Shown here: piece by piece, positions 1 through 64,000 of the stretch | Layout: every line of letters starts with the position of its first letter | How positions within the stretch are numbered: position 1 is the stretch's first letter | Origin: Carcharhinus longimanus | Lineage: Eukaryota | Direction: 5' to 3' | Length of the DNA: 64,000 nt | Assembly (NCBI GenBank): GCA_030264375.1 | Contig: JASCQW010000156.1 | Coordinates: forward strand, 12,262,158-12,326,157 | The notes under the pieces: generated by a model | Seen by the model: the letters and a program-made list of their open reading frames with translations, nothing else | Told to the model about the DNA's origin: nothing | Database searches by the model: none | Translations under genes and position numbers: made by a program

Positions 1-234
1 TCTCTGGCCCTTTCTACCACTGGAAACTGTCTGGTTCTATCAACCCTGTTCTAATTCTTTTATGATTTTAAATACTTATGTTTTGTGGTTCCCAGAAGTT
101 TGAAATAATGACACTTTTAGACACAAATACTGGAGTTAACGTCAACTGTTATTCTTGATGCTCGCCATGTGGACAGTGAAATGATACTTTGTTTCTTTGG
201 AGTACTGACTGTAGTGCAATAGTAAGAGACATGT

Positions 235-405
235 CGTTTTGGGTTTGCATGTACACAAGTGGTTAGGTTGATTGGCCATAACAAATTGCCCCTTAGTGTC
301 AGGGGGATTAGGGCTGTAAATATGTAGGGTTATGTGGATGGGATCTGGGGGGATTGTTGTTGGTGCAGGCTGGATGGGCCAAATGGCCTCCTTCAGCACT
401 GTAGT
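235..405 (+). mobile_element. HE1-like SINE, 3' part
   Basis: ggttaggttgattggccat..aaattgcccc core and ggtgcaggctggatgggccaaatggcctcct..gcactgtag tail, shared with copies at 15082 and 17654. Confidence 0.75.
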
Positions 406-549
406 TTTTATGTGCATAACAATATACCTCCTACCTCTTTTCAAATAATATAACAATATATTTCTCTCTTTTAGAAAAATACTTCTCTGTATCAGTGCAA
501 CTATTCCAATCTTTTTTATTATGTCTAAATTAAAGAAGATTAACAATTG

Positions 550-2200
550 ACTTTTATAATTAAACCAAATACCTTAACAGTCTTTTATAGCTTGTTTTCT
601 CATGAAAACTATTTACAGTATCACTTAGTTGGTAGGATGTTGTGCCGCCATTTCATGAATTTGGTTTTCTTTGCTCTCAGTGATTAGTTGGTGTGTTGTA
701 CTGGCAACGATGTACATGTTGGTCCTGGTGTTGTAAGAGTTGTACTTGATGTTGTGTCACTTGTTGGTGGTGCTGTTGATGTTGCCTCACACATCAGTAA
801 TGTTATTGGTGTTGATGATTACCTTTTCTGCTTTTCAGTTCAGGTGTAAGTCAAATATTCCTTCTCATTTATTCCCAGTTTCAGTCTCTCTTTGATGTAT
901 GACCTTGCTGGCTTCAGATTTTCAGGATTGAATCCTGTGCATATACAGTTTATCCTTTCAACAGCTCAGGCAGTGATTTAGTGTGCTTGCTGTAGTGTTG
1001 ATTTCTTTCTACCTGTGCATCAGTTGAGTTATTGTCTTACTTTTTCCTGGTCATTTAGAGGTTGTATCTTGCTTAGCAACACTGTTTCATATTTTCTGCC
1101 ATTGAATACTTCTGCAGGTGATTTCATGTCAGCCTTGAGAGGTGTAGCTCAAAGTGACAATGAAGCAAGGTTTGGGTCTTCCTTTGTCTCTCGACATTTC
1201 ATGAGGTTTCTCTTGACCATTTGAATGTATCTTTTTGTGAAACCTTGTTCCCTTGGGTTATTTAGTGATGAGGTTGAACCCATATTGATCAGCAGATAAT
1301 TCTTTAAATTCCTTGGAGGTGAACTGAGTTCCATTTACCACATTATTTTTTTCAAGAATTCTTTTCCTGGCAAACAGAACTTGTATAGCTGAGATGATTA
1401 TAGTAACTCTCAAATATTCACCTTTCTGATAAAAGGGATCTTTGAGTAATAGGCTGTTACAATGAGATACCATTGTGGATTGTATATGAATAAGGCAGCT
1501 CCTACAGTATTTCATGGTTTAGGTGGTACTTCAGTAACTATGATATCATCTTTCTGTTGTGTATTTCTATACTTCTGACATGCAATGATGTAGCCACCAA
1601 ACTATAAGAAAACTCTGCAGAGCACAGCAATACTGCAGGGGTTACTCTTAAGGTTTCAAACTTATGATTTCACTCTGAAATACAAGCCAAGGTGACAAAT
1701 ACCCGAAAGCAGATACCCTATCTCATTTGTCACTTTATGAGAGATATAAGATAAAAGATCTAAGGGATGAATCTTTACATCTAGTGAACATAACACCACT
1801 GAAATTGAGTCAAAATGGAGTTGAAACCAACAAGGAAGAATTTTAAATGCTGCCTCAGTATGTAATCAAAAGATAGCCTGACAAGTTGTAGCAAACACAA
1901 CCAACAACAAGGCACTAATGATCAATCAGAGATAACATCTCATTGGACAGTGATGCTCTTTGGCCTGATGCAGAATCACCGTGCACAAAATGATGCAGAG
2001 AGAACACCTCCTGAAAATATATGAAGGCCTTGGAGACTCTCAGTGCTAGATCAGCAGCATGCTGGCTGACCTTCACAAGGACATGAAATGAACATCATTG
2101 AACTCTCTTTCAATGTTGGCATATCTGGTCTCAGCTGATTTTAGAGCTTTGGATGTGAATGCTATAGGATTCCCCTCTTGGACCAAGGGCACTGCCAGAA
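550..2200 (-). mobile_element. Decayed Gypsy LTR-retrotransposon pol (RNase H-integrase) with internal inversion
   Basis: Minus strand: VQEGNPIAFTSKALKSAETRYANIERE (RNase H, ~2101-2185), ACQKYR..EVPPKP (~1515-1585) and NGTQFTSKEFKE (integrase core, ~1300-1340). Segment 1592-2091 reads on the plus strand. Confidence 0.85.
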
Positions 2201-2299
2201 AAATTAATTAGTGCCTGAGAAATAGGAGACGTGACTCGCAGCATTGTTGTTGGTGGACTTTGCAGTGCTGGATCCTCACTTGGTTTATTGCCACCAACT

Positions 2300-2746
2300 T
2301 CACCATCAACACAGCAATGGTTGATATATTCCCTGGCCAGCTGAATGGCTCTGTTCTTGAAATCCATGACAGCAGGGCAGTGCAGGGACCAGCGCTGGAG
2401 AGTGTGTTTCATGAGGCAGGGAGGGGGCAAGGGGGTGTACTGCTTTGAGGTGAGTGTCGGGAGACTGTTCAGGGAGAATGTTCAGGAGAGGTGTCCCATT
2501 TTTACTTTTTTGTATTGGGGCGACCTTTAAAAAAGGTGCCCCGATCTTTAATAATCTAGGTTGCTGGCAGGGCAGGCTCAATCAGAGTCGCCCCGCAAGT
2601 GTGACATTGCAGGACTTGTGCCTTGGATTTCTTTTTCAAAGATCCTAACAAAACATCAGAGAAGGCTGTCATTGGGCCTGGAGACTTCAACACCACTTTC
2701 CCCACCTGCTGCGATATCACGCATTAAAAAGATAGAATGCTGCCCT
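2300..2746. mobile_element. Non-autonomous DNA-transposon remnant (Harbinger-like end)
   Basis: Ends in gatagaatgctgccc, like the other GGGC..ATT termini here; internal hairpin ggggcgacctttaaaaaaggtgcccc at 2517-2542. Confidence 0.4.
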
Positions 2747-3121
2747 CAAATTTTTCTTTCTCTCTGGCATGAACTTGGGTTGATTTTTTTTCAATCTAAT
2801 TCAGCACTTATTTTGTTTACAATGCTCATGTAATACTCACAAACACCTGCTGCCACCACATTATGCCTTGTGGTTCTGAGAAATTCAAAATAATCTCACC
2901 TTTGGAAATAAATACTAAAGCTGACATCACTACAGCTATCCATGTGGGAGGTGGAATGATGCATTGCTGCTTTGGAAAATAGACTGTAATATTCTGAGTG
3001 ATGTGACTTTCTGGATAACAATATAGTTTCTAGTTCTTTTTGAATAACATAAGACAACACTTCTATTATATCTGCATTGTTCTAATGAACAAATCATTTT
3101 GTCAAGACTCTTCATATTTAT

Positions 3122-3310
3122 ATTTCACAGGTGCATACTGTTGCTGAGGTAGAGTTTCACAGGTGCCTACTTTTGTGGTGTTAGAGTTTCATGGGCACAC
3201 ACTGTTGCTAGGGTAGAGTTTCATGGGTGCCAACTGTTGCTGGGGTGGAAGTTCACTGGTGCACGCTATTGATGGGGTAGAGTTTCATGGACCACACTGT
3301 TGCTGGAGTA
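3122..3310. repeat. Degenerate minisatellite, ~32-bp unit, ~6 copies
   Basis: Repeating agagtttca(c/t)(a/g)ggtgca.actgttgctggggt. Confidence 0.85.
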
Positions 3311-3984
3311 AATAGCATCAACTTACTCAGTACGAATGGAAAGATCAAACCTGGAGTCTTTCTGTTTTGTGTAGTTCAGCAACAGCCTGAGTAGTGCAGT
3401 TACTCCATGAACCATCAGCAAAGGTATATTTTATGCTCAGGTCAAGTGTCACTCAAATCCAATGTTTGTCTGAGGAAGAAGCTGAAGATTATGTTCCAAA
3501 TGACTATGGTTTTCTTTATGCAGTCGCAAAGTATTCATGATAGTTCCTAATCCATCACGATTCAATAATAATGCAAAACCTAAACACAGAAGTTATCAAG
3601 CAGTGAAGAGTTGAACAAAATCACTCAGCACACACCCCGTCCTGCTTGGCTGCATTTGCCTCTATCCACTTAAATTTGATGCTATTTTTACAACTGTGTC
3701 CTATAGCATGACGCCAGTGGGATTATTTCACTCTGTGATGGTTTGAAATTTGACCATGAAGATCTATGAATGTGATACAGAGAGATCAGCATTCTCTCAC
3801 ATAACTAGAGTCAGTGGAATGTGAGTGATATTGGAGTGAATTTCTTATTTTCTAATTTAGTTTTGCCACTCCCTAAGGCCAGAACACCAATATCTCTGTC
3901 GAGACTTTTTTGTCACATTGACTAGGTCTCTGAGAATGAGATATGAATGACCTCCAAATCTTCCCCCTTTGCATAATTAATATT

Positions 3985-4400
3985 ATGTTTGCTCGCTTTC
4001 TGGCACTACAAAAACAATTTCTATTTCTATTAGCAGCATAGCCAAGCATTCCAAGGCACCTCACAAGGGCATAGTCAGACAAAAATTGACATCAAGCTAA
4101 AGAAGGGGATTTAGGATAAGTGCATAAAGGAGTTATCTAAATGAGAAGGAAGAGATGGAGAGGTTTTGGGAGGCCATTCCAGAGTTTAGGACCAAGTTGG
4201 TTGAATACACTTCCGCCAGTGGCAGAATGAAACATGTGAGGAATGCATAACAGGCTGGAATGTGGCTTGTAGGGCTAGAGAAAGTTAGAGATAGGGATGG
4301 GTGAGGCAATGGAGAGATCTGAGCACTCAGTTGGGAAGTTTTAAATTGACATATACTTACTCTGCCTGTCAGCCTGTTGTAAAGTGAGTTGAACAACCCA
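3985..4400 (-). mobile_element. L2-like LINE 3' remnant
   Basis: aaggaagagatggagaggttttgggaggccattccagagtttaggacc motif, paralleled at 7930-8230. Confidence 0.55.
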
Positions 4401-4874
4401 TGTGACCGCATTAAGAGCGATGTCTGGTAGGATGGGATCTGATCTGAGGTTACTTCTATATAATAAAGTTAGACAATTAGTTTGCACCATGCCAGAAGCC
4501 GAAGAACACATGGAGCTGCCTTAGTAGTCTAGAGTCTGACCATAATGGCCTGTTGAGGAAAGAAGCTCATGTGGGATGTTGGGCCCAGAACCCCAAAAAA
4601 TTTGTTTTGAGACCAATCCATGTGCAAAAAGAGGGGGATTGATATCTTATCAGAAAGAGTTTTCAAATTAGAAAGATATCAATAGCACTGCTTTCGGGAA
4701 AGGAAATCAACATTCTTTAAAGCTGACAATCAGTATTTGGTGTTAAAGGGATATCCATGGTAAAGCACTTCACTTAACTGGCTTACTCAAGAATCTTAGT
4801 GTTGTTATATACTACACACTCTCTGATATCTCCAGGACCTAGACACCCTCTTCTTTATACTTATTAGGGCAGTT

Positions 4875-5480
4875 CATAGAGTCTTACAGCATAAAAGATC
4901 ATTCATATCCATTCTGCCACACATTTGAAAGAGTTGATGTAGAAATCCCCTTTTGCAGTTCACTTGAAATAGACATGCATACTTTACTGTTAAATCTTAC
5001 AAGCCTGGTTCAATGTCTTAAAGCGGTTGTTAGATCCTTTTGAATGCTTCTCTTCCTTCACCTATGTTTCAGTGATACAATGACTATCTTGAATTTCATG
5101 TTCTCTTTTTGACTGCCCCTCCAATGTCAATTCCACAACACTTCATCCATTTTTGCTATTCTCCTTTCATGCTCTCTCAATTATTTAGACAAACTGTCTG
5201 ATACACTCTCCCTGCTCCTACATCCTCATTATGTAGAAATCAAGATGCATTACACTTCCTTCCATCCCAGCACAATCTTTGTTAATCTTGGTATTCTTTT
5301 AGTTATGTGATAGGGCAGATCCAGCTGACATATTAGCCATTCATCCTGCAATGTGTTTTTCACTTGTTGGTCCTACCCAATCAAATATTCACGATTCTGA
5401 CTTTTATGCTACGTTAGGTAATCCATCTCTCTCATGGAATGCCTTCTGGTCCTTGTTTTACCTCACTAGCTCTTGACTGA
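4875..5480 (-). mobile_element. Old CR1 LINE 3' remnant
   Basis: catagagtcttacagcataaaag start (reverse complement of a CR1 tail) followed by degenerate CR1 3' sequence. Confidence 0.5.
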
Positions 5481-5574
5481 CCTGTCAATGTCTCTCTGCC
5501 ATGCTCTTCTCTCTGTTCGAGACCACTTAACTCATCAGTCCCTTGCTGCTTTAGTGCACTCTGAATCACCGGCC

Positions 5575-5683
5575 CACCTGAGCCAAGACAGATCAGCCAT
5601 GATCTTATTGAATGGTGGGGCAGGCTCGAAGGGCTAGTTGGCCTACTCCTGCTCCTATTTCTTATGTTCTTACGTTCTTATGA
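5575..5683 (+). mobile_element. Short young CR1 3' tail
   Basis: cagatcagccatgatcttattgaatggtggggcaggctcgaagggctagttggcctactcctgctcctatttcttatgttcttacgttcttatg; reverse complement of 55915-55996. Confidence 0.8.
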
Positions 5684-7244
5684 CTCACTGATCCCTATCT
5701 GTTGTAATTTTTTCTTGTTGTCAGGTATTTTGTTTCATATAGAAGTATTTGAAGTTCTAGAGGGAGACAGAATGTGTTTGAGTGATATTATCAGAGTTTG
5801 ATGTGAGCATCCCACCCACAGTAATTTTATTTAAAATATGTTTTTAATATTGAACAAATGAACTTCATAATTGACTAAGGGATTGTGCTTCAACTCACAC
5901 CCCCACACAGAGAAGCTTTGAATGGCATATTGTTTTCTGGTATTCAGGAAAATGTACTCCTGTCCTCAGAGAGCTGAGTTGATTCCAAAAATCAGTTGTT
6001 CAAAATTAAATTCAAAAGCAATTGGAATATTTGGAATTACTTCAAGTTATGATTCAGAACAAAAGTGGTGCATAAGTTGGGGAACAGCAATGGGTTCACC
6101 GTGAAGCACATCACATACCTGAATGCCACCCAAAAATAAATTGTATGTAGAGGCAATGGGAAGCGGGTGGGGGCTGTTGTAGGGAGGGGTGAAAGGAGTA
6201 GGTGGGAATCGTAATGGGTGAAGAAAGCAAGATTATGACTGGAGGATTTAGGTAATGGATGAAAGACAGCAGTCAAGTGTTAAAATGTGGATTCGGGGGG
6301 AAGAGCCAAGAGAGATCAGGAGGGAGATTGGAAAACCCAAACCAGAAAGGCTGGCATTTACAGTATAGGGAAGAAATGGGCCAATAGAATTACATTGTAG
6401 ATTCTGGAGGAGTGGGGCATGGTACAGAGAAGGTCACCTTAAGGGTAGAGACAAGTCATGACAGCACTTGGGGCCTGCTGACTTGCAGTAGAAAAAATAA
6501 AGATTCCCAAAAGGAGCTAAACTAAGGCTGGGAGGAAAGGAGGTGAGGAGACAGCCATTGACATTGCAGGGATGAAAAACTTTCTTAAATGTTAAAAAGT
6601 CATTGCAAAATAGTTGAAAATGTGACTCCTCAAAGGGATGAAAGAAATGACTACCCAAAATGATGGGAGGAGAAGTTAAATAAGTACACTGGACAACACA
6701 AGCATCGTCTGTGGACAAGGATAGGCTGTGCAAGCAGACCTAGGCATACCATGGCCTGAAAAGCAGATAGAGTGAGGTATATTGCAGTGCTGCAGATAGC
6801 ACATTCTTGGCACAGTGCAGGCACAGACTGATGGAACAATGATTGCAACTACACATAATTGCTGCCTAGTTAGTGAATGATTGCAGTTTGTGTTTAGATT
6901 TTAGGACATACAAATTACATGACACTGGCTGGCTCTGTCAGCTTCATTTCCAGTGGTCTATTATTTCAAAAAAAATGTTTCTGTGGTTTAAGTTTAAATT
7001 GAGGATCTTCAAATATGCAGTGGTACACCAGGGCCAATACATCTCCACGTCCTTAGTAAATGAGACACTTTCCAACAAAGCAAACAGTGCGTCATACAAC
7101 TTTTTGACCTATCTGGAATTGCTTCTGCTTCAATTCAGAAAACTGAAATTCCTGACTGTATTTCCTGAAAGGTTGACACCTTTGCTCCCTTTATAACTCA
7201 TTGGGTGATTATACCACCTAGCATTATACCGATCTTTAGAGAGT

Positions 7245-7350
7245 AGTAAGTGCCTCAGTTCAATGCCTGGAGCTTGTTGCTAGTCTCATTCAGATGGGGT
7301 ATGCGATGCTTCAGTTGGCCTCAGTGTCTGGGAAAGGGGAGGAAAAAATT
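7245..7350 (+). mobile_element. LF-SINE-like remnant
   Basis: cagttggcctcagtgtctgggaaaggggaggaaaaa resembles the LF-SINE core as recalled; related to 22335 and 24575. Confidence 0.4.
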
Positions 7351-7929
7351 TTTATAAATTATCGGTCTTGTTGGAAGGAGAACATCCAGCAGTTAAAATT
7401 GTGCTTCAGAGCGAGAGGAAATCGGGGAGAGTTATGACAGTAGAACTAAAGGGAGATACAATAAAGAGCAATGTTGAAGGCCAGTCCAAGGCAACAATTT
7501 AGTGGTTAGTTTACTGGGAGTGAAGAACACTCAGTCAGGGTGATAAGGCATAGTATTAGGGAAAACAGCGTCAGGTGAATTTTTACAGGAAAGAAAAGTT
7601 GGAAATGCGAATCTGTGTGAAGAGAGTCAGAAACATGATGGCAAGATTTGAAGTGGATAAGAATAGTCACAGCTGGAGAGTCGTACTTAGCTATAGTCGT
7701 GCAGGACCACTGTAATTAGCTTAAATTCTATTAAAGCAGAAATAGTTATCCAGATGGTGTTTATTTGATGAGATCCAGTTTCCCAATTTTCTCACAGATC
7801 TCTAATTTACTGCCAGTGTGAACAAGCATAGTAGTGTAAAAGTGCACAAATGCCAGTCTCAGAAAACATAATTCGGAACAACTCTTTAGAAGAGGAGATA
7901 ATTGGGAATAAAATACTGATGCCTCAACA

Positions 7930-8230
7930 ATGACAATTTGAATTTATATTCACCTTTAACTTGGTAAAATATCCCAAGTTACTTGACAGAATTGTAACAA
8001 GACAAACAAGCAGCGATTAGCAGAAAGTCTTAAAGGAGGAGTAAGAGGTAGAGAGGCATTGAATTTGGGAACGAATCCCAGAGCTAGGGCCTAGATATCT
8101 GAAGGCACAATCTCTGGATTAAAGGAAGGTGGAGTTGGACAAGAGACCAGAGTTGAAGAAATGAAGAGTGTAGAGTTGAAGGAGGTTACAGACGTTGAGA
8201 ATGTAGAGAGCCTGGTGCAGTTTGAACATT
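7930..8230 (-). mobile_element. L2-like LINE 3' remnant just upstream of exon 2
   Basis: tttgaatttatattcacctttaac..gtaaaatatcccaag tail; gtcttaaaggagga..gaatcccagagctagggcctaga. Confidence 0.55.
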
Positions 8231-8318
8231 AAAATGTTGTTGTAAAAGGCACAAAAACATTTCAAGCTGTACAGTAAGTCTCCTCATTTTATTCTCTCTT
8301 TTTCCCCCCAATGTTCAG

Positions 8319-8668
8319 GTGACAGTGAGGTGGTAGATAACATGTATGAAACAGATCCTGAACCACCAGCTGGGGAGAGCGGAGAAGAAGAAACAGAAGA
8401 CAGCATCATGTCTCCAATTCCTGTGGGCCCACCATCCCCACTTCCCCCCAGCAATGAATTCACTCCAAAGGAAGGGTCCCCTTATGAAGCCCCTGTCTAC
8501 ATTCCTGATGACATTCCAATCCCACCTGACTTCGAGCTGAGAGAGTCTTCAGTCCCTGGAGCAGGATTAGGGATTTGGGCCAAGAAGAAGAATGAAGTAG
8601 GAGAGAAATTCGGTCCCTATGCAGGGATTCAGAGGGTGACACTAAAGGACCCAAACTTCGGATGGGAG
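8319..8668 (+). CDS. PRDM16: PRDM16 coding exon 2 (internal exon; N-terminal region and start of PR/SET domain)
   Basis: Pyrimidine tract plus ttcAG acceptor (8317-8318) and GAG|GTCAGT donor (8669). It translates (S)DSEVVDNMYETDPEPPAGESGEEETEDSIMSPIPVGPPSPLPPSNEFTPKEGSPYEAPVYIPDDIPIPPDFELRESSVPGAGLGIWAKKKNEVGEKFGPYAGIQRVTLKDPNFGWE. VVxNMYE and MSPIPVGPPSP point to PRDM16 rather than MECOM. The 350-nt length and phase 1 start/phase 0 end match the mammalian exon 2 as I recall it. Confidence 0.96.
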
Positions 8669-11600
8669 GTCAGTCATGTAATTGTTGATTTATTATTGTT
8701 CGTGATTGATTGGGCTCAGGGGTGCTACATGATTCAGACTAATGACATTTTTACCCTGACAATTTGTCACTGGCAATATCCCTACAATATTCCTACTAGT
8801 GCAAGCCTTCAGTATATATGATATAAACTCTATGCTTCTGACGGAGCCACAGCCCTAGTTTTCCACAGCAACCCTATGTCTGGGCCAGAGGAGAATAACA
8901 AGATAAAACAAAGAGGCAATGCTTTCAGATAATTTCAAAGTGGCTCTCATGATGTAACATCGCCAGTGTCAAATTCTATTGTTGCACCTAATGGATCCTA
9001 TTGGACTGTTGTCACGTGAGAAAATGTTAATTACGATCTTGTGCTTCTTTGAGGTCTAAGAGCAAGTCGAGGGCCTACCCTTACAGCCACAAATGGTGCA
9101 TTAGACAAACAGATTAAGGAAATGGGGAGAAAGTTGCTCAAAAACAGTAAGTCNNNNNNNNNNTGTATCATCAATTCTAAAGAATTGCACAGGGTACCTT
9201 TTTATTCTGTTTTTTATTGGATGTTTATGGTTGTTTTTAATAAGTCAATGTTTTTTCAAATGCATTTCACAACTTTCTCTTGCATGTTTGTGCAGATCTG
9301 AAAATTCAGATAATAGCTAAGTTATTGTAATATTGGTGCAATCGCTTAGCTAATGGTTTAGCTATGTTTGAAGGTAAAATCTGTAACTGGTAGTATGTAC
9401 TACTGGACATTTTCTTGTTCTGGTATTTGTGCTTATGATAACCAGAAGGAAAAACTGTTTCATACAAGCTTCATAAAAAATAAGATGTGACTGTTTTGGG
9501 AGTGACAGAACACTTCTGTCAAGTGTGTTTCCAGTATAGTGTTAGTATACTGCATGACCAGGAATCAGGTAATAATATACTCACTAAAGCACTTCTTCCA
9601 GTGAATTGTTGGATATTCTGCTTTATAATGGTGGGAGTCATGCCATATACTGGACAATATATTTGTTAGCTGATGAGAGACAACAGTTCATTTTAACTAG
9701 TATATCCCCAATGTAGAGCTATTCTGAGGCCAGTTAGAGGCTAATTGCTTGTAGGCATATCCAGGGGGTCAATCAGCAGTCAAAGGAAGCCAACTGGAAA
9801 TAACTGGCTTCATTTTTACAGTGTGGCACAAAACATTACATATGACAAAAGTGTGACAGAGTTATATTTGCAGTTCCCTGTGGCATTGCTCATGGTGAAT
9901 TGAAATATATGTTATTTTGTAGCTGTAAAGCTCTTAGCAATAAAGTGCAACAGTGGAAATATTACAGGAAGCAAGTGTGACACTTAGAGGATGTGCATGC
10001 TAGATGCAAGATTCATAATGCATTGTAGATTTGCAGTACTGTTATGGGACTTGGAAGGCATGCAACATACTGAGCCTCCATAGAATATAAATCAAGTGTC
10101 AGCATGTGTAAAACAGTTCTTGGATTCGAATTTATGCCTTGTTTTAATCTGACTAAAGTAATTTCATATTCCAATATCTTATTAACCTTATTGAAGAGTC
10201 ACCAGGATTTAAATCTAGTCTTTGTTATAACCTGATCGAAGAGCCTCCAGGATCCTGATCCAACCCTTGTATAATTTCACAGACGATGATTCCAAAGATG
10301 CTTGCCCAGTCCACATTTAATTGTGACTGAGTCAACTTCAGGATCCTGATCCAATGCATGTTTTAAGGCTGATTCTCACTTCTGTTGATAATGTAATCAT
10401 TATCAACATATTGTTTGGCATTTGTCGTTATGGAAGCATTTCCCTTTTTAAGAAAACAATGGCCAATGAGACAGAATTGAATGAATGGTTTTGTGTCTGC
10501 TTTGCCGCACAGTACCAGGATTGTCTTCAAAGAATAGCCATTGCGAGACTGTCCAATGAAAATGATGTAACATGGCTGAAGGTCATGTGACTATCAAACG
10601 TTGATCATTCACCACTGAAAGAAGATCAGTGCAGCTATATCACTTGGATAATGTTGTATTAATTCTTCTGCAAAAATAATATTTAATTGCAAGCTCAGCC
10701 CACCTGTGACATGTTTTAAATGACAAGCCAACACTTGCAGCAATGGTGAACTTTTATCATGGCTGCACTTTGACTGGGAAGATAAGGAACCAAACCATCT
10801 TACAGCATAGTGTTACCTGTACGTGAAGGCATCCAAATTGCCCTGTTTATAAAGAGCCATCACAATGGCAGGTCTACTTCTACAATTATCGTCATAACAT
10901 AAGTGGAGTAATGTGTAGTTCTTGTGTGTCTGTGCTACTTAGTTCTCAGTATCCATTATTTTCTGTATTCATCATTCTGGACTGTGTAGAGTAGCAGTTA
11001 TCATTCTAACAATCCTGAATATATGTTATTTCTTAGTATTTGTTCTTTGAACACTGTCTATGGATTCTCAGGATCAGCAAAAGCTTTGATCCTGGACACT
11101 GTTAGAAGGACGCTGATTCAGTTCTTTTCTAACGGAATTTGTTACTAATGGTGGTGGAGCCCTACATGCACCTGCTACCAATGGCACTACGACTGCAGAA
11201 AGGCCTTAACATTAGGTCTGAAATATTGCAGGGGGAAGGGAGACTTGCTGCCTTCAGGCACAGGAAGCTCCGAGGATTAATTTAGACCCATTCTACCAAG
11301 ACAGACAATTCAATCTACTGGATGCATAGCTTCAGGCTCTATCCATTCTCTGTCTATTCTTCTCCGACATAAATGTGTTTCACTAGTAATCGCCTATTTA
11401 AAAACCATTAAGTGGCTTTTATTGCAACATAATATTTCACTCACATTACTCAAAAGCTATTTAGATGAGGTTGCCTCTCTCCCTCAATAAGTTCAGGTGA
11501 AGCTGCAAAACAGTGTCAGTTCTGCAGCTAATGGATTCAGTCCATGTTAGTTTGAAGTAAATATCCTGTCTTACATTTTCCTGAACTTGATTAAGGGTCA

Positions 11601-12009
11601 TTCGATAAAATTGAAGCTATCACTTGCAAGACAAAAGAAAACTCCAATTTGTATTCCTAATGATAACAAAGAGATGTTATTTGGAGTGCAAAAGTTTTAG
11701 AAATGGTGCACCTCCTGAGATAATTGCTGCACTCCCAGGAGTCAGTGTTGCACCCACTTCTACCTTTGGTACACATGGATGATTGAGATTTGGATAGATG
11801 GAGCACAAAAATGTTAATGACATAAAAATAGGGGTTTAAAAACAGTGAGCAGAACTGTAAAAGATTTCAAGAGGAGAAAGGCAGATTGGTGAAGTTGGTA
11901 GAGAGGGGACAGATTCAATTTAAAGTGGACTTTTTTTATTTGTTCATGTGGTGTGGGCTTTGCTGGCAAGACCAGCACTTGTTGCTGTACGTAATTGCCC
12001 TTGGGAAGG

Positions 12010-12730
12010 TAAATGAACGCGTGGTAATAGATTTGAGAATAAAGAAGGAAAATGAGTGAATGCTCAATGAAAAGATGTGAAAAGGTCTGGGTGAACAGGT
12101 AGATTTAGATTCAAAATGCATAATTATCTAACAGTAAGAGCGCAGGTACATAAATCTGTAAAGAAGAATAATGGCATTTTGAGTTTTAAAACACGCACAG
12201 AGTAAAAGAGCAAAAATAAATAATACATTTGTACAAAGTTTTGCTTCAGTCATGATTAGCTTTTAATGTGTGAATTCAATGTGTAGCTATAAAGAGCGTA
12301 CATCATAGATTTAACAGGAATGGAAAACTTGATATAGGGGACTCCTTTTACTGGACCAGAGAAGGCTAAAAACAGATTTAATTAAGTTTTATAATTATTC
12401 AATGGTTTTGAATGAGTGACAGGGAAAGACAATTTTCTTTGGTTGGGGAATCAATTTCACAGGGCATCAAAACAAGATTGTCCCTAAGAGATTGAGGAAA
12501 ACTTAGCCAAAATTACTTTGAGGATTGTTGGAGCATAGAATGATTTACTGCAGGGAGTGGTTGAGGCAGTGACCATTGTATCTCCACGAGGACAGCTGGA
12601 AAAAATATCTGAAGCAGGGAAGGAACAAAGCTATGGAATAGGGTGAATGAGTGGGATTGGTTTTGGATTGCTGTGACAAAGTGGTGGCATTGATGCCATT
12701 GGCCAAATGGTCCTCTTTATGTGTAAACTT
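12010..12730 (+). mobile_element. Decayed CR1 LINE 3' region
   Basis: agagaaggctaaaaacagatttaat (RRL.GDL-like), gggagtggttgaggcag, tail tggccaaatggtcctcttt. Confidence 0.6.
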
Positions 12731-13789
12731 CAATGATTCTCCAACACCATTGCTGAGTTTTGGCATGAGGATTGTCACCATTTTTTATGTCTGAAATTGG
12801 ACAGCGGCAAAGAATAGCTAATGGGAGCATGGCATAAGTTTTGAAATTTGCCTTATCCTGCATAATTTTGTTGAGAACCTAAATAACTAACTTCATTAAT
12901 TAACAACTGCACAAGATATGAGTATGTATGAAGATCCAGCCTGATCAGAATCAGTCTTTTGTGTGTAGTTTACATTTTAGAAAATGTCGTATTACCATTC
13001 ATAAACAAGATCATCAGGGTATTATCAGTAGACAGACACAATCCCCTTTAGTCCTCAGGTGAACACAAACAAGTTGGCCTAATGTCACCAAAGCAGTGTT
13101 ACAATTGACAACAGAGGTTGCCTTCTCTCCCCTTTTCCTCCTCTTCTGGTGGCAACAAGACAGGGCTTTAATGTAAAACAGGAAACAGTTCCATTAGCAA
13201 TGTCAGTGTGTCAGGAAACTGATACATTGTGATATAAAAATTTATTTGCCCATCATTTTAAGTAATGATAAAAAGTGATAATGCAGACTATTATTTTAAG
13301 ATAAGAATTAGAATCCTACAGCAGAATCCATGTGTTTTTTTTTATTTCTGTGTATAGATCAGACCTCCCTTAAGGCCACTTATATATTAGAGATATAAGA
13401 AAGTACAAGCTATCCCAAAGACTAATCCGCAAACTACTTCAGATTAAACTCTGACTAAAGGACAAAAGGGGTAAGAGAATTTAAGACTGATGTCAGCAAG
13501 TTCTTCTTCACACAAAGAGTGGGTGAAGGATTTTGCACATAACACTCATCAATCTGAGATCTTATTCCCATTGTGGGGATTTGCTGGATGGAAGATTGCA
13601 GGCCAGCAAATGCAAAGACATGAAATCTGAAGCCTGCCCCTGAAAAGATCTTTGGATGGAGTTGCAGGAGCACACCCACTTGATTCATGTGAGTAAGTTA
13701 AATGCTATGATGTGGGTCTTTTCTCTGTTTGAATGAGCTAAATTGACTTAACTGAAATTCCCTCATTTATATTTATTTTCTGACCTGCA

Positions 13790-14100
13790 CAAGGGAACAG
13801 TTGGGACAGATAGCCATAAACTATTTCCACTAGTTGAGGAGACTAACTTGGGGCAGAGTCTAAAGATTGGAGCCAGAGCTTCCAGGAATGAAATTAGGAA
13901 AGGTGTAGACATTTGGAACTCTTTTCTGTGGCAATTGATGTTAGATCAATTGTAAATTTTAAATCTGAAATTAATAGATTTTTGTTATTCAGAAATATTG
14001 AGGAAAATGGGCAAAGCCAGGTAAACAGAATTAAATCACAGATCAGCCATGATTTCATTGAACAGTGAGTGAAACAGGTTTTATGGCTACTTGGCTTACT
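13790..14100 (+). mobile_element. CR1 LINE 3' end
   Basis: aaactatttccactagttgagg...cagatcagccatgatttcattgaa tail. Confidence 0.6.
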
Positions 14101-14394
14101 GTGTTATCCTTTCCCCCAGCCCTCACTGCATGCCATTCATGCCAGTGTCCCTAGCTATCCTCTGACGTAATTGCAGTGTCAAGGTCTGGGCTGATGGCTG
14201 TGAGTGTGAGGATGAATGATAATCTTTATCACTTCCACTGCTTCCTCTTCCACCATTGCCTGGCCACATTGCAGTTCCTGGGTATCTGAAAGGAAGGAGA
14301 AAAGCAAGAGGTGCAAGCTTACACCATCTGCAGCTAGTAAATCAGAAGATACCGTAGGATGAAGGGGAAGTGAGAGGGAAGATTAATTACAATG

Positions 14395-14860
14395 TTAGAA
14401 ACATAGAAATAGAAGTAGGCGTAGGCCATTTGCCCTCTGAGCCTGCACCACCATTCATTATATCATGGTGATCATCCAACTCAGTAATCTGCTCCAGCTT
14501 TCCCCTTATATTCTTTGATCCCTTTAGCCCCAAGAGCTCTACCTAACTCCTTTCTGAAAACAAACAGGCCAGAATGTTACAGCCATTCACGCCAGCAAGG
14601 TTTTCCCATCTGACTGCAGTGAATGGAGATTTGGCTGAGCACCAAACTCTCCAACTTTGCTGCAGCAGGAGTGTGGCATGAACAGCCGGTAAGAACACAT
14701 CCAGAATGTTTTGACCTCAGCTACTTTCTGTGGTACAGGCTTACCACAGGCTTATCACTCTCTGGGTGAAGAAATTTCTCCTTAACTAAATCGTAAATGA
14801 TTAATCCCACATCCTTAGACTGTGACCCCTGGTTTTGGATTCCCTGCCATTAGGAACATT
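14395..14860 (-). mobile_element. CR1 LINE 3' end interrupted by a MITE (14567-14702)
   Basis: tagaaacatagaaatagaagtaggcgtaggccatttgccc reverse tail; host resumes gaatgttttgacctc after the insert. Confidence 0.7.
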
Positions 14861-15081
14861 GGCTATCACGGTTTCACCATCAGCTAATTTGTGACTGCTC
14901 CAATGATGGCATGTACCATCATCTCCATGGGGTTAAGGATATGTAGTCATGCCTGCCTTCTGCTGGTGAGGTGCTTTTTTAAAAAATTCATTCGTGGGAT
15001 GTGGATGTCGCTGACTAGGCCAGCATATACTGCACTTGAGGAGGTGGTGGTAAACTGCCTTCTTGAACTGTTGAGTCCATA

Positions 15082-15410
15082 GTGGCACAGTGGTTAGCAC
15101 TGCTGCCTCACAGCTCCAGGGACCCAGGTTCAATTCCAGCCTTGGGTCACTGTCTGTGTGGAATTTGTACATCGCATCGGCATGGAGTTCCTCCCAAAAC
15201 CCAAAGATGTGCACGTTAGGTAGACTGACTATGCTAAATTGCATCTTAATGTCCCAAGATGTGTAGGTTAGGGGGATTAGCCATGTGAAATATATGGGGT
15301 TACAGGAATAGGATGGGAGAGAGGGCCTGGGTAAGATACTCTGTCAGAGAGTTGGTGCAGACTCAATGGGCCAAATAGCCTGTTCTGCACTGTAGAGATT
15401 CTATGATTCT
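15082..15410 (+). mobile_element. HE1-like (V-SINE) tRNA-derived SINE
   Basis: A box gtggcacagtgg, B box ggttcaattcc, gggtcactgtctgtgtgga core, CR1-type tail ending ttctatgattct. Confidence 0.85.
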
Positions 15411-15699
15411 TTGATTCCCACTTGCTATCTCCTGTTATTCACCTCCTTGTCCTTAAAGAAAGAAAGGGCTTTGTCACTGATTGTGCTGCAATAGCAGAAT
15501 CTTGTGATGATAGACTTGGCCACTGGTTGAAGAGCCAGCACCACCTCTTTTCAAGAAGGCCCAATGCATTTTGTGCCACTCAGATATTTAACAAGCCGGC
15601 GCCTTTTGGCCTGGGTTCAAGGACCCCAGGGCAGAAATCCTGCCTGACAAGAGCTGCCAGCCAGACAGAGCCAGCAGCTGTTCTTTAGTCAGCAGTGCC

Positions 15700-17100
15700 G
15701 CTGGTGAGGTGCTGGTTTCTGCCAATGTTACACAAACCCAAGGCATCATGTCAAGTAGAGTCTCTGATTGTACTAATGAGTGACAGTGGGAGGGTGTCAC
15801 AAAGTTTGGAGGCCGGCAGCAGCATTGAGGTGGGTTTTAACAGGCCTACCCTTTCCCAATTGTGGGTCTCTCAATCAAGCACTGAGCACTTTTGGAAGAT
15901 GGACCTCGCCTTCCCTGGGAGACAGCAGACAAACATGTGAGGGTTTGTTCATCATGCTCCCTGCATAATGAGTCCCCTGCTCAACATTGAGTTAATGCCA
16001 GAAGTTGTGAGGTGAGGCCTTATTGTGGGCATTAATTGTTCATCTAAGAGCCNNNNNNATCGGTGTGGCAGGAAGGCCATCCATAAGTTTTCCTGCCGTG
16101 AACAGCTTAATTAAGGTGGAGACAAGAAAGACAGCATCCTCACCTGTTCAATTATTTCCTTGCCATCAAACTGACCTTGGAGAAGGGCACATGATTCCAC
16201 ACAATGTGCATGGGTGATGTGGCAGTACTGGCTGAACAGCTGGTAGTGTGGGCAATCTGTGAGATGTGGGTGTGAAGCTTACAACAGTGTAAGCACAGAC
16301 AATGCAGTGAAGCCATGAATGTCATGTATGAGTCATGACTGATAGAGATTATTGGTAAGTGAGTGGTAGGGGTGTGATGCATTGAGTTTCGCAGTGCAGT
16401 TGGTGGGATATGGCACCACTTCACTCATATGAGCATTGAACCTTTTGTGGCACTGTATCCAGCGGCGTGACTCTTAGCATTGAATGCCACAGTTACCTGA
16501 TCCTACTGCCTTCACAAAGTTTATCTGGATGTTCTCCTGGCTCCTGTGGGTGGAAGATATATCTTTTCCTGTCCACCTCCTGCACCAAGGCCTCCAGTAT
16601 AACATTGGGTAATCTTGAAGCCTGCTCTTTACTATGTTTTGCCATTCTGTGCTTTTCCCACATCAAAACCACTTTTTGAAAGGCCTCCAGTACCGGCTCC
16701 AGCCAAAATAACTTTAAGAGGTTCAGCCTAGTTTTCAGTCATACAAGCTAACTTGAAATTGTGTTAGCCACAATTCTGCTCATCATTTTGCACTCCCTGC
16801 TGAGTCATAGGGTTATTTAACAGTACATTTAGTGCTGGCTGCACACTACAATGATTGAAATTGGCAGATAGCACAAACTTTGCACACTGCCTGCATCAGA
16901 AGCAATTGACATGGGTTAATGACCATCTTGATCTCTGCACTTCTTTTAAGGGGCAAATGAATTTTGTGGCCAGAGGCTCTGCAGAGAAGTCTGGATGCAC
17001 AGCCTCTGCGAGATTCCTCTTTAGCCTGTACTTTCTATCAGACACCATGTTTTACTGACAGCACGCTGGCGGACAGACTGATAAAAGTCGGAGTCTATCT
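15700..17100 (-). mobile_element. Harbinger-type transposon remnant with decayed Myb/SANT-like gene
   Basis: Minus-strand WIQCHKRFNAHMS near 16425-16465 resembles the QC.K+FN.L motif of Harbinger Myb/SANT proteins; boundaries uncertain. Confidence 0.5.
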
Positions 17101-17653
17101 TCAGACCTTCAGAACACCTCTGTGACATATAATACAATAAAAGATAATCTACAAATTTAAGTGAAGGCTATCTTGGAATGAGAAAACAAGTCCAGATTCT
17201 CAGTTGAAAAGTGATGCTAACATTGATTTTCTCTTGCCTTTCATAGTTTTGTGTTGAAAGATTTGAACTCAGGATGGAACAGCCACACCTCAGAGCAGTG
17301 TAACCATTGAACTGATTCCCATGACGAAAAATTGACCTTCACAGCCTGACCAAAGCCAAGGTTAAGCCCAAATATGATCCCTTTATGCTGGCATGTATCT
17401 ACGTTCCTTGGTGTTGGGCCCGATTCAGAGGTTATCACAAGAAGATACTGGTGTTGTCATGTTTCTAGATAAGCTCAACATAGAGACGGTTACCTTAGTC
17501 TAAAAGTGAGTTGTTAAAAAATAGATGAATTTTAGAAACCACATTAACGGAAAATCAATTGAAATCTGTCAAGTTAATATGTAGCTGACAGCTTGCCCCA
17601 GTAGCTTATTAGTAAATCCACTGCCTGGTGGTACTGAGCCAAACAAATTGTAG

Positions 17654-17962
17654 ACAGCATGGTGGCACAGTGTTTAGCACTGCTGCCTCTCGGTGCCAGG
17701 GACCTGGGTTCAATTCCTGTCTTGGGTCACTGCCTGTGTGGAGTTTGCATATTCTCCCTGTGTCTGCATGGGTTTCCTCCGGGTGCTCTGGTTTCCTCCC
17801 ACAGTCCAAGAACGTGCAAGTTAAATTGCACCTTAGTGTCAGCAGGACTAACTAGGGTAAACGCAAGGGGTTGTGGGGATAGGGTTTGGGTGGGATTGTG
17901 GTCAGTGCAGACTTGATGGGCCAAATGGCCTCCTCCTGCACCATAGAGATTCTATGATTCCA
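17654..17962 (+). mobile_element. HE1-like SINE, near full length
   Basis: A/B boxes, gggtttcctccgggtgctctggtttcctcccacagtcc core, gatgggccaaatggcctcct..gattctatgattc tail. Confidence 0.9.
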
Positions 17963-18394
17963 TGAAAACCCAGGTCTGATCTTCAGTTTCTGCTTAGTTA
18001 GCTATCTCAGTTAAGCTGGCTCCTGGTGAAGAGGAAAAATTATCTGGGATTCCTACTCCTGATCACTATCCAACAGCACCTCCACATCATGCAGAAATTA
18101 AGCAAGGAGAAGATTAAACTCAACCTAACAACGATTCTGTACCTCAACCAACTATTCTTCATTACAGCCAAGACAGTCTATCGTGGACTATTTTATTATA
18201 GAGGGAATCATAGCAAAGCTTGATGCTGTATTCACCCTCGAGAAGCACCTTTCAGCAGCAATCGCTGGATAAGGATCAGGAGCTGGAAGGCCATTGTTTC
18301 AACAATCCAGAAATGCTCGTCAGTTGTGAAAACATCATGTTTTCCTATCTGAGAATAGGGGGAAAGGAAGGGGAAAGAGGCACTGGAACGTGGC

Positions 18395-18600
18395 CAATTT
18401 GTGCACAGCAACCTCACACAATAGGCAATGAGATAAGTGACCAGATAATCTCTTCTTTGTGATGTTGGTTAAGGGATAAATATTAGTCCAAACAGTGGGG
18501 AGAATTCCTCTACTCTTTCTTTAATAATATTGTGGGACCTTTAACATCTATCTGAGAGGGCAGATGGAGCCTAGTTTCAGTGTTTCATCTGAAAGATATC
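18395..18600 (-). mobile_element. DeuSINE/SacSINE1-like remnant
   Basis: ccaatttgtgcacagcaa..gtgatgttggttaagggataaatatt..gagagggcagatggagcc is the reverse of the 61180 element. Confidence 0.55.
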
Positions 18601-20489
18601 AATGCAGCTTCTTAAAACAGCAAACAGAATTTCACATAAATCTTTTATAAAATGTGTTACCAGAAGCATCTAGACCCCTCAGTTGTTCTTTCTTTCAATG
18701 ACCTTGATTGTGTAATGAACTGCAACTTAATCCCAGGTTCTCCATATCTTAAGCATTTTCCAAGTTCCATCTGCATAGGTAATTTGTTTCAGCTGCTGCT
18801 TAGAAGCATACATTCAAATACATAGACACACAGGGAGGCATGTTTAACCCTTCAACATGTTTGCCTGATTGCACCCCTTCTGATTCTTTATGGGGTATGT
18901 TTCCACAGCTGCTTTCAGAATATCAAGAGGTATTATTCACCGGTGGGCCTGATCAGAAAGTGTCAGTAGAATACTCANNNNNNNNNNNNNNNNNNNNNNN
19001 NNNNNNNNNNNNNNNNNNNNNNNNNNNNNNNNNNNNNNNNNNNNNNNNNNNNNNNNNNNNNNNNNNNNNNNNNNNNNGTCAGTAGAATACTCAGTGATGA
19101 GGGATGAGGGCTAAAGGATGAGGATGGGGTATTAAACAAGCCTCAACTTCAGTATCCATAATCACATTGTTTACATGATATTGATCAGGAGAATGGATCT
19201 TGGCTGTTTTTTTGTCTCCCAATCCAGGGACCAATTGGAAAAATCCAATTGACTAAGATCGGTGACATTAACATAGGCCAGAAACTTAGTTTGTCTATGT
19301 GACTTAGTCCTATATCGAGTGGTCTGTTTATTAATTGAAACATGGAGGGAAGTCCAAAGCTTGCTCTGTTGTGCTTTCCTCCAGTGCATTGCACAATGAA
19401 TATGCAATGAGCCCAACAAGACAGTAAAATATTCAGCCTCCAGACTCTGTATCCTCCTCAGTTGTGGGACAAACTGCAGTTCATGGAATCCATGTTGTTT
19501 ATCTTTGCTTATCTGTCTTCGAATATTTTTAACCACCCACGTTGACTGAAGGACTGATAGTGCTGGCCAAGCAGTTATCAGTGGATGAGCTTTGATGGGG
19601 GCCATCAGTTTATTGAGTTGCTGTCCTTGTGTAACAAGAACTATGAAGCAGGCAGGTGTTAGACCTTTGTGACATATGAAGAACAAGATATGTGATCGAT
19701 ATAACAGGTATTTAAGGTTCACAAAACCAGCACAAAGCTGCTAACAGATGAAGTAACAGCGTGGAAAGGTGCCAGAGACATTAGCACCAAGCAACCCCAG
19801 TCTTATTTAACTCTAACTCCTTCTACTAAAATAATAGAATCTTACAGCACGGAAGGCGGCCATTCAGCCCATTATGTTTGCTGACTGTTGAAAGAGCAAT
19901 TCAATTAGTCTCACTTGTCCTTATTTCCCATAGCCTGGCATAATTTTTCTTTTTCAAGTAAATATCCAAATCCTTTTCAAAAGCTACTGTTAAATATATT
20001 TCCATCATAATTTCAGGCAGCACATTCCAGATCATAACAACTTGCTGCATCCATAAAAATTCCCTTCATCTGTCTCCCCCTCCACCCAACCCCGCACACT
20101 CACGGGTATCATAATTTGTGTCTCCTGTAATGTTGGAATTTTCAATTATATTTCCTTTACCTTGTCCAATAGTGAGGAAAAACTTTTTCCTTTTTTCCTT
20201 AACTGTCTTTTCTTAGAAGGGTTGAAGCAAATTGAAGCACTTTAGCCACTGTCCCAGCTCAGCTCAACATAAGTCAGCAATTGAAGCCAGAGGTTATTGC
20301 TGCAAGTGGAACAGTTACAAAACCGGGTGACAGTCATTAACAAAATGGTGCATTCTATTAGTGAGAAACTGCTTTGGTACAGGGATTGATGGTCTGCTGG
20401 GACCATATTTGACTGATTTGGTAGGGGAAGGCTGGCATTGAATTTGAGATGTGGTCAACTTGGAAAGATGAAAACAAGAATTAGGAAGT

Positions 20490-21125
20490 GAATCACAGAA
20501 CTGTTACAGCACAGAAGAAAGCCATTTGGCCCATCATTTCTGCACTGGCTCTCCAAACAAGTTTCATGATTCAGTGCCATTCCCCTGTCTTTTCCCCATA
20601 CCCCTGACATTGTTTCTATTCAAGTGATTATCTAATGCCGTCTTGAAAGCCTCAATTAAACCTGCCACCACCACAATTAGAGGCAATGCATTCCAGACCG
20701 AACCATTCGTTTTGTGAACAGGTTTTTTGCACATCACATTTGCTTCTTTTGCAAGTCATATTAAATCTGGAGGGCCCACCTCATTCTTGATCCTTTTATG
20801 AGGGGAACAGTTTCTCTCTACTCTAACCAGCCCCCTCATGATTTTGAACATCTCTATCAAATCTCCTCTTAGCCTTGTCTCCAAGGAGAACAATCCCAAC
20901 CACTCCGATCTATCCTTATAACTGCACTTTCTCATCCAAGGAACCATTCTTGTAAGCCTCTTTGCACTCTGTCCAATGAGTTCACATCCTTCATATAGTG
21001 TGATGCTCAGGACTGTACACAATATTCCAGGTGAGGTCTAACTAGTATATCATGTAAGTTAAGCATAATCCTCTTGTTCTTGTACTCCATGTCTCTATTA
21101 ATAAAGCTTAAAATGCTATATGCTG
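20490..21125 (-). mobile_element. CR1 LINE 3' end (RT C-terminus)
   Basis: ORF 20756-21022: KRLTRMVP..SYKDR..LGLFSLE.RLRGDLIEMFKIMRG. Confidence 0.9.
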
Positions 21126-22334
21126 ACATATAGTGCTAACATGTCTGGGCCAACGGCTGAGCCAGGAATCACAGCACTGCCAGTAAATTAGGAGTCCAGA
21201 GATGAGTGACAGAGGTTTCTAGAGCAGAAGGAAGCTGGTCCTTCAAAGTCACATTAGATAACCTCCACGAAATTGATCCCCCCATCCCNNNNNNNNNNNN
21301 NNNNNNNNNNNNNNNNNNNNNNNNNNNNNNNNNNNNNNNNNNNNNNNNNNNNNNNNNNNNNNNNNNNNNNNNNNNNNNNNNNNNNNNNCTTCACTAATCA
21401 CTTTTATTTTGATACTTATGAGACAAACCTTGCAAGCACAAAATTTTTCTGAAATATTTGAAGTGTTTCTAATCAACATAAATAAGAAATATTTTAATGT
21501 GACATGTTAAACAACAATTCAGATTGAAAAGTTCAAAATTCTTCCAGGTCTTTGATTTCTTTGTAAGTATTAAATTTAACGAGAGTATCCGAGTACATCT
21601 TTGAGACAATAGTTTTCACAATGGTGGTGGACGTGAGACCGGTAGCCTAGTGGCTATGGTACTGGACTGGCAAACCAAGACATCACAAGTTCACCTCCCA
21701 CCGTGAAAGGTTATGAAATTAAAATTCTCTTAAACAGTAGTGGAAAGGTGTAAATAATAAATCAAATTGAGCCTATAGCACGCTTGACACATGTTTCAAT
21801 GTATTTTCATACATACATTAATGCTGGACTGGACATCATAGAGATCCAGATTGCGAATGATATAATCCATCACAGTTTCATCCAGTGACTCTGGCCCAAG
21901 GTGAGAGGGAGAAAGTGTTTTCCGCACACGCAGTTTGAATTGACGGAAAGCCGTTTTGGCTGCTTGAAATGCCTCCTATGTTCAACGGGAGAAAAAATCA
22001 GGTAAGACTAACCCCGTACCTTTTGATATATCCTAAGCTGTTCCACTTTTGGGATATTTGCCTTAATGGGTTTTTGTTGCACTGATTTATGCTCACACTT
22101 TATTCTGGTCTGTTTGCCACTAAGTTAGGTGCTGGAATTTTAGCGCCTTGCCTATCCAAGGCCAACTGAGAATGATATTCTGCGAGCCTGGAATTGGGGC
22201 AGATGTGCCGGTAAAATTCCATCTCCAGAAGAAATGCAGGAGAAATAGCCCATGTTTCATTTAAGCAGTGAAAACAATCTTCATACCATGGCCCAAAATA
22301 ACAAAATAAATAATTTTATGGGAATTTTACTGTC

Positions 22335-22650
22335 TATATGGTGTGGTACTGAATAACTGAGACCAAGAAACTCAATGATTAATTCCTGGTTTGTGATGAG
22401 TTAACTAATCGGAACTAGTTTGGCACTAGGGGCCTGATAATTAGTCTCCCTATCCCTTGGCCAGGATTCCTGCTCCTGACTGTTATCCACTGTTGGAAGT
22501 TTGTATGCTGCAAGTGGCATAGAACAGTATTGAGCTTGNNNNNNNNNNCTCACTGCTTAAACTGACACAGGGAGGATGGCTACTAGGGTGAAGTACAGGA
22601 AGGCTACCACCACCCATCAAGCCTTATGTAGAGAGTTGCCACTACCACTG
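22335..22650 (+). mobile_element. LF-SINE-like remnant
   Basis: ccaggattcctgctcctgactgttatcca and ctcactgcttaaactgacacagggaggatggctact..gtacaggaaggct motifs. Confidence 0.5.
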
Positions 22651-23054
22651 GAGGATAATATTTCAGTTCATTGTATGAATATAACCCTTTTACTTCAACA
22701 GCTGTTTGCCTTTTATTGAAAGACTGTGGAACAATTTAATGTTACGAAAGACATTCCTCAGCAACCGCAGTGCCTCTGCAAGCAGGAGATCTGAATTAAC
22801 CAATTTCACAGATGCTTGCACTAGAAGATACAATATTTTTTCCTCTGCCCCCTGACCCCATCCATCAATGTTTTAAAATGCCATCTTGGAATTAACATTT
22901 AGTCTGCATCAGCTCTGAAAGCATTAGATTTGTGTAACCAAAAGCATATTTAAACTAAATTAAGATCACTAAAGTCAGCATCAGGTGAGGTCCCATAAAA
23001 CAATGAGCCAGCTTTAGTGAATCTAAGCCCCAACATTCCCATAAAGCTAACATA

Positions 23055-23184
23055 AACAGCTAAAACTTTTTCCGCCCTGCCCGTCACAGGAATTGGAGCA
23101 GCCGAGGGGCGGAGCATGGGAAGGTCCATTGGCCTCAGGCGGGATTTTATGTTTTTCAGACGAGCTAGGTCATAAAATACCACC
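23055..23184. mobile_element. Short MITE (Harbinger-like termini)
   Basis: GC-rich ~130 bp ending cataaaataccaccc; internal ggtccattggcctcaggcgggatttt is the reverse of the motif in the 51174 and 60877 copies. Confidence 0.55.
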
Positions 23185-24574
23185 CATTGCCTTACACTGA
23201 AAGATCACATGAATCTGTTATAGTGCATTAAGCACAAATCATTGAAATGCATTTCAGATAAAGATAAAATAAGAATTGTAGCAAAGACCTGGGGAGTGAT
23301 ATTTATTTTTGACTTCAATGGAAAAGAAAGTCAGACTGGATATAAAATCGGTTGATGATTCGCTGATGCCTGTTTTGTGCTCCATTGAAGACCTACGTCA
23401 CCTCTCATCAATGTTCGAAAGGGGAAGGGGGCACATTGTGTTGTGACAAGCCCATAGTTGTAGGGATGTTGGATTAGGAGTGTCTGAGAATGGCCTACGT
23501 CACATAATACCTTTTCGTTTTGTAATTCGACGCCAATAACTCCCTGGTTGTTACTGAACCTACATCACCATAGCTGATGGCTGATCCTCTCCTAGCTTGT
23601 TTGGTGATATATATATTCCTGTGTGCATGACCAAACCTTTCACCGCCATGATGCTCTGAAACTTTTTTGTCCTCTTTCTCCTGACATGTTGCATTCATTT
23701 GAAGGTGCTTAACCTCAAAGTATCATCCTTAGACAGAATTCATTTAATCACACCCTCTCTCTCAAATTTGCAACATTTTCACTTCCATTTTAATTGCAAT
23801 TTTATTTTCATTTAATAAAATATGCTTTACTTGTGCAAGAGAGGGGTTTTGAGTCAGAGAATGATTCTCAAATGTGCAGCAGACATTAATAATACAGGTG
23901 GTATAATTGACTGCTGGGCTAGTTGATTATTAATAGAATTTTCAAAGAATAATTGTTGAATGTTTCCTGAAAATTTCACCCAAGGTTAAAGCATTCATTG
24001 GATTGCATAGGTCTTTATCACTAGCTTTGTTTGTTGTCCTCGTGTTAACCTTTTGAGGTGTAGAACCGCATTTCATGAGAGCTTTTCAATTTCTGAGACT
24101 GAATAGCCACTTAATGAGACGGTGTTATTACAATAAGGTACCCTGCAGGAATCAGTTGAAAACAATTTGTTCAAATAGCAGTGTCTCGTGAGTCAGGAGC
24201 AGGGAGGAGCACAACTTTTAAGAATGAGAAACATCGTTAACACCAAACAAGCCAACCTCACAGTACAACCATCCATTTCTCTGGAAACAAGTTCTTTCTC
24301 TGGAGTACTTTCTCAAAATAAGCTAAACCCATATAATGGAAAAACCCTACATGCAAAGCAACTTGTTCCCTTCATTAAATCAAACCCTATAGACAAACAC
24401 AATTACAGTCTAAATGCATCAGAACAAGTCAATTTCTAACCTACAGGAAGTTATTATTTAACAAAGAGGATTTAAATGACCCATTTGACCTCTATAGAAT
24501 TAGGCCTACTGTATGTCAACAGCACAAAGTTACATAAACACTACTGAAGTCTTCCAAGAGAGCTCAATTGATTA

Positions 24575-24800
24575 GTGTACTGCCCAGTATGCTATCGAAC
24601 TAATCCAGCCAGGAAGATCCAGGGTTTATAAGCTGTGATTAGTTAGCTGATTTCTGTCATGGGTACAGTCGGAAAACTACAGTTGACCTCAGTATCTCTG
24701 AACTATTCAGTGGAAAAATTAACTAGGATTCCCACTTTGAACACTGGATGTTTGGTAAGGACATGATTTGCTCAGCAGTCGATTAACTAACACTATTGAT
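24575..24800 (+). mobile_element. LF-SINE-like remnant
   Basis: cagccaggaagatccagggtt..agttagctgatttc..ctacagttgacctcagt. Confidence 0.5.
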
Positions 24801-24897
24801 GTGTTAAACCTTCCCAGCACTGCATGGTTTAGGCCTCCTTGACGGAAGCTGAGTTAGATATCATTAGTTTTGAAGAGTCATGCCGACTCAAAATGTT

Positions 24898-26140
24898 GAG
24901 CAGAATTCTCCGTTTTTGAGACTGAGTGCAGTGGTGGGTAGCTCCAGCTTCAGCTTTCCCACTATCCAGAATGATGGGATCCCACGCCAGATTCTGTGCT
25001 TGGAACCTCATTAATTATGCACAGGAGAGCTCTCCTCTGAGTCATTTGGCAGCGCAGCAGCTGATTCATCTGTCCACTGTCAGCTGGTGAGTTTGAAGGA
25101 ACTGGCACCATATTTTAATACGAGTTCAGCACTCTGCCCAGCATGCCTGTCTTCAGCAGACTATGCAGAATGTTAGAATCCCAAAGGATAAAGGCTAAAA
25201 GCTTCAACAGGAATGTTGTTCCTCAATTTAGCCACTCTCCCCGTTGAGCTCATCACCTACAAAACGACCATGCCCTACTTGGATTCTACCTACCGCATCT
25301 GGAGTCTTCTTGCATCCTCTTCTGGTTAATGATCTGGTCTCCCTTTGAGTGCCTTGTTCATAAGCTTTCCATGCAGCCTTGTCAGGGTCAGTCTCCCTCC
25401 CCTTGGTCTCTCCTCTGTCTTCCATTGTTTATCTTCCTCATCCATCCTCTTGCCCTCTGCCTACCATCATGAGCTCACGTCCTTCCCCTACCCTTGCACA
25501 GCCCTCTTTTCACACTGCACCCACTGTCTTTGTCAGGCAACCATCTCCCTCCCTCACTCCCCACCCACCGTCTGTCACCCTCACTCCTCACCTCACACTC
25601 CACCCCCAGTTGAAGTTCAGACTGTTTTTGCAATGGCCACATGATCCTGCAGTACAGGCCAGATAGATACTGGTATGTGACACTAGAGAGGAGGCGGCCT
25701 CTATACTCCCCAATCCTAGGCACAATACTGATCTGAGATGGTGACACAGGTAGGTCCATGGATCCAACACTTCAGTGCTGTCCATGAAGACCAGTGCAGC
25801 ATGGATATGGAGGCAGGAATCGGTCTGCCCCTGCAGAGTGCTGAACAGCACATGAGGAGTAACACATCATTATGGCAGAAAGGCTTTGTTACACTCACCT
25901 CCAAAGTCTTTTGTGAACTGAGGCATGCCACTCCCTAGCAATTAGGTTTTAATCCAAAGTAATCTCATACTGGCGTGACACAGGATTAGAAAGTCTGACG
26001 AAATACTGGCAGACAGCTGTTTTAATGAGCATTCATAAGATGCAAATGGCATGAATGCCACAGGCAGAGGGAAGACCAACCTTCCATTAATCCATCTATG
26101 CCGATGGGTTTCTGACTTTTTGGCTTCTGCTAGATTCCCC
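24898..26140. mobile_element. Harbinger transposon remnant (decayed transposase on minus strand)
   Basis: gagcagaattctcc terminus; minus-strand PLPVA..FAS and LLMCCSAL weakly resemble HARBI1-type transposase motifs. Confidence 0.45.
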
Positions 26141-26174
26141 ACTCCCACTTTCCACCAAACCCAGGTGGAATGGG

Positions 26175-26280
26175 AGAATTCTTTTTCCCTCTCCACAGAT
26201 GCTGCCAGACTTGATGAGTCTTTTCAGCATTTTCTGTTTTTATTTCAGATTTCCAACAGTATTTTGTTGTTATTTTAGTG
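26175..26280 (-). mobile_element. Penelope-like short element remnant
   Basis: ctctccacagatgctgccagacttgatgagtcttttcagcattttctgtttttatttcagatttcca; same family as 45430 and 46370. Confidence 0.55.
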
Positions 26281-27339
26281 TTGAAAGAGTTAGACTTCAC
26301 CAGGATTGGCTGAGTCAGTCCTCACTAATAATGGCTGGATTCACTTTCCTTGACATTAATCTTGTTCGGTCTCAGGTTAGGTTAAGCTTTGCCAATGCTT
26401 GGTGAATTAGACCACACCAGTATTGGGTGGGTTAAGCATTCATAACATTAAATGGATTAGGCCTTCCCCGCACTGGAGGAATTTGATCACTGCTTATTGT
26501 TTGGGCTGGACCCCACCTGTACTGGTTCAGTGAAATTTAAGTACTGATTACCTAGGTTTTCCAACTTTCCCAAAGCACAATTTCTGGACCATTCAAATAA
26601 TTGTGTGAGAAGAAACTTGTATAATTCCACCCTCTCCTTATTTATTTCTGGTACAACAATTGATTCACTTACCATATTAGTAGTATAAGGAGGCAGGAGT
26701 GAACAAATTATATCCAATTACTATATTGTCATATCCAAAGCTAATGTAATCTATGAAGACTTACAACTGCTTGTCATTTCACACATTATATTAACATAGG
26801 TAATGAAAAGGAAGGCTGGTCTTCATTTTGGTATTCTTACTCTAGTGAGTCTGACAGGAAAAATAACAACCACTATGCTCTGGAACAGTAAGACCATAAT
26901 TCTCAGTAGGGTTGGATTTTTATAGAGATTTCTAGTGTGGGACTTGAGCAGAGGAAAAAAAAGAACATGCTTTATTTATTGTGATGTGTTTGAATTTATG
27001 TTGGGTCTTCCAGCATATTATTCCCTTGCTTGCTGATACAGAAAGCGCCACTCACAGTCCCCCTTATAAATCACCAAGGGTTTTGCCATTTTGCCCCAAG
27101 GGTCAAAACAACAATGATTGTGGTCTTTCATTGAGTAAATAATGGCATTTATCATGCTTCAGTTTATCTTGTTAATTAAGCAATAACAGCTCAAAGTAAT
27201 CGCACGGGAAGGGAAAGAATTATACATAAAATGTGAAGGAAACTACAGTTCATACTCTGCTGCTTCACAGGCCTAAGTTCTGTATTTTATAATTACTAAT
27301 ATTTTTCTGTCAAACCCTTAAAAGTTATATCTGAAAGGA

Positions 27340-28110
27340 AAAGACTTGCATTTACGTAGCTCCTCTCACAACCTTAGAACCTTCCAAATTGCTTTACCGC
27401 CAATTAAGTATTTTTGAGAAGTTATTGCAATGTTGCGAGATAGACAGCCATTTAGTACACAGCAAGGTCCAATAAAGAGCAACATGGTAATGATCAAATA
27501 TTCTGTTTTTGTTCAGTGATCAGTCCTCAGTTTAATGTCGCTGCCAAAAGATGGCAACTCCAACAACGCAGCGCTCCCTCAGTACTGCACTAAGCCATGA
27601 GTTTAGATCAGGGCTGTCAAACTCAACTTATATTATGGGTCTGATTTGACATCCTGGCTCTTGGTATGGGGCATCCTCCCCAAACTTATTTGGAGACACA
27701 GGAATTGAAATTGGTATGCATTTCACTCCATTTTTAAATGTAAAATGGATGTATTGTATACTAATTACCAGGCACAGGGTCTTGTGCCAACGTCATGACC
27801 ACTTCTTACAATTTTAAACCTTCCTGGCAGGCTGCCTAAAGTCAGCAATGGATTAATTTAAATCTGCAAAGAAAAATACTGTGCCTCTTTTGAAGTTGAA
27901 AATTGACAGTGCAGATCCCCTGGGCTCCAAGAGGTATCCTTTGAATGGTATACAATGGGTTGGATGGAACTGTTTCACAGATTCAACCCATGGGATGTAT
28001 GTTAGGTGCCGCTGGTCTAAATTTTGTGCTCTGGTCCTTGGAATAGGACTTCAACTTATCAGATTCTGACACAGAGTCAAAAAATGCTACCATTGAATGA
28101 CAGCTGAGTT
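27340..28110 (-). mobile_element. DeuSINE/SacSINE1-like element split by an insertion at ~27609-27990
   Basis: aagacttgcatttacgtagc tail, gcgctccctcagtactgcact core; resumes at ~28015 with gtgctctggtccttggaataggacttcaac. Confidence 0.65.
27609..27914. mobile_element. hAT/Charlie-like non-autonomous element
   Basis: Starts cagggctgtcaaactc (hAT-type TIR); degenerate partner ttgacagtgcag near 27903-27914. Confidence 0.45.
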
Positions 28111-28292
28111 CTGGGTCTCAGGTAAGACAACGTGTAAACAGTGGGTAGATTTAACAACAGAAGATAAAGGTGTTAAATTCATGGGGGAAACAAGTATTTT
28201 AAAGTTGTAATGCACCTTGACCAGCAGTGGTGGAGAGATTTGTTTTAATTTGAACAAAACAATTGAAAGAAATGGAAGAAGCGCACACCTTG

Positions 28293-28562
28293 GGTTGGCA
28301 CAGTAGCACAGTGGTTAGCACTGCTGCTTCAAAGTGCAGGTTTGATTCCTGGCTTGGGTCACTGTCTGTGTGGAGTTTGCACATTTTCCCTGTATCTGCG
28401 TGGGTTTCCTCCAGGTGCTCCGGTTTCCTCCCACATTCTGAAAGACATGCTGGTTAGGTGCATTGACCCGAACAGGAGCCGGACTGTGGCAACTAGGGGA
28501 ATTTCACAGTAACTTCATTGCAGTGTTAATGTAAGCCTTACTTGATACTAATAAAGTTTACT
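28293..28562 (+). mobile_element. V-SINE with HE1-like head/core and a different 3' tail
   Basis: Head and core as in 17654, but the tail is atttcacagtaacttcattgcagtgttaatgtaagccttacttgatactaataaag. Confidence 0.8.
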
Positions 28563-29026
28563 TCACTTTTTACATCATTGAGGATTATGGATTTATGTGC
28601 ACCAACCATTACTTTTATTTTGTTAACTGTGAGTAAGAAATGTAAACATGAATTGGATGTCTCCCTGACCCATGATCCCAAACCCTGAGTGTGCAGTCCT
28701 AAAAAAAAAGTAGGATTATGAATCATGCCTGTAGTCTTATTCCAGAATTTAGCTAAACTCGCACTCCCAGGCTAATTTAGTAAGATTAGTAACTTCACTT
28801 TGAAAAAAAATGGCTGTTTTTTTGTGCATTTTTCCAGCTGCAGTCACATTTTAACAACTCTTTCTAAGCGTGAAGGGTTCTGTTTATTTTGTTTATGGTT
28901 GTTGCCAAAATCAAACGGAAGTGTAAATATTCATGGGTTTTATTTCTTTCTCCAAATGATTTTTTGAGCCAATGTGTACATTTAGTTGTTTTCTTTTGCC
29001 TTATGGTGCTGATTTGAAAGTGCAAT

Positions 29027-30730
29027 CATAGGAACATAGGGAGATTTATGGCATAGAAGGAGGCTCTTCAGCCCATTGCGCCCATGCCACCCAACAAAGA
29101 GCAATGCAACCTAATCCAGCCTTTCAGCTTTTAGTCCATATCCCTATATGTCAGGGCACTTCAAGTGCATTTCTAAGGATTTTTTAAAATATAGTACAGG
29201 TCTCTGGTTTTACCACCCATTCGGGCAGCGGGTTCTAGGTACCCATCCCATGTGTAAAAATATTACACTCATCCATCCCCTAACCCTTCTCCCAATTATT
29301 TTAAATCTGTGCCCCTGGTTATAGACCTCTCTGCATATGGAAATACATCCAACCTATCCGCTCTCTTAGGCCCCTTATAATTTGGTACAACTCAATTGAA
29401 TCTCTCCTCAAACTCCACCGTTGCAAAAAAATCAGCCCCAGCCTGTCCAATCTTTTCTCATAGCAAGAAATTCTCAATTTCTGGCAACACCTACTTAAAT
29501 CTCCTCTGTACGCTCTGTAGTATGATCACATCTTCCTGTAATGCAATGACTAGTAATGTATGCAACACTCGATCTACACCCTATTAGTGTTTTATGGAGC
29601 TGGATTTTATGGCATCCCACCAGGCCTGTATTTGGCAGCAGGGTCATGTAAACTACAAGAGGTACTAGTCCACTCCCAACCCAATCTCAATAATATGGTG
29701 GGTGGATGTGTGCAGAAACTAGGCCAATTGCCATATTTAAATAAATAATTAACCATGTGCCATAACGTGGTTGGTATGGTGTAATAACTCTAAGGAGGCA
29801 AAAGTTAGTTTGTTTACATCAAACATCTGTACATAGCCAGTTCTCCATTTGCTCCCTGCTGAATACAGGTTGCAAGTCTGACACACCTGCTTTAAATAGG
29901 GAACATGAGGCTTCCTGATTTAACCATCAATTAAGACTCAATTCATACTCTAGCAAGCCAACCTCATTAGCCTGGCCGAAGTCATCACGTATGGTCAGAC
30001 AAATGGGAATGAGGAGCCCACTTTCAAAAACATATTTTGTAAAGGCAGGAAGGGAGGGATACAGCATTCAGGGCATTCAACAACATCCTCCCCTCCACCA
30101 CAAGATGTTGCCTTCCCCTTTGTGCCTCTCCACCTGGCCTCAGAAACCCACTCTCCTCCCTGCTCATGCTCTGTCCCCTAGGCTGCCTGCTCCCTCCCCC
30201 CACAGAAAGGCCCAATTTCCAGCTATGGCATCCATCTTCTCTTTCGTGGAGATGGTTACAGTCCCAGCAGCACCTATTATTCAGTTCTGGTACTGCTGGG
30301 AATACTAAGCTCTCGAGAGTGGGACTTCCTCCCACTGAAGGGCAGATGTTCTACTCGACGCCCATTTAGTTCACCAGCAGTGCATTATCACTAAGTGGCA
30401 GGGTTTCTTTTGGATTCATCAGCTGCAATGGGAGAACTTGCGTTGGGGTGATGATCAATGGAATCCCTTCATGAAATTCCCCCTGTGCAGTTCTAACATA
30501 ACCTCCCTGCACTTACACATCTGGCTTCAGCCAATAGGAAGTGTCCCATATGCCTTTTTGACCACCTCTTCTACCTCTCTAAAACCTTCAGGGAATCCAT
30601 GGGCATTTAGTCCAAAGTCCTTCTGTTCTCTATACGCCTCAGTATCTTGCTGTTTATTGTGAACGCCATGGTCTTATTAATTCTCTCCTTATCTATTAAC
30701 TCCCACATTTTTAGATCAAATTCCATTTGC
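29027..30730 (-). mobile_element. CR1 LINE 3' region interrupted by a TIR element (29596-30483)
   Basis: Reverse tail cataggaacatag..aaggaggctcttcagccc; host reads ttagtgttttat|..|gcagttctaacataacctcc..cacatttttagatcaaattccatttgcca. Confidence 0.8.
29596..30483. mobile_element. Non-autonomous Harbinger-like element
   Basis: Termini ggagctggattttatg / catgaaattccccc; flanks tat / tgt. Confidence 0.6.
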
Positions 30731-32014
30731 CAAAGAGAGTCAAATGGAGATTTGGATAAAGAGTCAGAAGGAGTCAGAGACTTTAGGGGAAAATAGGTGA
30801 AAATTGGGAAGAAAGGACACAGACACCAGAACGATTGAATTTTTATTTCAGCAGTTCCATTTATACAGAGCATTCTGTCTTAGCCTGCTCCTTCACCCAA
30901 ATACCAAAGAAAACCTCTGATTCATTACTTCCATCACAGAAGGGGAAAAACTGTTGACTGATGCGGGAATGACTGCCTTTCCTGAATTGAAACAGTCTGA
31001 TTTAAGAAGGAAGAGGAAACATCTCTTATGTTTTCTTACACATTTTTGGAAGGCCTGCTTGAACCTAATTGTTTTCAACAAGTTTGGCTGATTTCACCAT
31101 TACAGCTCAAACAAGGACTGATTATAGGAGACGAGGAACAATCTGTTAGGCCCGATGGCTGGCCTTTCTGCCTCTAAACTGCATAAAATGAGACAAACTT
31201 TTCACATTTTTTGTTTTTCTTTTAAGTCACTGAGGGAGACTAATGACTGTGACTTTCGCAGCCCAAAGCATAATCACAGGTATTCTTAACATTTTCACTG
31301 CCATATTTTGAGCAGAACTGAAGTGATTGTGAATTTTCCTTTCTTTGCCATTCATCAGAGGGAGCTGATTCATGGTAGAATATTGTTGTATGAGTGCCAG
31401 CTGCCCTCTGGTATCATATCCAACTAGTCTATCCTCATGTGTGAACCTGCGCAAAAGAACATAATGTAAGAAATAGAAACTAGAGTAATCCAGCTGGCCC
31501 CTCACCTGCTCCACCAATCAGTAAGATCATGGCTGACCTGATTGTGGTCTTAACTCTACTTTCCTGTCTGCTACCTCCAACCTCCACCCCATAATCCTTG
31601 ACTCTTTCCTTTACAGATGAAAAATCTGTCCAGTTCAGCCTATAATATATTCAATAATCGAGCCTCCATTCATGCTTTAAAGTCTAGATTTTCTGATTTT
31701 TTTCAACACCAAATGTTTTTGTTCTTGTGTTAAAATAATACTGAACAGGTAATGCAGACTCACATTGAACCAAAGATGGCATTGCGATTAAATCCGAATC
31801 TCAGCTGACATTCCCGTTGTAGAGAGGAACACTAAATAAGAATGCTTGCTGATCTTTTTCTCTCATTGTGACCTCAGTATCCTTGTTTATCCTGTCATTC
31901 CGTTTGTCCTTACTTTTGCTGCTGTAAAATTTCGTTCATTTTCGGAGGTTTCAACAGGTCGAATGCCAAATGTAGTTGTTTCTTCATCATTAGTAATGCA
32001 GGAGAGGTCTGAGA

Positions 32015-32830
32015 GATATACAGTGCAGAAAAGACTCTTCAGCCCATCGTGTCTGCACCCACATTACCTACCACTAAAGGCATGCTAATCCCATTTTCCT
32101 GCTCTTGTCCTTTATCCTTGAATATTATGAGATTTCAAGCACTCATCCAAATATTTTTTAAAGGTTGTAAGGTTTCTGGCCTCAACTACCTTCCTAGGTA
32201 GTGCATTCCAGATTTCCACAACCCCCTGAGTGAAAAGATATTTTTCTTAAATCTCCTGCCCCCTCGTGATTGACCCCTTAACCCAGGGGAACTGCTGCTC
32301 TTTATTCAACATATCCGTACCGCTCATAATCTTATATATCGCAATCATATTCCCCCTTAACAGTTTCCGCTGTAAAGAAAACAATCCAAGCCCACCCTGT
32401 CTCCCTTATAGCTCAAATGCTCCATCCCAGGCAGCATCCAGGTGAAACTCCTGTCTGCCCCCTCAAGTACTATCACATCCTTCCTATAGTGAGGTGACCA
32501 GAACTGCACACAATACTCCAGCTGTAGCCTAACCAATGCTCTCTACAACTCCAACATTACCTTCTTGCTCTTATACGATATAACATGACTGATGAAAGTA
32601 TGTGTCCCTCATGCCTTCTTAACTATCCTATTCACATGTTCAGCCAATTTCGGGGATTTGTGAATAATTACCCCAAGATTGCTCTGTTCCTCTGAGCTTC
32701 CCAATGCCATCCATATCTTCCTGCAACCTATAACCATCTTCTTCATTATTAACCACCCTACCAATCTTGGTGTTGTCTGCAAACTTGCCTATCATTCCCC
32801 CCATATTTCCATCTTAACGTTTCTGTATTT
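32015..32830 (-). mobile_element. CR1 LINE RT 3' half
   Basis: gtgaccagaactgcacacaatactccagctgt (LEYCVQFWSP) and ttggtgttgtctgcaaactt (KFADNTK). Confidence 0.85.
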
Positions 32831-33656
32831 ACGGGACTTAATCCATATGGATCTATCATTCTTGATGACTAGAACTATTTGCATGGTCCATTCACTAATG
32901 CTGACAGGTTTCCAGACTCCCATCTTCCTAAATTGTTCCAAGTCAGCTTCCACTTTTGGCTTAATGGCATATGGTGCAGACCTTGCCTTTAAGCATTTTG
33001 TTTGATCTCCTTTTCTTATTTTCAGTTCAACTGTAATATCATTCATGCTCCCTAATTCTCCATCAGACATAATTGTGTGCTTCTTTAAAATTTTTGCGAG
33101 AGCTGATTCTCGGTTGGTGATTATGTTGACTTCGGCCCAGCTCATTCAAATCTTCCCCAGCCATATATAATCCATTAAGACTGGATAGTTGCATTTTACT
33201 AAAATTAGAGACGAATCTGCTGTTCGCCTATTAAATTGCACTGCTACTTTGATGCAGCACTTCACTGGAACTATTTCACCAATGTATGCCTTCTGCGCTA
33301 TTGTTGGTTGATTCAAGGGGATATGTTTAAGTTTCAACTTGTAAAGAGTCTCTGGCATCAGCGAGACTGATGCCCCGGTATCAGCTTCTATTCTTACTGG
33401 CTGTCCATCCAACAGTGGAGTAACTGAGCATCAGTGTGCAGCACCAGCAATGGCTGACACATTCGGTGATGATTGCTCCTCAGACTATGAGTCGCGATGT
33501 TTTTCTCAGCCCTTTTGTACAGAATGAACATTTCGTCCTTTGTTCTAATTAAATGCTGTCTTGGTTTGTTCTTATTTTTTATTTTTAATTAGAGCTTGCT
33601 TTTACTTCCAGCCAGTACATTCTGGCTGTTCTTTTTTTCCCACAGCTTCAACATAT
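32830..33656 (-). mobile_element. Gypsy gag end/protease/RT start, decayed
   Basis: DGQPVRIEADTGASVSL (aspartic protease); KARSAPYAIKPKVEADL..GVWKPVSISEW..IVLVIK (RT N-terminus). Confidence 0.9.
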
Positions 33657-36315
33657 TAGGCAAAATCTTACCAAAAAACGGCAACGTGTTGGTTCTAGCA
33701 TGAAAAACTGAATGTTCCCCATCAATGGCGCTGATGTGTTTTTAGGCCAAATCCGATGCCTTGTGAGCAATAATTTTTATGCCCATGAGTTTCATGCCAC
33801 TTCAGTGGCGTGTTCCCTCTGATTCGCCTGCCCTGCAATGACTTAACTGCTGCAAACACTGGGGAACTCCATATAAATGGCTCTCCCATACTCCCAGCAC
33901 TTGTTCCACAATGACTGCAGGAGAAGGCAGCCAAGAAGGTAGCACTGCACTTTTCAGAGGAGACCACACCAGGATGCTGGATGGAGTGGAGCAGACCCTC
34001 TGTTCCGGTGGGACACCCTCTACCCTCATTCAAGGACTTGGCCTTCCAGCAGGTCACCACCCCTGCCTGGGATGCAATGGCAGCCCTAGTCAGTGAAAGC
34101 ACACTCCAGAAGAGGATGGGGCAGTAATGTCAGAAGAAGATGAATGATCTTCTTCGCTCAGCCAGGGCAAGTGAACTATCCACAGTCTCCCACTGGACCC
34201 ACTCACACATCCCTCATCCCCAACCCTAACTCTACTCAGCCACCTTAGCCTTTGCAAATATCAGGCACCAGGCTTCCCTCCCACCGACCGTCTCTTCCAC
34301 AATCACCATGTTTTCCCAGTAGCTACTATTCTCCTCACACTCCAGCTCCCACTCAAACCCACAGCTACCACACCTCATCACCACCTACACTTCCTTTCTG
34401 TGCCATTGCAGGATAAATTCAACCAAATTAGGCATCAGTGGGTGCAGCCAGCTGAAGTCACGCCTAAGCTGAGAACCCTCACATGTTTTGAGGAGCAAAT
34501 CTTCGAGCTGACTGGGAGGAGAAAGAGTGTGCCTGTACAGTTGATGAATATTGTCATTCTTGAAGTTTCAACTGAGTAATCAATGTTCTATCCATAATCC
34601 CCTGTAATCCAATGGCCAGCCCTCTGGGTTCACCAGACTTCAGCAGTTCAGAGGGGTCCTTCCTTGAAGAGGTGCATTGCTGCCATCAATACTCAGCACC
34701 AATACGTATACTCACACCTCAGTTGTTCCAATAAGTAGGCAAGCTTCTGGGTTACTCACTGGTGAGCAACTCACAGCTGAAGATGCGCAGTAAGCAAAGG
34801 CAGGAATGCCCCAGGGAACTGACACTCAGAGGAATGAGGAGTCTAGGACTCTGCTGAACCCTTTGCCAATGATGTGCCCCTGGGGCCAGTCATCCCACAG
34901 CTGCTGGAGCTGCAAAAGCAGAGTCACAAGTATCAGGAAGGGATGGCAGCCGCCCTCCTTGGAATATAAGTCCGATTGGAGGAAACCCATTGCCTCCTAT
35001 CCAAGGAGATGGTGCCTTCACTGCAGCACATGAAGGCTAACACTGCCAGCTTGACATCTGAAGTGGAGATGTTGGTGCAAGACATGCACTATATGGCAGG
35101 AGAAGTCCACATCATTGTGCAGCGTTTCAAATGCTTGGTGCAGGCACTGATGGGAATCCACGAGTGTCAATGCCAGAGGATGACGGGGCTTCTGGATCTC
35201 AATCCAGCTGCTCCTCCATCCCATGAGGAGCACAGAGGCTCTCAGGAACCTGAGGGAAGAGGATTAGCAGGAGTAAAGCCCTGGGTCCTACAGCCGGGGA
35301 ACCTGGACATCTCCAACCCATCTGACAGCTCCCTCCCTATAAGTGACACCTCCAGCCCCTGACACCAAGGAGAGAAGCAGTCAAATATTTGTCATGTTCT
35401 CAAGTTTCTGACATTGGAGGACTCCTACCAAGGTTATCTCAGGCAACAAGGCATGGAAGTCAGCTGGCTGCCTTAACCTCAACTGTGGATGTTGGAGATA
35501 CACCTAGACATAATGGGAGGGTCAGGAAGATTAAGAAGCTGTAGACACTTAGTGGGCAAGAGTGAATATCAGCACTAGTGTTCATGGGCCATCAGTTTGT
35601 TTTGAATGTTTGGCAATAAGTTCCATTTTGTTCACCCACACCCACAAAGCCTCCACCCTGTCTGTTCTTGCCACCAGTGCCTCATCCCTGTGGAGTGTGA
35701 GGATGCCAGTGCTAAGCCCTTCCGTCCCCTTGCCAGCTTCCACTAATGAAGGCACTCCTTCAACTGTGATATGGAGAGGGATCCTGCTGCATGCATACCA
35801 GCCTTCATAGCGTCTTTAAAACTTTGAAATGAAGGGAAGGTCAGGCCTCCAAGTGACCCCTCCCAATCCCTCTCCCTGAAATCCCAATTCTGGGACCAAG
35901 TTCCAAGTTGAACTTATCTGTGTCCCTAAATCCTCTCCAGTGCCTCCTGAGCAGTGCACACAGTGGAGGGTATTGGCTGTCAGGGCACCCATGTCTGAAT
36001 TCCTCTCAGAGGTGAAGACACTAGGTTCATGCTTATGTAGAGTTGTTGTAAATAGTGCTAAATAGTGATGTCACCCTGGTGCCCACAAAACATTCAGTGA
36101 GGGAGGAAGTTCCGGGGACAGTACTTGCTAATGATATGCTAATGTATTAAAATGAGCTTTCTGCAGTCCCACAGAATGTTTCATACCCACTCCACCAGCG
36201 AAAGATTATAAGATCGGAACTCGGAAACTCACCAGCAACAATCGCACTCTCTGGATTTTGAGCACGCACCTCCAATCCTGCAGATGGAGAATGCAGGTTC
36301 AGAATCACCCCCCAC
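33657..36315 (+). mobile_element. Harbinger-type element with decayed Myb/SANT gene, inserted in Gypsy gag
   Basis: RMLDGVEQ..SRSPP / TTPAWDAMAALVSESTLQKRMGQ*CQKKMNDLLRSAR at ~33960-34170; termini ggcaaaatcttacc / agaatcaccccc. Confidence 0.75.
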
Positions 36316-36730
36316 CACCCCATGTCTTTACACCAGCATTCAGCTGTAGAATACCCTACCTTTGCACACCATTGACACGTACAAATTTTGAGGTTCTTGG
36401 ATATCAAATTCGACTGCCATTTTGACTATTCGAGCACGAGAACTCAATTCCTGAGCTTCCTTTGCAGCCAGTTCCATAGAAACAGCAAATTCTTACTCTT
36501 TTTTAGAATAAGGTTACTCTTCATTAGCAAACATTTCTGTATTGCTTCCCTGTGCAGATCACAGACGAATCTGTCCCAAATAATGTCATTCAGCACATCT
36601 CTAAACTCATAATATTTGCAAGTCTTTTATACACAGTCACGAATTGCACAACTGACTCCCCCTCCTCTTGATTTGTTTTTTGAAATCTAAAGCTCTGTGC
36701 AATCATCAAAGGTTTTGGAGAAAAATGTCT
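36316..36730 (-). mobile_element. Gypsy gag fragment (continues 32830-33656)
   Basis: CQWCAKVGYSTAECWCKDM zinc knuckle; LNDIIWDRFVCDL..AIQKCLL and IAQSFRFQK gag motifs. Confidence 0.8.
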
Positions 36731-36734
36731 AGAT

Positions 36735-37830
36735 GAATATAGGAGCAGGTAGAGGCCACTCAGCCCATTAAGTTCACTCTGTCATTCAGTACAATCATTG
36801 CTGATCATCCACTTCAATGCTTTTTTTCCTCACACTATCCCCATATACCTTTATGTCATTTGTATTTAGAAATCTATCAATCTCTGCCATAAACATGCTC
36901 CATGAATGGACTCCAACAACTTGCTGCACCTGAACATTAGTTTTCAATGACTTACTGACAATGATACCTAGGTCCCTTTGTATGTCTGCACTTGCAATTT
37001 AAGAAATACTCCGTGCATTTGTTTCCCCTACCAAACTGGATACCCTCACATTTTTCCATATTATATTACACCTGTCATGTTATTGCATGTTCATTATGTC
37101 TATTCAGATCCTCTTGAAGCTGCTAAGCATTTCCTCAAAACACATTTCCACATAGCTTTGTGTCATTCATGAACCTGGAAATATTACATTTGATCCCCAC
37201 ATCCAAATCATTGTTATATATTGTGAACTGCTGGGGCCAAAGTACTGATTGTTGTGGTACCCTACTCGTCACACACAGCCTGCCAACATGAGAATGATCC
37301 ATTTATTCCTACTCTCTATTTTCTGCCTGTTAACCAATCCTTAATCCATGCCAGTACATTGCCCCCTATCCCATGTGCTTTAATTTTGCTAACCAACCTC
37401 CTGTGGTGCATTTATCAAATGTTCTCTGAAAATCCAAATACCTTACATCCACCAACAACTCCACATCAATTCTGTTAGTAACATCCTAAAAAAATTTCAA
37501 TGCGCTCATCAAATATGATTTCTCATTCATAAATTTATGTTGATAATGCCCATTCAGATCATTATTATCTGAGTGCCCATTTGTCAAATCCTTTAGAACA
37601 GATTCCAGCATTTTCCCTACTACTGATATAAGGCTAACAGGCCTGTAGTTCCCCATTTCTCTCTCTCTCCCTTCTTAAATAGTGGGTTGACATTTGCTAC
37701 CTTCCAATCTGTAGGAACCATTCCAGAATCTATAGTATTTTGGAAAATGATCACCAATTCATCAATCTACATAGACAATCTCTTCAACACACTAGGATGT
37801 AGAATATTGGGTCCTATCAATCTTCAGCTC
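36735..37830 (-). mobile_element. CR1 LINE, internally deleted
   Basis: Reverse tail; ttgacatttgctaccttccaatct..ggaaccattccagaatcta (SGMVP.DWKVANV). Confidence 0.85.
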
Positions 37831-38024
37831 ACCTGCTGAATTAAGTAGGTTTTGAGCTGTTGAAACTCAGCCAAGCATTCACAACAGGCTCAGCTATATG
37901 AACAGTCCTTAGGAAATGTCAATAATTAAATCTATTGAAACAAGAGGAATAAATGTGTTTTCTTTTGTTGTAAGCCATAGCAGATGAACTGTNNNNNNNN
38001 NNNNNNNNNNNNNNNNNNNNNNAA

Positions 38025-38330
38025 TGAATCAGAGAAGCCGTACAGGGAGGAGGAGCCACTTGGCCAATCGAGTCTACGTGGACCACAATCCCACCCAAGC
38101 CCTATTTCCATAATCCCACTTATCTGCCCTGCTGGTCACCCTGACACTAAGGGGTAATTTCCAATGGCCAATCAACTTAACCCGCACTTCTTTGGACTGT
38201 GGAAGAAACCGGAGCACCCGAAGGAAACCCTCAAAGACACGGGGAGAATGAGCAAAATCCACACAGAAAGGGACCTAAGCCGGGAATCAAACCCGCTGTG
38301 AGGTAGCAGTGCTAACCACTATGTCACTAT
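38025..38330 (-). mobile_element. HE1-like SINE
   Basis: tttggactgtggaagaaaccggagcacccgaaggaaaccc...gcagtgctaaccact. Confidence 0.85.
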
Positions 38331-41300
38331 ACTGTAAACTGTAGCTTTTTATTTTCATGTTTGAGATTAAAGATTTAATAACTTCAGATCATGACACTTC
38401 AACAAATCTTATCTGCCTTTCAAGAATGTTTATGTCTCCACCATCAATTCCTGATTCCCACATTGTGGATTAAGGCCCTTGGAACAACCTAAATGGGATC
38501 TATTTGAACTCAGCAGTAATTTCAAATGAACCTGCTGAGTCTGGGGCTTCTCCCTGTGTGATCTGCACCCTGCCACCTTTCCCAAAAATGGGATCTGCCA
38601 GAAATGGGAGCAGGACTTCTGCATCCAATTCCCATCCATCATTTTAAAGGCCTCAAGAGATTTGCCCGACTCTGTAAAATCCAGCCCATTGTTTCAAAGA
38701 AAAGTTAACCCCTTTTTAAACCTATCTCTTTGATCAAGTTTTTGATCACCCCTCCTAATCATTCCACTCCTTTGTGGCTAACAGTGAAGAATAACTTCAC
38801 CTTGGGACTGGCTTTTTTGCTCAAGAATTTCTGCTTAACTCAATAAGAGGAGAGTTCAGAAGTAATTTATTTCATGAGCATGGTGGAAGTCTAGAACGTC
38901 TGAAGGGTGAACAAGTCCGAAATCGTCATCACGTTAAAAAAAACACTTGGATATGCACCTGAGGTGTTGTAATCTACACGACTATAGGCTAAGAGCTAAA
39001 AGGTAGGATTAGATTGGATAGTTATTTTTTGCAACACAGACACAATGGGCTGAATGGCTTTTATGTTCTAGGTGGTGAAAAATGTAAAATACATTGATCG
39101 GTGTGTGAATCTCATAGAAATTTATTTCCTCCAAACTACAAAAACACAGGGACATTGAAACCCATGAGACGACACCTCTTAAAATCTTTCAGCATTTTAT
39201 TCTGATTTGGATGAAACAGACGTAAGCAAAGAAATTATGACCTACAGGATTCTGAAGCAATAATATTTTTGAAACAATCATTTTAACAGAGAATGAAATG
39301 GTCATATCTCCACATCCCTGTGTTACCTTCTTATTAGCTCCACTCCTTGCGTCTAGTTAACAAAAAAAAAATCACATTTTGGCTGAAATGAATGTTGTCT
39401 TCCTTCCATTTACACCATCAGTTTGGATCTGAGTAAAATCTATTATGTCTTATCTGTGCAGTAATTTAGTGAGCAAGGATCAGATTTCTACTGTTTAGGC
39501 TCAGGGCTTTGTGTACCACAGCTGCAGTTGAGATAAATCCTCATCAGGAACAAAGTTTCAGTGACCTTTACAACTAGTCTTCACTTGTTCACTCCAAACT
39601 AATTTATCAGCCTTCATTTTGGCCCTGATTCCCAGAGAGGTCGTGAAAGAACATTATTAAGAGCATGAATGAAGGGAGGATTAAGAAGCTTGGCTAGTCT
39701 CTCTTACTACAGACACCTAGTTATTTAGCTTTCACAAGAATAGGAGGCAGAGAGATAATCCATACTATCCAGGAGGGCATCCGACAGGCCTTAGCAATGT
39801 CTGACTTTTTGCTCTCAGACAATTTTTTTAAGAGAAATAAACTGGAAGCTATTCTGTCTATTATTATCCTGGTCCGAAGCTGCCTTGTTTGAACTTGACG
39901 GACCACTATTAACATCTGCTCACTAATGGAGTCTTGGAAAGCAGAATGAAAGAGAGGCTGAGATGAATTTAACCCTTTCTATGGTGTCAGTGTTTGTTCC
40001 ACTGGGGTTGCCACGCAGATCACTTTTCTCCTGATTATCCCTTTGTTTTAAATCATTACCTAGTCGATTGGAATGTCCTTTTTGAAATTTCATTTCCTGC
40101 CTAGTTTTGCCTCTTTTCCCTCATGTTGTCCGGTTCCTCCCCCCCACACCCCCAACCTCCCCACTCAGTTCTCCACCAAAGAATTAACTGATTCTAGGAT
40201 ATGCTGCTGTGGGCATAGCTAGTCAAAGGTACATTGCACAAGTGGCCTTGGTCCATGATCTTATTTAACAGTGAACCATTATTGGGGAGCACCACAGCTG
40301 AACCTGATATTGTGCTTTCTTGACATCAACACAAGTTGTCAGCTGGATTGCAAACAGGAGCAGAGAACCTGAACAAGACGACAAATGTAACCCACCAAAC
40401 TACTACTGTGAGATCTTCTCCTACAGCACGGGCTGTAGCTATATTGTGTGAACATATTTTATGATTCAGTTACTCTCTTTCATCCAATAAGCTGTTGTTG
40501 AGTTTGCAGATCTAATTTGGATTGTTGGTGCACCTACAGTCCTACCAGGGAGAGAATGCCAGGATTTTGACCTAATAAAAGGAAAAAAAGTAATATATTT
40601 TCAAGTCAGGGTGTTGTGGGACTTGGGGAGGAACCAGCAGGTGGTGTTACCTTACACCTACTGTCCCTGTTCTTCGAGGTGGTTAAGGTTGCAGATGTGA
40701 AAGTTGCTGTTGAAGGAACCTTAGTAAATTGCTGCAGTGTGTCTTAACGATGGAAAAATAGAAAAGTTACAGCACAGATAAAGGCCATTCAGCCCATCAT
40801 GTCTGCACCAGCCAAAATAGAGAAATAAAGAAAGAAACTAGCCATTCACTTCAATCACATTTTCCAGCACTTCATCTGTCGCCTTGTAGATTATAGCACT
40901 TAAGGTGCAGATCCAGGTACCTTTTAAATGCCTATCCAATCTTTCCTCGTAACTACAATTTTTAAGCCCTGACAATATTCTTGCAAATATCCTCTGTAGT
41001 TTCTCCAGAGCAATTTTGTCCTTCCTGTGATGTGGTGACCAGACTGCACACAGAATTCCCCCTGTGGCCCAACAATTTTTATATTTCCAGCGTTACATCC
41101 CTGTTTTTATATTTAATACCTTGCCCAGTAAAGGAAAACATTCCATTTGCTTTTTGACCACCTTATCCATCTGCCCTGCCACCATCAGGGACCTGTGGAC
41201 CTGCATTCCAAGGTCTCTCACTTTCTCAAATCCTCTCAATATCCTCCTGTCTACTGTGTATTCCCAACTTTGTTTGCTCTTATCATTTGCTTTACCTCAC

Positions 41301-42164
41301 ACTTCTCCAGATTAAATTATATTTGCCATTTTTCTGCCCAGTCACCAAACCACTGGCGTCATTCTGGAGACAGTTCTCTGCTCTATCACCTATGTGGCCA
41401 ATTTGTGTATCATCCCAACCACATTTAAGTCCAGATCACTTATATACAGGCAGCAAGTGCCCCAACACTGAGAAACTGGAAACTGCTTTCCATTCGCAAA
41501 ACCACCCATCAACCATTATCCTTTGTTTCATGTCGCTGAGTCAATTTTGGATCCAACTTGCCACTTTTCACTGTATCCCATGGGCTTTCACTTCCCCGAT
41601 CAATCTGCCATGCCTTTCTAAAACAATGCAGACCACTTCCACTGTAGTATCCTTATCAATCATTGTTAATTCCTGAAAAAAATGATTAAGTTAGACATGA
41701 CCATCCTCAAACTGACAATCCCTGATCAATCCATGCCTTTCTTAGTGACAGCTTATCCTGATACTGAGAATTAATTCCAATAATTTATCTACCACTGAAG
41801 TCAGATTGACTGACCTATAATTTTCTGGTCTATTCCTCACACCCTTTTTAAATAGGGCTACAATGTTCACAGACCTCCAGTCCTCTGGTACTTCATCTAT
41901 ATCTAGTGAGGGATGGAAAACAATCCTCAGAGCATCCATTATTCCCTCCCTGGCTTCCATTAACAGCGTGGGATGCAATCCACCTGGCCCGGGTGATTTA
42001 TCTGACTTTAAGAATGTCAGTCTCTCCTGTATTTCCCCTCTTATGATACTTACTGTATCCAATACTTTATACTCCTGCTTTAATTAGAAGGTCTGTTTGG
42101 CGAAGACAGAGACCAAATACTCATTGAGAACCCTGCTCACATCTTCTGCATTGAAGCATAGTTG

Positions 42165-42490
42165 CCATTTATTCACCAAAGACCTTCCAAACCTATGGCT
42201 ACATCCACCTGGAAGGACAAGAGCACAAAATACATGGGAATACCACCACCTGCAAGTTTCCCTCTAAGCCACTCACCATCCTGACTTGGAAATATATCCC
42301 TGTTCCTTCACATTCGCTGGGTTAAAATCCTGGAATTCCTTCCCTGAAGGCATTGTAGATCAACTCACAGCACATGGATTGCAGAGTTTCAAGAAGGCAG
42401 CTCATTATCACTTTCTCAAGGGCAACTAGGGATAGGCAATAAATGCTGGCCATCCAGCGACACCCATGTCCGGTGAATGAAATTTTTTTT
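42165..42490 (+). mobile_element. 3' end of another non-LTR retrotransposon (family uncertain)
   Basis: caagaaggcagctcattatcactttctcaagggcaactagggataggcaataaatgctggcc tail; reverse fragments at ~11935, 14985 and 40480-40745. Confidence 0.65.
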
Positions 42491-42704
42491 TAAATGCACA
42501 TCTCTGATGGGCCCTCTCCATTTTTGTTCTTAATATACTGGTCAAATATCTTCAGGTTTTCTTTGATTTTACCTGCCAATATTTTTTACATTTCCTCTCT
42601 TTGCGTTCCTAATTTCTTTCTTTACTTCACCTCTGTATTTTCTATATTCCATCAGACTTTCTACAGAATTATGCTCTTAGTGCCTGTCATAAGCTTTCTT
42701 ATGA

Positions 42705-42909
42705 CAGACACTAAGGGCAAGTTAGTATGGCCAATCGACCTAACCCGCACATCTTTGGACTGTGGGAGGAAACTTGAGCACCCAGAGGAAACCCACGCAG
42801 ACACAGGGAGAATGTGCTAACTCCACCCATACAGTGACCCAAGTCAGGAATCAAACTCAGGTCCCTGGAACTGTGAGGCAGCAGTGCTAACTACTGTGCC
42901 ACCATGCCG
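42705..42909 (-). mobile_element. HE1-like SINE, 5' half
   Basis: ggaaacccacgcagacacagggagaatgtgc..gcagtgctaactactgtgccaccatgccgc. Confidence 0.85.
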
Positions 42910-43300
42910 CATGCCATATGTTTCTGGATAACCAGAGAGCTCTAGATTTGGCAGTACCCACTTTTCCCTTTGTGGGGACATTGCCTGTGGAATCTCGCTT
43001 TTGAATGCCTCTCAATGATCTGACACTGTTTTTCCTTCTCATAGCTATATGCAGTCAACTTAGGTTTATCCATCAGCTTTGTAACATTTGTCTTTCCCCA
43101 ATTTAGAACTTTTACCCCTGTTCTATCTTTGTTCTTTTCTATAATGATGCTAATTATTGTTATTATCCTCATAATGGTCCCCCACTGCGGCTTCATCCAC
43201 TTGTCCAGCTTCATTTCCTCAGACTAAGTTGCATCCCCTCTGGTTGGGCTTGTTATGTGCTGACTAGAAAGGTTCTCTTGAATTCAGTTCAAGAATATTG

Positions 43301-44588
43301 TTGATCACCCAAATAAGGAACATAATGAACAATAACAGGTACCCCAAGTGTTCTAAGGATGTGAAGCCCAAATACAACAAGTTATGAGGAGTAAGCAATT
43401 TTTATCTGGGGCANNNNNNNNNNNNNNNNNNNNNNNNNNNNNNNNNNNNNNNNNNNNNNNNNNNNNNNNNNNNNNNNNNNNNNNNNNNNNNNNNNNNNNN
43501 NNNNNNNNNNNNNAACCAGTTCCCTTTGCAGGTTCACTTCATCATCAATCAAATGATCCCTGATAGCTGGAGGGTGGAGGATAATGGCGAAAGTATTCCA
43601 ATTTGACCTACTGTATTGGAAAGTTTCAGTGTATCGAATTATCAATGGCCACCATCCTCACCCCTCTCCCCACCCCAGAGAAGCTAAGTTGGTCAATGTT
43701 CTGTGTAAAATAGAATGGAACCAGCCACCAATCACAGTCTGTGCCAATTAGATTGATCAAAACTACAACCAGTTAATCTAGAACAGTCTTTCATACTGTT
43801 TGCATTCCAATTGATATTCGGGTAGTTGAAGCCCCCAACAAATACTGCCTTCTTTTTTTGCATATAGAAATTTGCTCTTCTGACTCCTCGCTATTTGGGA
43901 GTCTGTAGTTCACTCTTCGTATGTGGCTGTCCCTTTTTAATTTCTGAGTTCAACCCATACAGCCACATTTGATGCTTCCTTCAGTATATCATCCCTCCTC
44001 AGCCGTAATGATTGATATTTTTTTGAAGGGAGGTTTGAAGTGGCATTTCCCAGGGGTCAGGATTGGGATCCTTGCTTTCTGAAGTTATGTTGGCAAACTA
44101 AGATTAAGCACTACACTGTGTCTATCTGTTAGACCTGTGCTATATGGTTCTAGATTAAGTGGTTGTAGTTTAGATCAATCTAATTGGCACAGACTGTGAT
44201 TGGTGGCTGGTTCCATTCCATTTTACACAGAACGTTGACCAACTTAGCTTCTCAGGGGTGGGGAGAGGGGTGAGGATGGTGGCCATTGATAATTCAATAC
44301 ACTGAAGCTTTCCAATACAGCAGGTCAAATTGAGATACTTTCGCCATTATCCTCCACCCGCCAGCTATCAGGGATCATTTGATTGATGATGAAGTGAACC
44401 TGCAAAGGGAACTGGTTAAAAGTGCAGCTACTGAATGAAGATTTCACTTCACAGAAATATGCTATTATGGCATGTTGCCCCAGATAAAAATTGCTTACTC
44501 CTCATAACTTGTTGTATTTGGGCTTCACATCCTTAGAACACTTGGGGTACCTATTATTGTTCACTCTGTTCCTTATTTGGGTGATCAA
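43301..44588. repeat. Long inverted repeat: arms 43301-43784 and 44147-44588
   Basis: Arms are reverse complements end to end (ttgatcacccaaataaggaac..ttaatctagaac vs gttctagattaa..gttccttatttgggtgatcaa) with scattered substitutions; spacer ~360 bp. Confidence 0.95.
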
Positions 44589-45199
44589 GCTTTGACTCCT
44601 TGCATAACCCAGTGTCCAAATATCTCTGTCTCAGTAGCGATCTTCTGATGGTGATTTGTACCATGATGGTCAACTCTGTATTAAATATTACCTGATGTGG
44701 TTCAGCAGTTCCACCCTGGCATGGCAATCTGTGTCACATTTGCTGCAGAAGAAGACAGTGGGATGAGGTGCACAATTCTCCGGTGTCTTCTTTCTCTGCA
44801 CCCTCTTTTCAGCCAGCTGAATTTTCTGTTTCTTTCCAATGCCCTTCCAGTCAGCTTCCAGAGATCACAAACATAAGCGACTGACTCCCTGCTGTCTGTT
44901 ACAATATCTTCATATCTGGCTTGTAGATGTCCTTGTAACAGAGGTATGGACACCCAGGTATGGTCACACCTTGTGATCCATCAATCAGTTTACCGTACTC
45001 AAGGTCTTTGGACTTATTGCCATCATCCATCCAATGAACATGGCCAAACCAAATATCAGGTTACTTCCAACTCACTCCATTTTAGTTGATAATGATTATT
45101 TAACAGAAGCTATTGCTTGCCATCTGATATAGTCCCCATCAACATATTACAACTGCACAATGCAAAGTTAAAACATCTCTATGCTTCGGACTAGATTAA

Positions 45200-45620
45200 C
45201 ACCCAAGTGAAGCACTGAAGTAGGACAGCACTGTTGAAGGTGTTGCATTTTGGATCAAGTTTTAAACTGTGGTTCTACCTGCCTCTCTCTAATTTGAATA
45301 AAAGATCTCATGGCATTACTTCAAGGGAGAGCAATGGAGATATTCCCATATTCCCAGGTGCTCTAGCCAATACTTATGGCTCAATTAACATAATGGAATC
45401 AAATGATTTGAACATTAAGATAAAAGCAATTCTGACAAAGTATCATCCAAGCTCAAAACATTAGCTCTAACTCTGCAGATGCTATCAGGCCTGCTGAGAT
45501 TTTCCAGCAATTTTGTTTTTGATCTAAGCATATTCTTATTGTTGTTCATGGGTCTGTCCTGTGTGCAAATTGGCTGTCAAGTTTCTTTTAAAAGTGACTA
45601 TACTCTAAATGTGCTTCCCA
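45200..45620 (+). mobile_element. DeuSINE-like remnant containing a Penelope-like insert (~45430-45522)
   Basis: aaaagatctcatggcattacttcaaggga..ctgtgtgcaaattggctg; insert ctctgcagatgctatcaggcctgctgagattttccagcaattttgtttttg. Confidence 0.55.
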
Positions 45621-46369
45621 GAGACATTTCTCTTAGCTAATCAAAAATCAGCATTGAAATTATCATACAAATCAAATTTGGTCCATAACTACCTCATCTA
45701 TTATCTGACCAAAGAAACAATCACTAACCAGATTGCTTCTAGACTGCTCTCAGCTGAAAGTGCACAAAACCTGTTTCTCTGCCTTGCACTTTTGCCTCTT
45801 CTCAGAGCACACACATCAATTTGACTCATGAGCCAATTTGCATTCCTGAATGTGGGACTATTAAAAAGCTTCCAGGAACCTGAAAAGTCTGTGGTTCAAT
45901 AATATTCCAATTAAATGATTGCTGCTCTTTGTTTTTCTCACTCTGGTTTCACAGCTCCGTGGATATAACTGTCCTCTGGTATCTTACTCATACGTCCATT
46001 CTTCATGCATGAACACAATCATCTATTCCACTGTGAATGGCATTGCGACTGAGCTTGATTCTATCCTCATCTGACATCCACACATGTGCATTTAATAGCA
46101 GTCAAGAGAAGGAACCCTGGCCATTATTCCCTTGCCAGCCCAAGTGGACTTGAATCAATTGTGATAACCCAGAATAAGCTAACCCAACACGTTCCAGGGA
46201 TGTGCTGCATTGGATCACTCTAGGATTGTGAGTCAGAGGACATGAATTGCCTCTGCATCAGTAGACCATGAATTAGTTCCCATTCTTGACCACTATCAAG
46301 TGATTCCTGCCACAACCCACTTGCATCTCTGGGCATAGTGTATACAGGATCTGGCTGCAAGTGAATTTA

Positions 46370-46535
46370 AAAGCAAAATATTGTGAATGCTAGAATCTGA
46401 AATAAAAACAGAAAATGCAAGAAAATTTCAGCAGATCTGATAGCATCTGTGGGGAGAGAGTAGAGCCAATGTTTTGAGTCTAGAGGACCTTTTGGTTCTA
46501 TTCTGCTGAGAGTTTCCAGCATTTTCTGTTATTTA
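46370..46535 (+). mobile_element. Penelope-like short element with inverted terminal copy
   Basis: aacagaaaatgcaagaaaatttcagcag (~46407-46434) versus ctgctgagagtttccagcattttctgtt (46503-46530). Confidence 0.6.
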
Positions 46536-47604
46536 GCTTGCTGACCTTATCGGTCAGATATGAAGATTAACCACTTTTGCTCAGTCCCAGGAACTAGCTA
46601 TCATCCTGTGGAACTAAACACAGCTTGATTTACATATCCTGAGGAGACGAGAAAAGAAAGGCATTTAAAAAAAAAATTAGGGGAGGTTGACAAAATGGAT
46701 GGAGAGTGACGGCCACCCCAGGCCAGCAGCAAGTTCATTAGTTGAAGTGGAGAGGAGAGGGCACTCAGCTCTGTGAATGTTCTTGGGACAATGAAGTAAA
46801 GAAATAGGAGCTGGAAGCACCAACTAAATTGTTGGTGAATTAGCTGAAGTCAGAAGCTCCTGAATAGTCTGAAGTAGGGACGGGAAATGCTAGACATGTG
46901 CACAATTCAGACTGAATTAGGTAATCTATTCAGAGCAAATGAAAAGACTGTGAGCCTTCTTTCTTTAGGTAAATTGGGAGGAAATTCCTTTTTTTTGTCA
47001 GCAATTCTGAAGGGCTTGAGCTTTTCAGTTAGTTACCTGAGGCCCACAGGGCAGTGAAAGACAATGAAAGGGAAATGCTCAATAAAACTACTAGCACTGT
47101 ACAGATAAATTGGTAATAAATGAAGATTTCAGTCTGAGCTTCAAGGCTTACAGTGTCTGTGAGACCAGCAGCATTAGGGGAAGGGGTGGGAGGGGACATG
47201 AAGTGGTATTGTACCCTCCTGACCCAAATTTAACAGATTTAGTCAATACGAAATCTTTGTTTAAAGACAGTCTAAATGGCCAGCTTTCCTGCATGACAAT
47301 ATGTATAATAAAAACAGGCTTAACAAAACAGTAATAATTGAACAAAAAAACTTTTATGCTCATCTTCTCCCTTTCTGGAAGGTGGCAATTCATGAAAGGA
47401 AGGAAAAGGAACAACTTGGATTTTCACAATTTCAGGACATCCTAAAAGGAAATATATACCCAATGAAGTACTTAAGAAGTATAGTCATTTTTGTAATATA
47501 GGAAATGCTGTGTCAATTGCAGGCACCAAATTCCCACAAACAGCAAAGTGATAGATAGGTTCATGCTTTCCTTGGAGGATCGCCAACTCTCCAGGATTGT
47601 CCAA

Positions 47605-48217
47605 GGGTGGAATTTAATTCACGTGAATGGAAGGCCGCCCTTCAACTGGAGAGCCAGTGACAGCCAGGTCTCACCTCCACTTCGGCATGCAGGTGGCCAA
47701 CAGCAGACCTTCCCCAGGATCAAGGACCCTGGGAACAAAAGTCCCCAGCTTCTCATTGCCATCAGTACCACCGAGAGAGTGGTGGTAGTTGCCAGCAATG
47801 CACCCACCAAAGGCCAAGGATCAGTGAGTGATCAGGCTATAGCTGAATGAGGGCAGAATGAGAGTGGTGGGGAGTATCAGAGAGTCAGAGCAAAGGGTGA
47901 CTCATATGGGCCCCACTCACTGGTACCAGATCACTCAATCAGACACTGAGTGCCCGATAATGAGGGAAACTTCCCGGGAGCTCCCACGTGCTGACTGTCC
48001 GGTCCGCCACAGATGCTCAATCAGCAGAGGTTGAATGAGGCCCTTAAGTAGTCATTAGTTGCCACTTAAAATCATCAGTTTGTGATGGGACATATGTCTA
48101 TGCAGTAGTTGGGACAGAGGCTGGAAGGTGGCAAAGACCCCACTCAATAATCTTCTACCCAATTAAATGGCACTTTGTCTCCAAACTTGCCTGGTGGAAG
48201 AGCATTAAATTCTGCCC
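47605..48217. mobile_element. Non-autonomous Harbinger-like element with 14-bp TIRs
   Basis: gggtggaatttaat ... attaaattctgccc (12 of 14 complementary). Confidence 0.7.
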
Positions 48218-48580
48218 TATTTTCACCAAAACATGACGGTTAATATTCTGGACACAGCTGTTAGCAGCCTAGGAGAAAAATCACAGAAATATTAAAAATT
48301 ATGTTTTTTTCACTTTTAATGGGTGGCATCTTACCAAAGAAATGGCAAAGTGTCAGGACCTGACTGAAAACCAGCAAGAAACAGGCAGATTTTATCTCCA
48401 GATCTTACAATACTTTGTCAAAAAAAATCAGGGGGGCATGGTTCACGTGGTCATGTTGAGGTGTGGAGCCTAAACACACTGGCAAAGCCTGGATGCGCTG
48501 AGATCTGAATGCCATTTTTAAAGGGCACCTCAATCAAAGGAAGAAATAACTTTTCCACCATCCCACCACAAGGGATGGCA

Positions 48581-48695
48581 AGGGATACAATGGTTGGCAC
48601 AGCTGCCTCACAGCCAGGTTTGATTCCTGGCTTGGATCACTGTCTGTGCGTAGTTTGCATGTTCTCCCCATATCTGCATGTGTTTCCTCTGGGTG
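48581..48695 (+). mobile_element. HE1-like SINE 5' fragment
   Basis: gctgcctcacagccaggtttgattcctggcttggatcactgtctgtgcg. Confidence 0.7.
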
Positions 48696-48699
48696 CACC

Positions 48700-50660
48700 A
48701 ATGGGGATTTATCAATCTTCAGCCCTGTTAATTTCTCCAATTAAACCTTCATTAGATTAGCGAGGCACCTGTGTCGGCACAGTCTTGGTAGGCCGACACA
48801 GTTCCTGTGCTGTTTTGTTCTTTGTTCATACTATTACAAATTTCCTTCAATTCCTTATTCTCCCTTGTCCCTTGGATCTCTAATTCTGGGAGATTTTTTG
48901 CATCTCTCTCAGTGAAGATAGACACAAAGTAATCATTAAGTTTCTTTAGCTTCTCTGCTATTTTGCTATTCCCTGTTATAACTTTTCCTGTCTTTATCTG
49001 TAATGGACCCACACTTGTCTTAGCCAAAGATTTATTTTTTAAGTACCTGCAGAAACAGTTACCATCTGTTCTTACATTTTTCCTAGTTTACATTCTTATC
49101 CGAAGCTTCCTTTCTTTATCAGTTTCCTGGTCCTCCTTAATGTATTCAAAAATCTTCCTGATCCTCAGGTTTATTACAGTTTCTGGTGGTTTTATAGGCC
49201 TTTATTTTTAATCTTTAATCCTTAATTTCCTTTTTAGCCACAGTTTCTTTGGGTGTTTATACCTTGAATGTATGTGTAAATACTGCAAATTATGTCATAA
49301 TGATTATCCATTGGAAAAGACTATTATATATTTTGTTGCATTTTCCCAATCCACCTCAACCAACTTACTCCTCATACCTTCACTTAATATCCTGGCTTCA
49401 GATTGAACTACCTCCCTTGCCGCATAATGTAAAACTTTATCATATTATGGTCACTCATCCCTCAGGCTCTTTTACAAGATTATTAATTAGTCTTTTTTCA
49501 TTACATAATACCAGATCTAAACTTGTTTGTTCTCCAGTCAATTCCTCAACATTCTACTCAAGAAAATGATCCCTAACACACTCCAGAACACTGCAGAAAC
49601 TTGCCTTTCATTACATTAGCACTTATCAGATTTCCTCAGTCTTTATGCAGATTGAAGTCACCCATGATCATTGTATTACCCATACTACATACTTCTCTAA
49701 TCTCCTGACTCATACCATGACCCACACTACCACTATTGTTTAATGGCTTATAAACAACTCCCACCAGTGTATGCTGCCCCCTTGCTGGTTCTTAGCTTCA
49801 CCCAAACAAGTCCTCCATTTTGTTCTTCCAAACTGAGATCTTCCCTTATTAATGTACAGATCCAATCCCTTATTATCAGCGCAACCCCACTCCCTGCCTG
49901 TCCTTAATAAAAATTAAGTGAAGTAATCAACAGTGGATTTCTCCTCTGATTACATCTGCTGGATGCATGAATGTCAAAGGAGGCCTTAGCTCCGATGTCC
50001 TCCAAGACAAATACTGAGTACCCAATATTCCAGTGTTGCAATTGTTAGAGGTTTCATTTTATGATGTGAAATGATACATTTTGGTGGGAAAAATAAGGAG
50101 AGGCATTATGAACTAAATAGTACCATTTAAAAGAGTGTGTGTGAATTGAGAGACTGGGGAATACATGTACACAACTATTTGAAGGTGGCAGGAGAAGTTT
50201 AGAAGGCTATCAATAATATTAATAGGAGATTATTGAATAGTGAGTTCCTAGTCTTGGTCACCCTGCAGCCATATTTATGGTAATTAGATCATACACATTT
50301 ATCTCTATTTATGCCTTTTAAATCTTGTTGTGATTTCTGCATGCATTCAGTAGAGTGCCTTTAACTTAGTCTTTCTGATATTATTCCACGTTCTAGATTC
50401 AGTTGATGCTTGCCTTCATTTTGCTTGTTGTATAATTTCACTTTTCTACTTCCCATTACCAGCTTTACTTTCTTTCAATTTGAACTACCCCTCGGAGTCC
50501 AACCTTCCTGCCCAACAGCACTAGCAAAGCTCCCTGTGAGGATATTCGTCCTGGTCCTGTTCAGGAATAACCTGTCTAGCTTGTACAAATCCCACCTGTC
50601 CTAATGCCACAAAATCTGATTGCCCCCCCCCATACCAATCTTCCTATTCTCATTCTCATC
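48700..50660 (-). mobile_element. CR1 LINE ORF2 5' part (endonuclease/linker), decayed
   Basis: LKIDKSP; VGPL...G.VI..AEKL..YFVSIFT; MIMGDFNLH; WLQGDQD*EL; DRQGVGLR. Confidence 0.85.
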
Positions 50661-50719
50661 CTGTCGAGATGTGCAATGATTGATAGTAGTTGAAAATACA
50701 CACCCTTAAAGGTACATGG

Positions 50720-51665
50720 GCCTCATATCAGAACAAAAGTTATCTAATAATTCCAATCACCTGTTCTTTCCCATAACCCTTCAAGCATTTATCAAATTGA
50801 CTTTAAAATGTTGTTGTTGAAACTGTCTCCACCACTCTCAGCTGGAATAATCAACAGTAAATTTCTCCTCTGATTCTCTGATCACATCTGCTGGATGCAC
50901 AAATGTCAAAGGAGGCCTTAGCTCCGATGTTCTCCAAGACAAATACTGAGTACCATCTAGTGCCCAACATTCCAGTGTTGCAATTCTTAGAGGTTTCATT
51001 TTATAATGTGAAATGATACATTTTAGCAGGATGAATAAAGAGAGGCACTGGAATGCAGTGCATTCCAAATCACAGGAACATACTGAGTAAGAAATGTTTC
51101 CTCATGTAGCCTCTGGTTCTTTTGCCAGTAGTCTTAAATTTGTGTCCTTTGGTTACTAATTCTTGGAAACATTGGCAGGATTTTCTAGCCATGCTTGCCC
51201 CAAGTTCGAAAAATCCCATCTAAGGTCAACAGACCTTTGCATCGTCCACCCTCCGGATCGCTACAGTTCCGTGATGGGCAGAATGGGAAAATGTCACCCA
51301 TTGTCTCCTTATTTACACTTTCAAAACCATTCATGATTCTGAACACCTCGATCAAATCTTCTCTTAATTTTCTTTGCTCTAAAAAAAACTAACCCATCTT
51401 CTCTATTTCCTCAAAATAACTGAGGCCCTCATCTCTGGTACCATTTTATTATGTCTCTTATGCCCTCGCTGCTCCAAGGGCTTGACATCTCCTGTTAATA
51501 AAGCCAGGCTTTTTGATAGCCTTCTAAGCTTCTCCTGCCACCTTCAAATAGTTGTGTACATGTACTCCCCGGTCTCTCAATTCACACACACTGTTTTAAA
51601 TGATACTATTTAGTTCATAATGCCTCTCCTTATTTTTACCGCTAAAATGTATCATTTCACATCAT
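50720..51665 (-). mobile_element. 5'-truncated CR1 LINE with MITE (51174-51299) and inverted insert
   Basis: catgattctgaacacctcgatcaaatcttctcttaa (LR.DLIEVFRIM); aaaatgtatcatttcacat (CEMIHF) at the truncation. Confidence 0.8.
51174..51299. mobile_element. Short MITE
   Basis: ggcaggattttc / gaaaatgtcaccc termini, flanked by att on both sides. Confidence 0.7.
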
Positions 51666-54600
51666 AAAATGAAACCTCTAAGAATTGCAACACTGGAATG
51701 TTGGGTACTCAGTGTTTGTCTTGGAGAACATCTGAGCTAAGGCCTCATTTGACATTCATGCATCCAACAGATGTTATTAGAGGAGAAATCCACTGTTGAT
51801 TATTTCAGTTGAGAGCAAGACTGTATGAGTCTGGCTATGATCGGATTGGGCAGCAGTTTTCCACCTTTCATGGTCAAATAGCCAGTTGACAATGTCTCAA
51901 CACAAAGCATAGCTAGTTTGACAATGTACTAGAGGACGACTGGTACNNNNNNNNNNNNNNNNNNNNNNNNNNNNNNNNNNNNNNNNNNNNNNNNNNNNNN
52001 NNNNNNNNNNNNNNNNNNNNNNNNNNNNNNNNNNNNNNNNNNNNNNNNNNNNNNNNNNNNNNGGGTGTTGAAGCTAATGCTTGGAATTAATAATTAGAAA
52101 ATTTAATACTCCTAATTCTACAGTAACAAATTGTAAGTTGTGCATATATAGGGAGTTTAACCATAGCAATGAATGTTAGATTGCCTTGTACAATGGTTTC
52201 AGCTGTTTCATGTCATTTGTTTGAGAATCAGCTCCTTGTGTAATGAATGGATAGCGGGGCTAGTATTGAAAGCAAAACAATGAATCAAAGGGATTTCTAC
52301 AAGTTGTAAACTTGTTTTGTGAAAGTTGATTGATAATACCGCTAAAACATTAGTTCGATTCCGTTCTGAAACAGTATTCAAAAGACAAACAGTGATTGAC
52401 AGAATTCACTTAGCGATTTCAAGAATTATACTTGGACAAATTTACTCCCTTCATGTCTTGAAGTGGTTGGCTGTGCCAGGCTACTGTCAGCACTCAGTCT
52501 GTAAGAGCTTTTTGGCTATTCTACCATGAAGTTAATTGTGCCTTCATCTTGTTTTCACACAATGCATTTAGGATTCACTGGAGAGCAATCAATGGGCTCA
52601 AATTCCAGAAAAATCAAAGGTTATTTTGCTTAGAAACTTCTGTTTTTTCATTTTCTTATTAAAATGAGAGATATTAATGTTGGAGGAAGAAATCACTTAG
52701 GGAATGGAACACTCCCTGCCTTAGACAACTAGTGCCAGAAGTAGGCTCCATCTAGTTAGGTGCAGCATAAGTTAGATACAGAAGGTAGTTCCCTTCAGTC
52801 TACCTCTGAAAGCTACCTCAGTTCCAGCCAGAAAGGAGTACCCCCACTTCATTAATGCAATGCTTTTATCCAGCGCTTGAACCAGTCACCTCCAGGCCCG
52901 TTTCAAATGGCAATGCCAATGAGGAAGGTTTTATATTATGGGCTGGATTTGTATATTGATCCCAGCGTTGAGTGTTTAATCCATCAAGTACCTGATGCAA
53001 AATTCTGAGAATTCAATTGTTGACCAAAACACTGCTTTGCTAGGAAGGGTCAGTGCAAATGCCTTTGCTGATTTTATGATTTCCCAACTCCAGTGTATTG
53101 ATATCAATGCAAATTACAAGACACCCAGATAAAGGAATTTTCTTCCAATTTCCTGTTTTCCAAAAGAACACTGTCTTCACAAATGAAGTGTCTGACAAAT
53201 CTTTTCGTGTTGGCTGTTAAAGAAGGAGCCACAAAACGTGTATACCATTTTTACCATGATGTGTTGACTCTTTGGTGCAATGCTAATGTGTCCTGCTTTT
53301 GTAAACACATTAGCATTTGTCAAATGTAATCTGTAGAATTGAGAGCCTCAGCATCCGTTTTTAGCACTGTGGAAATGAATGGATTTTGACTGAGTTAAAA
53401 TTTCACCATCTGTGATGAGATGAGATAGCATGACCATTTATTCAACTTTGAACCTGATAACCAAACTCTGTGTTTCTTACTCTTTAAAAAAAAAGATGAG
53501 ATGCGCATGCATGGAGCAAACTAGCTACCTGAAATTGCAATTGAGCCTATGTTCAGTTTTGTGAATGCCTGTTCAGATCAGCTTTTCTTTATTTTCTGCT
53601 ACTCTCCTGTTCAGAAAACCATCTGGTGTTTGACAGGGCACAAGGTGGCCACATGACAACAAAACCCTGAAGCAAGATGACCCTTTGTTCATTCAATATC
53701 CCCTCCTCCACAATCTCACCCCCCACAATCCCAGACACCCCACCCCTCACCCCAACCCCCACCACCAAACTGGGCTCCCTTAACCTGAAGCAGAGACCGA
53801 AAGAGAAAAATAGTGCAAATTTGGAATCCAGAACATCATAAGATAATGAGAAAGCTGATTACTTTTAATGCCAGTTTCCCCTTTGACTCATCAACCTCTC
53901 TTTCATGGTTTCTGGTTCTCAGCCTTCCTCGTCCTTGCTAGTTTATTTTAATTCCCTTTGGGTAATCCAACTCCTTGAGGAGTCAGAAACTACAATTCCA
54001 GGGGAAGATAAGTGTGCTGATTATAGGAGTATAATATTTTCTTGTTTACCAAAGAATGATCATCATCCAGTTTGACCTAAAATTCTCAAAGTTGCAGTAT
54101 GGAAACAATTATCTGCCTTACACTGTGCTACAGAAAAGAATTGGTTCATTTAAATTTTGCAAGATATCAAGTTGCCAGTGGCAAAACTAACCTTACAGAG
54201 CATGTGAGAATTGCTTAAAAGAACACAAATATTTTTCTGCTACTTTTAATTAAAGTACATTTTCAGACTGTCCTTATATAACTGTGAGGAAATAATAACT
54301 TCCATTTATAACATTCTAAATTTTGTGAAGTGTGAATATTTTGTGATTTAAATTGGCCCATTCCTGACAGATGTGATGAAGAACAGTAGCGTTAGAGTCA
54401 GTGATTTTGTATTTTGGTATAGTTTTCAGGTGCTCGGAGCAACATCAGCATGACTCCATACTGTTAACGTATTTTCTATCCAAAAACTCTGTCACTTTGC
54501 AACAGGGAAATTAAATCCTGACGCAGGGCAGACATTTAGGAAGGCACTTGCTTAGAAAAATAGATGTTTTGCAAACTTTTCCTTTTTGAGGTGAAAGGAT

Positions 54601-55914
54601 TTATCCATTGGAAAAAAAATTGACAAAGAAATCAACCCATTTCCCACTATCCAGTGCCTCTTTGTAGAAACTTATCTCTTTGACTGCCAATTAAGGGAAA
54701 GATCAAGCTATCTTGCCACCATGGACAAATAATGGCCAAACTTTCATTATCTATTCTCTGTTAGGAAAAAAGTCCCATTTGAGTGATGTATAGTAAGAGG
54801 CATGGCCACTAAAGACAACAATGCTCTAACCCAGCAAGGAATCAACACTTTCAGGAGAGGACTGAGAAGGGACTTTTGAAGGTGGAATTTATCTTAAGTG
54901 GTAGTATAACAAATAGTAAAAAATATAAAACAGTTATTTGACAGCCAATTTTCCACCTCACCTGACTTTGTTTCCTAATTGAAGCTTCTTTGTGTCTTAA
55001 ACATGGAGTCACGATCCAAATGGCTGGATAAGTACTCATTCTTCCCTGAGAAACTTGGATGAAGAAGCAAGGCCCAAACCAATGCTGACAAGAGTAAAAA
55101 AGAAAATTATGTAAATTGAGAAGTACTAGTTACATGGGAGTAAGCTTGAACTTTAAAAGTCTATAGGCTGGAGGAAGAAGGGAAGAGTATTAATGTTAAA
55201 AATTCCAGAGCTAGGAGATGAAAATTAGACAGAGTGGGTGGGATTTCATTTTTAGGGTAGGACTCGTCTGGATCGTGACACTGCACCACTGTGGCAACAT
55301 ACACAGGTTGCAGTTTTAATTTAGAAACTAATTGACCCAGAGTCATATTCACTACCCAATTAGCATTGCTGAATGTTGGAAGGAAGTGGGAAGTAGGCAG
55401 CAGTGGGCTCGACTTAAAGGTCAGATGGCAGCTATTGCAGAAGTTGCCATTCTTACAAAAAAAAGGAAGAAGGACCTGGGCAGAAGACAGTGATCAGGAA
55501 GGGCCCTCACCACACCATTTTTCTAATGCCTCACGGTGATGAAAGCAATGACTGAACACCAAAACATCAACTGAAAACTTACAAGACTAACCACGAAGGC
55601 ATGGCTGGAAGTGGCACATGAGATCAACTGCAGTGAGGAACTGGGTGTAGTTTGAAAATGTTCCAATGACTGTCTCAGGTCTGACAAGGTGATTCCAGAA
55701 AAAGATCTACATGCTATGCCATAAGCTGTCACCACAGTGCAAAAGAGAGGGACATCCTGAAGTTACATAGAGTTCTCCTGATTATGGGAAAGATGTGTGC
55801 TCAACAGCTTTGATACATAAGCATAGAACTGAGCCTCAGTGCTGCTAGTCGGGTGGCTGAAATGCAGACTGCAGAAGCACGTGCAAATAAAGAGCTGTGA
55901 GTGTTAAGGGACAA

Positions 55915-56172
55915 AGAACATATAAGAACATAAGAAATAGGAGCAGGAGTAGGCCATCTGGCCCTTTGAGCCTGCCCCGCCATTCAATAAGATCATNNNN
56001 NNNNNNNNNNNNNNNNNNNNNNNNNNNNNNNNNNNNNNNNNNNNNNNNNNNNNNNNNNNNNNNNNNNNNNNNNNNNNNNNNNNNNNNNNNNNNNNNGAGG
56101 CAGCCTCCACCACTTCAACAGGCAGAGAATTCCAGAGATTCACCACCCTTTGAGTGAAGAAGTTCCTCCTCA
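55915..56172 (-). mobile_element. Young CR1 3' end spanning a gap
   Basis: RRNFFTQRVVNLWNSLPVEVVEA; (aagaacat)n tail. Confidence 0.9.
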
Positions 56173-57087
56173 AGGCATTCCATTAACAGTATCTTTCTTC
56201 ATCTTGTGGGCCAAGTGAAAGTTGAACACCAGGGAAATGAGAGGGATACCTGAAAGGCATGATGCCCAGCTTGTGGTGGTGATGGACGTTGAGGAGCTAA
56301 CCCTTGGATGTGGCCAGTGTCAAACCCACAGGGACACCGAAGATGGAGAAATGGGGATTTGCTGTAGATAAGGTAAAAACATGTAAAATTTGTACGTTCA
56401 GGGGATGCATAGCAATGCTTCACATGCAACAAGCTGCCATTGCATTAGTGATCATCTAATTTTTGTAAGGAATAGGATCAGCTGTTCATTGTCCTGATCT
56501 CCATCATCACCTTATTTTATATCTCTGGCAGGGCCAGCCACAGAGAGGAAGGGGCCCACACTATGACAACAACTGCCTGAGGAACCAGAAAAGACAAATA
56601 CTTTGGAGCAAGTACCACCATATCTCACAAGCGCATCCCCCACCAGTGCAAGTACTTGCACCTTGGTGTGTCCTTGCACATTATTAGAGTTGGTGGCATA
56701 GAGTGAAGGAAACATTACACCAGAACTGAAGGATTTAGGGGGTACAGAATCAGCTTTAGCCACTTCTCCTCAGAGGATGGAAGACAGGTGAAGCTCTGTT
56801 CAGAGTAGAGATGCAGTGCCTCAAGGGCCACAAAACTGGCCACTCTATCTGGAGAACTAGCATGAGATGTTTGCCAACTTGTTGGAGTTAGTTGAAGCTT
56901 TGCAGAGTCGTAGGATGAGAATGGAGGAGACCATTCATCTCAAATGTTCCACAGTGCTTTGAATGCATGAGCTCCCCCTTGAGAGAGTGGCAAACACCTT
57001 GGAGAATTGTATGTGGCATCACTGAGAGTGGGTTCAGAAACAGGGCATTAAACATGCTCAGTATACATGGCAGACTCAGCAGCATTG

Positions 57088-57416
57088 ACCATAGAATCAT
57101 ATACTCTCCCACAGTGCAGAAGGAGGCCACTCGGCCCATCGACTCTGCACCGACAACAATCCCATTCAAACTCCATCCCCTCAACCCTTCACATTTACCC
57201 TGCTAATCTCCTTATCAGTAAGCGGCAATATAGCATGACCAATTCACCTAACTGCACATTTTTGAACTGTGGGAGTTTAACAGAGCATCTGGAGAAAAGC
57301 CACGCAGACATGTGGAGAACGTGCAAACTCCACGCAGTCACCCAAGGCCAGAATTGAACCCAGGTCCTTGGCGCTGTGAGGCAACTGTGCTAACTCCACT
57401 CTGCCACCATGCCACC
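57088..57416 (-). mobile_element. HE1-like SINE, near full length
   Basis: catagaatcata tail through gaattgaacccaggtcc (B box) and ctgccaccatgcc. Confidence 0.85.
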
Positions 57417-57421
57417 CAGAT

Positions 57422-58230
57422 TTTTTATTTGATTTGATTTATGATCATTACAGGTATTAGTATACAGTGAAAAGTATTGTTTCTTGCGCACAACACAGAC
57501 AAAGCTTAGAGAAGGAAAGGAGAGGTGCAGAATGTGGTGTTACAGTCATAGCTTGGGTGTAGAGAAAGGTCAATTTAATATGAGGTAAATCCATTCAACA
57601 GTCTGATGGCAGTAGGGAAGAAGCTGTTTTTGAGTCGGTTGGTATGGTCCTCAGACATTTGTATCTTTTTCCCGACGGAAGAAGGTGGAAGAGAAAATGT
57701 TCAGGATACATGAACATGTATCGAGGCAGCGGGAAGTGTAGACAGTGTCAGTGGATGGGAAGCTGGTTTGCATGATGGACTGGGCTTTATTCACGACCCT
57801 TTATAGTTCCTTATGGTCTTGGACAGAGCAGGAGCCATACCAAACTGTGATACAACTAGAAAGGATGCTTTCTAGGGTGCATCTGTAAAAGATGGTGAGA
57901 ATCGTAGAGGACATGCCTAATTTCCTTAACCTCTTGAGCAAGTAAGGCGTTGGTGGGCTTTCTTAAAGATAGCGTCGGTGTGGAGGGACCAAGCAGGTTT
58001 TTGGTGATCTGGAAACCTAGAAACTTGAAGCTCTCAACCATTTCCACTTCATCCCCTTGATGTAGATAGAGCATGTCCTTTGCTATGCTCCCCGAAGTTG
58101 GTGACTATCTCTTACTGACATTGAGGGAGAGATTATTGTCGCACCAATTCACCAGGTTTTCTACCTCTTTCTGTACTCGATCTAATCATTATTTGAGATT
58201 TGACCCACTACAGTGGCGTCATCAGCAAAC
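57422..58230 (-). mobile_element. Rex1/Babar-like LINE 3' end
   Basis: VEMVESFKFLG; KRLRKLGMS..LTIFYRCTLESIL; FADDAT near 58215-58230; (atttg)n tail. Confidence 0.8.
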
Positions 58231-60477
58231 TCAATTTATTGTGCAAAAAGAAATGAAGTGAATGCTAGCTGCGTCCCAGCTGGTTGCCCCCTCCAGTGAT
58301 TAAAGGCACCATGACAGGGACTAGGATGCTACAGATGGAGATGAGGGGGCCACACTTCATGGGATTCCATCATCATCATCCGCCCCCATTGCCCCTTTGA
58401 TGGACAAGGTTTCTGTGAAGTCACATCATGTGACAGAAGTTACCCCCACAGTGCTGCCAGTGCAGCAGTTTTTAAAGGTACCTACTGAACACTGGCACCT
58501 CTACACCAAAGCTGACCACCATGGGCATCTCAGTCCAAGCCAGGCACTAATGAGCAGCCGGTCTCCACTTCATGCTCCTCCACAGGTGGAGAACGTCATA
58601 AAAGTGGCTGTGAGCACAGGCCATTCAGTCGGTAATATCATGTTGATGTTTTGATATAAATAATAAAGAAATGTAAAGCGATAAATCACTGAGAAGATTG
58701 TGCAATAAAGCTGACCTGGGTGTTTCCATTTTATTTTGGCAAAACATAGGAGAATGGGAAGTGAGAGTTACTAGAATGATGGAGAGTTCTGGTGAAGTCT
58801 GCTTAAATTAGAGTACTGAGCCTTTCAACCCCTCTTTCTCACCTTTCACCCCTCTGCTTTGGAGTCTGCTTCTGCTCCAGCAGCTTCTTTGCTGCTGTTC
58901 AGAGCAAGCTTGAAGAAGTTTGATCACATTTTCACTAATGCTCTTCCTTCATTGACAGTGGAATGCTGATTCTTCCAGAATCCCCACTCCCCACCTTATC
59001 ATGAACCTATGAGACCCATTACCAGAAGGACCTTTACCCGTTCCCCATTCAAAATGCTTTTGTTAAGAATACTGAGATACAAAAGATAGTCCTTTCCACT
59101 GAGCATGACTAGTTGTCTGCAAATGGGGGCCTTCTCTGAGTCATTCCTCTTCAATGCAGCCTCTTGCTTCTGTCCCACCATTCCAGCTCATTCCCCACTA
59201 TATCTCTACCTCCTCCTCTCTGTCATGGTTATACTGGTGCATCGAATCTGCACTTTGGAAAGAAAATTCAAAACTGTCCCTTGAACAACCTGTTAATAAT
59301 CCTTAACATGCTTAAGTGGCTATTTGAATGAGCAGGCAGGTTGCCTCTTCCGGATCCTGCTGCGAACTTTTAAACTCGCAGCATGCCAGTTTTGCATCGG
59401 GAAACTGGCATTCTGACCCGAGGCACGGGTTTAAGTGCCCTCACAAATGAATGAAAATCTCATCCTGTAGATTCAACTTATTTCCATTGCACAATCTAGG
59501 TGAAGAAATGAGGCCCATTGTGCATAAACACCAACATTGAGGAAAATCAGAGAGAAGGTAAGGTAAAGCAAAATGTTGTGGCTACAACAAAGCCAAACTT
59601 GCATTTAAACTCCTTCAGATTTTCAGAAAAAGGGAAAATGAAGGAATTATCTCAACTGGGATCATTCCCTGTGAACCACAAGTAAAGGTTAAAGTATTTA
59701 GACTCATCTTGTTAGAGCAGAGACTGTTGGGCAGGGAATACAATACAACACTATATTTAAAATGATGAAGGAAATTGATAAAATTCAGATTAAGTAATTT
59801 CACAGTAAGAGGCAGGAGTGGAATGAGAGGAAACAATTAAGATTTGGAAAAAATATCTTAAGGAATTATGGAAAATTGGACTAAACGGCCAACTAATGGA
59901 GTAACAATGGATTCATTTAATAAAAAGAGTTGGACCAGTATATATTGCTGGAAGAACTAGAAGATTGGAAGCCAAGAGTCTGATAGAGTAATACAAATGA
60001 TGGATAGTGTGCAAAAAAAAAGTTAAAAGGTTATTAGAAGTTGAGTTGGGATTTCAGCAGTAATTTCGGTCATGTTGAAGGGAGTTACATGATCGTAAGG
60101 CATTTTCTTGTTTCATGAAAGAAAGTAAACCTCACAATTGCTCGGGTGGGAAAATGTGTTGAGCACAGTTAAGGGAATGTCATAATTTAGGAACATTGTA
60201 TTATAGACAAGAAGGAAGCTGACCAGCAGAAACAGGTTTTAGGTTATTAATTGCTAAAGTACAATGAAAATAGGGTATCTCACCCACCCCACAGATCTCT
60301 TGACGGGTTTTTTATCTGACTCCTAAAGATCCAGTAATTACTACTACGGGAGCTCGTTGCAATGATCGATATGAAATAATGTGATATTTGGTCAATACAT
60401 GAAAACTGCATTACATGGGTAAATGTAACATTAATAAATCACCTTGACTTACTTTGCAGCACTCTGTCTTCTAATAC

Positions 60478-60780
60478 GCCAGCAGTGTTGCATTGTCAGA
60501 GGTCCTGTCTTCCAAAATAAACATCAAACTGTCTGGTCCCATGGTTCACTCTGTGAAGAACAGCAGAGAGGTCTCTTGATGTCCAAACTAACATTCTGCC
60601 CTCAACCAATATCAGCAAAAAAAACTGGTCCTTCATCTCATTGCCTTTTTTTGTGGAATCTTGCTGTGTGTGAAATTGGTCCCATGGTTTGCCTCATATA
60701 AGAACAGTAACTGTCTGTGAGATGCTGGAAGATGGTTCAGAGAGACCTGGAAATGCACCTTATAAATGCCAGTCTTTTTT
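60478..60780 (+). mobile_element. DeuSINE/SacSINE1-like remnant
   Basis: gtgttgcattgtcagaggtcctgtcttc..tgtggaatcttgctgtgtgtgaaattgg..tataaatgccagtctttt. Confidence 0.6.
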
Positions 60781-60876
60781 CATGTGAAAGTGTTCTTCCT
60801 GATTCGATAATCTAAAGTAGGTTGTAAGTCAGAGGGGGCTAGTTATGTATCAGTGGAGTTCACCAAAACACTCAAA

Positions 60877-60982
60877 GGGTAGGATTTTCCAGTTGCACTC
60901 ACCCAAAAATGGAAAATCCCACTCGAGGTCAATGGTCCATGGTTCGCTCCTCGCTGGCGGACGGAATGAGAAAATTCACCCC
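60877..60982. mobile_element. Short MITE
   Basis: gggtaggattttc / gaaaattcacccc termini, flanked by aaa on both sides; related to 51174. Confidence 0.7.
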
Positions 60983-61179
60983 AAAGTAACTGTTAGGTGG
61001 ATGAGGTCTCGTACAAGGTTTTGATATTCTGTTGCTCTTGACCGGAATTTAAAAATAAATAATTGTTTAATTATTGTGGAATGTTTTATCAAAGAATGTT
61101 TTACCTCTGACAATAAAACATGTGCTGGGTGCATTGCTGAGATATTAATATTTACATCAATACAATAACTTGTATTAAT

Positions 61180-61560
61180 AGGGCTCAAGATCCACTCCAG
61201 AGACATGAGCATATGATCTAGGCTACCACTCCGCTGCAGTACTGAGTCAGTTCAGGACTATAAGGGGTGCTATCTTTCAAAAGAAATATTAAACTAAGGC
61301 ACAGTATGCCCTCTTGGTTGAACATAAAAGATCTGACAGTATGATTTGAAATAGGTTTTTCCCAGTCCCAGTTAATATTAACCCCTGAACCAACATCACC
61401 AAGATTATCTGCTTGTGGGCTTTGCTCTGCACAAGGTGGCTACTAAATTTACCGACATTACAATAGTGATTATACTTTCAAAAATACTTCATTGGCTGTA
61501 AAACACTTTGGGATGTTGTGAGGGCATGAAAGGCTCTACAGAAATGCAAGTCTTTCTTTT
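61180..61560 (+). mobile_element. DeuSINE/SacSINE1-like SINE
   Basis: tccactccagagacatgagca..gcagtactgag..acattacaatagtga..acttcattggctgtaaaacactttgggatg..aaatgcaagtctttcttt. Confidence 0.75.
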
Positions 61561-61767
61561 ACTAATGTACTAGAGGGACAGCAGTGCTGTTGCCTCCTGT
61601 AAGTCAGAGACTGCACTGTTTCATAAGGACATTATTCTATTTAATGAGCCCTGTATTATTCCGCTGCTGAAGCATGTCTCTTTCAGCCAGAAGATGTAAT
61701 TGCTAAGAATTAGGCACATCCAGAGGTCAATTAGCAATTAATTCCTATTTGTTGGATAAGGCCAGTT

Positions 61768-62843
61768 GGAGAGTAATTTTGGCGATTTAGCAATCATGTC
61801 TGTCTCAAGCGTAAATGGCGACATGGGCGCAAAATCCCACGAGAAGCAGGAATCGAGATTCTCACCAGCAACATCTGGTTACGCGATTTTCCCCACTCCT
61901 TACTGATGACGTAATGAGGTTCCTGTCTATAAAGGGATGAACTTGATTTAAATACATTTGACTACAATTTAACATTAACACGCCACCCTGCCACATGATC
62001 CCCTGACTAAATATGCAAATCTTGACAATGTGACATCACATCAGTGAGGTTTGCAACAGGTATTTAAAGATGAAATTTAGTCAAGGGGATCCTGCCAAGG
62101 TCATTAATGTAAGTATAGCTCCTGGGGAAAGAGAGGGGGTGTTGGGGGGAAGAGGGACATACTTCCTGGCACTGCCCCCATCACAGGATGGCACTGCCCC
62201 AGCACAGGCTTCCAGGGGAGCCCCAGTGGATGTGTTCTCCAATTGTGTGTTCAGGGTAGGGGAGGGACCGATGCCTGTGAAACGAAGGGGGAGACTCACC
62301 TGTGAAGTGGGGGGTGGGAATTGCATGTGAAGTTGGGGGAACTTACTTGTGAAAGGGGGGACTTGGCTGTGAGGCGGGGGGTGGTGAATGCCCATAATAC
62401 TGCTGCAGTAGTTGGGAATGGAGGAGGGAGAAAACCCCTGAGACTTTTGTGGTTGGGTGGGAGGGCAGCCCTGATACCTTCATTGTGAGAGGGGGGTGAC
62501 TCTGTGCTTTTGGGGGGGGTGTAGGGGGTCCTCCATGTCCATGGNNNNNNNNNNNNNNNNNNNNNNNNNNNNNNNNNNNNNNNNNNNNNNNNNNNNNNNN
62601 NNNNNNNNNNNNNNNNNNNNNNNNNNNNNNNNNNNNNNNNNNNNGCCCTCCATGTCCATGGGGTTGGGGTGAGTATAATTTCAGTGCCCTATCAGGCCCC
62701 ACCGTGCTAGAATGATGATGTAAACCAGCCCCCAAATGTTTTTTGCTCCGAGTGGCTGAAAACCTGAAGTGACAACTCAGCTGTACATGTAAGTTTTCAC
62801 TCAGAGCATGATACTCTGACAAATTATGAAAAAATTCTGCCCC
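61768..62843. mobile_element. Non-autonomous Harbinger-like element with G-rich interior
   Basis: ggagagtaattttggcg start and aaaattctgcccc end; CpG-rich subterminal region. Confidence 0.5.
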
Positions 62844-63774
62844 TCATTTCTCTGCAGACTGGCAACTGATCCCTTCATTCGACTCAAAGACAGAGAAAAC
62901 AGTCTGACATCTGGAGCTGATGTTTCTGAAGTGATGGTTGGGTGGGGCAAATGTTCATGATTGTGGAATGACAAATAGAGTATAACATTTGCTGTGTGAC
63001 TAATTCTACATATATTATATGTAATATATATGACTACATCTGTACAAACCTATTTGTAGCTTTTCATTTATGCTCTTCAGATATATAAATAATGTCTTGA
63101 ATGCTTGCAAATACTAATCATCTATATATTGACTGTTGAAATCTTTATCTTGCACGAGGATGACTGAGAGAATTTTAGATGGGAGTCTAAGTGTACATAT
63201 GTTTCATTCAGTGAGACTTGTTGCTGAGGTTATATACATGGTACCATTTTATTTTCTTTAGAAATTGTTTGTTTGTTATACCTGTACAACTATAGCAATT
63301 TTTGTGCAATATGATCAGTTATTGTAGCTCCTTATCTAAATCTCAGAAAAGATTTAATATTTCAGCTGATAACAAAGCAGATTGAAAAATTATACTGACA
63401 CAAGGTGTGAAGTTTAATAAGTGTGAGGTGGTCTTGCTCATTGGGTGGAGAATCGATCAGAGCCCAGTGTCGCTTTTTTCCCAGAGGTCTGAAACAATTA
63501 CAAGTAATCAGGCAGAAGGGATCGGCCATCAATCCCTCAACTGAGGCAATTGTGAGTGGATTGGGGGCCATGGAGTAGTGGTTCCCAACAATTGAGGTTG
63601 TCATGTCCAAAGAAAGGGCAGGGGGTGGCTTTCAGTGGCTCCTCTTGCCAATGCTGAGTCCCTTGATCCAGCACAGACTGCCTGTCAACAAGGGACTTCC
63701 CCAGCCCCAGTAGCCCATTGGCAAACTCAACAGGGTTTGGTGGAAGGCCTCACCAACCTGACTACTGCCCAGGC

Positions 63775-63968
63775 CACCTACTGCCTTACCCACCTCACCC
63801 ACTTGCCAAACTATCAACTTGCCATGCTACCCACCTGGCATGCTACCCACCTGTCGCAGTAGCTACCTGCCACCCTACCCACCTGCCTCTTCACCAACTT
63901 GTCACCTTACCCACTTGCCACATTACCACCTGTCACCAGACCCGTCCACCACCTCACCCACCTACCAC
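63775..63968. repeat. Degenerate C-rich tandem repeat (cacc/tacccacctg)
   Basis: Repeated tacccacctg / cacctgcc / cacttgcc units. Confidence 0.7.
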
Positions 63969-64000
63969 ATGATGGGCTGATGCTGTTTGACTCTATGGTG

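Follow-up and report, generated by a model that had tools for sequence, protein, structure and literature searches.

An old inverted templated insertion within a CR1 fragment, probably intronic to a PRDM16/MECOM-family gene of Carcharhinus longimanus

The inverted repeat located at 43301-44588 of the DNA analysed here (the window: 64,000 nucleotides of contig JASCQW010000156.1, assembly GCA_030264375.1, positions 12,262,158 to 12,326,157 of the forward strand) results from an inverted templated insertion that is old, confined to one locus and of a type already known, and is probably neutral. In the preferred reading, to which a probability of about 0.8 is attached, the left arm was copied in inverted orientation from the right arm, once and in the germ line, by fold-back or template switching at a broken end, and was left as a probably neutral intronic scar. 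The single event matters little in itself; as an example of germline templated insertion it is clean, with a known polarity and a relative date. The relevant features of the window are listed below.

8318..8662, plus strand: PR-domain exon of the host gene, likely PRDM16 (E 2e-30 to PDB 2n1i)
41500..43300, minus strand: 3' continuation of the decayed CR1 found in the spacer (CR1 alignments resume at 43299-43301; stop-riddled translation)
43301..43413, minus strand: left arm, outer part, derived copy of 44476-44588 (113 nt, 97.3%; adjoins CR1 resuming at 43300)
43414..43513, no strand: scaffold gap of 100 N (counterpart of 58 bases in the right arm)
43514..43784, minus strand: left arm, inner part, derived copy of 44147-44417 (271 nt, 95.9%)
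43785..44022, minus strand: 5' part of the interrupted CR1 fragment, in the spacer (70-79% identity to 40 other places; translation)
44027..44078, plus strand: small piece of a different abundant repeat within the spacer (numerous unrelated contigs align to this part alone)
44147..44588, plus strand: right arm, single-copy donor, 442 nt (no other genome match; one uninterrupted contig in organism F)

Structure of the inverted repeat

The arms were delimited by comparing the window to itself. The outer pieces (43301-43413 and 44476-44588) match in inverted orientation over 113 nt with 3 differences (97.3%), the inner pieces (43514-43784 and 44147-44417) over 271 nt with 11 differences (95.9%), and the spacer between the arms measures 362 nt. 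In all, 14 differences, consisting of 9 transitions and 5 transversions, were counted over 384 compared bases (3.6%, CI 2.0-6.0%), which are those seen in both arms out of about 442, the true length of the left arm being an inferred value. The left arm contains a 100-N scaffold gap (43414-43513) whose counterpart in the right arm is a segment of 58 bases (44418-44475). A preliminary description of the locus had presented 43301-43784 as the reverse complement of 44147-44588; its outer coordinates are correct and the gap had been overlooked. Identical bases border this gap, 77 on one side and 57 on the other, which would explain why the short-read assembly broke there, a perfect run of about 190 bases across the gap being the likely cause.

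The interrupted CR1 and the direction of copying

Matches to the spacer part 43785-44030 occur at 40 other places in the genome, with 70-79% identity. The CR1 fragment that it carries is presumably from the endonuclease domain, as named in the preliminary description, and the neighboring fragment at 44027-44078 is presumably a CR1 reverse-transcriptase piece. The same CR1 continues on the other side of the left arm in a portion (41500-43300) that is itself interrupted by younger short repeats, and the CR1 readings reported earlier on both flanks of the arm are present in the minus-strand translation. At 10 of 14 loci the alignment of the CR1 relative flanks the left arm on either side, picking up again at 43299-43301. 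The orientation of CR1 is the same on either side, so the spacer was not inverted. The earlier proposal that the left arm is the derived copy is upheld by the continuity of CR1 relatives across the site and by organism F, in which a single arm is seen.

The junctions were compared to those of nine CR1 relatives with a short interval, L006 being excluded for its longer one. The interval between the two CR1 anchors amounts to 41 bases in six of the nine relatives, 34 in two and 20 in one, and the window displays 32 bases between the same anchors, followed by the insert; about 9 CR1 bases were thus lost at the insertion point, by comparison with the six relatives. Neither a target-site duplication nor an A-tail was seen at the junctions, and the AATAAA and ATTAAA motifs are absent from both insert and donor. 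No priming microhomology was found, as neither junction extends even one base into the donor flank. At most 1 base could be shared with the presumed CR1 target, a value that applies to an old event with an unseen ancestral target.

Proposed mechanism and known systems

Fold-back geometry fits the order observed on the minus strand, namely donor, spacer, inverted donor copy and rest of CR1. The process can be briefly pictured as follows. A break would have occurred at 43785 and the right-hand end would have been resected, exposing the minus strand. The exposed 3' end would then have paired with itself across a 362-nt loop and primed the synthesis of 442 nt on its own strand as template. The insertion would have been completed as the new strand unwound and was end-joined to the left-hand end, about 9 bases being lost. 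Template switching at a replication fork leads to an identical product, and the sequence does not reveal which polymerase and pathway acted. Features of templated inverted insertions are found at the locus: the inverted copy of a nearby template, the template still in place and the return near the exit point with about 9 bases lost. The event thus appears, by analogy, to work like fold-back or MMB-type events. The geometry, local origin and derived left arm of the templated fold-back insertion proposed in the preliminary description stand, and its assignment to this group in the strict sense is tentative because priming microhomology was not found.

Local fold-back inverted insertions at double-strand breaks have been described in yeast, with a hybrid route of this kind (Yu et al. 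2024, PMC11724301). These copies span 2 to about 150 bp, with a loop of 41 nt and a 10-bp imperfect inverted priming match, and the other end is joined with 0-5 bp of microhomology (PMC11724301). The shark insertion resembles them as an inverted copy taken from one side of the break with a loop between the arms; it differs from them in its considerably longer copy (442 bp) and loop (362 nt), in the lack of a visible priming match and in its fixation in the germ line. Human germline MMB-TI events (PMC8421209) are also germline variants in which an inverted insertion lies near its template. The search behind them was limited to templates no more than 100 bp away and to inserts not exceeding the read length, and junctions with at least 1 bp of microhomology account for 138/155 and 135/148 of them (PMC8421209), whereas no priming microhomology is visible at the shark junctions. 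A small loss, a duplicated nearby segment and two inverted joints on one chromosome are shared with the loss-plus-inverted-duplication 2-jumps of cancer (PMC7025897); those are somatic and were obtained from copy-number profiles, whereas the shark event is sub-kilobase, germline and old. A special importance of the locus is not supported, as similar pairs recur across the genome and the kind has been described in yeast and humans.

The insert could alternatively be a free DNA or cDNA piece of neighboring sequence (a flap, a sister-chromatid segment or a reverse-transcribed intron RNA) that was end-joined at a break in a manner resembling class 2 templated sequence insertion polymorphisms (TSIP); this is considered unlikely. 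The micro-deletion, together with the lack of target-site duplication, poly-A and clear microhomology, does resemble end-joining, and the donor lies within a probably transcribed intron. Class 2 TSIP insertions likewise display a micro-deletion at the site with neither target-site duplication nor poly-A; in those described, however, the donors are distant and a passage through RNA is proposed (PMC5110952), whereas the shark donor is adjacent, only 362 bases off. The target-site duplication and poly-A tail of class 1 TSIP and LINE-mediated insertions are not found here. Short-range inverted pairs are moreover enriched about fourfold in this genome, which points to copying in cis; since short-range direct pairs are also in excess, orientation alone is not decisive between cis copying and capture.

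Local pairs in the genome

The frequency of such pairs was estimated from 140 stretches of 10 kb, taken at round coordinates on 20 large scaffolds and totalling 1,216,471 non-N bases, to which 20 further 10-kb stretches downstream of the window were added. Tandem repeats were excluded, as well as pairs shorter than 60 nt or less than 85% alike, and expected numbers were derived from between-locus matches. At gaps below 1.2 kb, 18 inverted pairs were observed for 4.2 expected (p 5e-7) and 16 direct pairs for 4.2 expected. A pair was termed locally specific when its identity exceeded, by 4 points or more, that of any match found at other places in the sample. Six inverted pairs, distributed in 5 of the 140 loci, are of this type (4.9 per Mb, CI 1.8-10.7), which would correspond to about 11,000 genome-wide if extrapolated; three of these lie at or beside an N gap, and one of the three, the L062 pair, may be an assembly echo. 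Among the 13 locally specific direct pairs, 7 are copies lying on either side of a 100-N gap and are probably artefacts.

No inverted pair of at least 250 nt at 93% or more was found in the 140 sampled loci, so the pair at 43301/44588 stands at the long, young end of the distribution. The 20 downstream stretches contain no locally specific inverted pair, so the host gene is not a gene-wide hotspot.

A broader proposition would be that the slow-evolving genomes of sharks keep some ten thousand fixed local inverted copies, datable by species, reaching several hundred bases and exceeding the yeast and human lengths, and that those located in the giant introns of developmental genes, of which the two within 6 kb here would be an example, seed long dsRNA stems that are edited or bias splicing. 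Taken as a whole this is decidedly unlikely. The class may nevertheless merit a genome-wide census because sharks mutate slowly, as indicated for the epaulette shark (PMC10587355), and with such slow mutation their genomes may hold a long record of germline break repair. No published work on such pairs in shark genomes was found in the main texts retrieved, within an incomplete coverage of the literature.

Several other observations were made during the survey. Direct copies of 61-99 nt, 92-100% alike, lie astride 100-N gaps at L030, L038, L050, L119, L127, L132 and L154; they are likely assembly echoes and can mislead readers of the assembly. Further locally specific inverted pairs are located at L038:1959-2794, L047:4595-4984, L121:4368-9567 and L169:719-1093 and 3407-4616, with lengths of 69-293 nt and identities of 85-99%, mostly in non-repetitive DNA. 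A direct duplication of about 238 nt (87%) lies in unique DNA beside an N gap at L114:8139-9475 (G000:C156, downstream of the window). The window itself contains a second inverted pair about 5 kb away from the first (49916-50216 and 51510-51810, 301 nt, 93%), accompanied at 50835-51047 by a shorter third copy that is partly rearranged and contains small internal repeats. Other genome matches to this second pair, at 71-85%, are limited to its repeat-derived half, and its divergence is not significantly different from that of the first pair (p 0.08). Its left copy presumably lies within CR1-like sequence, a likeness for which the junction comparison gave no confirmation. The window thus has two long pairs less than 6 kb apart, whereas no pair of such length and similarity was found in the 1.2 Mb sampled. 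A degenerate tandem array with a 32-nt period is present at 3123-3290.

Host gene and predicted RNA stem

The host is a PRDM16/MECOM-family gene on the plus strand. The next PR-domain exon found after that of the window lies at G000:C156:12638343-12638501 on the plus strand, about 332 kb past the repeat, which is probably intronic with the plus strand as sense. PRDM16 and MECOM are not distinguished by the PDB scores: 2n1i is the best match for the window exon as well as for its paralog on C162, and the exon at 12638343 scores best on MECOM. PRDM16, named as the host in the preliminary description, is likely and not proven; it is favored over MECOM because PRDM2 is found on the same scaffold, PRDM2 and PRDM16 being linked at human 1p36. 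Aligned to MECOM, the two PR-domain exons are contiguous in residues, but relative to human PRDM16 they omit about 16 (2n1i 78-93); a short intervening exon may be absent from the shark gene, whose intron would then measure about 368 kb, or may have escaped detection.

The fold predicted for 43514-44417 reaches -585 kcal/mol (z -50.7 against 20 shuffles), and both arms persist in three organisms. The scar might on these grounds have been retained later for a function of its RNA stem within the host pre-mRNA, in editing, splicing or small-RNA production, a possibility that is regarded as very unlikely. Comparable folding is expected of any 271-bp inverted copy. Pairing on the sense strand is broken by 11 of the 14 differences, and of the 9 transitions only 3 result in G-U (p 0.91), so no bias towards pair-keeping changes is apparent. 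The divergence of the arm from organism F (9/214) is not significantly below that of the CR1 spacer (15/225, Fisher p 0.30), and Rfam returned 0 matches across 42500-52500. On these small numbers, the arm differences resemble neutral drift and give no hint of selection. As to the dsRNA stem of about 440 bp suggested earlier, a stem is indeed predicted by folding; it is interrupted by the N gap and shows no pair-keeping bias.

Copy number of the donor sequence

The right arm was searched against its own genome (G000), and the 2 candidates returned hold 3 matches, all at the locus itself; this search skips very common words and does not prove rarity alone. An nhmmer search with the donor, covering 160 sampled 10-kb stretches (1.6 Mb), 14 CR1 loci and the window, produced only the same three local matches. 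The arm is not high-copy, and the local origin proposed earlier, for which a genome-wide search of the arm had been advised, is borne out by these exclusively local matches.

Explanations by a transposon whose terminal inverted repeats are long, by two separate insertions of a repeat or by a template switch during the integration of CR1 itself would be scarcely tenable. They could draw only on the omission of very common words by the genome search. Neither the dispersed copies nor the arms bounding a foreign unit that would denote a DNA transposon are found: all matches are local, and the spacer is continuous with the CR1 beyond the left arm, so that the arms bound no inserted unit. The arms are 96% alike whereas CR1 is 70-79% like its relatives, and organism F carries the CR1 fragment together with one arm.

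Presence in other organisms and age

The stretch or part of it is present in 22 public runs, among which the contigs of X1 (organism A, possibly the source of the window), X6 (organism B), X8 (organism C) and X21 (organism F) were compared over 43514-44200. In X1, two contigs of 125 nt cover 43541-43665; one is identical to the left arm and the other displays six differences, the right arm differing from the left at six places in this interval (five of them listed). Contigs of the same run cross the junctions 43784/43785 (346 nt) and 44146/44147 with 0 differences, these two inner junctions, rather than the outer 43300/43301 or the N gap, being the ones spanned. Two parallel contigs, one left-type and one right-type, cover the arm in each of X1, X6 and X8, and the diagnostic differences at 43597, 43624 and 43635 separate the arms alike in all three related organisms. 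A contig of X8 also reaches 591 bases left of 43514 and is assignable to neither arm specifically.

An assembly echo, or two haplotypes set side by side, is close to negligible as an explanation and already largely refuted by the contigs of other runs: a 100-N gap does lie within the left arm and echoes do exist in this assembly, 7 of the 13 sampled direct pairs of the locally specific type straddling such a gap, but the arms differ by 3.6% (CI 2.0-6.0%), the X1 contigs contain both allele sets and both inner junctions, and both arm types recur in two other organisms. The two arm types of organisms A, B and C and the restriction of copies to the locus therefore leave neither an assembly echo nor a transposon. 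The preliminary description had already argued against an echo and had named a single copy as one of the results that would overturn its reading; two arm copies are seen.

Organism F is 4-7% distant from the window, farther than A, B and C. A single 730-nt contig of X21 runs from the spacer through the right arm (depth 6.7), and a spacer contig (depth 5.8), which shows 15 differences in 225 to the window and is far closer to it than any paralog, stops aligning at 43786, its 127 further letters not lying on the arm. These contigs strongly suggest that the site is empty in organism F, and with this organism as an outgroup, changes are found on both arms. The insertion would accordingly be placed, with strong support, after the split of A from F and before the split of A, B and C, and long after the landing of CR1 because CR1 is 70-79% like its relatives and the arms are 96% alike. 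Its presence or absence could mark the clade that contains organisms A, B and C. Absolute dating with the epaulette shark mutation rate of 7e-10 per base per generation (PMC10587355) was dropped, in view of its interval of 1.4-14.1e-10, the different species and the uncertain generation time. At 43678-43752, where the arms of organism A differ, X6 (organism B) displays one double-depth contig with left-arm alleles, reflecting either arm-to-arm gene conversion or bubble removal by the assembler.

What the first reader, a model, noticed from the sequence alone, without database searches (positions are those of the whole stretch)
49914..51815. One junction segment copied twice, inverted, into two different CR1 elements
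Seen: the source 51487-51815 spans the 5' truncation point of a CR1 and its non-CR1 flank. Copy A (49914-50230) interrupts an upstream CR1 endonuclease between WLQGDQD*EL and DRQG. Copy B (50835-51047) interrupts the 3' part of the source CR1 itself. Because the chimeric junction is copied, independent TE insertion cannot explain it. A and B begin at almost the same source position but differ in length and indels.
Basis: partly seen in the sequence, partly recalled or inferred. Interest (0 to 1): 0.72.

Follow-up and report, generated by a model that had tools for sequence, protein, structure and literature searches.

The report
Local DNA copied twice, reused breakpoint
A short non-coding stretch was copied backwards into two spots within 2 kb of itself, likely by DNA-copying slips of a known kind; a related species has the shorter copy but not the longer one, so the first slip likely set up the second, which starts at the same base.

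Summary
Confirmed. A (49918-50230) and B (50842-51047) are inverted copies of one CR1/unique-flank junction (51487-51815). The flank has 3 hits genome-wide, all here, and contigs of several organisms bridge all four insertion junctions, so this is neither a repeat family nor an assembly error.

New here: organism E carries B but has the empty site for A, which points to B first. A lacks B's 8-nt duplication, so A was copied from the source. Both copies begin at the same source base (51808), and A ends at a ~100-nt deletion in the source CR1. B's junctions show microhomology and a 10-nt fold-back linker.

Best reading: two successive microhomology-mediated template-switch insertions, the second likely cued by the inverted repeat left by the first (0.55). 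Main rival: one event, with A later lost in E (0.3); divergences cannot separate the two ages (p=0.30).

Single local inverted copies are common here (5 loci in 1.14 Mb); only the breakpoint reuse is unusual. Two earlier scan notes describe similar single captures in this genome. No function is evident.

The parts
48825..49917 (-). Host CR1 (endonuclease region), part left of copy A
   Evidence: Paralogous CR1 loci align over 48825-49905 at about 70%; endonuclease-like frame pieces (motif names recalled)
49918..50230 (+). Copy A: inverted copy of source 51808-51487; replaces 5 nt of the host site; 2-nt overlap (AA) at the left junction
   Evidence: empty site 49917>50233 with 5 letters between in organism E (X10 record 1)
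50233..50660 (-). Host CR1, part right of copy A (ORF1 end and endonuclease start)
   Evidence: Collinear with the left part in L035-L062
50740..50841 (-). 3' end of the source CR1, left of copy B; 50835-50841 matches the source at 6 of 7 nt (microhomology); left limit approximate
50842..51047 (+). Copy B: inverted copy of source 51808-51621 with an 8-nt tandem duplication (also in organism E) and a 10-nt insert (absent in E, present in D)
51048..51057 (+). 10-nt linker, 9 nt of it the reverse complement of 51059-51067 (fold-back micro-insertion)
51058..51661 (-). Source CR1 (5'-truncated RT end and 3' part), with a ~91-106 nt internal deletion at 51487-51489
51160..51305 (.). High-copy repeat inserted in the source CR1; present in organism E too
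   Evidence: 1050 candidates, 40 scored; X10 record 4
51487..51815 (-). Source segment S: CR1 part 51487-51661 plus unique flank 51662-51815
51816..51946 (.). Uncopied unique flank continuing from S up to the N gap (51947-52062)
   Evidence: bridged across 51815 by X1, X18, X5 and X8 contigs

Best explanation
A and B are inverted local copies of one source segment, likely made by two successive microhomology-mediated template switches during germline replication or break repair, likely B first and A later, with A's start likely set by the inverted repeat that B created. Shown: the copies, their orientation, near-zero loss at A's target, B without A in organism E, A's derivation from the source and not from B, the shared start at source 51808, and A's other end at a deletion in the source CR1. 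Inferred step 1: a 3' end inside the CR1 3' region folded back for 10 nt, annealed by 3-5 nt to the opposite strand about 0.6-0.75 kb away, copied about 190 nt and returned through a 6-7 nt match. Inferred step 2: a later break at about 51487 (losing ~100 nt of CR1) left an end that was captured at the endonuclease site 1.3 kb away and copied through S; the copy was cut off where the B/S homology stops (hairpin base, or flap trimming after annealing to B) and rejoined with 2 nt of overlap. No function is proposed: these are most likely neutral repair scars.
For: Order: X10 (organism E) record 1 joins 49917 to 50233 with 218 and 238 nt on either side at 13 and 12 differences, whereas paralogous CR1 copies are 70-80% identical there; the same run holds B with its right junction (record 3, 50835-51138) and its left junction through records 2 and 3, which overlap by 30 nt. 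Two further derived indels group the window with organism D against E: the 10-nt insert in B, and a 20-nt loss at 50505 that CR1 paralogues show as extra sequence. A from S: A lacks the 8-nt duplication that B has in E. Private substitutions in 189 columns: S 7, A 7, B 11, the direction expected if B is older. Junctions: B left 6 of 7 nt; B right AGGCA in 2 of 7 and GCA in 5 of 7 paralogous rows; 10-nt inverted linker. B and S still fold as a stem closing at 50835:51815 with 181 B bases paired. The signature matches MMB-TI as defined in PMC8421209.
Against: The age difference is not significant: A-S 21/310, B-S 18/189, Fisher p=0.30; private counts chi-square p=0.53. A-S divergence (6.8%, CI 4.2-10.2) is no lower than window-E divergence (86/1578, 5.4%; p=0.35), so A could predate the split from E. 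Organism D, which has A, is not closer overall (127/2047, 6.2%) than E. The empty site rests on one contig of one run (depth 9). B's own empty site was seen in no organism; its microhomologies are read from paralogues 70-80% identical. A's junction overlaps are only about 2 nt. Whether E lacks the 51487 deletion could not be read. How a B/S stem would fix A's end is inferred only.
Confidence: 0.55

Rival explanations
1. One complex event: a single advancing strand switched twice, 600 nt apart, onto the same loose template piece (51487 to about 51810, for example a displaced nascent fragment), ran off the same end both times, and the gap left at 51487 healed as the deletion. Organism E later lost A by recombination or conversion with an ancestral chromosome while the allele was still polymorphic.
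For: Explains in one step the shared start, the same orientation and A's end at the deletion. The S/A/B tree is statistically a star (7/7/11). A-S divergence is as large as window-E divergence. Multi-switch germline events with up to five templates are described (PMC8421209), and local n-jumps are argued to be single events (PMC7025897).
Against: Needs an exchange within the 600 nt between A and B, or exact removal of 315 nt, to give E's clean empty site. Two other derived indels sort with A (window and D against E). B carries more private change than A or S.
Confidence: 0.3
2. Two independent template switches whose shared start and whose end at the deletion are coincidence.
For: Local inverted copies are frequent: 5 loci in 1,138,763 non-N bases, so some regions will be hit twice. 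Both targets offer a short match to 51809-51815.
Against: A start anywhere within about 2 kb would fall in the same 7-nt window only about 0.3% of the time (my arithmetic, no call), and A's other end also sits on a breakpoint. None of the other 4 loci has a second copy.
Confidence: 0.07
3. RNA-templated repair in cis: a minus-strand transcript starting near 51810 was reverse-transcribed at nearby breaks, so both copies end at the RNA's 5' end and differ at their internally primed other end.
For: A fixed 5' end would explain the shared start in events of different age. Transcript-templated break repair is reported in human cells (PMC12065846, search listing and abstract start only).
Against: No dispersed copies exist; I saw no poly(A) or target-site duplication at either insertion; it does not explain A's end at the deletion; no RNA-labelled run was among the 21 listed for a DNA-type search, so expression was not tested.
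Confidence: 0.05
4. A mobile chimeric unit (CR1 with a 5' flank, or a new short element), or an assembly error beside the N gap.
For: The source lies 130 nt from an N gap; part of the unit is CR1.
Against: Only three copies in 2.68 Gb, all within 2 kb; copies differ by 7-10%; X17 contigs match with 0 differences across three of the four junctions, and all four are bridged by X1 and X18.
Confidence: 0.02

Closest known systems
MMB-TI, microhomology-mediated break-induced-replication templated insertions (Osia et al. 2021, PMC8421209; passages and part 1 of 2 of section 10 read)
   Same: Insertion close to and inverted against its template, microhomology at junctions, return to the original template, found as germline variants, sometimes with several switches.
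   Different: In the text read, complex events string several templates into one insertion. Here one template was inserted at two separate sites 600 nt apart with the same start, and an outgroup separates the two. The supplements were not read and may hold such cases.
Four-point short-range template switch in great apes (Walker et al. 2021, PMC7954356; passages read)
   Same: Switch to the opposite strand, reverse copying and return, leaving an inverted repeat; direction resolved with outgroups.
   Different: Their copied pieces have median 12 nt and maximum 128 nt with templates tens to hundreds of nt away; here 190 and 320 nt, from 0.6 to 1.6 kb.
Local n-jumps (Li et al. 2020, PMC7025897; passages read)
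   Same: Local copy-and-paste with inverted junctions and tightly clustered breakpoints on one derivative chromosome.
   Different: Somatic cancer events, read as single events; this one is germline, sub-kilobase, shared between species and probably staged.
Fold-back inverted insertions at breaks in yeast (PMC11724301; passages read)
   Same: B's 10-nt inverted linker fits the 2-150 nt fold-back class; one end with microhomology and the other with 0-5 nt resembles A.
   Different: A and B are longer than that class and come from further away; the enzymes cannot be tested here.

Membership tests
MMB-TI / local template-switch insertion | Insertion lies near its template | tested here: met
   574 and 1294 nt between arms; no other source in the genome
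MMB-TI / local template-switch insertion | Inverted relative to the template | tested here: met
MMB-TI / local template-switch insertion | Template retained (copy, not cut and paste) | tested here: met
   S is continuous with its flank in the window and in X1, X18, X5, X8 contigs
MMB-TI / local template-switch insertion | Return to the original template with little loss | tested here: met
   A replaces 5 nt (orthologous empty site); B about 0 nt judged from paralogues
MMB-TI / local template-switch insertion | Microhomology at junctions: copy B | tested here: met
   Left 6 of 7 nt; right GCA in 5 of 7 and AGGCA in 2 of 7 paralogous rows; target read from paralogues only
MMB-TI / local template-switch insertion | Microhomology at junctions: copy A | tested here: inconclusive
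   2 nt at the left; right junction ambiguous over about 5 nt; no more than chance could give
MMB-TI / local template-switch insertion | Pathway (MMBIR, polymerase theta, or fold-back plus end joining) | not testable with these tools
   Sequence scars overlap between pathways; PMC8421209 itself does not exclude others
Retrotransposed unit (CR1 transduction or new SINE) | Dispersed copies | tested here: not met
   3 of 3 hits within 2 kb; pattern search
Retrotransposed unit (CR1 transduction or new SINE) | Element 3' end or target-site duplication at the insertion | tested here: not met
   Both copies stop inside the RT-coding part; A's target lost 5 nt
ODIRA / DUP-TRP-INV-DUP | Inverted triplication with duplicated flanks | tested here: not met
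   The spacer and flanks are single-copy and collinear; family features from search listings and recall

The most novel reading that the evidence does not exclude
A fossil mutational cascade: the inverted repeat made by one template-switch insertion dictated, to the base, the breakpoint of a second insertion on a later branch, together with a deletion in the source. If general, old inverted micro-duplications are heritable hotspots that copy themselves locally, and species comparisons can order the steps of structures that are normally read as single catastrophic events.
Probability: 0.4. Interest if true: 0.5.

Novelty: new member of a known kind. Interest (0 to 1): 0.32.

Why it matters
Clusters of local inverted copies with shared breakpoints are usually taken as one event (PMC7025897). 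This locus has an outgroup with only one of the two copies, so it is a small natural test of whether such clusters can build up in stages with breakpoint reuse. It has no evident function: the stretch is non-coding, made of dead CR1 fragments, and lies about 41 kb downstream of a PRDM16-like exon. Its value is as a lead for a genome-wide count, not as a single locus.

Tried and rejected
1. Inversion of the spacer in organism B: X6 record 8 (depth 3.1) joins 51234-51629 (+) to 50095-49869 (-). The join lies in a 34-nt block identical in A and S. A bare k-mer model made such chimeras rare (0.1-0.7% of unbranched passes), but a model with tip clipping and bubble popping gave this chimeric join about as often as the true passage through A (72 against 94 over six settings). 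Not used as evidence.
2. X10 has no long contig over 51476-51786, and its record 5 ends with 28 unlike letters near the deletion. This could mean that E lacks the deletion, but a hole proves nothing; not counted. X17 has no cover beyond about 51620; likewise not counted.
3. Flank as diverged upstream CR1: no similarity in 27 paralogues and no hit with E below 0.15 outside this locus in 1.52 Mb.
4. A copied from B: rejected, A is longer and lacks B's 8-nt duplication. B copied from A: rejected, E has B without A.
5. Structured RNA: Rfam gave one hit at E=0.62, outside the feature.
6. Pfam naming of the broken CR1 frames gave no result; the CR1 label rests on DNA similarity to a high-copy family and recalled motifs.
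7. Next PRDM16 exon by short motifs in 264 kb: none convincing, so the intronic position is not shown.
8. X7 (organism C) was too sparse to score A.
9. Literature: seven searches listed no paper describing two staged insertions that share a breakpoint; only passages were read and no supplements.
Full report
Observation. The window lies in a 2.68-Gb animal genome; earlier scan notes call it a shark or ray, which I did not test. A pairs with the source as a gap-free 301-nt inverted repeat at 93%, and B as a 213-column inverted repeat at 83% with 8-nt and 10-nt extras. CR1 similarity in the source stops at about 51661, and 27 paralogues show unrelated sequence where the flank lies. The flank occurs three times in the genome, as S, A and B; a 21-nt pattern with one mismatch adds only a 22-nt chance match. 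The search tool warns that it skips very common words, which is why the pattern search was run. The CR1 label rests on similarity to a high-copy family and on recalled motifs in the translations.

Reality. 21 runs were listed and 8 were laid, all as contigs, none as long reads. With at least 31 nt on each side, A's left junction is bridged by X17, X1, X18, X5 and X6; A's right by X17, X1, X18 and X8; B's left by X1, X18, X5 and X8; B's right by X17, X1, X18, X5, X8, X10 and X7. X17 shows 0 differences and may be the assembled sample, so it is not independent. Listed long pieces differ from the window by 1.2% (X1), 2.0% (X18), 5.4% (X10) and 6.2% (X8). Contigs break in blocks of 34-42 nt shared between copies, so they do not test the orientation of the spacer.

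Order of events. X10 (organism E) joins 49917 to 50233 with five letters between, with 218 and 238 nt of flank at about 95% identity; paralogues reach only 70-80% there, so this is the orthologous empty site. The same run has B with its 8-nt duplication and linker but without the 10-nt insert. X8 (organism D) has A's right junction, B with the insert, and S. A 20-nt stretch at 50505 is present in E and in CR1 paralogues and missing in the window and D. Three derived characters thus group the window with D, and B precedes A on this haplotype. A lacks the 8-nt duplication 35 nt from its start, so it was copied from S. Against a firm order: private substitutions are 7, 7 and 11 in 189 columns (p=0.53); A-S 21/310 against B-S 18/189 gives p=0.30; and A-S is not lower than window-E (p=0.35). 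Both events therefore fall close to the split from E, where unsorted polymorphism is possible.

Junction anatomy. The first unambiguous copied base is source 51808 in both copies. B's left junction matches the source at 6 of 7 nt; on the right, paralogues show GCA in 5 of 7 rows and AGGCA in 2 of 7 at the return point, and B is followed by a 10-nt linker that is an inverted copy of the next target bases. A has a 2-nt overlap at the left and an ambiguous right junction. A's far end at 51487 coincides with an internal deletion in the source CR1: 5 of the 16 paralogues that passed the score cut-off show one gap of 91-106 nt at 51487-51489, most of the others show a similar total split into pieces nearby, and four end their alignment near that point. 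Both ends of A thus sit on other breakpoints. B and S still fold as a stem closing at 50835:51815.

Mechanism. Proximity, inversion, retention of the template, return with little loss and microhomology match the MMB-TI signature (PMC8421209; passages and part 1 of section 10) and the four-point template-switch model, at longer range than the ape set (median 12 nt, maximum 128; PMC7954356, passages). The linker resembles yeast fold-back insertions (PMC11724301, passages). I commit to two stages. B formed first. Later a break near 51487 lost about 100 nt, its end was captured at the endonuclease site, and copying through S was cut off where B/S homology ends. The link between the stem and A's start is inferred from the coincidence only. 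The single-event model explains the coincidences more simply, as local n-jumps are usually read (PMC7025897, passages), but needs A to be removed cleanly in E. I put 0.55 on stages with a causal link, 0.3 on one event, 0.07 on coincidence and 0.05 on an RNA template.

Background. In 1,138,763 non-N bases (the window with 200 kb on each side, plus four 200-kb regions chosen arbitrarily), 7 inverted pairs passed the filter (at least 100 nt, at least 80%, gap 50-6000 nt, at least 80 nt per copy not matched elsewhere in the sample), at 5 loci: this one, another in the window and three outside. 52 direct pairs also passed, most from one tandem array. One outside case (L172, 299 nt, 88%) is also part repeat and part unique, and sits between collinear halves of a repeat. 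None of the other four loci has a second copy. Uniqueness was judged against the sample, not the whole genome. Single copies are therefore ordinary; roughly one per 230-360 kb. Two earlier notes report similar single local captures in this genome (not checked); a word search for double cases found none.

Side lead rejected. One low-depth contig of organism B reads as an inversion between A and S, but simulated low-depth assembly gives that join about as often as the true path.

Context and verdict. No ORF of 120 aa or more overlaps the feature, and Rfam finds nothing in it. An exon at about 8330-8670 matches PRDM16 best (E=1.5e-32) and MECOM second; the feature is probably in its intron, which is not shown. 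The finding is real and belongs to a known class. The base-exact reuse of a breakpoint, with an outgroup holding one copy only, was not found in seven literature searches, but I read passages only and no supplements. Interest 0.32.

Noticed in passing
window 43301-43784 and 44147-44588: A second, younger local inverted copy (96-97% identical, N gap inside the copy), 363 nt from its unique source; translations on both sides read as two halves of a CR1 endonuclease (motifs recalled).
   Followed up: partly
window 8330-8670 (+): Exon of a PRDM16-like PR-domain gene (best PDB hit 2n1i, E=1.5e-32; MECOM second). The next exon was not found by motifs in the following 255 kb.
   Followed up: partly
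window 51160-51305: High-copy repeat of about 140 nt inserted in the source CR1, with partly self-complementary relatives; not classified.
   Followed up: partly
L172:7374-7661 and 9426-9724: Independent case of a repeat/unique junction (299 nt, 88%) copied inverted into a nearby repeat.
   Followed up: partly
L130:37-272 and 891-1138; L175:6056-6181 and 6502-6626: Two more local inverted copies of sample-unique DNA (89% and 87%).
   Followed up: no
window 50835-50864 and 51786-51815 in run X10: Three contig ends meet at this 30-mer and the B contig has depth 14 against about 9, hinting that B and S are more alike in organism E (possible gene conversion). Weak; sequences not available.
   Followed up: no
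window 49869-50095 and 51234-51629 in run X6: One contig reads as a spacer inversion between A and S; as likely an assembly chimera.
   Followed up: yes
window 50654-50736: A low-copy repeat of about 80 nt lies between the source CR1 3' end and the host CR1 (11 of 13 non-self hits); not classified.
   Followed up: no
L166 (G000:C190, about 50181400-50184030): Tandem array with a period of about 32 nt, not matched elsewhere in the sample.
   Followed up: no
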